Below are positions 1-37,543 of a stretch of DNA of 37,543 nt, in pieces (positions within the stretch are counted from its first letter, which is position 1; the number at the start of each line of letters is the position of its first letter). Below the pieces are notes generated by a model. The model worked only from the letters and a program-made list of their open reading frames with translations, was not told the origin of the DNA and did not search any database. Source of the DNA: a bacterium. Lineage in GTDB: Bacteria; Krumholzibacteriota; Krumholzibacteriia; LZORAL124-64-63. The DNA lies in contig JANOEP010000073.1 in the NCBI GenBank assembly GCA_031441465.1, forward strand, positions 1 to 37,543. Direction: 5' to 3'. The translations under genes were made by a program, and so were the position numbers.

Positions 1-225
1 TCCATCCTTCAGTATGAAAATAATTTAGGCTTCTTTGCCAAGTCTGGGAAGGCTGATTTTCTGAAAAAAGAAGTGGAGAAGAATGTAATTAATGCTAAAG
101 AAGAAATAAAAATCTGGACGGACAAGTTGAAAATCTTAAAATCCGCTATGAAAGATTTTCCGGAAAATGCACCAAAACCAGAACGGGGATTTGAGAAAAA
201 GGACTTCAAAAAGCACAGGCGATGA
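1..225 (+). CDS. 3' end of a DUF349-like protein (Bacteroidota-type), partial
   Basis: Frame 1 is open from base 1: SILQYENNLGFFAKSGKADFLKKEVEKNVINAKEEIKIWTDKLKILK...KHRR* (TGA 223-225). The ENNLGFF motif followed by coiled coil resembles DUF349 protein C-termini (recalled, not searched). AT-rich codon usage. Confidence 0.55.
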   Translation, partial: SILQYENNLGFFAKSGKADFLKKEVEKNVINAKEEIKIWTDKLKILKSAMKDFPENAPKPERGFEKKDFKKHRR

Positions 226-387
226 AGTACGATGATGTAGAGGAAACGGCAATCCTGAACCCGGAAAAAACGGTTGAGATTTATAAGATTTTGTTGGAAA
301 ATGCTTTCGATGGAGTGGCTATACTGGATGAAAATGCCATTATCAAATATCAAAGCCCGGCTGTTGAAAAAATAACTGGCTATTCAG
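222..387 (+). CDS. N-terminal fragment of a PAS-domain sensor protein, truncated at a compositional junction
   Basis: ATGA overlap with the upstream stop. YKILLENAFDGVAILDENAIIKYQSPAVEKITGYS is a typical PAS start. Base composition switches abruptly to high GC at ~386-390. Confidence 0.65.
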
Positions 388-1256
388 CCGGTGCCGCGTC
401 GGCGGACCTGCCGACCGATGAATGCAGCTTATATCCCGACCACTTCGGCAGCCTGGATGCGTTGCTGGCGTCCGTCACTCAGGACGGGGCAACCTGCAAC
501 TGGATGACGTATTTGGGCGGTGTCACCTTCGACACGGGCCAGGGACTGGCCCTGGTGTCGTCCGGCGTACTCGTGATCGGTTCGGTGTGGAACAGTGAGG
601 GGTATTCCACCCTTCCCGTGACCCCCGGCGCCTTCGACGTCACCCTCGATGGGACCAGCGATGCCTACGTCGTGGAGCTTATAGACCCAGTCATCGTCGG
701 CCTGGCCGTCGCCGAGGAGTCGATCGCCCAGGAAGGCGACGACGTCATCCTGAGATGGCGCCTGAACGCCGATGTCGAGCCGGGCGCCATGACGGCCAAG
801 GTGGATGTCGGCGGTGCGACGCGAGAGATCGAGATCCGACGGGATGGCGACGCGCACGCGGCCACCGATCCCGACGTGTGCCGGGACGGCGCCCGGGACC
901 GGACCTACACGATATGGATGAGTGACGGCGCCCGCGGGCGGTACCCCCTCGTGTAGCACGCGTTCACGTCGCTCTGCAGCGCGCCAGCGTGGAGCCTGCG
1001 TGCAACCGTCGCCGCCGGCGGCGGGGTCGACTTCCTCCTGCGGGCCGGACAACCTACGACCGTCGTGGTCGAAGTCTTCGACCTGGCGGGCCGACGCGTG
1101 ATCGCGCTGCCGGCGGCGCAGGTGGCGATGGGGGAGACGAGCCTCGGCTGGGACGGCAGCGACGACCGGGGACGGGCGGCGCCGGGCGGCAAATACGTGG
1201 CGCGGTGTGTCACGGACACGCGCACGATGTCGGCGTCGTTCGTGCTGCTCAGATGA
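388..1256 (+). pseudogene. C-terminal part of a secreted SBBP-repeat (beta-propeller) protein with FlgD-Ig C-terminal domain, interrupted by an in-frame TAG at 954-956
   Basis: SBBP-like motifs TYLGGVTFDTGQGLAL and LPVTPGAFDVTLDGTSDAYV. ORFs 222..956 and 1065..1256 share a frame and codons 957-1064 are open. C-terminus reads VFDLAGRRV...WDGSDDRG...YVAR...FVLLR. 5' end missing. Confidence 0.6.
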
Positions 1257-1290
1257 GAAAGAAAATCGCCCGCGGCCGTCTGCGGGCGAT
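1257..1290 (-). terminator. Rho-independent terminator of the XRE/membrane protein operon
   Basis: Minus strand ATCGCCCGC...GCGGGCGAT stem followed by TTTCTTTCT, just past the stop at 1309. Confidence 0.6.
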
Positions 1291-1308
1291 CCTCAGGCCG
1301 AGCGCGAT

Positions 1309-2025
1309 TCAGACCGCCGCGCCGGACTCCCCGTCCTTCCGCACGCCCAGCAACGCCAGCCCGCTCGCCAGCAACGGCCCCACGAGCAGCACCGCGGTGC
1401 AGGTCTGGGTGATGATGCCGCCGCGATCGTTCGCCCAGAACCTGAAGAAGACGTACATCGACACTCCCGCCGCGATCAACAGCACGCCGGCGATGCGCGG
1501 CCAGCGTTGCGAGAGCCAGGCCAGCAGGAAGAAGGGCACCGCCGGCAGGCAGCTCATCAGCAACCCGAGGGGATGCTGCCAGCTGTCGGCCGCGCAGAAG
1601 AGCAGCCAGCAGATGCCGAAACCCAGCAGCAGGCGCAGCGTGGCCTTGCGCGCCCCCCAGAACGCCAGCAGCGAACTCAGCAGCCAGGTGAACCACAGCA
1701 GGGCCAAAAACAGCGTGGCCAGCTCCTCGGGGTTCTTCAGGTGACGCTCGCCCGAACGCGTGAAACCCGCGATGACGAAGCCGGCCAGGGCCGTGACCAG
1801 GAAGGCGTGGTATCCGGCGCGCTGGGCGGCGCGCTGCGCGAACTCGTCCTTGTCCTTGAGCCAGCCGATCTCCCGCAGGATGCCCGGCCCGACGGCGCCG
1901 AGTCCGGACAGGGCGATGAACCACCAGCTCACCTCGGTGAGCATGAAGCCGCCGATGACGACGCCGGTTCCGATCAGGGTCGCGGGTGTCGGATGCCAGC
2001 CGATCCGGTCAGATAATCTCGTCAT
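1309..2025 (-). CDS. Multi-pass membrane protein, DUF2178-like partner of the XRE regulator
   Basis: About 7-8 hydrophobic segments and a KDEFAQRAAQRAGYHAF motif. Overlaps the XRE gene end. Confidence 0.75.
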   Translation of the reverse strand: MTRLSDRIGWHPTPATLIGTGVVIGGFMLTEVSWWFIALSGLGAVGPGILREIGWLKDKDEFAQRAAQRAGYHAFLVTALAGFVIAGFTRSGERHLKNPEELATLFLALLWFTWLLSSLLAFWGARKATLRLLLGFGICWLLFCAADSWQHPLGLLMSCLPAVPFFLLAWLSQRWPRIAGVLLIAAGVSMYVFFRFWANDRGGIITQTCTAVLLVGPLLASGLALLGVRKDGESGAAV

Positions 2026-2254
2026 CGCGGGCCTCCCGTGGTGCTTCGTCTTCGAGCGCGAACACGTCCTCGACGCGCACGCCGAACGTGCGCGCGATCC
2101 GCAGAGACAGGCCGACCGAGGGGTTGTACTTGCCCTTCTCGATCGCGATGATCGTCTGGCGGCTCACGCCGACGCGAGCGGCCAGGTCTTCCTGGGTCAT
2201 CTCGCCGTTCAGAAAACGGAGACGGCGGACTTCGGTGCGGATGTCATCCTTCAT
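2009..2254 (-). CDS. XRE/HTH_3 family transcriptional regulator
   Basis: MTQEDLAARVGVSRQTIIAIEKGKYNPSVGLSLRIARTFGVRVEDVF. ATG at 2254 gives 81 aa. Confidence 0.92.
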   Translation of the reverse strand: MKDDIRTEVRRLRFLNGEMTQEDLAARVGVSRQTIIAIEKGKYNPSVGLSLRIARTFGVRVEDVFALEDEAPREARDDEII

Positions 2255-2261
2255 GGCACCG

Positions 2262-2323
2262 ATGATTAGGCGCCCCGTAAGACATGTCAAGTATTATTTA
2301 CATATTGTAAATAATCATCAACA
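2262..2323 (-). promoter_or_regulatory. Sigma70 promoter and overlapping tandem operator of the XRE gene
   Basis: Minus strand TTGACA (2290-2285), 17 nt, AATCAT (2267-2262), 7 nt, ATG. Two pseudo-palindromes TGTCAA-N6-TTTACA (2285-2302) and TGTAAA-N6-TCAACA (2306-2323). Perfect inverted repeat ATTATTTACA-TAT-TGTAAATAAT (2293-2315). Confidence 0.7.
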
Positions 2324-2573
2324 TTCAGGGCTTCTTTTCGATGGAGTCGCCAACAGTATGATGTACATGAATGGTCTCAACCGTACCTCACGGTACATTT
2401 TGAATACGACCGATGACGCGGACGCCTTCGGATGAGTCGCTGCAACTCGTTGAAAACAATTGCGTTGGATGGGGTTCCCCGACGGGTGGGTCCGCCCGGC
2501 AGTCATGGGCAGGCTCCTTGCATGGCTAGCCCGAAACGCGCTCCGCTCAACCCGCACCGGAAGGACCGTCATA

Positions 2574-3425
2574 ATGACCCGCCGCACCCCCACCGCCTGG
2601 ATCACCCTGCTCGCCCTGTCCTTGATGCTGGCCGGCTGCGGCGACGACCCCGTCACTCCCGCCGACACCTACGCGACCGCCGACGCCGACGCTGCGGGCA
2701 TCGTCGCGGCCGACATCGCGAACGACAACGGCGGCATGACCGACCAGATCGCCGACCTGTCCGCGGCCGTGGGCGGGCTGGACGCCGACAAGGCACTCCC
2801 GGGTCCCCGCTTCCACGACGCCGTCTACGACGAGTTGACCGGCACTTGGACGCTCACGGTCGAGCGCGAGCGCGGCGATTCCGAGGGCACGCCCTACGCG
2901 GCCATCACGCGGGTGTACACGCTGCGCTTCCTGGACGCCGTGGGCCAGCCCCAGCAGTTCCGCGTCGTGGGGGGGGACACCGCGCGCACGGTCGAGTTCA
3001 ACATCGTCTCGGGTACCGGCACCCACCGCACGCGGCACTTCGAGCAGAACCTGGACGCGCTGTCGGCCGCCTTCGTGGTCACCGGCGTGAACACGGACCT
3101 GCTGACGGTCAACGGCGCCTACAGCCGCGACGCTTCGAACCGGTTCGAGACCCCGCGATTCGTGCGCACCCTGGCCGGCGAGTTCGACGCCCAGCTGATC
3201 GACGTGACCGTCCCGCGCGGCGCCGGCCACGACTTCAGCCAGGCCGTGTCGGGCACCATGACCGGCACCTACGTCGCCGACATCACCGTCGAGCGCGGCG
3301 AGGACTACAGCGAACGCCACATCGAACGCTCGTTCACGATCACCTTCGGCGAGGGCGAAGCGTCGATCAACCTGAACGGGCATCACTACGGCGCCCACAT
3401 GAACACGGGCGAACTCAACGACTGA
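2574..3425 (+). CDS. Hypothetical lipoprotein
   Basis: AAGGA RBS. MTRRTPTAWITLLALSLMLAG-C has a LAGC lipobox. Mature part is beta-rich. Confidence 0.8.
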   Translation: MTRRTPTAWITLLALSLMLAGCGDDPVTPADTYATADADAAGIVAADIANDNGGMTDQIADLSAAVGGLDADKALPGPRFHDAVYDELTGTWTLTVERERGDSEGTPYAAITRVYTLRFLDAVGQPQQFRVVGGDTARTVEFNIVSGTGTHRTRHFEQNLDALSAAFVVTGVNTDLLTVNGAYSRDASNRFETPRFVRTLAGEFDAQLIDVTVPRGAGHDFSQAVSGTMTGTYVADITVERGEDYSERHIERSFTITFGEGEASINLNGHHYGAHMNTGELND

Positions 3426-3451
3426 TCGAGTCCGAATTCTCGCCCGTAGCC

Positions 3452-3482
3452 GAGGCCGGCGGATCGCGAATCCGCCGGCCTC
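3452..3482 (+). terminator. Strong hairpin after the lipoprotein gene (terminator or stabiliser)
   Basis: GAGGCCGGCGGAT-CGCGA-ATCCGCCGGCCTC, a perfect 13-bp stem, but no U-tract. Confidence 0.45.
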
Positions 3483-3538
3483 AACTCATGCCGGTTGTGG
3501 TAGACTCGATGTTGCTCGCACACGCAGGGGAGGCCGGG

Positions 3539-5752
3539 TTGCGCTCATTTCATTCGTCGCTCTGTGCCGTGGTCGCGGCCTGTTTCGTCGCGCCGCTCGC
3601 CGCCGCCGCGCCCCCGCCGATCCCCCTGCAGACCGCCTTCGAGTCGGCGCCCTCCCTGAACGGCTACGACCGCTACCTCGAACTCGAGACCGGCCGCGTC
3701 TACACCGGCGGCCTGATGGTCGGCACGACCTGGGATGAGGACCGCACGCGGTTCCAGGAGGCCGAACTGGGCCTCGACGTGATGATCGCGGGCAACGGCG
3801 CGATCCTCGACCTCGAGGGCGAGCAGATCTGCATCGCGTTCTGCACGAACCGCCTGGACATCCAGGACTGCATCGTCCTGAACGGCGGCGTGCGCTTCGT
3901 CGGCGACAACAGCGTCGACGTGCGCCGCGTCCCGGAGGGATCGGTGCGCTACTGCACGTTCTACCGGCCCGAGGAGTACGCGGTGCGCCTGATGGGCGCC
4001 GGCGCCGGCGTGCTGTGCGAGCGCAACCTCGTGGTCGATCCCGTCGACGTCGGCCAGGACGTGATGATCTGGACCGGCATCACCGGCAACAACCTGCCGA
4101 CGGGGCTGGCCTTCGGCCTGTCCATCCAGACGGGTGCCTTCGGTCTGCCCGACGTCCGCGACAACTGGACGTACCACACCGACCCCCGGGCGAACGAGGA
4201 CCCGCTGCGCCACTTCGGCTTCCTCTGAGAATACAGCTGAGCGACTCCCACCCCGTGGGACGATGCCGGTTCGGCACCGCACAACAACATCCTCGGACTC
4301 GACCCGGGACTTCGCGATCCCGAGCGCGGCGATTTCCACCCGCAGAACGCGCCCCTGTACGGCTCGCGCATCGTGCCGGCGGCGGCCGAAGTCCGCGACG
4401 TGCGCCCCGTTACTGCGGCGATCACGCCGGCTCCGGCGCGCCCCATGTCGGAGACCGTCGCCGGCGACATCACCGAAGACACGCTGTGGGACGCGGCCTC
4501 GATCCTCGTCACCTCGAACGTGACGATCCGCGACGGCGCCGTCCTGAGCGTCGCCCCCGGCGTGACGGTCCGCTTCGCCGGCTACTTCGGCCTGCTCGTA
4601 CGCGACGGCGCCCTGCAGGCGCACGGCACGCCCCAGCTTCCGGTCGTCTGGACCACCGCCGATCCCGGCGCCTTCGACGCGGGCCAGGACACCGCCGGCT
4701 GCTGGAACGGGATCACCTTCCTGAACGTCCCGGCCGCGAACCCGGCCTCGTTCCTGCGCGGCTGCGTCCTGGAGTACGCCAAGGCGGTGCCCGGCCTCGG
4801 TCTCGACAACGGCGCGCCGCGCGTGGGCGGGCAGTGCTTCGACGGTGCCGGCGGCGCGCTGCGCGTCGTGGGTTCCTCCCGGCTCGAAGTCTCCGGCTGC
4901 GTCCTGCGCCACAACTGCGCCGACCGCGGCGGCGCGCTGGCCGTGCACTACGGCGCCGCGCCGCTGGTCGTCAACACGCTGATGCACGACAACGTTGCGT
5001 GGAGCCGCGCCGGGGCCGTCTTCGCCGGCTACTGCTTCCCCCGTTTCGTGCACGACACCGTGATCGACAACCGCGTCATCAACCCGGAGATCTTCGACCG
5101 CACGGCCGGCGGCATCGACCACTTCCACAGCCGGCCCCGTTACATCGGCTGCGTGATCTACGGCAACGAGACCAACCACCACGACCAGTACCAGATCCTC
5201 GAACCGCGGGCCTTCCACGTCAGGTACTGCGACGTCCAGGATTACGGCGAGGGGCTCGGCGGGATGGACCTGGACCCGCTGTTCCGCCCGGCGGTCCACG
5301 GACCCGGCGACCTGGGCGTGGGCTCGCCCTGCCGCGACGCGGGGGATTTCGCCGCGGCGTCGTCCTGGTTGCCTGAGTTCGATCTCGCCGGGCGGTCCCG
5401 CCTGCTGGGGGCGCAGGTGGACCTGGGCTGCTACGAGTTCATGGCGGCCACGGCGGTCGACGAGCCCGCGCTAGGACAGGCGGCGACCCTGGTCGCCCTG
5501 CCCAATCCGGCCAACCCCTCCACGACGGTGCAGTGGCGGCTCGCCCATTCCGGGCGCGTCCGTCTGGCCATCCACGATCTCGCCGGCCGGCTCGTGCGGG
5601 TCCTGCTGGATGGGGAGCTGGACGCCGGAGCGCATGCGGCGCGCTGGGACGGATCCGACGCCGGCGGTCGCCGGGTCGCCGCCGGCTCCTACGTGGCCAC
5701 AATCACGGACACGAGCGGGATGAACTCAGTGAAAATTCTATTGGTGCCTTGA
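3539..5752 (+). CDS. Candidate secreted selenoprotein (737 aa, U230-E-Y-S-U234): parallel beta-helix/pectin-lyase-like domains plus FlgD-Ig C-terminal domain
   Basis: GGGAGG RBS, TTG start and signal peptide. A single frame is interrupted only by TGA 4226-4228 and TGA 4238-4240. The 44 codons after them encode NNILGLDPGLRDPERGDFHP and run into ORF 4373..5752, which lacks its own signal peptide. C-terminus PNPANP...WDGSDAGG...KILLVP. Confidence 0.7.
4246..4279 (+). promoter_or_regulatory. Putative bacterial SECIS hairpin(s) 3' of the two UGA codons
   Basis: TCCCAC-CCC-GTGGGA (4246-4260) and CGATGCCG-GTT-CGGCACCG (4261-4279). The second loop starts with G and lies 28 nt after the second UGA. 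Confidence 0.5.
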
Positions 5753-6031
5753 GCGCCTACGCGCGCAGGAGAGGTCGCACGACGACGCCCGCGAGCTGGA
5801 GCGACATCAAGCGGATGTATCATCAGCCCCGCACCGGAACGAACGACTGCGAAACTGGGGTGGCATCATGAAACGCTGGATCCCGATCTCCATGGCCGTC
5901 GCGCTCGCGCTGGCGCTCGCCCCGGCGACGTGACGATCGGTCCGTCAACCCGCACCGTGGCGCCCGGACCGGATCGTTCCGACATTCTGGGGCGAGGATC
6001 CGCAGGTTCATCCTGATCCCCGGAGGACGTC

Positions 6032-6820
6032 ATGAGGCTCAAGCCGCTGTTGACCGTGGCGCTGCTCGTCGTGAGCGCGCCGATCGTCGAGGCCGAGGTC
6101 GTGAACAAGGTCGTGACCTACGAGCACGACGGCGTCGCGCTGGAAGGCTATCTGGCTTGGGACGACGCGCTAGCGGGGCCCCGACCCGGCGTCCTGGTCG
6201 TGCACCAGTGGTTGGGCCTGGGCGACAACGAGCGTCGACGGGCCGACCTGCTGGCGGAACTGGGTTATGTCGCCCTGGCGGCCGACGTCTACGGCCGGGG
6301 CGTGCGACCCCGGGACACCGCCGAGGCCCGCGAGCAGGCGGGCAAGTACTACGGGGACCGCCCTCTGTTCCGGGGCCGCCTGGCCGCCGGCCTGGCCGAA
6401 CTGAAGCGGCAGCCCCTGGTCGACGCCGCGCGCACGGCGGCCGTCGGCTACTGCTTTGGCGGCGGCGGTGTGCTGGAGTTGGCCCGTTCGGGCGCCGATC
6501 TTGCGGGTGTGGTCAGCTTCCACGGGAGCCTCGACACGACCCTGCCGGCCGCCGCCGGCGGCGTGCGCGCCAAGGTGCTGGTCTGCCACGGCGCGGTCGA
6601 CCCCTACGTCAAGCCGGAGGCGGTGCAGGGGTTCCTCGCGGAGATGGAAGCCGCGGGCGTCGATTACCAGCTCGTCATGTATGCGGGCGCCGTCCACGCC
6701 TTCACCCAGCGGGACGCCGGCGACGATCCCAGCCGCGGCGCCGCCTACGACGCCGAGGCCGACCGCCGTTCCTGGCGGGCGATGCGGGTCTTCTTCGAGG
6801 AGATCTTCGCCCGGAAATGA
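6032..6820 (+). CDS. Dienelactone hydrolase family protein (secreted)
   Basis: GYCFGG nucleophile motif, VSFHGSL, HGAVDP, HAFT, AYDAEADRRSW. GGAGG RBS and signal peptide. Confidence 0.93.
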   Translation: MRLKPLLTVALLVVSAPIVEAEVVNKVVTYEHDGVALEGYLAWDDALAGPRPGVLVVHQWLGLGDNERRRADLLAELGYVALAADVYGRGVRPRDTAEAREQAGKYYGDRPLFRGRLAAGLAELKRQPLVDAARTAAVGYCFGGGGVLELARSGADLAGVVSFHGSLDTTLPAAAGGVRAKVLVCHGAVDPYVKPEAVQGFLAEMEAAGVDYQLVMYAGAVHAFTQRDAGDDPSRGAAYDAEADRRSWRAMRVFFEEIFARK

Positions 6821-6943
6821 GTCGCCCCTTCCCGTCCGGTGACAAACGGACGTTTCCCGTGGGCCGGGTAGGACTTATCTTGGGCGCCGGCTCACCGCCG
6901 GCGCTGTTGCCGGGGGAGCGGTCCACGTCGTGGCGAGGTGTTT

Positions 6944-7897
6944 GTGGAAGTGACGTCCGTGGGAACCCCGGCGCTCTGGTTCGGCTTCATCGGGGCCGTG
7001 CTGGTGATGCTGGCGTTGGACCTCGGCGTGTTCAACCGCCGGGCCCACGTGATCCGCATCCGCGAGGCGCTGGTCTGGTCGGTCGTCTGGACCGTCGTCG
7101 CGCTGCTGTTCAACGCCTGGATCTGGCACCGCTTCGGCTCGGTCCGCGGGCTGGAGTTCATGACCGGCTACCTGCTCGAAAGAGCGCTCTCGGTCGACAA
7201 CCTGTTCGTCTTCATCGTGCTGTTCTCGTTCTTCGCCGTGCCGGCGAATCTCCATCACCGCGTCCTGTACTGGGGCATCCTCGGCGCCCTGATCATGCGG
7301 GCCCTGTTCATCGTGGCCGGCGCCGCGCTGATCCACCAGTTCCATTGGATCATCTACGTATTCGGCGTGTTCCTGGTCTACACCGGCATCAAGCTGCTGC
7401 TGCACCGCGAGGGCGAGGTCCACCCCGAACGCAACCCCGTGTTCAAAGCCTTCCGCCGCGTGGTCCCGCTCACGTCCGACTACCGAGGCACCAGCTTCAT
7501 CGTCAAGGAAGGCGGCCGGTGGCTGGCCACGCCGCTGCTCATGGTGCTGGTCGTGATCGAGGCGACGGACGTCGTGTTCGCCGTCGATTCGATCCCCGCC
7601 ATCTTCGCGATCACCACCGACCCCTTCATCGTCTTCACGTCCAACATCTTCGCCATCCTCGGCCTGCGGGCGCTGTATTTCGTGCTCGCCGGGATGATGG
7701 ACCGCTTCCGCTACCTGAAGATCGGCCTCGGCCTCGTGCTCGCGTTCGTCGGGGTCAAGATGCTGCTGGCGGACGCGGTGAAACTGCCCGTCGCCGTCTC
7801 CCTGGGCGTCATCGCCCTGCTGCTCGGCGGATCGATCGCCGCCTCGCTGCTGATCCCGGCCTCCGAGACGCGCGAAGGGCCGCCCCCGGCGCCTTGA
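6944..7897 (+). CDS. TerC/Alx family membrane protein
   Basis: GYLLERALSVDNLFVF, TDVVFAVDSIPAIFAITTDPFIVFTSNIFAILGLRALYF. Start is GTG 6944 (GAGGT RBS) or 6938. Confidence 0.93.
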   Translation: MEVTSVGTPALWFGFIGAVLVMLALDLGVFNRRAHVIRIREALVWSVVWTVVALLFNAWIWHRFGSVRGLEFMTGYLLERALSVDNLFVFIVLFSFFAVPANLHHRVLYWGILGALIMRALFIVAGAALIHQFHWIIYVFGVFLVYTGIKLLLHREGEVHPERNPVFKAFRRVVPLTSDYRGTSFIVKEGGRWLATPLLMVLVVIEATDVVFAVDSIPAIFAITTDPFIVFTSNIFAILGLRALYFVLAGMMDRFRYLKIGLGLVLAFVGVKMLLADAVKLPVAVSLGVIALLLGGSIAASLLIPASETREGPPPAP

Positions 7898-7990
7898 CCG
7901 CGTTATTCGTAAATAAATCCACCCATATGTGATATCATCACCGACCAGTGGAGACAACGCCGCCCGGGAGCGGCGAGGGGGAGGTTTGCC

Positions 7991-9664
7991 GTGAAGATCC
8001 GCCAAGCGGCCTTGTTCGTGATCGTGCTCACCGCCGTGGCCGGCCCGGCCGCCGCCGGCTGGATCGGCAACATCGTCATCGCCGAGCCGAGCGGCTCCCG
8101 TCTGCCGAACGACGCCGTCGTCCTGGTCGATTTCGACTACAAGATCACCAACCCGGGCGGGGCCCGGTTCCGGGTCTCGCCGCAGAGCGACGGCGCGACG
8201 CTGCCCGGCTTCATCGGCGACGGGAGCGCGATCCTGCCCGCCGGCGTCGGTCACCAGCAGCTCGGGTTCGCGTTCGCCGCCGGAAACCGCGTTGTCGATC
8301 ACTGCCTCATCGAGATGGTCACGCCGGACCATGGCACGACGTTGCTGGAGATCTCGGTGCCTGCCGGCATCCACATCGGGGACCATGCCGTCTATCACCT
8401 GCTACCGTCGCACGCGGGGCCGGCCTGGTTGAAGTACGGCGAGGACTTCGCTCTCGCCTTCGACGCCGCCAGCACCCGCGCCGGGGGCGTGCACGTGTTG
8501 GCGCGGCCCTTCAGCGGCGGAGCGCCCACGGTCGGCGTCGTCGCCGGCGGCGGGTCGTTCATCGACGGCGGGGGCTCCGGCATCCAGTGGTTCCGGTTCG
8601 ACGGCGGCGCTCCGCACGTCGACAGCGTCCGTTTCCAGATGTGGAACGCGGCCATGACCGAACTGCTGCTGGAGTTCTTCATCCCCGCAGACATCACCTG
8701 GGGAGGCCACGGCGTCAGCAACATCGTGATCACGCCGGGTGCGCACGAGCGGCTCGGCCACGGACAATCCGTGCTGGTCGAATTCGATTTCGCCACCTCC
8801 GCGTCGGCGGGGGTGCAGGTCTGGGCCCGCGGCGTGGACGCCTACGGCCAGACCGTTCCCGACCAGTCCTACGCACCGAGCCCGGTCGTGACCGGCTCCG
8901 ACGGCCATCTTTCGCGCTGGTTCACGATCGACGCCGGCGAGCACGAGGTCCCTTACCTCCAGATCCGGATGATCGCCGCCGTGGGCGGCGCGCAGCTGAT
9001 CGACATCAGGTTGCCGGTCGACTTTTCCTTCGGCGCCCACGCGGTGAACGGCGTGACGTGCACGCCCGCCCCGCCCGCCGTGCTCGACATCGGCGAGCAG
9101 GTGGCGGTGTCCTTCGCCTACGCGACGACGGAAACCGGCGGGATCCGCGTCTGGCCGTTGCCCCGCACGGACGGGGAGTACACGCCGTCGTACTTCAACA
9201 ACCCCAGCCCCCTCTACCCGGTCGGCGAGGGCGGCGGCGGCACCTGGTTCTCCGTCTCGGCGGGCAGCGCCGTGGTCGATCAGGTCGAGCTTCTCGTCAC
9301 CGACCGCTACCTGACCCGCGCGCTGTGGCGGGGCTTCCGCGACGCGCAATTCTCCTTCGGGGCGCCCGCCTACGTCACCGGCGCGCCACCGCTGGTCCTG
9401 GCGGCGGCCGTGCTCGGCGCCTGCCGGCCGAACCCTTTCAACCCCGCCACGACGATCCCCGTCGAACTGGGCGACGCGGCGGCGGTGAAGCTGGCGATCT
9501 ACGATCTGCGGGGGCACCTGGTGCGGTCCCTGGTCGACGGCGTGCTGCCGGCGGGACGCACCGAGATCGAGTTCCGGGCCGAGGGCTTGGCCAGCGGGAC
9601 CTACCTGTGCACGCTGGAGTGCCGGGGGACGCGCCAATCGCGGCGGCTGGTCCTGGTCCGCTAG
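7991..9664 (+). CDS. Secreted protein with four ~110-aa tandem beta-sandwich-like repeats and a FlgD/T9SS-like C-terminal domain
   Basis: GGAGG RBS, signal peptide, visible internal repeats, and C-terminal PNPFNP...IYDLRGHLVRSL...ASGTY...LVLVR. Confidence 0.85.
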   Translation: MKIRQAALFVIVLTAVAGPAAAGWIGNIVIAEPSGSRLPNDAVVLVDFDYKITNPGGARFRVSPQSDGATLPGFIGDGSAILPAGVGHQQLGFAFAAGNRVVDHCLIEMVTPDHGTTLLEISVPAGIHIGDHAVYHLLPSHAGPAWLKYGEDFALAFDAASTRAGGVHVLARPFSGGAPTVGVVAGGGSFIDGGGSGIQWFRFDGGAPHVDSVRFQMWNAAMTELLLEFFIPADITWGGHGVSNIVITPGAHERLGHGQSVLVEFDFATSASAGVQVWARGVDAYGQTVPDQSYAPSPVVTGSDGHLSRWFTIDAGEHEVPYLQIRMIAAVGGAQLIDIRLPVDFSFGAHAVNGVTCTPAPPAVLDIGEQVAVSFAYATTETGGIRVWPLPRTDGEYTPSYFNNPSPLYPVGEGGGGTWFSVSAGSAVVDQVELLVTDRYLTRALWRGFRDAQFSFGAPAYVTGAPPLVLAAAVLGACRPNPFNPATTIPVELGDAAAVKLAIYDLRGHLVRSLVDGVLPAGRTEIEFRAEGLASGTYLCTLECRGTRQSRRLVLVR

Positions 9665-9680
9665 GGCGCCGGGGCCGGGC

Positions 9681-11165
9681 TCAGCCGGCGCCCGCGGGGG
9701 TCGCCGGCGGTTTGTGGACGTAACCGAGCGACTCCAGGAGCCGGATGTCGGACTTGCCGAGGTTCGCGCGGTCGCCCGCCGCTCCCTTCCCCAGGGGCGA
9801 GTCCGGGTCGAAGGTCGCCCGCAGCCGGCCGGTCAATCGCGCCGTCTCGTCGGGGTGTTCGACCGACACGTCCCGTGTCTCGCCAGGATCGGCTGCGAGG
9901 TCGTAGAGCGCGGTCCGGTCCCGTCCTTCCTCCCGGAACAGCATCAACTTCCAGGGCCAGGCGACGAGCGTCTTGCAGAAGTGCTCGGGATCGGAACCCT
10001 GCTCGGCCAGCAGGTCGCGGTGCGGCGCCACGGCGTTACCCATGAGCAAGCCGGCCAACGATCTGCCGTCCAGAGTATCGGGAACGGCGATTCCGGCGAT
10101 TTCCAGGGCGGTCGGCAGGAGGTCCAGGGTGGAGACGGGCGTCTCGACGACGCGGCCAGCGCCGGCGTTGCCGGGCAGCTTGACGATCAGAGGGACGTGG
10201 ATCGTCTCCTGGTAGGGCAGGGAGTGCGTGTAATAGAAGCCGTGTTCGTCGAGGTGTTCGCCGTGGTCGGCGACCACGACGATCAGCATCCGCTCGTACA
10301 ATCCGAGTTCCTTCAGCCTGGTGATCAGCCGGCCCACGTGGTCGTCGGAATACTCGACCTCGGCTGCGTACTGAGCGGCAGGGAACGCCGGATCCGTGAC
10401 GCCGGCGAGCCAGTCGTACATCCCTTTGCTGGCGTTCTCGCCCCTGGCCCCGCCCGCCGCCCGGATCCGCGCGGTGAGCGGCTCGCCCGGCCGGCACTCG
10501 TTGCCCAGGTAGTACTTGCGGTGCCAGGGCGGCGGCGGCGCGTAGGGCGCGTGCGGGTCGAAGTAATGGCTGAAGACGAAGCTGGGTTCGCCGCGGTGCT
10601 GCGCGAAGAAGTCGCCGCTGAGGCGCGTGACGCTGCTTGCCTGGTCCAGTCCCGTGAGATCGGATGCGCGCGGGGGGGGCGAGACGTATCCCTGATCCAT
10701 GCCGAACTGGGCGGTCAGGTAGTTGATCCCCACGAATCCCGCCGTGGCGTAGCCCGCGCGCGCGAGGTGCTCGGCCAGGGTCGTGTGCCGTTCGCTGAGG
10801 AAGTCGCGGTCGCCGCCGACCGCGCCGTGGCGGTAGGGCCGCAGCCCGGTGAAGATCGAGGCGAACGAGGGCAACGTCCACGGCGCCGTCGACAGGCACT
10901 GTTCAAACTTGATGCCGTCTCGCGCCAGGGCGTCCAGGTGGGGAGTCCGCGACGTGCCGCCCGGCCCCGCCGGGCCGACGTGGTCCTCGCGGAGGGTGTC
11001 GATACCGATCAACAGGATGCTCGGTGGGGGTGCGCCGGCGGTAGGGTCGTGTGGCGGCCCGTTCCGCCCGCGGGCCGCCAACAGCACGCCGACTCCGGTG
11101 ATCAACAACAAGTTGCAGAAGATCAAGGCGGCCCGTTGGGCCTTCGGCTTATGTAGTATCAACAT
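9681..11165 (-). CDS. Membrane-anchored sulfatase-like hydrolase (alkaline phosphatase superfamily)
   Basis: IDTLREDH, TPHLDALA, WTLPSFASIFTG, HYFDPHAPY, ADHGE, LYDLAADPGE, LESLGY. N-terminal TM segment. Confidence 0.9.
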   Translation of the reverse strand: MLILHKPKAQRAALIFCNLLLITGVGVLLAARGRNGPPHDPTAGAPPPSILLIGIDTLREDHVGPAGPGGTSRTPHLDALARDGIKFEQCLSTAPWTLPSFASIFTGLRPYRHGAVGGDRDFLSERHTTLAEHLARAGYATAGFVGINYLTAQFGMDQGYVSPPPRASDLTGLDQASSVTRLSGDFFAQHRGEPSFVFSHYFDPHAPYAPPPPWHRKYYLGNECRPGEPLTARIRAAGGARGENASKGMYDWLAGVTDPAFPAAQYAAEVEYSDDHVGRLITRLKELGLYERMLIVVVADHGEHLDEHGFYYTHSLPYQETIHVPLIVKLPGNAGAGRVVETPVSTLDLLPTALEIAGIAVPDTLDGRSLAGLLMGNAVAPHRDLLAEQGSDPEHFCKTLVAWPWKLMLFREEGRDRTALYDLAADPGETRDVSVEHPDETARLTGRLRATFDPDSPLGKGAAGDRANLGKSDIRLLESLGYVHKPPATPAGAG

Positions 11166-11227
11166 CCGTGACCATACGCCCGTTTGTTCAGTTGGTTGCA
11201 GAACTTTTCGGGCTCAAGTAACGGAAC

Positions 11228-11533
11228 TTATGGGCAGCCGTCAACCTCGTGCAGGCTGGTAAGTTGTTGTAGCCGAAGGAGTACTTCGCTCCGGGTTGCG
11301 CCGGTGGCCTCTTCGGTGACGCCGCCGCGCCGGGCCCGCGCGATCCAGGTCAGACCCCAGTGCACGTCCCAGCCTTCGCGGTGCATCTGCCGGGAGTACT
11401 CGCAAGGTTCGTCGCGGCACTCGAGCGAGAGCGTGACGATGGTCTGCAGCGTGGTGCGCAGGACCTCGAGATCGTCGTCGCGGAACGCGGAGGTTCCGGT
11501 CAGGTCGATCTCGATACGGCGCGGCTCGTTCAT
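11228..11533 (-). CDS. Small hypothetical protein at the end of the acp/kbl operon
   Basis: GGAGGG RBS, 22 nt after the kbl stop, plausible codon usage, 101 aa. Confidence 0.7.
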   Translation of the reverse strand: MNEPRRIEIDLTGTSAFRDDDLEVLRTTLQTIVTLSLECRDEPCEYSRQMHREGWDVHWGLTWIARARRGGVTEEATGATRSEVLLRLQQLTSLHEVDGCP

Positions 11534-11555
11534 GGCTCGTCCCTCCGGCGTCGGG

Positions 11556-12803
11556 TCAGGCCCCGTACTTCGCGATGATCTCGTTCTTGCCCAAGCCCAG
11601 GATCCCGTACTTCTCGCCGACCTTGGCGAACGCGGCCAGACCGCGGTCGAGGTGGCCCTGGTCGTGCGCGGCCGAGAGCTGCGTGCGGATGCGCGCCTGG
11701 CCCTTGGCCACGACGGGGAAGAAGAAGCCCACCACGTAGATGCCCTCGGCGAACAGGTCGCGCGCCACGTCCTGGGCGAGCTTCGCGTTGTAGAGCATCA
11801 CCGGCACGATCGGACTCTCGCCGGCCTTGATGTCCAGGCCGATCCTCGTCAGGCCCTCGCGCCAGTACTTCGTGTTCCACTCCAGCTTGTCGCGGCGCTC
11901 GGTCGTGCCGGAGATCAATTCCAGCACCTTGATGGCTCCCGAGACGATGACCGGCGCGACGGTGTTGGAGAACAGGTAGGGCCGGGCGCGCTGCCGGCAC
12001 AGCTCGACGAGTTCGCGCCGGCCGCTGACGCAGCCGCCCGAGGCGCCGCCGAGCGCCTTGCCCAGGGTGGTGGTGACGATGTCGATCTTGCCCAGCACGC
12101 CGCAGTGCTCGTGGGTGCCGCGGCCGGTCCGGCCGATGAAGCCGGAGGCGTGCGACTCGTCGACGAAGACCATGGCGTCGTACTTCTCCGCCAGCGCGAC
12201 GATCTCGTCCAGGCGGGCGAGGTCGCCGTCCATCGAGAACACGCCGTCGGTGATGATCAGCCGGCGCTGCTTGTCCTGGTGCTCCTGGAGCTTCTGCTCC
12301 AGGTGCTTCATGTCCGAGTGCTTGTAGGTGTCGGTGGCCGCCTTGCACAGGCGCATGCCGTCGACGATGGAGGCGTGCACCAGGCGGTCGGCGATCATCA
12401 CGTCCTGGTCGGTCAGCACGGCCTCGAACACGCCCGCGTTGGCGTCCATGCAGGACGGGAACAGCAGCGTGTCCTCGGTGCCCAGGAACTCGGTCAGCTT
12501 GCCCTCGAGCTGCCGGTGGATGTCCTGCGTGCCGCAGATGAAGCGCACCGAGGACAGGCCGTAGCCGCGCGCGTCGAGGCCGCGCCGCGCCGCCTCGACC
12601 ACGTCCGGGTGGCTGGACAGGCCGAGGTAGTTGTTGGCGCAGAGGTTGATCACTTTCTTGGCCGGCGCGCCCGCGGGGAATTCGACCTCGATGTCGGCTC
12701 CCTGCGGGCTGCGGATGTAGCGTTCCTCCTTGAAAAGGCCGGCCTGGCGGATGGCCGCCAACTCCTGCTGGTAGGATTCCCTGGTCCCCGTCGCGAATGC
12801 CAT
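11556..12803 (-). CDS. kbl: Glycine C-acetyltransferase / alpha-oxoamine synthase (PLP)
   Basis: NLCANNYLGLS, SVRFICGTQ, TDGVFSMDGD, DESHASG, TLGKALGGASGG, RARPYLFSN, ARIRTQLSAAH. Confidence 0.9.
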   Translation of the reverse strand: MAFATGTRESYQQELAAIRQAGLFKEERYIRSPQGADIEVEFPAGAPAKKVINLCANNYLGLSSHPDVVEAARRGLDARGYGLSSVRFICGTQDIHRQLEGKLTEFLGTEDTLLFPSCMDANAGVFEAVLTDQDVMIADRLVHASIVDGMRLCKAATDTYKHSDMKHLEQKLQEHQDKQRRLIITDGVFSMDGDLARLDEIVALAEKYDAMVFVDESHASGFIGRTGRGTHEHCGVLGKIDIVTTTLGKALGGASGGCVSGRRELVELCRQRARPYLFSNTVAPVIVSGAIKVLELISGTTERRDKLEWNTKYWREGLTRIGLDIKAGESPIVPVMLYNAKLAQDVARDLFAEGIYVVGFFFPVVAKGQARIRTQLSAAHDQGHLDRGLAAFAKVGEKYGILGLGKNEIIAKYGA

Positions 12804-12828
12804 GTCTGCTCCCTTCCGGCCCCGGCGG

Positions 12829-13080
12829 TCAGCTCTTCTTGAAGCGCTCGACCAGGGCGGCGATGCGGTTGACGGTGTCGAAAGCCTCGGGCGAGGCGTC
12901 GGCGTCCGGGATCTGGATGCCGTACTTCTTTTCCAGGAAGCGTTTCAGGGACACCATGGAGAACGAGTCGACGATGCCGCCGGTGATCAGCGGCGTGTCC
13001 TCGCCGATCACGCGGTCGTCGTCTTCCTCCAGGTACTCGCTCACCACGTAGTCCAGGATCGCCTGCTTGCGCTCGTCCAT
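12829..13080 (-). CDS. Acyl carrier protein
   Basis: MDERKQAILDYV...LITGGIVDSFSMVSL...FDTVNRIA. The DS motif is the phosphopantetheine site. GGGAG RBS, 83 aa. Confidence 0.9.
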   Translation of the reverse strand: MDERKQAILDYVVSEYLEEDDDRVIGEDTPLITGGIVDSFSMVSLKRFLEKKYGIQIPDADASPEAFDTVNRIAALVERFKKS

Positions 13081-13136
13081 CGTCGTCTCCCGTGTCGGTG
13101 TGGGGCGGCCTTCTCCGAAAGAAGCCGGGCCGCGGG

Positions 13137-14837
13137 TCATTCGCTCATCAGGGTCGACAGGTCGCCTTCCGGCTCGCCGAACTCCCGGGCGCGCAGGATG
13201 CGCCGGATGATCTTGCCGCTGCGGGTCTTGGGCAGCGACTCGGTGAACTCGATCTCCTGCGGCATGGCCAGGGGCGACAGTTTCTTGCGGATGAAGTTCA
13301 TGATCTCGAGTTCCAGGTCGTCGCCGGGCTCGTACCCCGGCTTCAGCGCGACGAACGCCTTGACCACTTCCATGTTCACGGGGTCGGGCTTGGCCACCGC
13401 CGCCGATTCCGCGACCGCGGGGTGCTCGAGCAGGGCGGACTCGATCTCGAACGGTCCGACCAGGTGGCCGCCGGTGTTGATGACGTCGTCGTCGCGCCCC
13501 ACGAACCAGAAGTAGCCGTCCGCGTCGATGCTGGCCCGGTCGCCGCAGATGTACCAGCCGTTGACGAACTTCCGCTCGTAGCCGGCCTGGTTGTTCCAGT
13601 AGCCGCGGATCTGCGAGGGCCAGCCCGGCCGGATCGCGATCAGCCCCACGCGGCCCGTGCCCTCGTGCGGCAGGTTGGTCTGCGGGTCCAGGACCGTGGC
13701 GACGATGCCCGGGAAGGGCTTGCCCATCGAGCCCGGCTTGACCTTCATGCCCGGGAAGTTGGTGATCATCATGCAGCCGGTCTCGGTCTGCCAGTAGGTG
13801 TCGTGGAAGGGCTTGCCGAAGGCCTCCTGCGACCAGACGACCGCCTCGGCGTTGAGCGGTTCGCCCACGCTGCACAGGTGGCGCAGGCAGCCGAGGTCGT
13901 GCTTGCGCACGAGGTCGGAACCTTCGCGCATGAGCAGGCGGATGGCCGTCGGCGCCGAATACCAGACCGTCACCTTGCGCCTGGCCATGAAATCGTACCA
14001 CTTCTCGGCGCTGAAGCCGGAGTCCAGCACGACCTGGGTGATCCCGTTGGCCCAGGGCCCGATGATGCCGTAGGAGGTGCCGGTGACCCAGCCGGGGTCG
14101 GCGTTGCACCAGTAGACGTCGTCGGGGCGCAGGTCCAGGACCCACTTCGCGGTGAGGTACTGCGCGACGAGCGAGTAGTGGACGTGCTGGGCGCCCTTGG
14201 GCTGCCCCGTGGTGCCGGAAGTGTAGTGCAGGACCGAGGGGGTCTCGGGTCCCGTCGGGTGCACGGTGAAGTTCTCGACGCGGGGCAGCGCGTGCAGGTC
14301 GAGCCCCGACTCGCGCTCGCGCAGCGGCCCGTCGCCCGCGTCGACCAGGATCACGTGCCGCAGCTCCGGCAGCTTGTCGAGGATCTTGCGCACCTTGGCC
14401 ACGTGCTTGCGCTGGGTGACGATGGCCGTGGTGCCGGCGTTGTCCAGGCGTGTCCACAGCGAGTCGGCGCCGAAGGCCGAGAACAGCGGCTGCACGACCG
14501 CCCCCAGCTTCAACCCGCCCAGGAACCCGATGTAAAGTTCCGGCACGCGGTCCATGAACAGGCAGACGCGCTCGCCGGGCTGGATGCCGAGCCCCTGCAG
14601 GTGCGCTGCGAAGGTGTTCGACAGGACGCGCAGGTCGTCGAAGGTGTAGGTCTTCGTCGCGCCGGAGAAGTCCTCCCAGACCAGCGCCGTCTTGCCGGCG
14701 AGGCCCTGTTCGCACAGGCGGTCGCTGCAGTGCCAGCCGATGTTGAGCGGGTCGCCGGCGCGGTAGCCCAGTTCCTTTTCGGCCAGCGACCAGGTGAAGT
14801 CCTTCAGGCGGTCCTCGTAGGTGGGCGTGATGGCCAT
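13137..14837 (-). CDS. acsA: Acetate/acyl-CoA (or acyl-ACP) ligase, AcsA type
   Basis: YTSGTTGQPKG, ADPGWVTG, SVGEPLN, DTYWQTETG, GRDDDVINT, LPKTRSGKIIRRIL. ATG at 14837. Confidence 0.9.
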   Translation of the reverse strand: MAITPTYEDRLKDFTWSLAEKELGYRAGDPLNIGWHCSDRLCEQGLAGKTALVWEDFSGATKTYTFDDLRVLSNTFAAHLQGLGIQPGERVCLFMDRVPELYIGFLGGLKLGAVVQPLFSAFGADSLWTRLDNAGTTAIVTQRKHVAKVRKILDKLPELRHVILVDAGDGPLRERESGLDLHALPRVENFTVHPTGPETPSVLHYTSGTTGQPKGAQHVHYSLVAQYLTAKWVLDLRPDDVYWCNADPGWVTGTSYGIIGPWANGITQVVLDSGFSAEKWYDFMARRKVTVWYSAPTAIRLLMREGSDLVRKHDLGCLRHLCSVGEPLNAEAVVWSQEAFGKPFHDTYWQTETGCMMITNFPGMKVKPGSMGKPFPGIVATVLDPQTNLPHEGTGRVGLIAIRPGWPSQIRGYWNNQAGYERKFVNGWYICGDRASIDADGYFWFVGRDDDVINTGGHLVGPFEIESALLEHPAVAESAAVAKPDPVNMEVVKAFVALKPGYEPGDDLELEIMNFIRKKLSPLAMPQEIEFTESLPKTRSGKIIRRILRAREFGEPEGDLSTLMSE

Positions 14838-14839
14838 CG

Positions 14840-15259
14840 TCAGTCCCCTGTGTGGTTGGTGTCCGGTCGCGACGCCGCGTCCCCGCGCGCCTCGATCATG
14901 GCGACGGCCAGCGCGTGGTTGCCGGCGCCGGCGAAACTCAAGTGCACGCGCCCGGCGCCGTGGTCCGCGGCCAGCGCGCGGAGCCGGCCCCGCAGCTGGA
15001 CGCCGGCCGTCCCGTCGTCGCCCTGCGTGATCTCCACATCCTGCCAGAACGACCCGCGGCCGTCGGTGAACGCCAACGCCTTCAGGACGGCTTCCTTGGC
15101 CGCGAAGCGCATCGCGAAACGGCGCGCCGACCGCCGGCCGCCGTCGCAGACCGCGATCTCCGCCCGGGTGAACACGGCGCTCACGAAGCCGCGCTCCGGA
15201 GCGTCGAGTTCCCGTTCCAGCCGACTGATGTCGCAGAGATCGGCGCCGACGCCGAGGAT
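14840..15259 (-). CDS. acpS: Holo-ACP synthase (phosphopantetheinyl transferase); start codon unresolved
   Basis: ILGVGADLCDISRL, VFTRAE, RFAAKEAVLKAL, WQDVEI, HLSF. No ATG/GTG/TTG in frame upstream of the conserved N-terminus before TGA at 15319. Confidence 0.8.
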   Translation of the reverse strand: MLGVGADLCDISRLERELDAPERGFVSAVFTRAEIAVCDGGRRSARRFAMRFAAKEAVLKALAFTDGRGSFWQDVEITQGDDGTAGVQLRGRLRALAADHGAGRVHLSFAGAGNHALAVAMIEARGDAASRPDTNHTGD

Positions 15260-15305
15260 CCGGAGGCCAGATGCCGAGGGTAGGCGGATCGCGCAACTCC
15301 CAGGA

Positions 15306-15321
15306 TGTGAACGTTTTCACA
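15306..15321. promoter_or_regulatory. Palindromic Rex- or CRP/FNR-type operator
   Basis: TGTGAA-CGTT-TTCACA matches TGTGA-N6-TCACA and the Rex core TTGTGAA-N4-TTCACAA. It sits in the divergent acpS/capA intergenic region. Confidence 0.55.
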
Positions 15322-15466
15322 GACTGCATGAAAGTTAGGACATGACACGCACGTGCGTCAACCCCGCGATCGCCCGCTCCCGGCCGAGCGGACGTGTCCC
15401 CGGTGGGCGTGGCGGCCGGAATGTGGTATCCTCGTTCTCCCGCCCATCCTGAGCCTGGAGCGCGTG

Positions 15467-18400
15467 ATGCCGCGAACCCGCCTGCGCCGATCAATCGCCC
15501 GCCTGCTGCCGTTGCTGATCCCCGCCGCCGTCTGGGCCGGGGTGATCGAGGACTTCGACGGCGCCGCCCCCGAACTCGTGGGCTACCCGGGCGAGGCCGG
15601 GGATCCCGGCGCCTGGGCGCTGGTGACGCCGGGCGACGGCGGCGGCGGCCAGGCCCTGCGGATCAACGGCAACCTCTGGCTCGTGCAGACCATGGCCCCC
15701 CGCGCCCTGGCCGACAGCACCGTCTGGAGCGTCGCCGTTTCCGCCGACACCAAGGGCGAAGTCCAGGCCATCGGTTTCGGGGACGGGGTCCACGAACTCT
15801 TCTACACCTTCGCCGGCCGCGACCTGCCCGCCGCGACGAACTGGTGGACCGTCTACCAGGGATCCCTCTCGCTCGGCGCCTGGCACGACTACCTGCTGCC
15901 GGTGGGCGAGGACTGGCGGGCGACCTTCGGCGAGCTGCCCGTGATCGACCGGGTGATCTACGTGAACGACGCGGACGCGGGCACGGTCGGCGTCACGCGC
16001 TTCGATTCCCTCGCCGACGTCTCCGGCGAGCTGCCGAGGGCACCGCAGGTGGAAATCCTCTATGCCGTGGAGTCGTCGGTGAAGGTCGCCGGCGACCTGT
16101 ACCGCCTGTCGGCGCAGTTCCAGGCCACGGTCTTCGATCCGGACTCCGACACACACGCCTGGCGGTGGGACTTCGGCGACGGCACGAGCAGCGCCGAGCC
16201 GGTCGTCGTGCACGAGTTCCTCGTCCACGCCGACCACCCCTACACCGTCAGCGTGGCCGTGACCGACCCCGACGGCCTCTGCGGCGGCGACACCTGCCAG
16301 GTGGTCGTCCACCCCGGCGGCGACGACCTGCCGCTGACGGTGAACTTCGTGGGCGACGTCTTCACCGGCCGGGGCTACGAGTCCGCGGGCGGCATCATCG
16401 ACACCCAGGGGATCGAGGCCCTGTTCGCGCCGACGCGCCCGATCTTCGGCGACGCCGCCGACGTCAACGTCTGCAACCTCGAGGTCAGCTACAACGACCG
16501 CGGCACGCCGCACCCCACCAAGAGCGTGGTCTTCCGCAGCCGGCCCGAGAACATCGCGGGCCTCGCCTACGCCGGCGTCGACCTGGTGACCATCGGCAAC
16601 AACCACATCATCGACTACGGCGAGATCGGCATGCTCGACACCATGGACGGGCTCGAGAGCCTGGGCATCCCCTGGTGCGGCGCCGGGAGCAACGAGACCT
16701 TCGCCCTGCAGCCCGCCTTCTGGACCGAGCGCGGCGTCCGCCTCGGGTTCGTCGGCCTCTGCGACCGCACCGGCCGCCAGTGGAACTTCCAGCCCTTCCT
16801 GGACGCCGGCGCCAGCAAGCCCGGTTTCGCCCACCTGCTGCCGGACAACCTCGAGAAGACGATCGCCGCCACCGCCGACCTGTCCGACCTCGTCATCGTC
16901 CAGAGCCATAGCGGCGACGAGTACCAGCTCGCGCCGCCGCCCGGCGCGCTGGGGCGCTGGGCCGGTCCGGACGATTCGGTCGACGTCGAGACCGCCGTGC
17001 CGGACCCCGACGCGCCCGAGTTCCGCTTCCTCAACGAGCCGACCCCCGGCGAGCGCGCGCTGCGGCGGCAGGCCATCGATCTGGGCGCCGACGCGATGAT
17101 CAACCACCACCCCCACGTCCTGCAGGGCTTCGAGTCCTACCGGGGCAAGCTCATCGCCCACAGCCTCGGCAACTTCGTCTTCGACCTGACCTATGCCGAG
17201 ACCATGCCGACGCTCGTGCTGACCCTGGAGATGGACAAACACGGCATCACCGGCCAACGCTTCACGCCCGCCTTCATCGATGACTGGATCCCCCGGCCGG
17301 CGACCGGCAACCTCGGGCGCGAGATCATCGGCTGGCTGGCCGAGGCGTCGCGCCCGATGAACGCGATCGTCGTGCCGCTGGCCGGCAAGAGCGAGGCGCG
17401 CATCCTGCTGTCGCGCGCCGACGCCGACTCGACGGTGACCTCCCACGAGACGGCCTTCGACCTGACGGTGCAGGACGGCTACGAGGTGTCGCCGCCGCTG
17501 GCGCTCGTGCCCGAGGGCGATCTCTCGCAGGTGCTGGAGGTCCTCGGCGGCGCGACGGGCGGCTGGGAGGTGGCGTGGGGCCGCGAGCTGCTCTGGCACA
17601 CGGGCTTCGAGGACGAGGGGGCCGACTTCTGGGAAGTGAACTCGTCCGACGAGTGGATCGCCGCCGACGAGGCCCACGGCGGCGCGCGCAGCCTCTGCCT
17701 GCGCCGCGATGCCGGTGACGGGGTGCAGACCGGTTCGGACCTCGAACGGCACCTGCCCTGCCGGGCGGACCGGCGCCACTCGGCCGTCGGCTGGCTGAAG
17801 GCCGACAACGCCGGCCAGGCGCGTTCGATGGTGCGCTTCTACGACAGCCGCTCGTCCGAGAGCCCGCTGTCGAGCACCGACCTGGCCGCACGGGTCGACG
17901 GCAGTTACGGCTGGACGCACCAGTGGCGCGACCTGGCGACGCCCGCCGGCGCGGTCTACTTCGAGCTGCGCTGCGGCCTGGAGCCGCCGGCCTCGGGCAC
18001 GGCCCTGGCCTGGTTCGACGACCTCGCGCTGATCGAGTGGGAACCGTGGCAGGCCGTGGACGAGCCCCTGAAGATCCCGGCGCCGAACAACTACCGCTTC
18101 CTGCAGGTCCGCCGCGCCGGCGCGGGCGCCGGCTCCGGCGTGGTCCGTTTCACGCAGACGTTCTATGCCGGGGTGGTCCCGACCGACGCGGGGGGCGACG
18201 ACCTCCCGGCGCCGCGAAGCCGCCTGAGCTGTCACCCCAACCCCTTCAACCCGCGCACGACCATCGACCTGGTCATGCCGGGCGACGGGGCCGCCGTGCG
18301 TGTCGACCTGGAAGTCTACGATCTGCGGGGTCGCTGCGCGTCCACACTCTTCAGCGGCGCCTTGGTGGGCGGGCAACGCTACGGTTTCACCTGGGACGGT

Positions 18401-18499
18401 ACGGATGACCACGGCCGGAGCCTCGCGGCGGGCGTCTACTTCTGTCGGGCCAGGATGGGTGCGGCGGTGCAGGTATTGAAGCTGACGCTCGTCCGATGA
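15467..18499 (+). CDS. Secreted CapA/PGA_cap metallophosphoesterase-family protein with PKD domain, carbohydrate-binding-like domains and FlgD-Ig C-terminus
   Basis: Signal peptide. PKD: WDFGDG. CapA: FVGDV, NLE, GNNHIIDYG, HSGDEY, HHPHVLQ, SLGNFVFD. C-terminus PNPFNP...WDGTDDHG...LTLVR. Confidence 0.9.
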   Translation: MPRTRLRRSIARLLPLLIPAAVWAGVIEDFDGAAPELVGYPGEAGDPGAWALVTPGDGGGGQALRINGNLWLVQTMAPRALADSTVWSVAVSADTKGEVQAIGFGDGVHELFYTFAGRDLPAATNWWTVYQGSLSLGAWHDYLLPVGEDWRATFGELPVIDRVIYVNDADAGTVGVTRFDSLADVSGELPRAPQVEILYAVESSVKVAGDLYRLSAQFQATVFDPDSDTHAWRWDFGDGTSSAEPVVVHEFLVHADHPYTVSVAVTDPDGLCGGDTCQVVVHPGGDDLPLTVNFVGDVFTGRGYESAGGIIDTQGIEALFAPTRPIFGDAADVNVCNLEVSYNDRGTPHPTKSVVFRSRPENIAGLAYAGVDLVTIGNNHIIDYGEIGMLDTMDGLESLGIPWCGAGSNETFALQPAFWTERGVRLGFVGLCDRTGRQWNFQPFLDAGASKPGFAHLLPDNLEKTIAATADLSDLVIVQSHSGDEYQLAPPPGALGRWAGPDDSVDVETAVPDPDAPEFRFLNEPTPGERALRRQAIDLGADAMINHHPHVLQGFESYRGKLIAHSLGNFVFDLTYAETMPTLVLTLEMDKHGITGQRFTPAFIDDWIPRPATGNLGREIIGWLAEASRPMNAIVVPLAGKSEARILLSRADADSTVTSHETAFDLTVQDGYEVSPPLALVPEGDLSQVLEVLGGATGGWEVAWGRELLWHTGFEDEGADFWEVNSSDEWIAADEAHGGARSLCLRRDAGDGVQTGSDLERHLPCRADRRHSAVGWLKADNAGQARSMVRFYDSRSSESPLSSTDLAARVDGSYGWTHQWRDLATPAGAVYFELRCGLEPPASGTALAWFDDLALIEWEPWQAVDEPLKIPAPNNYRFLQVRRAGAGAGSGVVRFTQTFYAGVVPTDAGGDDLPAPRSRLSCHPNPFNPRTTIDLVMPGDGAAVRVDLEVYDLRGRCASTLFSGALVGGQRYGFTWDGTDDHGRSLAAGVYFCRARMGAAVQVLKLTLVR

Positions 18500-18553
18500 C
18501 CGCCGCCTGATGTTCCGGCCCGGCCGCCGTCAACGACGGCAGGGCCGGACCGT

Positions 18554-20368
18554 TCAGCGCACCAACAGCATCTTGACGCTCTCGACCGTCTTGCCGCTCC
18601 GCACACAGGCGACGTAGGCGCCCGAGGGCATTTCGCCACCGTCGCGGTCGCGCCCGTCCCATTCGACGGTGTGACGACCGGCGGGCAGCTCCCGGTCCAG
18701 CAGCGTTGTCACGACACGGCCGACCAGATCGGTCACGGTTACCGTGTGCCGCCCCGCGACGGTCGCCGTGAACGCGATCGTGGTGCGGGGGTTGAAGGGA
18801 TTGGGCACGTTCGGTTCGACGGTCAGTTCCAGCCGCGGCGTGGCGCCCCTTGCGTCGGGTGCGCCGGTCGGGCTGGCGCCGACGGCGAGCAGGTAATCCT
18901 CGGTCTCGCCGTCCAGGAATGCGCCCGCGCCGTCCCAATCCGTGGGCACCGGCGTTTCGCTCAGGGTGAAACGGACCCACACCGGACCCGCGAGGTAACC
19001 GGCCAGGAAGCCCGGCGGCGACAACAGCGACAAGGGACCGCTGAAGCCCGCGGGCACGACCTGGTTGACCAGGATGTGCTCGGACCCGATGCTCCCGTTC
19101 GGGCAGGTGAACAGGTTCGGCGTCCAGGTGCCGTCCCTGCTCCAGTCCGCCAACACGTTCACGTACTGGTCCCGGCCCGCGTTGTTGGTCACCTCGATGT
19201 CGATTTCCGATCCCCAGTCGGCGACACTGCAGACCGGTCCGAGCGATCCGCCCGCGCTCGCGGGGCAGCGCTCCACGCCGCCCGCCTCCAGGGTGAAGGG
19301 CTGGGGTGTGATGAGCCCCGGGTCCCGGCCCGGTGTGCCCGGCAGCTCGAAGCACTCGTCCTGGTCGTAGGGGCCCGGCGGGCAGAGGCCGGCGTTGCCG
19401 TCCAGTTCGTAGTCCAGAAGATCACCGAACCACGACAGACCCGCGGTCTGGTGGTGGATGTAGCCGACCGTGCCGCCGACGCAGGTCGGGAACAGGCCGA
19501 TCACGCCGGGGTAGGCTTCGACGTCCTCGGGAGCGTCGCCCAACTCGCCGAGACCGGGGCCGCCGCCGCCGCCCTCCGGAGCGATCGCGAAGAGGTAGTC
19601 CTCGGTCTCACCCGAGTCGAACACCCCGTCCCCCTGCCAGCCGAGCGGGATCGCGGGGAATTCGTCGCTGATGGTGAAACGGGCCCACACGAAGCCCGGG
19701 TTCGGCCCGATCAGGAAGGAAGGCGGCAGCAGGAACGAGAGCGGTCCCGAGAACAGACCCGGCACGCGCAGGTTCACGACGGCGTGCTCGGGAACGGCGT
19801 CGGGTCCGCACGCCGACTGGCCGCCCCACTGGCCGTCCTGGTTCCAGTCGAACAGGATGTTCACGACCATGTCGTCGAAACTCTGATTGCTCAACATCAG
19901 GTCCAGGTTGCCCATGGGTCCCCAGGACGCGAGTGAGCACGCGGGCCCCAGCGCTCGGGGCGTCGGGGAGCCGCTGCAGGGCACGGGCAGCCCCGCGATG
20001 ATCGTGAAAGCGTCCGGGAAGATCAGGCCGGCATCGCCATCCAGGGGAGCCCAGCACTCGTCGTTCTCGTAGAGACCGGGTGGGCAGCTGTCGGCGTTGC
20101 CGTCGTGCTCAGGGTCCATGGTCGCGCCCCAGAAGAGGAACGGCGCGGTGTTGAAGTGCCGGATGTAGCCGACCGAACCGGCGTAACAGGTTGGGAACAA
20201 ACCGATCACGCCTGGGTAGGCCTCGCTGCCCTCGGGGGCGTCGCCGTATTCACCGATGGTGGGGTCGGGCTGGGCCGGCAGGAGCGAGGGCGCTAGCAGG
20301 ACGAGGCAGATGAGGGCAAAACACCGGCAGAACGGTGAATGTGACCAAGGTGGCGGCTGGGATTTCAT
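18554..20368 (-). CDS. Secreted protein with two GEVED-type repeats and FlgD-Ig C-terminal domain
   Basis: Two copies of GE[YL]GDAPE..EAYPGVIGLFPTC...DW..DG.W...W.RFT...GETEDY. C-terminus PNPFNP...WDGRD...MLLVR. GGGAGG RBS. Confidence 0.88.
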   Translation of the reverse strand: MKSQPPPWSHSPFCRCFALICLVLLAPSLLPAQPDPTIGEYGDAPEGSEAYPGVIGLFPTCYAGSVGYIRHFNTAPFLFWGATMDPEHDGNADSCPPGLYENDECWAPLDGDAGLIFPDAFTIIAGLPVPCSGSPTPRALGPACSLASWGPMGNLDLMLSNQSFDDMVVNILFDWNQDGQWGGQSACGPDAVPEHAVVNLRVPGLFSGPLSFLLPPSFLIGPNPGFVWARFTISDEFPAIPLGWQGDGVFDSGETEDYLFAIAPEGGGGGPGLGELGDAPEDVEAYPGVIGLFPTCVGGTVGYIHHQTAGLSWFGDLLDYELDGNAGLCPPGPYDQDECFELPGTPGRDPGLITPQPFTLEAGGVERCPASAGGSLGPVCSVADWGSEIDIEVTNNAGRDQYVNVLADWSRDGTWTPNLFTCPNGSIGSEHILVNQVVPAGFSGPLSLLSPPGFLAGYLAGPVWVRFTLSETPVPTDWDGAGAFLDGETEDYLLAVGASPTGAPDARGATPRLELTVEPNVPNPFNPRTTIAFTATVAGRHTVTVTDLVGRVVTTLLDRELPAGRHTVEWDGRDRDGGEMPSGAYVACVRSGKTVESVKMLLVR

Positions 20369-20776
20369 GGCGACCCTCCCTAGCGAGCGGGAACGAGGTT
20401 ATAAATCAGGGGCAATATAATCCTGTTTCGATCCTAGCATTTTTTGGGCGGTTCTGTAAATATCGTATATATTTAATATGATAGATGGGCGCCGGGGGTA
20501 ACCGGACGCTGGCGGGACCCGCTAAGATAATTCTAGGTGATTCCCAAAATCCGGTGTATCCTACCCGTGCTCCGGGCTGTGGCCCCATGGTCGCCCAGGA
20601 GCCGTCTGAATGCGTGATCCCCGGCCGCGCGCCGGGCTTCGAGATTCCCCCGACCATCGGGGGATGTGATCCGGCGGACTGCCGGATCAGTTTCGAGCAC
20701 GAGGGGTCTACCGGAGATAGCCGGCGGCCCTAGGTGCTTTTGCACGCCGGGTAGCCGGCATCCGAGGTGGAAGAGT

Positions 20777-21163
20777 ATGAAGAAGATCTACGTGGGTAAC
20801 CTGCCGTTCTCCGCGACCGAGGACCAGGTGACCAAGCTGTTCGAGCAGCATGGCGCCGTGCACTCGGTGGCACTGATCACCGATCGTGAGACCGGCCGGC
20901 CCCGCGGCTTCGGTTTCGTGGAGATGGACGACAGCGCGGCCATGGCCGCGATTTCGGCCCTCGACGGTCACAGCATGGACGGCCGTAACCTGAGCGTCAA
21001 CGAGGCCCAGGACCGTCCGAAGCGCACCGGCGGCGGCGGCGGCGGCTTCGGTGGCGGCGGCGGCGGCGGTCGCAGTGGCGGCGGCGGCGGCGGCGGCTAC
21101 GGCGGTGGCAGTGGCGGCGGCGGTGGCCGCAGCGGCGGCGATCGCGGCGGCCGCGGCTGGTAA
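20777..21163 (+). CDS. RRM RNA-binding protein with Gly-rich tail
   Basis: RNP2 IYVGNL, RNP1 RGFGFVEM, GGC-repeat Gly/Arg tail. Confidence 0.95.
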   Translation: MKKIYVGNLPFSATEDQVTKLFEQHGAVHSVALITDRETGRPRGFGFVEMDDSAAMAAISALDGHSMDGRNLSVNEAQDRPKRTGGGGGGFGGGGGGGRSGGGGGGGYGGGSGGGGGRSGGDRGGRGW

Positions 21164-21191
21164 TCCAGCTGGTCGACCGATAGACGTCCAC

Positions 21192-21228
21192 GGACCCCGC
21201 TCCTGTTTTCAGGGGCGGGGTTCTTTAA
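21192..21228 (+). terminator. Rho-independent terminator after the RRM gene
   Basis: GACCCCGCTCCTG-TTTT-CAGGGGCGGGGTT followed by CTTT. Confidence 0.7.
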
Positions 21229-21286
21229 GTTAGACCAGCCCGGCACATTTTCGACGGCACGAATCTCGTTGTGAAGACCCTGCCGC

Positions 21287-21322
21287 AAAGCAGAGGCGCC
21301 GCCGCTTGCGCGACGGCGCCCC
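21287..21322 (-). terminator. Terminator of the candidate sRNA
   Basis: Minus strand GGGGCGCCGTCGC-GCAA-GCGGCGGCGCCTC then TGCTTT (GNRA tetraloop). Confidence 0.6.
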
Positions 21323-21550
21323 GTATGGATCAGCTTCGGTGGCGCTGGGTTCCCCCGCTCGGGGCTAGCCAGCGAACCACGTCCGGGAGTGTCCCCTCAA
21401 CGCAGGGGCGCCACCTCCGCCGAGCCGCATCTTTCAGAACTCACTGGATCACCTCCTATTCGGGCGAACCATCGTCGGCGAGTCCCATCTCGCCCGGCTC
21501 CCCCAGCCGCCCTGGCCTCGGGAACCGCCGCTTCGATGCGCGGATGTCAT
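21287..21550 (-). ncRNA. Candidate ~260-nt structured sRNA / small-ORF transcript
   Basis: Bracketed by a sigma70 promoter and a terminator, with internal long hairpins. Contains AGGAGGTGATCCAG followed by a 15-aa ORF (21444-21397). Confidence 0.5.
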
Positions 21551-21556
21551 GGCTTG

Positions 21557-21585
21557 ATTCTACGGGATCTCTCTCTTGTCGGCAA
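21557..21585 (-). promoter_or_regulatory. Sigma70 promoter of the candidate sRNA
   Basis: TTGCCG (21585-21580), 17 nt, TAGAAT (21562-21557). Confidence 0.6.
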
Positions 21586-21676
21586 GCCCCCTGTCGGAGG
21601 TGGGGGTTGCGCGCCTCCGTGTCCGGGACCATCGTGAAGCCGGGAGCTGCGCCTGTCCGCCCCGAGCCGCAGGAAT

Positions 21677-22543
21677 ATGGTGACCGACCAACTGATCCGC
21701 CTCGCCGCCGCCTGCCTGCACCGTGGGGAAGAACCGCCGCTGGGGGGCGGGCGTCCGGTCGGCAACCTGTTCTTCGCCGGCTGCAACCTGCGCTGCGGCT
21801 TCTGCCAAAACCACCAGATCAGCCACCACCCCGAGGCGGGCGCGCCGATCACGCCGGCGGAGTGCGCGGAGCGGATGCTGCAACTGGCCGCGGCCGGCGC
21901 CGGCGCGATCGGGCTGGTCACGCCCACGCACCAAGGCGCCGCGGTGGCCCGCGCCGTGGAATCGGCGCGACTGCAGGGGCTCGACCTGCCGGTGATCTAC
22001 AATTCCAACGGCACCGACGGGCCGACCGTGCTGGCGCGTTTCGACGGCTTGGTCGATGTGTACCTGCCGGACTTCAAGTACGGCTCCGACGCCATCGCCC
22101 AGGACCTGTCGCGGGTGAGCGGTTACGTCACGCGGGCGCACCGCGCCGTGACGATCATGCACGCGCAGGTCGGCCACTTGCCCGACGACCAGGCCGAGGG
22201 GGAGGCGCGTCGCGGGCTGATCGTGCGCCATCTGGTCCTGCCCGGGGGTCTGGCCGGCACCGCGCGCGTCGCGCGGGAACTCGTCGGCGCCGTCGGCGAC
22301 GGCCTGTGGCTCTCGCTGATGGCGCAGTACCACCCCGCCGCGTTGGCGCACACCGACGCCGGCCGCGCCCTGGCCCGTCTCCACCCCGAATTGACGCGAT
22401 CGATCGCGACCGCCGAATACGAACAGGCCCTGCAGGATGTCGAAGACGCGGGCCTGTACCGGCTGTTCACCCAGGATCCCGGCTCAGCCCCCGCCGAGGG
22501 CCGGCCCGACTTCGACCGCCCCGACCCCTTCCGCTGGAGTTAG
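21677..22543 (+). CDS. Radical SAM protein, PflX-like (putative PFL-activating-enzyme family)
   Basis: HRGEEPP, FFAGCNLRCGFCQNHQIS (CxxxCxxC), VTPTH, YNSNG, DVYLPDFKY, GLIVRHLVLPG, MAQYHP. Confidence 0.88.
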   Translation: MVTDQLIRLAAACLHRGEEPPLGGGRPVGNLFFAGCNLRCGFCQNHQISHHPEAGAPITPAECAERMLQLAAAGAGAIGLVTPTHQGAAVARAVESARLQGLDLPVIYNSNGTDGPTVLARFDGLVDVYLPDFKYGSDAIAQDLSRVSGYVTRAHRAVTIMHAQVGHLPDDQAEGEARRGLIVRHLVLPGGLAGTARVARELVGAVGDGLWLSLMAQYHPAALAHTDAGRALARLHPELTRSIATAEYEQALQDVEDAGLYRLFTQDPGSAPAEGRPDFDRPDPFRWS

Positions 22544-22637
22544 CGGTCGGTTGGCGCGGCGACCGGCCGGCGTGGTATACTGATCGGTGCCGACCCTCGC
22601 CGCCACACCATGACCGACACCCGAGCAGGGAGCCGAC

Positions 22638-23810
22638 GTGCTGCATTCAGAACGGAACCCCGCCTTCGCCGTGCGCTTCAGCCTGACGATCTGCGGCCTG
22701 ATCATCCTGGCCGCGACGACCGTCGCCGCCGCTCCGCCGGCGGGCTACTACGACACGGTGGTCTTCACCGACGTCGCGGCCATGCGCGCCTCGGTGCACG
22801 CCGTCATCGACGGCCACGTGAAGATCCCCTACACGTCGGCCTCGACCGACACCTGGAACGTGCTGGAACTGGCGGACGAGGATCCGTACAACGCGACCCG
22901 CATCCTCGACCTCTATCAGAACCGCGTCTTCGCCAAGTTCGGCGGCGGCACCGGGCCCTACAACCGCGAGCACAGCTGGCCCAACAGCTACGGCTTCCCC
23001 GACGACGGGTCGACCAACAAGCCGTACACCGACTGCCACCACCTGTTCCTGTGCGACGTGGAGTACAACAGCGACCGCGGCAACAAGCCCTTCGGGGAGT
23101 GCGCGGCGAGCTGCTCGAGCGACCCGGCCGACAGCTACGACGGCGCGACCGGCGTCAACTACTACAACAACCTCGCCCCCGCCGGCGTCTGGGAGACCTG
23201 GGACGGGCGCAAGGGCGACGTGGCGCGGGCCATGTTCTACATGGACGTGCGCTACGAAGGCGATATCGGCGAGCCCGACCTGATCCTCACCGACAACGTC
23301 GCGCTGATCTCGGCCTCGGCGACCGGCAACAACGAGAGCATCGCCTACATGGGCCTGCTCACCACGCTGCTCGCCTGGAATGCGCAGGATCCCGTCGACG
23401 CCAAGGAGCAGGACCGCAACGACGTCGTGTTCTCCTACCAGGGCAACCGCAACCCCTTCATCGACCACCCCGAGTGGGTCGACGACATCTTTGCCGACGG
23501 GTTGGCCACCGGGGTCGGCGAGTTGCTCGTCGCTTTCCCCCGCATCACCGGGGCCTACCCGAACCCCTTCAACCCCTCCACCACGATCGACCTGTCCCTG
23601 CCGACTGCCGCCGCGGTTCGGCTGGACGTCTTCGGCCTCGACGGGCGCCTGGTGCGGAACCTGTGGCAGGGCACCCGCGAGGCGGGCGACTTCATGGTGA
23701 ACTGGGACGGCCGGGGGGACGCGGGCCGGGAACTGGCCAGCGGCACGTACTTCCTGCGGGCGACGGGCGCCGGCGGCGCCGACACGCACAAGCTGCAGTT
23801 GTTGAAGTAG
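22638..23810 (+). CDS. Secreted endonuclease I family nuclease with FlgD-Ig C-terminal domain
   Basis: PPAGYY, NREHSWPNS, DCHHLF, NSDRGN, KGDVARAMFYMDVRY, QGNRNPFIDHPEW. C-terminus YPNPFNP...LQLLK. Extended -10 TGGTATACT at 22573-22581. Confidence 0.93.
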   Translation: MLHSERNPAFAVRFSLTICGLIILAATTVAAAPPAGYYDTVVFTDVAAMRASVHAVIDGHVKIPYTSASTDTWNVLELADEDPYNATRILDLYQNRVFAKFGGGTGPYNREHSWPNSYGFPDDGSTNKPYTDCHHLFLCDVEYNSDRGNKPFGECAASCSSDPADSYDGATGVNYYNNLAPAGVWETWDGRKGDVARAMFYMDVRYEGDIGEPDLILTDNVALISASATGNNESIAYMGLLTTLLAWNAQDPVDAKEQDRNDVVFSYQGNRNPFIDHPEWVDDIFADGLATGVGELLVAFPRITGAYPNPFNPSTTIDLSLPTAAAVRLDVFGLDGRLVRNLWQGTREAGDFMVNWDGRGDAGRELASGTYFLRATGAGGADTHKLQLLK

Positions 23811-23813
23811 CGC

Positions 23814-24842
23814 TCAGGTGCGCCGCGGCCGCAGGCGCAGCCACAGCCCCGTGCCCAGCAGCAGCACCGCCGTCATCGGGATGCCCGAATAGAAGACCTG
23901 GTGGAACTCGCCTTCGTTGTCGTCGGGCGTGAGCATCAGGTCTTCGGTCATCTCGTCGGGGGCATAGTTGCGACGCAGCTTGGTGACGAAGTCGCCGGCG
24001 TGCAGCAGGGAGCCGAGCGTGGGATAGGCGGTCCGGATCTCCTGCAGCTCGCCGGCGGTCACCCGGTTGGCGTAGAGGGTCGTCGCGTCGGGGAAGGTCA
24101 GGCGCGCGTCCGCGACGGTGTAGAGGATCACCTCGGACGACGACGCGGCGCTGACCGAGGAGATCTCCAGGGGGTAGATCGGCTCGTTCGCGGCGAATTC
24201 CAGGCGGATCGGGTCCAGACGCCCGTACCAGTAGCCGCCCTCCATCAGCCAGTTCTCGAAAGCTTCCGGGTCGATCTTCATGGCCACGAAGTACCAGGAC
24301 CGCGCGACGTAGGAGTCGAGCACGGCCAGAGTTTCTTCCTCGTTGCCTGCGTGCAGGAAGCCCCAGGCGGTCAGGGAGTCGGCCAGCGCCGACGCGTCGT
24401 CGGCGTCGAGCACGAGCGTGCGGTACACGCCCACGACCCGGTCGTCGATGATGTCCACGTCATTGTCTTGGGGTTCGAGGTACCCGATCTCATAATCCTC
24501 CTGCGCGCAGCCCCAGGCCTCCTCGCGGGACCGCCAGGCGGGGGCCGTCAGGTCGACGGCTTCGCGGAACAGCGCGATGTCCGAGACGGCGACCTCCGGC
24601 AGGGCGGGCACGGGCACGATCCAGGCGAAGTCGTCCGACTCGCTGCGGAAGCCGGGCAGCACGTGCAGCGTCTCGGTGCCGGAAGTTCCGTCGTGGATCA
24701 CCACCGCGATCTGACCGGTCTCGTACAGCTCGTAGCCCCAGGGGGCGAGCATCATGCCGTCGGCTCGGGCCGGGGCGGCCGCGGTGACGGCGAGCGCCAG
24801 GTTCAGGACGATCGTCGCCGCGACGCAGACCCGGTTCGGCAT
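23814..24842 (-). CDS. DUF2330-domain protein (signal peptide, C-terminal TM anchor)
   Basis: FAWIVPVPALPEV, YV..SWYFVAMK, LDPIRLEF, PIYPLEISS. C-terminal hydrophobic segment plus RLRPRR. Alternative start at 24869. Confidence 0.75.
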   Translation of the reverse strand: MPNRVCVAATIVLNLALAVTAAAPARADGMMLAPWGYELYETGQIAVVIHDGTSGTETLHVLPGFRSESDDFAWIVPVPALPEVAVSDIALFREAVDLTAPAWRSREEAWGCAQEDYEIGYLEPQDNDVDIIDDRVVGVYRTLVLDADDASALADSLTAWGFLHAGNEEETLAVLDSYVARSWYFVAMKIDPEAFENWLMEGGYWYGRLDPIRLEFAANEPIYPLEISSVSAASSSEVILYTVADARLTFPDATTLYANRVTAGELQEIRTAYPTLGSLLHAGDFVTKLRRNYAPDEMTEDLMLTPDDNEGEFHQVFYSGIPMTAVLLLGTGLWLRLRPRRT

Positions 24843-24876
24843 GGTACGCCTCGCTTTCTCGTTGGTCACGCCGCGC

Positions 24877-25569
24877 TCACAGACGCCACAGGACGTGGCA
24901 CTGCACGCTCGCGCCTGTCAGGTTCACGTCGTGGCGGTGCCCGCTGCCGAACACTTCGCCGCCGGACGCCCCCCAGCCCATCGCGAAGCCGACGACGCGG
25001 CCGCCGTCGGCCGCACGCCACTCGGGTCCGAAGGTGAAGCGCAGGCCCGCGCCCCAGCCGTCGTAGTCCTCGTGGTCCGGGGATCCGGCGACGGCGGCGG
25101 CGGGCAGGCGCTCTCGCATCCACACCATTTCCGCCGACACGCCGAAGAGGACGCGCAGGCTCGGATGGGGGGAGATGTCGCTCTGCAGGCCGATCTGCAG
25201 GGGGATCGTCGTCAGTTCGGCCTCGTCGCCGCCCTCGAAGCCCGTGACGTCGTAGAAGGGGCTGCCCCGGGCGATTCCGTAACCGGCGGCCAGCACGAAA
25301 CGGGTGTCGTCGGCGAGGTCCGTGGCGGTCATCAGCCCCGGGATCGCCACGGTGCCGTAGGTCTCGTACATGGCCTGCTCGGCTAGGAACAGCCAACCGA
25401 AGGTGGGGCCGACCCTGATCTCCAGGGGCGCGGTGCTGCGGGCATGGACGGGAGCCGCGTCCGTACCGCCGATTTCCACGCCGGCGCGCGCGGTGGCGGC
25501 ACCTCCGACCAGCATCGCCAGGACGGCCAGGCGACGGCGCAGCGCGGCTTGGCAGGCGTTCGAGGTCAT
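24877..25569 (-). CDS. Hypothetical exported protein, probable small outer-membrane beta-barrel
   Basis: Signal peptide, alternating amphipathic beta-strands, and terminal strand VQCHVLWRL. Confidence 0.6.
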   Translation of the reverse strand: MTSNACQAALRRRLAVLAMLVGGAATARAGVEIGGTDAAPVHARSTAPLEIRVGPTFGWLFLAEQAMYETYGTVAIPGLMTATDLADDTRFVLAAGYGIARGSPFYDVTGFEGGDEAELTTIPLQIGLQSDISPHPSLRVLFGVSAEMVWMRERLPAAAVAGSPDHEDYDGWGAGLRFTFGPEWRAADGGRVVGFAMGWGASGGEVFGSGHRHDVNLTGASVQCHVLWRL

Positions 25570-25872
25570 GTCGCCTCGCTTGGGTAGAGAGTGCCAAGGG
25601 ACTGCCCGGGGGAGGGGCCGCCGATCCGGCGGCCGGCAGTCTGGCGGGGGTGCGGAGCCCCCGATCGCCGTGGAGCGTACCACCGCAGACTGAGGCGCGT
25701 CAACGGGTTCCGGGCCGGGTGCCGTCGGTTTGGCGGCGGATCCTTGCGTTTCGGCATGTTTCCTGCTATCGTCTGCGCCAGGGACTGGCCATCTCGGCCA
25801 GTCTTTTTTCGCAGTGACCAGGGACTCCCCGAATAGTCGTGGGAGCCTGAAGGTCCAGCAGGTTCAAGGGAA

Positions 25873-26157
25873 GTGACCAGTTTGAAGAAGATCTACGTCG
25901 GCAACCTCAGTTTCAACCTCACCGATCAGGACCTCATGAAGGTCTACTCCGAATTCGGCGAGGTCAGCAGCGCGACCGTCATCATGGACCGCGACACCGG
26001 CCGCTCCCGCGGCTTCGGCTTCGTGGAGATGTCCGATGACACCGCGGCCACGACCGCCATCGAGAAGACCAACGGCATGGACGTTGACGGCCGCCCGCTG
26101 AACGTCAACGAGGCCCGTCCTCGCGAGCCCCGCTCCAACGATCGGCCCCGCTGGTAG
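25873..26157 (+). CDS. RRM RNA-binding protein (second paralog)
   Basis: KKIYVGNLSF, DRDTGRSRGFGFVEM, GRPLNVNEARPR. Confidence 0.95.
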   Translation: MTSLKKIYVGNLSFNLTDQDLMKVYSEFGEVSSATVIMDRDTGRSRGFGFVEMSDDTAATTAIEKTNGMDVDGRPLNVNEARPREPRSNDRPRW

Positions 26158-26227
26158 GACGGTGACCGGCCGCGGCGGGATCGCCGTGAGATCCGGGTTG
26201 CCTACATCGTGACTTTTCGTGACGCAC

Positions 26228-26260
26228 GGGCCCCGTCCTCTCCGGAGGGCGGGGCTCTTG
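26228..26260 (+). terminator. Hairpin/terminator after the RRM gene
   Basis: GGGCCCCGTCCTC-TCCG-GAGGGCGGGGCTC then TTG (weak U-tract). Confidence 0.5.
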
Positions 26261-26274
26261 CAATGGGAGCCTGA

Positions 26275-27947
26275 ATGTTCCGCCCGAGCCTCTTCGTGGA
26301 GTTGCGCCACTACACGCCGGCCCGCCTCGTCGCCGACCTCACCGCCGGCGTGGTGGTCGGAGTGGTGGCGCTGCCGCTGTCCATCGCCTTCGCCATCGCC
26401 TCGGGCGTCTCGCCGGAGAAGGGCCTGGTCACCGCGGTCGTCGCCGGGTTCCTGGTGTCGGCCCTCGGCGGCAGCCGCCACCAGATCGGCGGCCCGACCG
26501 GCGCCTTCATCGTCATCGTCGCGGGCATCCACGCCCAGTACGGCCTCGCGGGTCTGACGACCGCCACGCTCATGGCCGGCATCATCCTGGTGGTGATGGG
26601 CTTCGCGCGGTTCGGCTCGGTGCTCAAGTTCATCCCCTACCCGGTCATCGTCGGGTTCACCGGCGGCATCGCGCTGATCATCCTGGCGTCCCAGGTCAAG
26701 GACTTCTTCGGACTGCAGATGGGCGACGTGCCGCAGGGTTTCCTGGCCAAGTGGCTCGAGTATGCGCGGCACCTGCGCACGATCAACCCCTACGCGATCG
26801 GCGTCGCCACCCTGTCTGTCGCGGTCATGGTGTTCTGGCCGCGGGTGACGCACCGGCTGCCCGGATCGGTCGTCGCGCTGGCGCTCGGCACGGCCGTGGT
26901 GGCCGTGTTCCGCCTGCCGGTCGAGACGATCGGCGGCCGCTTCGGGGAGATCCCCAGCTCGCTGCCCCTGCCCGTGATGCCGGTCTTCGACCCGGCCACG
27001 ATCAAGGCGCTGGTCCGGCCCGCCACGACGATCGCCATCCTGGCGGCCATCGAGTCGCTGCTGTCGGCGGTCGTGGCCGACGGCATGACCGGCGACCGTC
27101 ACGATTCGGACACCGAACTCATCGCCCAGGGCGCCGCCAACATCGTGGTGCCCTTCTTCGGCGGGATCCCCGCCACCGGCGCCATCGCGCGCACCGCCAC
27201 GAACATCCGCAACGGCGCCACGAGCCCCGTCGCGGGCATCGTCCACGCGCTGACGCTGCTGCTGGTGATGCTGTTCTTCGGGAAATGGGCCGGGCTGATC
27301 CCGATGCCGGTGCTGGCGGCCGTTCTGGTCCTGGTGGCATACAACATGAGCGAGCTGCGCTCGTTCGCGGCGATCATGCGCGGGCCCCGCAGCGATGTCG
27401 TCGTCATGGCGACCACCTTCGGCCTCACGGTGGTGTTCGACTTGACGGTGGCCATCGAGGTCGGCATGATGCTGGCCGCCTTCCTGTTCATGCACCGCAT
27501 GGCGGCCGTCAGCAACGTCAAGGTGCTGACCCGCGAATTCACGCACGACGCGGACGGCGGCGAGGACCCCGGCGCGGTCGCCCGGCGCGAGATCCCCGAC
27601 GGCGTGGAGGTCTACGAGGTCAGCGGCTCGTTCTTCTTCGGCGCCGCCACCAAGTTCAAGGAAGCCATGCGCCAGGTGGAGAAGCCGCCGCGCGTGCAGA
27701 TCGTGCGCCTGCGCAACGTCTACGCCCCGGACTCCACCGGGATCCACCTGCTGGAGGAGATGCTCTACAACGCGCGGCGCCACGGCACCTCGCTGATCCT
27801 GGCCGGCCTGCACTCGCAGCCCGTGCAGGCCCTGCAGCACTCCGGTTTCCTGAAGGAAGTGGGGCAGGACAACCTCTGCGACGGCATCGACGGCGCCCTG
27901 ACGCGGGCGCGCGAGATCCTCGCCAACGAAGACCCGGGAGAAGCCTG

Positions 27948-27948
<1 letters not shown>
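26275..27948 (+). CDS. SulP family anion permease with STAS domain
   Basis: [57 protein letters not shown]-terminal STAS domain. Confidence 0.95.
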
Positions 27949-29762
<1,814 letters not shown>

Positions 29763-29775
29763 TCAGCCTTCGCAC

Positions 29776-29908
29776 AGGCATATCCACCCGCTCCGTCGGG
29801 GGACGCGCGCCGGACACCTCCTGTGTCCGGCGCGCTTGGCTTTCGGCTGCCTGCGCCCTCCTGGCGCAGGCAGCCTGCAGACACCCCCGACAGGGCGGGT
29901 GCATGTCT
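29776..29908. repeat. Y-shaped (three-way junction) palindromic element with twin CTCCT/AGGAG loops
   Basis: Two perfect 13-bp hairpins (29805-29835, 29845-29875) with identical CTCCT loops, enclosed by an 18-bp outer stem (29785-29802 with 29884-29901). Confidence 0.7.
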
Positions 29909-29924
29909 CCTGGACGATGGTGTG

Positions 29925-32789
<2,865 letters not shown>

Positions 32790-33006
32790 GGGAGAACCTC
32801 TTCTTGGCACGAATGCGGGTGACGGGGTCGTTCCTGATTCTATTCCGGGTCCGGGACGGGCAGCTCCGGCACGGGGACGGCGAGTTGGCGCCGTGACCGA
32901 GCTGCCTGCTGTTCCTGACCTGGTCTGGACGTGTTCTTGATGCCGGGATGTCTTGGAAGTGCCGTTACAGGACCCGTTTCCGCTCTTGGACATCCGTGTG
33001 GCGGAC

Positions 33007-33022
33007 CCCCAATATCTTGGGG
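33007..33022. promoter_or_regulatory. NrdR box upstream of nrdJ
   Basis: CCCCAATATCTTGGGG fits the 16-bp NrdR consensus (acaCwAtATaTwGtgt). Just downstream of a plausible minus-strand promoter TTGGCG-18-TAAGGT (33060-33031). Confidence 0.65.
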
Positions 33023-33340
33023 GAGGCCCTACCTTAGGGCACTACCGGTGGCACCGCCAAACAGGAATTTTCCCCACTCGCCCCTCGATAATTCCGAGCT
33101 TGGCGTACCCCATTTCCGGCGGGGCCGGCAGGGCCGGATTCGCGCCGATCCGGTGCCCGGAGGCCCTGGTCTCGCCACCGATCCGAGTGTGAAAAAAAGA
33201 TGAAGACCGTGCCGCGATCGGCCCTGCGGGAAGGCTCGGCCTTCTTGACAACGCCACCCCGAATGGCGCAACCACATTATTGGAAATGGCTTGAGAAATC
33301 GGTGCGCCGGAAGCGAAAGCACGGGCGGGGCGACGGGCGG

Positions 33341-33757
33341 TCAGGTACCGCCCAAGGCCGCGCGCGCTTCCAGGACGATGCCCCGGATCTCGTCGCGAGC
33401 CCGGGCAAACGCCGCGCTCAGCTCGGCGTCGCCACCTTTCAAACCCATCGGATCGACGATCGGACGGCGCCAGTGCCGTTCGGGGTGGGCCAGTCGGGGC
33501 AGGAATTGACCGGATTCACGGCTGAGGGTGACCACGAGATCGAAATCATCCAGATCGAAGCCGTCGAGGGGCTTGCTGCGTTGCCCCTCCATGGCGAGCC
33601 CGGCCTCGGCCATCGCCGCCCGGGTGTGGTCGGTGATGGGGAACGTGATCAGCCCGGCGCTGGAGACCTGCCAGTCGCCGGGGAAAAGGCTGCGGGCCCA
33701 GGCCTCGGCCATCTGGCTGCGGCAGGAATTGGCGGTGCACATGAACAGGACCTTCAC
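33341..33757 (-). CDS. LMW-PTP fold arsenate reductase-like protein
   Basis: VLFMCTANSCRSQMAEAW P-loop, SAG, QRSK, HW...DP, RDEI. GTGA overlap with the EamA stop. Confidence 0.85.
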   Translation of the reverse strand: MKVLFMCTANSCRSQMAEAWARSLFPGDWQVSSAGLITFPITDHTRAAMAEAGLAMEGQRSKPLDGFDLDDFDLVVTLSRESGQFLPRLAHPERHWRRPIVDPMGLKGGDAELSAAFARARDEIRGIVLEARAALGGT

Positions 33758-34686
33758 GAGTGGGCCTCCGTCGTGGTGGGCGCGGTGGTGTCCTTCAGTT
33801 CGATCAGCAGCACGGCACCGAGGATGAGCGCGGCTCCCGCCAGGCTCCAGCCCGTCAGGCGCTCGCCCAGCAGGAACCAGGCGAACACCGCGGCGAAGAC
33901 GGGCTCCGCCGCGAAGATCAGCGCCGCGCGGGTGGCCGTCGTCCGTCCCTGGTAGCGGTTCTGCAGGTAGAGCGCCAGCAGCGTCGACAGCAGGGTCGTG
34001 ACCACCAGGGCCGCCGCCAGGTGTGGGTGCCATCGCCAGACCCTCGTCTCGACCGTCGCGGCCAGCAGCACGTTCCAGGCGGCGCAGACGGCCACGGTCC
34101 AGAACAGCAGCGGCAGGTAGGGCACACGCTTGAGCGCCGCGCTCAACCGTTCCAGGTAGACGGCGTAGGCCACGGCGGTGCCCAGCGTCCAGAGATCTCC
34201 GGTCCCGGCGCGGCCCAGGTCCGGGCGGGTCAGTAGCGCCAAGCCCAGCAACGCGAGCCCCAGCCCGGCCAGGACCGGCCGGCCGGGCTTCTCGCCGTGG
34301 ACCAGGAACACCAGCACGGGCACCAGCACGACGCTCAGGGCGGTCAGGAAGGCGCTGTTGTCGGCGCTGGTGGTGGTCAGGCCGATGGTCTGGGTCGTGT
34401 AGCCGGCGGCGATGAGGGTGCCCATCAGCAGACCCCACATCAGGGTCGGCCGGTCGCCCAAGTACCGGTAGCCGCGCCGTCGCACCGCGGCCGGCTCGCC
34501 GCGCATCAGCCAGGGCCAGAGCGCCAGCAACAGCAGTGTCGCCGCCGTGAAACGGACGGCGACGAACAGTGCGGGCGAGGCGTAGAGGGTCGCCGTCTTG
34601 ATCGCCGCGAACGACACGCCCCAACAGACGGTCACCGCCAGCAGCATCAGGTCGGCGGTGCGGGAAGGCGACCGCGCGAAGGCCAT
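33754..34686 (-). CDS. DMT/EamA family transporter
   Basis: CWGVSF, RF, QTIGL.TT.A.NSAFLT, ATRAALIFAAEPVFAAVFAWFLLGE. About 10 TM segments. Confidence 0.92.
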   Translation of the reverse strand: MAFARSPSRTADLMLLAVTVCWGVSFAAIKTATLYASPALFVAVRFTAATLLLLALWPWLMRGEPAAVRRRGYRYLGDRPTLMWGLLMGTLIAAGYTTQTIGLTTTSADNSAFLTALSVVLVPVLVFLVHGEKPGRPVLAGLGLALLGLALLTRPDLGRAGTGDLWTLGTAVAYAVYLERLSAALKRVPYLPLLFWTVAVCAAWNVLLAATVETRVWRWHPHLAAALVVTTLLSTLLALYLQNRYQGRTTATRAALIFAAEPVFAAVFAWFLLGERLTGWSLAGAALILGAVLLIELKDTTAPTTTEAHS

Positions 34687-34687
34687 G

Positions 34688-35542
34688 TCAGGCGCTCCGC
34701 GGCGCCGGGGCGGAGGCGGCGCTCAGGGCGAGCCGGGCCGTCGCGGCCCCCTGGGCGATGATCTCGTGGGTGAGCCGGAAATCCTCGATGTTCACGTCGG
34801 GCATCGGCGGCGCGATCAGCAGGTCGGGCGGCAGATCGGCGAGTTGGCGGCGGCAGACCTCGGTCTGCAGGATGTCGACCGCCTTGAGCAGGATGTCCGC
34901 GGCCAGGTAGCGGCGGCGGAAGGTGAGCGCCTCCCAGAACCGGCTCCAGTCGAGCGTGTTGGGCGTCTGGCTCGAGACCACGGGCCGGTTCAGCGGCGGC
35001 TGGAAATCGCAGGCCACCACATAGTCCACCGTGCCGGCCGGCAGGCAACCCACCGGGACGGTGCTCTTCAGACCCCCGTCCACCAGGTGTCGGCCGTCGC
35101 GCTCCACCGGCACGAAGGCGCCCGGGAAGGCGCACGTGGCGCGCACCGCCGAGACGAGATCCCCCCGATCGAGGCGGACCAGCTCGCCGGTGTCGATGTC
35201 GGTGGCCGTGCAGACCAGGGGGAAGTCCAGGTCCTCGAAGCGGGCCGGCAGATGATCCGACAGCCAGCGTTGGAAGCGCTGGCCCCGCATGATGCCGCCG
35301 GCGCCGGCGAAATCCAGGACTTCGCGCCAGCGCGTGCTCGTCGCCAGGGCGGACATCTCCGCCATGGTGAAGCCCGCCGCCCAGAAGGCGCCGACCAGCG
35401 CGCCCATCGACGTGCCGGCCACCACGGCGGGCTTCAGACCCGCCCCGACCAGCACGTCCAGGATGCCGATGGCGGCCACGCCGCGGGCGCCCCCGCCGCC
35501 CAGCACGACACCGATGCGCAGATCCTCGGGAAAGCGTTCCAT
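34688..35542 (-). CDS. Patatin-like phospholipase
   Basis: LGGGGARG, GTSMG, DGG motifs. ATG at 35542. Confidence 0.92.
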   Translation of the reverse strand: MERFPEDLRIGVVLGGGGARGVAAIGILDVLVGAGLKPAVVAGTSMGALVGAFWAAGFTMAEMSALATSTRWREVLDFAGAGGIMRGQRFQRWLSDHLPARFEDLDFPLVCTATDIDTGELVRLDRGDLVSAVRATCAFPGAFVPVERDGRHLVDGGLKSTVPVGCLPAGTVDYVVACDFQPPLNRPVVSSQTPNTLDWSRFWEALTFRRRYLAADILLKAVDILQTEVCRRQLADLPPDLLIAPPMPDVNIEDFRLTHEIIAQGAATARLALSAASAPAPRSA

Positions 35543-35549
35543 CGTCGCC

Positions 35550-36065
35550 TCACTCCCCGGAATCGGGACCGTGGTCGGGGTCGAGATCCAGCAAGGCGTC
35601 GCCCATTGCCAGGATGCGGCCGGCTTCGACATGGACGCGCGCCACGCGCCCGGCGAAGGGCGCCGCGACCTCGGTCTCCATCTTCATCGCCTCGAGAATG
35701 ACCAGCGGTTGCCCCGCCGTCACGACGTCCCCCTCGGCCACCAGCAGCTTCACGACCTTGCCCGGCAGCTGCGCCCGCAGGTGCGGGCCCGCATCGACGG
35801 GATCCTCCTCGAGGTCGCCGCGGTCCTCGTCGGCCAGCTTCAGCACGAGGGTCCGGCCGTCGACGGCGACGTGGCGCTCGGCGCCGCAGGCCGCGACGTG
35901 CGCGCGGTGCTGCACGCCTGCGAGCACGAAACCGACGACGCCGTCGCGGACGATCACTCCCGACACGTCCAGTTCGCGACCGTCCACCGCGACGAGCCAG
36001 ACGCCGTCGCGCTCACGGACCGTGACCACGCGATGCCCCTGCGGCGTGCGGAATTCCAGGTGCAT
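35550..36065 (-). CDS. Biotin carboxyl carrier protein subunit of an acyl-CoA carboxylase
   Basis: PGKVVKLLVAEGD..GQPLVILEAMKME biotinylation motif. Confidence 0.92.
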   Translation of the reverse strand: MHLEFRTPQGHRVVTVRERDGVWLVAVDGRELDVSGVIVRDGVVGFVLAGVQHRAHVAACGAERHVAVDGRTLVLKLADEDRGDLEEDPVDAGPHLRAQLPGKVVKLLVAEGDVVTAGQPLVILEAMKMETEVAAPFAGRVARVHVEAGRILAMGDALLDLDPDHGPDSGE

Positions 36066-36067
36066 GG

Positions 36068-37543
36068 TCAACCCAATCCCTTCAGCCGGAAACGGCCGAC
36101 CACGGGTCCGGCCGCCGCGGCGCGGGGCGCGCCGTCCACGGCCGCCCGGACGTTCGCCGCCCCCCCCGCCACCTCGTTGAGCGCGACGGCGACCAGTGCG
36201 GCCACTTCGCTATCCTCGGCGTCGGCGCTGGCCTCGTTGCCGGTAAAATGCTCCTGCAGGAATCCGGTGTGCGTGTCCCCGGCGGCGAAGGCCGGGTGCG
36301 CCAGCACCGCGTCGAGGTAGGCCGCGTTGGTCGTGATCCCGAGCACGACGTAGTCGCGCAGGGCCGCGCGCAGGCGCGCGATCGCCGCGCCGCGATCCTC
36401 GGCGTGGACCGAGAGCTTCGCGATCATCGGGTCGTAGTGCAGCGTGATCTCGTCACCCTCGACGACGCCCGCGTCGACGCGCACGCCGGGCCCCGCGGGT
36501 TCGCGGTAGCGCAACAGCCGTCCCAGCGACGGCAGGAAGCCGTGCGCGGGATCCTCGGCGTAGAGGCGGCATTCCAGGGCGTGGCCGCGCGGCGCCAGGT
36601 CGGCGTCGGACCACGGCAACGGCGCGCCCGCGGCCACCAGGATCTGCGCCCGCACCAGGTCCAGGCCCGTCACCCACTCGGTGACCGGGTGCTCGACCTG
36701 CAGGCGGGTGTTCATCTCCAGGAAATAGAATTCCCCCTCGGGGGTCAGCAGGAACTCGACGGTGCCGGCCCCGACATAGCCCGCGGCGCGGGCGGCCGCC
36801 ACCGCGGCTTCCCCCATGCGCCGTCGCAGCCCGTCGTCCAAGGCCGTCGACGGCGTCTCCTCGACGATCTTCTGGTGACGACGCTGGATCGAGCACTCGC
36901 GCTCGCCCAGGTGCACCACGCGGCCGTGCCGGTCGGCGAAGATCTGGAACTCGACATGACGGGGCCGCTGCAGGCAGTGCTCGAGGTAGACCGTGCCGTC
37001 GCCGAAGGCGCCGGTCGCTTCGCGCACCGCGGCCTCGGCGGCCGCCACGGGATCCTGGCCGGCTTCGACCAGGCGCATGCCCTTACCGCCGCCGCCGAAC
37101 GCGGCTTTGACCAGCAGCGGGTAGCCCACCGCAGACGCCGCCTTGCGCACCGCGGTCGCGTCGAGGGCGCCGTCGGGGCCGGGCGGCGGCAGCAAGGCGC
37201 CCGGCACGACGGGCACACCGGCCGCGGCCATGATGCGGCGCGCCGCCGTCTTCTCGCCCATCGAGGTGATGACCTCCGGCGGGGGCCCGATGAACACCAG
37301 CCCCGCCTCGGCGCAGGCGCGGGCGAAAGCGGCGTTCTCGGCCAGGAACCCGTAACCGGGATGGACCGCCTCGGCACCCGTGGCCAGGGCCGCCGCGACG
37401 ATCAGATCCTGGCGCAGGTACGACGCGTTCGGAGGCGGCGGTCCGAGCAGCACGACCTGGTCGGCCATGCGGGCGTGGGGGGCCGCGAGGTCGGCCTCGC
37501 TCGCGACGGCGACCGTGGCGATGCCCATCTCGCGGCAGGTGCG
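36068..37543 (-). CDS. Biotin carboxylase subunit of an acyl-CoA carboxylase (5'-partial)
   Basis: HPGYGFLAEN, GGGGKGMR, RHVEFQ, ERECSIQRRHQK, FLEMNTRLQVEHPVTE, YDPMIAKL. The frame runs off the window end. Confidence 0.95.
   Translation of the reverse strand, partial: RTCREMGIATVAVASEADLAAPHARMADQVVLLGPPPPNASYLRQDLIVAAALATGAEAVHPGYGFLAENAAFARACAEAGLVFIGPPPEVITSMGEKTAARRIMAAAGVPVVPGALLPPPGPDGALDATAVRKAASAVGYPLLVKAAFGGGGKGMRLVEAGQDPVAAAEAAVREATGAFGDGTVYLEHCLQRPRHVEFQIFADRHGRVVHLGERECSIQRRHQKIVEETPSTALDDGLRRRMGEAAVAAARAAGYVGAGTVEFLLTPEGEFYFLEMNTRLQVEHPVTEWVTGLDLVRAQILVAAGAPLPWSDADLAPRGHALECRLYAEDPAHGFLPSLGRLLRYREPAGPGVRVDAGVVEGDEITLHYDPMIAKLSVHAEDRGAAIARLRAALRDYVVLGITTNAAYLDAVLAHPAFAAGDTHTGFLQEHFTGNEASADAEDSEVAALVAVALNEVAGGAANVRAAVDGAPRAAAAGPVVGRFRLKGLG

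Follow-up and report, generated by a model that had tools for sequence, protein, structure and literature searches.

We found that positions 3539 to 5752 of the window (the whole stretch of 37,543 nt that was analysed, from a bacterium of the Krumholzibacteriota) very probably encode one exported selenoprotein of about 737 residues. In the mechanism that we propose, UGA-2 (U234) would be a selenocysteine (Sec) codon that is invariant in the family, and UGA-1 (U230) would be a second Sec codon at a place where most relatives have Cys. Both would be decoded through the SelA/SelB/SelD/tRNA-Sec system of the genome, with SelB recruited by a coding-sequence hairpin with a GUU loop, and the third UGA, at 5750, would end translation of the multidomain product (Table 1). 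The two hypothetical proteins reported by gene callers are almost certainly this one exported protein, with both internal UGAs encoding Sec, and our comparisons point to a real and apparently undescribed selenoprotein family. Actual selenium incorporation we infer from the reading frame, the Sec/Cys interchange, the Sec machinery and a constrained hairpin.

Table 1. Features of the putative selenoprotein gene in the window
Feature	Positions	Strand	Basis or remark
Shine-Dalgarno-like GGGGAGG	3527..3533	+	5 nt upstream of TTG start at 3539; direct sequence reading
Putative selenoprotein gene, whole	3539..5752	+	737 codons + terminal TGA stop; two internal candidate Sec-UGA codons
Predicted N-terminal signal peptide, ~residues 1-24	3539..3610	+	by-eye reading; orthologue N-termini alike
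Sec-bearing domain, modelled as right-handed beta-helix, ~residues 28-280	3620..4378	+	AF2 model, VIA-align
UGA-1 = residue 230	4226..4228	+	candidate facultative Sec position
UGA-2 = residue 234	4238..4240	+	candidate invariant Sec position
Small hairpin CCCAC-CCC-GUGGG	4247..4259	+	between UGA-2 and SECIS candidate; RNAfold; loop without G
SECIS candidate	4264..4276	+	stem UGCCG/CGGCA, loop GUU; consensus-model scan
Cap motif N-N-I-L-G-L-D-P-G-L-R-D-P-E-R-G-D-F-H-P	4283..4342	+	ends first beta-helix
Second beta-rich domain, ~residues 300-640, choice-of-anchor-Q type	4436..5458	+	PF13229, NF041518, AF2
FlgD-Ig-like / T9SS type-A-like sorting domain	5486..5749	+	PF13860, TIGR04183
Terminal UGA, read as stop	5750..5752	+	orthologues share ...LLVP end

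One reading frame across two UGA codons

With TGA translated as Sec, the frame was open up to its terminal stop save at the two internal TGA codons, and it read ...RHFGFL-U-EYS-U-ATPTPWDDAGSAPHNNILGLDPGLRDPERGDFHP..., with the local motif L-U-E-Y-S-U. This is the single frame across two UGAs (U-E-Y-S-U) that the original prediction had described, and the residue text was identical. The ribosome-binding site that it placed before the first half was found as well, and so was the split that it expected from gene callers. Under table 11 the gene falls into an ORF ending at 4228 and an ORF at 4373..5752, and the public annotation accordingly has, for instance, two adjacent hypothetical proteins of 232 and 504 aa with neighbouring locus tags on a single 4.72-Mb contig. 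Moreover, 158 short (~225-aa) database proteins end at the UGA site, and second halves of ~503 aa are annotated from directly after UGA-2.

Homologues aligned over the gap, as a tBLASTn-type check had been proposed to reveal. An alignment of eleven sequences was unbroken from end to end, with the homologues 38-85% identical, and H225, L229, Y232, P237, W240, A243, P247 and N250 were invariant around the UGA codons. By their labels, the records with homologous loci span at least seven phyla, and carriers of the Sec family were found among Krumholzibacteriota-, Eisenbacteria-, Cloacimonadota-, Planctomycetota-, Acidobacteriota- and Gemmatimonadota-labelled genomes. Position 2 was TGA in all 62 other genome loci reaching the site. 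At position 1, 15 of 63 homologous loci had TGA and 48 a Cys codon, while Trp was never seen. Cys at position 2 occurred only in the database proteins P0128 and P0184, the former being a single 698-aa ORF with Cys at both Sec positions. Of the UxxxU motif originally put forward, the second Sec therefore stands as invariant, but the first is mostly Cys, so that the family motif is better written [C/U]-x-x-x-U.

Past UGA-2 the frame stayed open for another 215-574 codons in the homologous loci. Substitutions in the 34 codons past UGA-2 were most frequent at the third codon position, followed by the first and the second (675/473/319), and the comparison indicates that purifying selection acts on both sides of the UGA codons. 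These data bear on the gene callers' own reading, that of two genes, in which the first would stop at TGA to give a secreted protein of ~229-233 aa and the second half would be translated separately by coupling or re-initiation. The short database proteins and the ~503-aa second halves agree with two genes, as does the GTG directly after UGA-2 in 13 of 62 loci. However, the codon after UGA-2 is not a possible start in the other 49, the distance to the first possible start ranges from 0 to 142 codons without a fixed place (62 loci), and conservation peaks directly after UGA-2, where no start exists. In addition, the second half would have a secretion tag without a signal peptide, and both the TGA/Cys interchange at position 1 and the uninterrupted Cys/Cys protein P0128 speak against separate genes, which we consider very unlikely. 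Sec insertion is inefficient in bacteria, so a truncated product is probably made too.

Two stops within 15 nt inside a frame might also suggest a pseudogene or assembly errors. The same codons recur, however, in 62 independent assemblies, and the selection on both flanks argues against decay. A second DNA run matched the stretch with 0 other letters, though this run may be the source sample itself. We regard the chance of a pseudogene or an assembly error as negligible. In the RNA libraries of two studies, contigs ~90% alike spanned both TGAs; this shows that relatives were present and does not prove transcription, and it is weak evidence because such libraries may contain DNA.

Selenocysteine machinery and a SECIS candidate

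The genome carries selA, selB (wing domain), selD and tRNA-SeC(tca), which is the full set of Sec genes that the original prediction had named for checking. We found selA in 5 of 5 distant carriers vs 2 of 14 control genomes; its co-occurrence among 61 closer relatives is uninformative, since 59 of them have it. The selD gene of this genome itself has one in-frame TGA.

We then considered read-through without Sec, in which the UGAs would be read as residues such as Trp, Cys or Gly, either by a suppressor tRNA or under an altered genetic code. Several database proteins have W at the Sec columns (P0002, P0127 and P0149; C/W in P0140 and P0152), as such read-through would require. These W-form proteins sit on low-GC contigs, however, and the likeliest account of the W is that TGA was translated by a gene caller using code 4. 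A tblastn search of the W-form proteins against the homologous loci found only relatives with 36-48% identity, and in a metagenome scan with the short-form alignment 0 of 78 loci held the Sec domain, the pattern NYPNPFNP having drawn generic tag-bearing proteins. Furthermore, TGA was the closing codon in 48 of 90 paralogous C-terminal domains (tags) of the genome, where it was the commonest ordinary stop. Because TGA closes these tags and also ends the gene itself, global recoding is excluded, in agreement with the earlier remark that many genes here end in TGA. The residue alternating with TGA in DNA was always Cys, and the occurrence of selA in relatives and distant carriers points the same way. 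Taken together, these results make non-Sec read-through most unlikely.

To describe the RNA downstream of the codons, we used the bSECIS consensus as given in a review (PMC13188914), which places the hairpin 16-37 nt from the UGA with a G within the first two loop positions. A scan with this model identified the SECIS candidate 28 nt downstream of UGA-2 and 40 nt downstream of UGA-1, a 3' SECIS-like element of the kind that the original prediction had cited for Sec coding. A consensus-fitting hairpin followed UGA-2 in 58 of 61 loci, vs 40.5% of 38,133 control in-frame positions. The loop Gly codon (n=41) was GGU in 27, GGG in 12, GGC in 1 and GGA in 1, against a background of 58% GGC and 10% GGU, and the closing pair (n=50) varied among GC (12), CG (7), UA (6), AU (3) and GU (3). 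The paired fraction was 0.68, compared with 0.29-0.50 in slid controls. Thus the covariation and the strong GGU codon bias support a SECIS-like hairpin after UGA-2. A synonymous-shuffle energy test had only a modest outcome (mean z -0.75; z > 0 in 16 of 61 loci), since GC-rich pairing is already imposed by the conserved peptide. The place of the hairpin varied by lineage, with the loop beginning 18, 19-20 or 26-28 nt past UGA-2. The small hairpin upstream of the candidate failed the consensus bSECIS model, and an Rfam search of 4150-4450 at E <= 10 returned no family.

For UGA-1, a hairpin meeting the consensus was present in 8 of 15 TGA/TGA loci, while the consensus-model scan of the window's own genus gave no hairpin meeting the bSECIS model. 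The GUU hairpin lies outside the 16-37 nt range of the model with respect to UGA-1. If the proposed decoding is true, both UGAs of the lineages with UxxxU, separated by 12 nt, would depend on a single SECIS hairpin, although one of the two lies beyond the accepted spacing (40 nt); this would mean SelB reloading or a geometry more flexible than the E. coli model. Like the E. coli fdhF-type SECIS, as described in the available part of the review (PMC13188914), the candidate is a hairpin within the ORF with an apical loop of 3-9 nt that opens with G then G/U, 16-37 nt from a UGA. It differs in its short stem (5 bp), in a position that shifts among lineages and in the 40-nt spacing to UGA-1.

Beta-helix fold, cap motif and predicted export

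The original prediction had described a beta-helix protein with an N-terminal signal peptide, a beta-helix-closing motif in the linker and a FlgD tag on the second half, and we saw these elements again, the signal peptide as a putative one. The N-terminus, judged by eye, starts with basic residues, followed by a hydrophobic core rich in Ala, Val and Leu and then by an Ala run. The AF2 model of the Sec domain (m3752cf432e71) was confident, with a pLDDT of 89 and a pTM of 0.85. Compared by VIA-align, it matched 7dmk_A with Z 13.9, and 92 chains reached Z >= 8, those listed all being beta-helix proteins; the domain is accordingly modelled as a right-handed parallel beta-helix. No Pfam or NCBIfam family covers the Sec domain of the window, while PF13229 matched 7 of 31 family members. 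A Foldseek search of the model against the PDB had no match at E <= 0.001, and the family profile found nothing significant among PDB sequences (best E 0.11).

The last rung of this domain holds H225-x4-U230-x-Y232-x-U234, of which the family form is H-x4-[C/U]-x-Y-x-U. In the cap motif, N250, D255, P256, D260, P261 and D265 were invariant in the eleven-sequence alignment. An equivalent motif ends the second domain at residues 592-634, where choice_anch_Q (NF041518) scored 24.5 bits against a cut-off of 25; the match of the second domain to PF13229 (E 0.011) was likewise below the cut-off. The short-form homologues P0140, P0149 and P0152 are without this second beta-rich domain. A full-length AF2 model, built from 11 sequences, was of poor quality, with a mean pLDDT of 49, and was confident only for residues ~300-520 and the tag.

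FlgD_ig (PF13860) matched residues 670-727 with 37 bits, over its cut-off of 27. Against TIGR04183 the tag of the window reached 15.9 bits (cut-off 23), and the homologues P0128 and P0140 passed with 38.9 and 40.3 bits. The genome contained 111 matches to the C-terminal tag, a SprA over the cut-off (470.8 bits summed) and a full-length PorU-like gene just under it (403 bits, cut-off 420). Because of the predicted signal peptide, the beta-helix and beta-rich domains and the FlgD-Ig/T9SS-type tag, the product is most likely on or outside the cell surface, and export may run through the T9SS. The layout of predicted signal peptide, beta-helix passenger and Ig-like C-terminus (~80 aa) is that of T9SS type-A cargo and choice-of-anchor-Q proteins (TIGR04183, PF18962, NF041518), from which our protein differs in a tag below the TIGR04183 cut-off and in the Sec motif. 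Planctomycetota- and Acidobacteriota-labelled homologues matched only up to about residue 600-650 and are therefore taken to be without the C-terminal tag.

Precedents and proposed chemistry

We further compared the protein with known selenoproteins. In the available part of a 2026 review (PMC13188914), bacterial double-Sec proteins include the UxxU metal-binding NF041115, a UxxU FmdB-family protein and the UxxxxU rhodanese/DsbD-like TsoB. Like these, our gene has two in-frame UGAs a few codons apart in one ORF, with a SECIS presumably just downstream and Cys at the same columns in relatives. It differs in having three residues between the two positions and in beta-helix fold, size and location; in this family, moreover, Sec is obligate at just one of the pair. 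No sequence relationship was found, as NCBIfam, which models those families, gave no match on the Sec domain. Cell-envelope selenoproteins described in the same review and in the deep-Sep paper (PMC12013277) include a TonB-dependent receptor of the FCYXU type (NF049945), a GSU2204/MtrB-like outer-membrane protein and a selenobacteriocin. They share with our protein a Sec that leaves the cytoplasm, but they are beta-barrels or small peptides, whereas ours would be soluble, a beta-helix that carries a T9SS-type tag. The view that the protein is unlike the classical selenoproteins thus holds in that it is unusual, but not in that it lacks precedent, since close double-Sec motifs (UxxU, UxxxxU) have been described before, as have selenoproteins of the outer membrane (PMC13188914). 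A T9SS-tagged selenoprotein was not found in the available text of either source. Nor did the literature searched contain a [C/U]-x-Y-x-U family, a motif absent from the consulted sections of the review; other selenoprotein catalogues may include the family.

Selenoproteins are systematically lost in annotation, and in this family more than 150 clusters in the databases are entered as hypothetical proteins cut short at ~225 aa; the motif together with the hairpin offers a simple rule to repair such split annotations. If selenium is truly incorporated, a secreted, T9SS-tagged beta-helix would bring a new fold and location into the selenoproteome of bacteria, in uncultured and little-known phyla of sediments, sludge and groundwater. 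The Sec form would then be dominant and the Cys forms rare, giving a natural test of Se-over-S preference, and the UxxxU variants would be a natural test of decoding two UGAs 12 nt apart. A bolder proposal, which we think unlikely, is that of a first T9SS-exported cell-surface selenoenzyme family, with an active site at the beta-helix end, Sec near-obligate at one position and one hairpin serving two UGAs.

As to the chemistry of the site, we tentatively prefer a redox-active selenenylsulfide or diselenide centre, at somewhat less than even confidence. That Cys is nearly absent from position 234 speaks for a need for Se in catalysis rather than in structure. It is possible, if doubtful, that H225, U/C230 and U234 instead bind soft metals or metalloids together (Cu, Hg, Zn, Ni, or S/Se species), in a site used for surface capture, sensing or detoxification. 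The invariant His five residues before the pair and the aromatic residue between the two positions would suit such a site, and the UxxU double-Sec families are annotated as metal-binding in the available part of the review (PMC13188914). NosD, a periplasmic beta-helix, was matched as well (7o0y_A, Z 10.9), at the fold level only; this match is generic, however, and the neighbouring genes include none for metal handling. The neighbours of the gene in the window are a dienelactone hydrolase, TerC, a sulfatase and a PAS protein. An all-vs-all ORF comparison of 68 loci gave no neighbour gene common to more than 7, and the neighbours are therefore uninformative.

Rather improbable, in our view, is a structural selenenylsulfide or diselenide staple that would keep the beta-helix end cross-linked under the reducing conditions of an anoxic habitat, in which a disulfide would open. 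Se-Se and Se-S bonds have a lower redox potential, the protein would be extracellular, and the motif lies on the last rung, directly before the cap. By their titles and labels, the records of the carrier lineages stem from metagenomes of sediment, sludge and groundwater, which also fits a staple. A staple should nevertheless appear as Cys/Cys more often in Sec-poor settings, and the invariant His and Tyr resemble a functional site.

No enzyme family matched the Sec protein in Pfam, NCBIfam, PDB sequences, Foldseek or VIA-align. The fold is that of beta-helix enzymes and related proteins (PL6 alginate lyase 7dmk_A, pectate lyases, phage tailspikes and NosD 7o0y_A), with VIA-align Z scores from 13.9 to 9.4 and an rmsd of 3-4 A over 150-196 residues. 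Identity to them was 8-16%, the Foldseek E was never <= 0.001, and the fold match alone shows no polysaccharide lyase or glycoside hydrolase function. Beta-helix enzymes such as lyases and tailspikes use a lateral groove, whereas the conserved site of our family lies at the C-terminal helix end, away from that groove.

A single frame across two UGA codons

We translated the frame from 3539 to 5752 and found, as the original prediction had read it, that it is interrupted solely by UGA-1 and UGA-2 (...HFGFL-U-EYS-U-ATPTPW...). By eye, the N-terminus resembles a signal peptide, and the C-terminus matched FlgD_ig (PF13860) at 37 bits against a cut-off of 27, bearing out the tag that had been assigned to the second half. 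Translation table 11 splits the gene: one ORF stops at 4228 and the other spans 4373..5752. A split of this kind, which gene callers had been expected to make, was found in the database, where two fragments (232 aa and 504 aa) bear neighbouring locus tags of a single 4.72-Mb contig. ARAGORN also called a 91-nt tRNA-Arg(gcg) at 5604-5694 (+) within the tag coding sequence; this is probably a false positive, as it overlaps a conserved protein-coding stretch.

Features of the selenoprotein gene and its surroundings
Feature	Position	Strand	Basis or remark
Weak PAS-domain ORF	222-956		neighbour gene
Shine-Dalgarno-like GGGGAGG	3527-3533	+	sequence; upstream of TTG start
TTG start	3539	+	sequence
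UGA-1	4226-4228	+	in-frame TGA, translation; residue 230
UGA-2	4238-4240	+	in-frame TGA, translation; residue 234
Intervening hairpin, CCC loop	4247-4259	+	between UGA-2 and SECIS candidate
SECIS candidate, stem UGCCG/CGGCA, loop GUU	4264-4276	+	model scan; 28 nt after UGA-2
Terminal stop TGA	5750-5752	+	after conserved ...LLVP
Dienelactone hydrolase	6032-6820		neighbour gene
TerC-family membrane protein	6938-7897		neighbour gene
Sulfatase	9681-11165	-	neighbour gene
RNA-library run X18, record 1	3603-4337		bridging contig
RNA-library run X19, record 10	4027-4704		bridging contig
RNA-library run X20, record 25	3799-4387		bridging contig

A length-restricted protein search returned 158 proteins in the 30-404 aa band. 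Among the 120 of these listed, lengths were 196-291 aa and coverage was 69-75% of the query region, which places their ends at the first or second TGA; any name given is 'hypothetical protein'. The 405-1292 aa band held only one near-full-length protein and four second halves of about 503 aa. Moreover, contigs about 90% alike from three RNA-library runs of two studies bridged both TGAs, and none of the six TGA letters differed among the 40 of 293 difference rows listed. These contigs are a weak sign of expression, as DNA can occur in such libraries.

Conservation of the two codons and Sec machinery

When the window's own genome and those of the 60 nearest species were searched in six frames, at least 12 of the 61 contained relatives of the N-terminal part. 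Ten relatives aligned continuously with the window's gene over the whole length at 38-85% identity, and H225, L229, Y232, P237, W240, A243, P247 and N250 around both codons were invariant. A pattern scan with one genome per species gave 67 loci, labelled by their submitters as Latescibacterota, Krumholzibacteriota, Eisenbacteria, Cloacimonadota, Planctomycetota/Phycisphaerae, Acidobacteriota, Gemmatimonadetes and others; seven lie in the same genomes as the six-frame search, and the two sets are not independent. Codons were counted in 61 loci with the motif and in L090 (C...U); L095, whose contig ends exactly at the position-1 Cys, adds position 1 only, and the contigs of L099-L102 end before the motif. 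Position 2 was TGA in 62/62 loci, and position 1 was TGA in 15/63 and a Cys codon in 48/63, in line with what had been anticipated for homologues aligned over the gap. Cys is the sole residue alternating with TGA in real DNA. In a library of 1.84 billion proteins, the full-length homologue P0128 (698 aa) carries Cys at both columns in one unbroken ORF; P0184, a more distant protein, reads CCESC at the motif. Database proteins with W at these columns (P0002, P0127, P0149) or C/W (P0140, P0152) come from low-GC contigs, and we infer that a gene caller read TGA under code 4. The UxxxU di-selenoprotein originally proposed is supported for the window; the family motif is [C/U]-x-x-x-U, with Cys prevailing at position 1.

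Two further observations concern individual loci. A second gene copy in a related genome (L038, G001:C6:1983-3308 and 3299-4201) retains both TGAs; its match is split near residue 437-439 into two overlapping pieces, as a frameshift or faulty assembly might produce. Ten Cloacimonadota-labelled loci (L078-L083, L087, L088, L090 and L092) share a three-codon deletion after the motif, where PQxVSWA replaces PxPWxxAGxAP.

We then considered whether the halves are two independent genes, a pseudogene or the product of an assembly error. A possible start (GTG) directly follows UGA-2 in only 13 of 62 loci; the distance to the nearest downstream codon that could serve as a start ranges from 0 to 142 codons. 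Beyond UGA-2, 58 loci show no further stop for 215-574 codons, and the other four reach the contig end first. Over the 34 codons after UGA-2, substitutions fell most often at third, then first, then second positions (675/473/319), which is a coding pattern. As a whole, the continuous alignment, the conserved codons, the open frame, this pattern and the single-ORF P0128 rule out all three.

The window's genome encodes SelA (362.8 bits), the SelB-specific winged-helix domain, SelD and a tRNA-SeC with anticodon tca, the machinery for which a search had been proposed. Its selD (L003, G000:C25:35277-36200) contains one in-frame TGA (...SAG-U-AAKLG...), indicating that SelD is itself a selenoprotein here. 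SelA was found in 59/61 related genomes, and in 5/5 distant carriers (labelled Planctomycetaceae, Acidobacteriota, Cloacimonadota, Gemmatimonadetes and Eisenbacteria) compared with 2/14 control genomes. Global recoding, already discounted in the original prediction, is not the explanation: among ordinary stops of this genome TGA is the most frequent, closing 48 of 90 paralogous C-terminal tags (TAG 30, TAA 12) as well as this gene.

SECIS-like hairpins

According to the 2026 review PMC13188914, the bacterial SECIS consensus combines an apical loop of 3-9 nt with a stem of 4-16 bp; a G occurs among the two leading loop nucleotides (G followed by G/U in most cases), and the loop lies 16-37 nt from the UGA. 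Scanning for this model with at least five contiguous pairs, we found a conforming hairpin after UGA-2 in 58/61 loci, against 15,446/38,133 (40.5%) control in-frame positions of the same genes; the sequences are related, and these counts are not probabilities. The window's own candidate is the GUU-loop hairpin at 4264-4276. The hairpin occupies three lineage-dependent positions, its loop starting 26-28 nt (GUU, GUG or GGUCA), 19-20 nt (GGA or CGGGC) or, in Cloacimonadota-labelled records, 18 nt (AGUUG) after UGA-2. In every listed case of the latter, the loop's Ser codon is AGU. Where Gly forms the loop (41 loci), its codon was GGU in 27, GGG in 12, GGC in 1 and GGA in 1, compared with 58% GGC and 10% GGU over the same genes. 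The closing pair, at two wobble positions, varied among GC 12, CG 7, UA 6, AU 3 and GU 3 in 50 distinct sequences. Both features indicate nucleotide-level constraint beyond the peptide. The paired fraction of the five-pair stem was 0.68, compared with 0.29-0.50 when the partner was slid by 1-3 nt; under synonymous-codon shuffling the energy excess was only modest (mean z -0.75; below zero in 45 of 61 and above in 16), and no Rfam family matched the region of the SECIS candidate. Decoding of UGA-2 would follow the known bacterial scheme.

For UGA-1, a conforming hairpin was found in 8/15 TGA/TGA loci and in none from the same genus as the window; there the GUU hairpin lies 40 nt from UGA-1. UGA-to-hairpin spacing is tight in E. 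coli. Given the Cys/TGA interchange, Sec would be the only sensible reading of UGA-1. Taken together, the homologue columns, the Sec machinery, the hairpin after UGA-2 and P0128 support one ORF across both UGAs, a genuine selenoprotein gene of which the window holds the di-Sec form.

The full-text literature searched gave no description of such a protein, nor did passages of PMC13188914, PMC12013277 (deep-Sep), PMC13326102 (BSepDB) and PMC9312934 (2022 review). In PMC13188914, the family table gives UxxU, UxxxxU and SGUG as double-Sec motifs, and UxxxU, CxxxU, helix, T9SS and sorting have 0 occurrences each. The [C/U]-x-x-x-U family is widespread and, in the literature covered, apparently undescribed.

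Fold, possible function and export

From a 31-member family alignment, AF2 confidently models residues 1-300 as a right-handed parallel beta-helix (pLDDT 89, pTM 0.85). A loop right after the last-rung strand (226-229) carries the Sec pair and precedes a cap built by the conserved N-x4-DP-x-L-x-DP-x2-GDF motif, in agreement with the closing motif originally noted. Foldseek gave no match at E <= 0.001. VIA-align matched the PL6 alginate lyase 7dmk_A (Z 13.9, rmsd 4.1 A over 196 residues), along with pectate lyases, tailspikes and NosD 7o0y_A (Z 10.9); these beta-helix proteins of many functions name the fold, not the function. No Pfam or NCBIfam family covered the Sec domain of the window's protein, and PF13229 matched 7/31 family members. 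At the end of the second domain (about 300-640) lies a motif resembling choice-of-anchor-Q (24.5 bits against a cut-off of 25). The full-length model was poor (mean pLDDT 49), and within this domain it shows beta-rich structure with confidence only for about 300-520.

An invariant His stands five residues before the first chalcogen, an aromatic residue lies between the two, and Sec, which is costly to encode, is almost obligatory at the second position. Judging from these residues, we tentatively favour an exported enzyme with a redox-active selenenylsulfide/diselenide centre. Ranked second, and seeming rather unlikely, is a site that would bind a soft metal or chalcogen; a reduction-resistant structural staple, ranked last, would be improbable. 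Outside close relatives the gene has no conserved neighbour, so genomic context is no help for function; the dienelactone hydrolase, TerC, sulfatase and PAS genes are not kept beside the selenoprotein gene in other lineages. The upstream ORF (2460-3425, +, 321 aa), conserved in close relatives only, starts like a lipoprotein (...LMLAGCGDD...) and matches no Pfam family.

In the short homologues P0140, P0149 and P0152 (319-355 aa), the Sec domain leads straight into a T9SS tail, and the second beta-helix is absent. In ten Planctomycetota/Phycisphaerae- and Acidobacteriota-labelled loci (L054, L056, L059, L067, L070, L073-L075, L098 and L103) the match ends at about residue 600-650, indicating that the FlgD-Ig tag is missing or replaced. 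The Sec-bearing beta-helix is therefore the constant module. The window's tag scored 15.9 bits with TIGR04183, below the cut-off of 23, which P0128 and P0140 pass. The genome encodes SprA (470.8 bits summed) and has a PorU-like gene matched over its full length (403 bits against a cut-off of 420). The last 85 or so residues are one of 111 similar FlgD-Ig/T9SS-like tags in this genome, whose tagged secretome is very large for its size of 3.5 Mb.

Follow-up and report, generated by a model that had tools for sequence, protein, structure and literature searches.

The element described here lies on the minus strand of the window, by which we mean the whole 37,543-nt stretch of Krumholzibacteriota DNA that was analysed, between two plus-strand genes, an RRM gene and a radical-SAM gene. 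Positions 21550-21286 look like an RNA gene that stands alone, with a sigma-70-like promoter ahead of it and an intrinsic terminator at its end. Its features, with SD standing for Shine-Dalgarno, are as follows.

21580..21585, minus strand: -35-like hexamer TTGCCG (promoter scan)
21557..21562, minus strand: -10-like hexamer TAGAAT, 17-nt spacer to TTGCCG (promoter scan)
21286..21550, minus strand: predicted transcript of ~264 nt (covariance-model match 21545-21286)
21528..21542, minus strand: P1 hairpin CCGC...GCGG, found by eye; the arms change together from genus to genus (CGCAC/GTGCG, CACAC/GTGTG, CGCGA/TCGCG)
21495..21527, minus strand: P2, outer stem 21527-21521/21501-21495 and inner stem 21517-21515/21507-21505, conserved loop xGGGC (helices 1 and 2)
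21477..21494, minus strand: P3, nearly invariant hairpin GGGCGAG-loop-CTCGCC (helix 3)
21462..21466, minus strand: CGCCC, candidate SD-masking arm that can pair with the SD core at 21455-21450
21444..21457, minus strand: AGGAGGTGATCCAG, 14-nt perfect complement of the 16S 3' tail (compared with the genome's own 16S)
21397..21444, minus strand: small ORF, GTG + 14 codons + TGA, peptide MSSERCGSAEVAPLR (translation and conservation in relatives)
21419..21423, minus strand: 5' arm of long-range helix 5, TCGGC, pairing with 21334-21330 (GCTGA)
21411..21418, minus strand: second SD-like motif GGAGGTGG, within ORF codons 9-12, nearly invariant; its GGTGGCGC part serves as 5' arm of helix 6
21408..21415, minus strand: 5' arm of long-range helix 6, GGTGGCGC, pairing with 21345-21338 (GCGCCACC)
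21393..21407, minus strand: CCC-loop-GGG hairpin with the ORF stop codon in or beside the loop (helix 7 of the second helix set)
21353..21364, minus strand: local hairpin CCCC-GAGC-GGGG with conserved GAACCCA after it (helices 8 and 9 of the second helix set)
21330..21345, minus strand: GCGCCACCGAAGCTGA, highly conserved block that provides the 3' arms of helices 6 and 5 (alignment)
21286..21322, minus strand: intrinsic terminator, GC-rich stem, GCAA loop, tail CUCUGCUUUG (scan and MFE fold)

Transcription signals, distribution and genomic context

The original prediction had placed a promoter, TTGCCG-17-TAGAAT, and a GCAA-loop terminator near 21290 at this locus, and both were recovered. The promoter motif is present at 21585-21557 on the minus strand, and the 1.6 kb scanned held 2 promoter-like sites where 0.1 were expected. 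The terminator was found by a terminator scan (stem 21315-21297, tail CCTCTGCTTT) and in the MFE fold, as a 13-bp stem with a GCAA loop. From the usual promoter spacing, the 5' end of the RNA is predicted to lie near 21550. In other genera a TTGnnn-17-TAnnnT pattern was seen by eye, similarly placed ahead of the element, in most but not all alignment rows, and the terminator helix (helix 8 of the first set, helix 10 of the second) had 5 of 5 pairs changed on both sides among relatives.

A covariance model of the element, R1, scored 246.9 bits on the window's own copy and matched 81 of the 151 genomes sampled from the phylum, the relatives with names being labelled Krumholzibacteriia. There was one copy per genome, with the exception of a weak second match in G059. 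Family f3 (33 genomes) and family f7 (6 genomes) fell wholly among the 70 genomes without an R1 match. By DNA search the element was retained in 29 of 41 relatives. Conservation on this scale excludes a chance motif. The RRM and radical-SAM genes recurred as neighbours within the genus only. Outside it, the flanking ORFs were taken as the longest stop-to-stop frames, many of which are probably not genes in a high-GC genome; 27 of these 46 ORFs (24 loci) matched Pfam, in unrelated families, and 19 were without a match. The largest ORFs downstream of the element were of mixed orientation, none of the loci compared had the conserved same-strand downstream gene that a leader or riboswitch would call for, and the terminator directly follows the element. 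Since no neighbour is conserved outside the genus, the element is not a leader, and a cis-leader reading was discarded on this ground.

Among public RNA runs, 24 held 6-16% of the sampled words, and 4 were compared with the window. The element's sequence is present in the RNA libraries of 3 of these 4 runs, where assembled contigs of relatives (mostly 90-95% identity; unstranded) covered it at a low depth of 5-7; in run X2 the cover over the element was zero. Neighbouring genes were at similar depth in 2 of the 3 covering runs. Short contigs lay wholly inside the predicted transcript in two runs (183 nt at 21310-21491 and 203 nt at 21322-21522; unstranded), and one 1239-nt contig took in the RRM and radical-SAM genes with the element between them.

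That long contig and the position between two plus-strand genes would suit an element that is not an independent gene at all, being instead a neighbour's cis leader or 3' UTR, a plus-strand RNA with the 16S tail copied in it, or a motif due to chance. We consider this barely credible, given that the two neighbours are genus-specific, that it is the minus strand that carries the motifs of promoter and terminator, and that the conservation in 81 genomes excludes chance. Furthermore, many G-U pairs together with the fold energies assign the element to the minus strand (-137.4 kcal/mol, z -2.60, compared to -114.4 kcal/mol, z -0.87, for the plus strand). A plus-strand 16S fragment or tail mimic was likewise rejected, because the similarity to 16S ends at the 14-mer, the plus strand folds less stably and only the minus strand accommodates the G-U pairs.

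The 16S complement and the small ORF

The original prediction had noted a 14-nt complement to a typical 16S tail at 21457-21444. It proved exact against the genome's own 16S 3' end, ...GCGGCTGGATCACCTCCTTTCT. Many bacteria have the last 13-14 bases of this tail in common, Thermus and E. coli for example, and these two differ from it a few bases further upstream. AGGAGGTGATCCAG matched once in the window and in 0 of 100 shuffles; apart from the antisense of the rRNA gene itself, no other stretch of the 3.49-Mb genome complements as much of the 16S tail. Its duplex with the 16S tail has a predicted energy of -29.6 kcal/mol, compared to -8.7 for GGAGG alone. Among 33 distinct relatives, the uninterrupted Watson-Crick run was 14 nt in 16, 15 in 12, 16 in 1, 17 in 1, 13 in 1 and 11 in 2; if G-U pairs are counted as well, the 16S-complementary run was 14-19 nt. 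The 3 point changes seen within the 14-mer were all transitions that keep a G-U pair with the 16S tail, and all fell outside helix 4. The last G of AGGAGGTGATCCAG is also the base that opens the GTG start (CCA-GTG, 21446-21442), a coincidence found in 29 of the 33 distinct sequences (exceptions L014, L019, L177 and L178).

Upstream, the CGCCC arm can form helix 4 with the SD core. In the alignment 96.4% of cells were paired in this helix, and it varied on one side only, so that it is compatible with the data rather than proven. The mean predicted unpaired probability of GGAGGTG ranged from 0.13 to 0.63 by base over 49 copies with duplicates kept, which models the SD core as largely base-paired.

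Conserved GGA motifs in a structured small RNA also recall CsrB/RsmY-type sponges, a CsrA-type sponge having been one of the readings offered by the original prediction, and the element might accordingly titrate CsrA, or, through its extended SD, sRNAs whose CU-rich seeds resemble an anti-SD. The genome does encode a CsrA homologue (81.5 bits), and the two conserved motifs (AGGAGG and GGAGG) are ~36 nt apart, a spacing that a CsrA dimer could bridge. However, known CsrA sponges carry many GGA sites, whereas here only two are invariant and both are predicted to be paired and not in loops. Moreover, a GGA in a loop suffices for CsrA, so that the conserved sequence exceeds what CsrA recognizes, and neither the conservation of GUGAUCCAG nor the changes that keep G-U pairs would be explained. 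We therefore regard a sponge as very improbable.

The predicted GTG followed by a 15-aa ORF with a second GGAGGTG was borne out as well: the start is at 21444-21442, the stop TGA at 21399-21397 and the second motif, GGAGGTGG, at 21418-21411. A frame of 14-15 codons was retained in 33 of 33 distinct sequences, with GTG as start codon in 31 and TTG in 2; in a differently filtered set, the stop codons were TGA in 21, TAG in 8 and TAA in 4. The gap from SD to start (GTG or TTG) was 7 nt in 31 sequences and 9-10 nt in 2. One GTG-to-TTG change retains a start, a shifted TTG start restores the frame in one copy, and the sole length difference seen within the ORF was of 3 nt (L019). The stop codon falls in or beside a hairpin loop, and the loop sequences differ among relatives, each with an in-frame stop. 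The peptide consensus is M-S-S-D-R-x-G-S/L-V/A-E-V-A/V-S-L/P-R. Codon 3 encodes Ser by both TCN and AGY, codon 4 (D/E) varies chiefly at the third base and codon 6 varies almost freely; no overall excess at third bases was seen in the codon-position entropies. The start change, the 3-nt indel and the patterns at codons 3 and 4 are hints that the frame is under selection; judged from the alignment, conservation of the peptide is inseparable from constraints on the RNA. A leaderless 33-aa ORF had also been proposed. It can be read in the sequence but is not conserved, as only 16 of 31 distinct relatives had a comparable ATG ORF of at least 28 codons in the 5' region, with differing starts, and it was dropped as a candidate.

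The fold shared by the family

The consensus fold comprises 43 pairs, with 95.3% of cells paired compared to 91.0% in shuffles, and control alignments that had been slid gave 37-55%. Pairs changed on both sides numbered 21 against 8.9 expected, a value that 0 of 500 shuffles reached. In the 5' domain, the P2 helices 1 and 2 had 91.6% and 96.9% of cells paired, and 8 of their 10 pairs were changed on both sides. Covariation in P1 was left out of the formal count because the alignment is ragged there. P3 corresponds to the GGCGAG..CTCGCC hairpin that had been predicted at 21477-21494, and it recurs as helix 3 of the family consensus (98.5% paired; 2 pairs changed on both sides). The two long-range helices were likewise well paired, helix 5 in 95.5% of cells with 3 of 5 pairs changed on both sides and helix 6 in 99.4% with 3 of 8. 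In the hairpin that holds the stop codon, 88.7% of cells were paired and covariation was absent; helices 8 and 9 of the second set, in the CCCC-GAGC-GGGG region, were paired in 95.5% and 81%.

Another proposed structure, a long 3' stem of the form GTGG-CGCTGG..CCAGCG-CCAC, exists in the window's own sequence but was rejected as a conserved fold, being 75% paired among 22 relatives compared to 99% for the competing helix 6. Its CGCTGG/CCAGCG part was paired in only ~68% of these 22 relatives, and in the family GCGCCAC pairs with GGTGGCGC inside the small ORF and not within the long stem.

Relation to rre small mRNAs and other RNAs with an extended SD

A search of the whole window against Rfam gave no match at gathering scores. 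With E up to 10, only sub-threshold matches appeared, to BjrC68 (at the terminator), CC2171 and sucA-II (on the plus strand). CC2171 (RF01867) was the best-ranked full-length Rfam match, and the element was the best CC2171 match in the genome; the score of 20.6 bits (E 0.034) lies below the cut-off of 75, and the match consists essentially of the 16-mer, a GGGnAACCC stretch and the terminator. The original prediction could match the RNA to no known family. This holds for Rfam, but among RNAs in general the rre small mRNAs, with which it shares its architecture, are the closest known kind.

The text of Hahn et al. (2017, RNA Biol, PMC5711450), to which the comparisons below refer, describes rreB and rreR as "small mRNAs with extended Shine-Dalgarno" and places them in Alphaproteobacteria only. 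They are abundant small transcripts whose SD is far longer than translation requires. rreB binds 30S subunits and co-sediments with them. Its 17-nt complement has the G of a GTG as last base, its ORF encodes 14 aa and is weakly translated, and its own start codon shortens its half-life. When its complement was truncated to 14 nt, rreB was mostly not ribosome-bound, E. coli ribosomes, for which 14 nt are matched, were bound weakly, and over-production of rreB gave no growth phenotype according to that text.

Like the rre RNAs described there, the Krumholzibacteria RNA would be a small transcript that stands alone between a promoter and a terminator of its own (here present as motifs only), and it has a long stretch, perfectly complementary to the 16S tail, that ends on the G of GTG, a tiny ORF conserved within its clade (14 and 18 codons in rreB and rreR, 14-15 here), an SD predicted to lie largely in a hairpin and a genomic context that varies between families. 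A second GGAGGT-like motif near the ORF end also occurs in L132, a Dinoroseobacter locus with an 18-codon ORF that we take as rreR. The two differ in the extent of complementarity, which is 14-17 nt here compared to 16-17 in rre, so that the 14 nt of this genome fall short of the rre range, and in length (~260 nt compared to 165 nt). Furthermore, a covarying 95-nt domain of three hairpins lies upstream of the SD, for which that text gives rreB no counterpart, and the ORF is embedded in two long-range helices, unlike in rre. The peptide is MSSDRxGSVEVASLR here, and MSFIKRCHLAGIAR and MSREVLERGVGTDLEVSS at the Bradyrhizobium and Dinoroseobacter loci taken as rreB and rreR; compared by eye, these share no more than their first residues. 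The Krumholzibacteria RNA is not a sequence homologue of the rre RNAs; we read it as sharing the rre architecture, as a structurally distinct counterpart conserved in much of another phylum, an uncultured one. Our literature search found no extension of the rre class beyond Alphaproteobacteria, and the three papers found that cite the rre work all came from the same laboratory.

The consensus of CC2171 starts ...GAAAGGAGGUGAUCCAGUG and ends in a terminator, features that recall the Krumholzibacteria RNA, but its internal structure differs. Three alphaproteobacterial loci reached the CC2171 cut-off (L142, 120.2 bits; L084, 88.5; L036, 76.7), and all three have the same layout of SD, GTG and small ORF (MSHC...). 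In our reading, CC2171 is probably the Caulobacter/Rhizobiales form of the rre RNAs; the accessible text of Hahn et al. (PMC5711450) mentions neither CC2171 nor Rfam. For CC2171, a Caulobacter sRNA, a preprint reports expression by Northern blot in Methylorubrum (bioRxiv 10.1101/2022.01.24.477521). The same 16-mer heads analogous, unrelated small-ORF RNAs in Acidobacteriota, Planctomycetota, Gemmatimonadota and Burkholderiales, and among the small-ORF families that bear it, rre-type loci and other phyla included, CC2171 was the only one with an Rfam model. Judging by these sequences, 16S would be the sole common partner visible for such RNAs of several phyla. The STAB-SD of the Bacillus thuringiensis cry3A mRNA is also a long complement of the 16S tail, and it reportedly holds 30S without normal protein expression. 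It sits in an mRNA leader and has no start codon behind its SD, whereas in the Krumholzibacteria RNA, apparently a chromosomal stand-alone gene, a start and a short frame are strictly retained.

With a probability of about 0.6, we favour a stand-alone, single-copy gene for a structured RNA of ~260 nt that acts like the rre small mRNAs. A ribosome-binding RNA and a small-peptide gene had been offered as separate possibilities by the original prediction; taken together, they describe an rre small mRNA, and the shared architecture supports this combination, while 30S binding and translation of the Krumholzibacteria RNA would follow by analogy with rreB. Transcription, and any role of the peptide, we infer in the same conditional way. 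The structured 95-nt 5' domain is not accounted for by an rre-like model. Also weighing against the favoured reading are the short complement, the SD core predicted as largely paired, the RNA-library contigs, which are no direct evidence that the element is transcribed, a peptide whose conservation may come from the RNA, the patchy distribution over the phylum and the absence of a growth phenotype when rreB is over-produced.

An ordinary gene for a functional peptide of 14-15 residues, in which fold and strong SD serve only stability and expression, would agree with the retained frame, the visible peptide consensus, the use of both Ser codon families at codon 3 and the third-base variation at the D/E codon 4. 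We nevertheless hold it to be quite improbable. An SD of 14-17 nt is expected to hinder translation, and the RreB and RreR peptides are unstructured and without phenotype, according to Hahn et al. (PMC5711450). In addition, the invariant E-V-A/V falls just where the ORF forms the arm of helix 6, and both the 95-nt 5' domain and the conserved 3' block would be superfluous.

Somewhat less remote, but still unlikely in our view, is a purely non-coding binder of the 16S tail, a decoy, hibernation aid or tail protector on free 30S subunits or 16S precursors, whose ORF is never productively translated. Its 8-10 helices give the RNA much more structure than a simple mRNA has, conserved helices take up most of the ORF, whose conservation may therefore be driven by the RNA, and rreB itself is barely translated (PMC5711450). 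Against such a binder stand the start and frame kept in 33 of 33 distinct sequences, with three kinds of stop codon in differing loops, the GTG-to-TTG change and the shifted TTG start that restores the frame, and a start codon at exact SD spacing, for which a decoy has no need.

An rre-like RNA of this kind could work as follows. Transcription would begin at its own promoter and end at its own terminator. The centre of the RNA, AGGAGGUGAUCCAG, may pair with the free 16S 3' tail over 14-17 bp, ~3 times the length of an ordinary SD, and this pairing would dock 30S with GUG in the P site, the G of GUG being the last paired base. Before the RNA is opened, its SD core may be masked by the conserved CGCCC that lies upstream. 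An initiating ribosome would have to unwind both long-range helices, because their 5' arms are codons 8-13, and would terminate after 14-15 codons at the stop in or beside the hairpin loop. If rreB is a guide, the over-long SD together with the GUG may keep translation weak and the ribosome held, and thereby couple turnover of the RNA to the ribosome.

We think that the extended-SD arrangement is more than a quirk of one lineage. Distinct counterparts in several phyla suggest that it arose several times and hence was selected for something general about ribosomes. In a wider reading, which we put forward tentatively and hold to be doubtful, the Krumholzibacteria RNA is one branch of a class that converged on AGGAGGUGAUCCAGUG, the maximal complement of the universal 16S tail plus GUG followed by an ORF of 6-27 codons, in at least six lineages (Alphaproteobacteria, Krumholzibacteriota, Acidobacteriota, Planctomycetota, Gemmatimonadota and Burkholderiales). 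Its members would then share a ribosome-directed job, e.g. sensing or buffering the pool of free 30S, and in Krumholzibacteria the 95-nt domain would act as a sensor that gates the SD through the CGCCC/GGAGGUG helix, making the RNA a trans-acting, switchable 30S trap. For the study of such RNAs the Krumholzibacteria family offers a fold supported by covariation, a candidate SD-masking helix, an ORF inside helices and a stop at a hairpin loop, and its natural SD variants all keep the pairing with 16S.

Locus and conservation of the predicted RNA gene

A 513-bp intergenic gap in the window, flanked by two plus-strand genes, contained the minus-strand element, and the promoter, terminator, 14-nt complement to the 16S rRNA tail and GTG-started ORF reported in the original prediction were all present there. 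A consensus scan yielded two promoter-like sites, compared to 0.1 expected from shuffled controls.

Features of the locus and of the element
20777-21163, plus: gene for an RNA-binding protein with an RRM domain (Pfam) and an extended Gly-rich tail, convergent with the element
21677-22543, plus: gene for a radical-SAM protein (Pfam)
21585-21557, minus: promoter TTGCCG-17-TAGAAT (consensus scan)
21542-21528, minus: hairpin P1, covariation judged by eye
21527-21495, minus: P2, a two-step helix (consensus fold)
21494-21477, minus: hairpin P3, nearly invariant (consensus fold); P1, P2 and P3 form the 5' domain of about 95 nt
21466-21462 with 21455-21450, minus: candidate masking helix (helix 4), conserved CGCCC with the Shine-Dalgarno (SD) core, 96% compatible
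21457-21444, minus: 14-mer AGGAGGTGATCCAG, read from the window
21444-21397, minus: small ORF GTG AGT ... CGT TGA, product MSSERCGSAEVAPLR; the first G of GTG is the last base of the 14-mer
21423-21419 with 21334-21330, minus: long-range helix 5, TCGGC with GCTGA, 95.5% paired, 3 compensatory pairs
21415-21408 with 21345-21338, minus: long-range helix 6, GGTGGCGC with GCGCCACC, 99.4% paired, 3 compensatory pairs
21407-21393, minus: CCC/GGG hairpin with the small-ORF stop codon in or beside its loop
3' end of the element, minus: local CCCC/GGGG hairpin, conserved GAACCCA, then the terminator
21315-21297, minus: terminator stem followed by CCTCTGCTTT (consensus scan)

The second promoter-like site, TTCACA-17-GAAAAT at 21275-21247 (minus), lies directly past the element's terminator and is aimed at the RRM gene's end; that gene is followed by a strong terminator of its own at 21192-21223 (plus; 14-bp stem, TTCTTTAAG).

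Conservation in related genomes, proposed as a check on the original prediction, was evident by two routes. Of 41 related genomes, 29 yielded the stretch in a DNA search. The covariance model R1, built on an alignment of 22 of the 24 copies gathered (two, L005 and L006, nearly duplicate L004 and were omitted), matched 81 of 151 genomes from the phylum; the genome holding the window is included in both counts. Matches were single in each genome, except for a weak second match in G059. By family within the phylum sample, R1 matched 44/60 genomes in f1, 14/17 in f4, 8/10 in f5, 7/9 in f6, 4/9 in f8 and 3/5 in f2, and none in f3, f7 or f9 (0/33, 0/6 and 0/1); f3 and f7 are thus without any match, whereas sister families mostly carry the element. 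Among the matches listed, named records in the element's family carried the taxon labels Candidatus Krumholzibacteriia (two records), Fibrobacteraceae (two) and Acidobacteria (one).

Outside the genus, neither the RRM gene nor the radical-SAM gene recurred next to the element. At 24 loci from other genera, the largest flanking ORFs with a Pfam match (27 of 46) belonged to unrelated families, including nitroreductase, DUF2891, cytochromes, ABC-2, amylase and an ECF sigma factor; the other 19 frames, taken from stop to stop in GC-rich DNA, had no Pfam match, and many of them may be spurious. Because the flanking ORFs outside the genus are unrelated, we rejected the possibility that the element is a leader or 3' UTR of a particular gene.

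The element (21550-21287) folded at -137.4 kcal/mol (z -2.60), compared to -114.4 kcal/mol (z -0.87) for the opposite strand. Across the 22-copy alignment the consensus fold comprised 43 pairs, with 95.3% of cells in standard pairs (shuffled mean 91.0) and 21 pairs changed on both sides (shuffled mean 8.9); none of five measures was reached by any shuffle (0/500), a test that is inflated by the kinship of the aligned sequences. Because of this kinship, the stronger evidence for the fold comes from the compensatory changes in individual helices and from a slid control, in which shifting partners by 1-3 columns lowered pairing to 37-55%. The GGCGAG/CTCGCC hairpin first noticed in the sequence corresponds to P3, and the second GGAGGTG noticed with it is present and belongs to helix 6. 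A long GTGG-CGCTGG/CCAGCG-CCAC stem, also proposed originally, is a competitor of helix 6 and did not hold up, being just 75% paired in the family. Altogether these data indicate a conserved element with a covariation-supported fold that is probably a gene in its own right, transcribed as a separate RNA.

We also searched public RNA libraries. Twenty-four runs contained 6-16% of the words sampled from a 2-kb stretch around the element, and 20 of the 24 are recorded as RNA. Three of four metatranscriptome runs examined gave contigs with 90-95% identity over the element: a single 1239-nt contig spanning it and both neighbours in X1, a 183-nt contig (21310-21491) in X3 and a 203-nt contig (21322-21522) in X4. 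Contig depth was 5-7, with neighbours at similar depth in X1 and X3; since such contigs carry no strand, ends or level, they hint no more than weakly that copies of the element from relatives occur in RNA.

The 16S complement and the small ORF

The 3' end of the genome's own 16S gene reads ...GCGGCTGGATCACCTCCTTTCT, so that every base of the 14-mer can form a Watson-Crick pair with the tail; the adjacent base would add one more pair, G-U. The predicted duplex with the tail has -29.6 kcal/mol, compared to -8.7 for GGAGG alone. The 14-mer pattern matched once in the window and in none of 100 shuffles, and, antisense of the rRNA gene aside, a longer complement of the 16S tail occurs nowhere in the 3.49-Mb genome. 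The next-longest complement containing AGGAGG is GAAAGGAGGTGA (12 nt; contig C22, 13176-13187, minus), which coincides with a weak match (13.1 bits; C22:13136-13195) to the model of the Rfam family CC2171 (RF01867).

Among 33 distinct sequences, the uninterrupted complement, scored on the assumption of an identical 16S tail in all relatives, was 14 nt in 16, 15 nt in 12, 11 nt in two, and 13, 16 and 17 nt in one each; with G-U pairs counted it spanned 14-19 nt. Three point changes fell within the 14-mer (L172, C to T; L177 and L178, A to G). Each is a transition, replaces Watson-Crick pairing to the 16S tail by G-U and falls outside helix 4. With three events of a frequent mutation type, these changes give a hint that the SD pairs with a fixed partner, most simply 16S. 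As the SD is almost constant, variation in the CGCCC/SD-core helix is confined to one side. The helix is a candidate for masking the SD in the modelled fold: mean predicted unpaired probability was 0.13-0.63 by base for GGAGGUG and 0.5-0.9 for the 4-5 bases upstream (49 copies, duplicates included).

The ORF was surveyed in 33 distinct sequences from 54 loci, one further locus being truncated by a contig end. A start codon was kept in all 33 (GTG in 31, TTG in two), 7 nt past GGAGG in 31 and 9-10 nt in the other two, and the frame was likewise kept in all, with 14 codons in ten and 15 in 23. In L177, additional bases precede the start, TTG is used and the frame is restored; the single length difference observed within the ORF was 3 nt (L019). 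Stops, tallied in a differently filtered set, were TGA (21), TAG (8) and TAA (4), and sit in loops of differing sequence among relatives. Furthermore, codon 3 encodes Ser via TCN as well as AGY (22 of 30 distinct ORFs), and codon 4 encodes D or E with variation chiefly at the third base. Codon 6, however, is under almost no constraint, and third positions showed no overall excess of variation across the ORF, of which codons 8-13 form the 5' arms of the two long-range helices and residues 7-13 overlap helix arms. Judged from these alignments, the small-ORF reading frame is conserved. The 33-aa ORF originally proposed upstream was rejected: an ATG-started ORF of at least 28 codons occurred in the 5' region of 16 of 31 distinct relatives, with differing starts.

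Relation to published small mRNAs with extended SD sequences

The original prediction had matched the element to no known family, and no Rfam family reached its cut-off in the window. In a permissive scan the top match was BjrC68 (22.6 bits), covering the terminator only, and the best full-length match of the element was CC2171, which scored 20.6 bits where the cut-off is 75. The consensus of CC2171 starts ...GAAAGGAGGUGAUCCAGUG, and its best match within the genome is the element.

Hahn et al. (2017; PMC5711450) describe rreB, one of the alphaproteobacterial rre "small mRNAs with extended Shine-Dalgarno", as a 165-nt RNA adjoining tRNA-Gly. Its ORF has 14 codons, and the 17 nt complementary to the 16S tail run up to and include the G of the GTG start. 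The RNA co-sediments with 30S subunits, is translated weakly owing to the long SD and GTG, and is stabilised by start-codon replacement; its function is called "elusive", and over-production had no growth effect. The authors also report that rreB truncated to 14 nt was mostly not ribosome-bound and that rreB binds E. coli ribosomes, where 14 nt match, weakly, which they attribute to loss of a single-stranded seed (PMC5711450); the paper makes no mention of CC2171, Rfam, Planctomycetes or Acidobacteria. In our search of journals outside subscription, no literature extended the rre class, and the 3 other papers citing Hahn et al. came from the same laboratory.

The element has the rre architecture, but its complement in this genome is 14 nt, short of the 16-17-nt criterion; rreB, rreR and CC2171 show no peptide or RNA sequence relatedness to it, and its lineage lies outside the reported rre taxa. 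Thus, by analogy, we read the element as working like an rre small mRNA, yet not as a member of the rreB, rreR or CC2171 families. The ribosome-binding and small-peptide readings of the original prediction draw their support from this analogy, and the weak binding of rreB at 14 nt is a caution for the element's predicted 30S binding, in an RNA context that differs. The kind is already published, obscure and without known function; the element's lineage, fold and wider distribution are new.

The 16-mer in other bacteria

A scan for AGGAGGTGATCCAGTG in one genome per species returned at least 120 loci, with classes assigned from peptides and taxon labels. Among the matches listed, a Rhodobacterales type carried 18-codon ORFs (MSR.VLERGVGT...), taken to be the published rreR by length and clade, and a Bradyrhizobium type carried 14 codons (MS.[IFLS]KRCHLAGIAR), with a tRNA adjoining L129 and L140 as described for rreB. 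An alphaproteobacterial "MSHC" type had ORFs of 21-27 codons among those matches, and the three loci scanned (L142, L084 and L036) reached the CC2171 cut-off with 120.2, 88.5 and 76.7 bits. CC2171-type loci combine a 17-nt complement and GTG with an ORF that opens MSHC and has the conserved pattern ...W(I/T)LAS.EV.. at its end. The CC2171 entry, which Rfam lists as an sRNA of Caulobacter, seems to represent the rre small mRNAs of Caulobacterales/Rhizobiales, a connection for which we found no literature. At no fewer than 19 loci (e.g. L034, L038, L053 and L069) the 16-mer lay inside the conserved coding sequence ...PDIDVDFE..R.EEVIQW..., which we take to be an error-prone DnaE2-type polymerase; this is a coding coincidence that super-SD motif scans must filter. 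A few further loci among the matches listed were other coding starts.

Small-ORF units outside the Alphaproteobacteria came from the Krumholzibacteria family (at least 5 loci), Acidobacteriota (at least 5), Planctomycetota (at least 9), Gemmatimonadales (at least 2) and Burkholderiales/Bordetella (at least 2). Given a 16S tail that hardly differs between lineages, maximal complements are bound to be the same sequence, and a shared 16-mer thus does not count as a sign of common descent; the arrangement of 16-mer and small ORF across these units suggests a polyphyletic origin.

The Acidobacteriota unit (L035, L055, L077, L144, L148; L180-L187) is a conserved RNA, roughly 110 nt long, that includes an ORF of 6 codons, MRY.LR (MRYGLR, MRYSLR, MRYWLR and others), and a terminator stem in which GAGGAGG faces CCTCTCTCC. 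The exact 16-mer occurred in 7 of 101 genomes of the carrier's class, at 8 places, all of one RNA type. The Planctomycetota units (L051, L056, L059, L079, L083, L088, L090, L100, L106; L188-L197), labelled Phycisphaerae, Pirellulales and Planctomycetaceae, have ORFs of 9-22 codons, several with D-C-x-K-G-L-R/H in common; among 101 genomes from the class to which the Phycisphaerales carrier belongs, 10 contained the exact 16-mer, at 10 places that all have ORFs of this length. A reversed 16-mer control gave 0 in both classes. No Rfam family reached its gathering score in the Acidobacteriota unit (2 loci scanned), the Planctomycetota units (4 loci scanned) or L039, L060, L082 and L097. These last four, a Gemmatimonadales pair (L039, L060) and a pair labelled Burkholderiales/Bordetella (L082, L097), likewise carry the 16-mer, with conserved ORFs of 14 codons (MSSDPRKARIAGSW / MSHDHTKARIAGSR) in one pair and ORFs of 24-26 codons (MRD.QG...) in the other.
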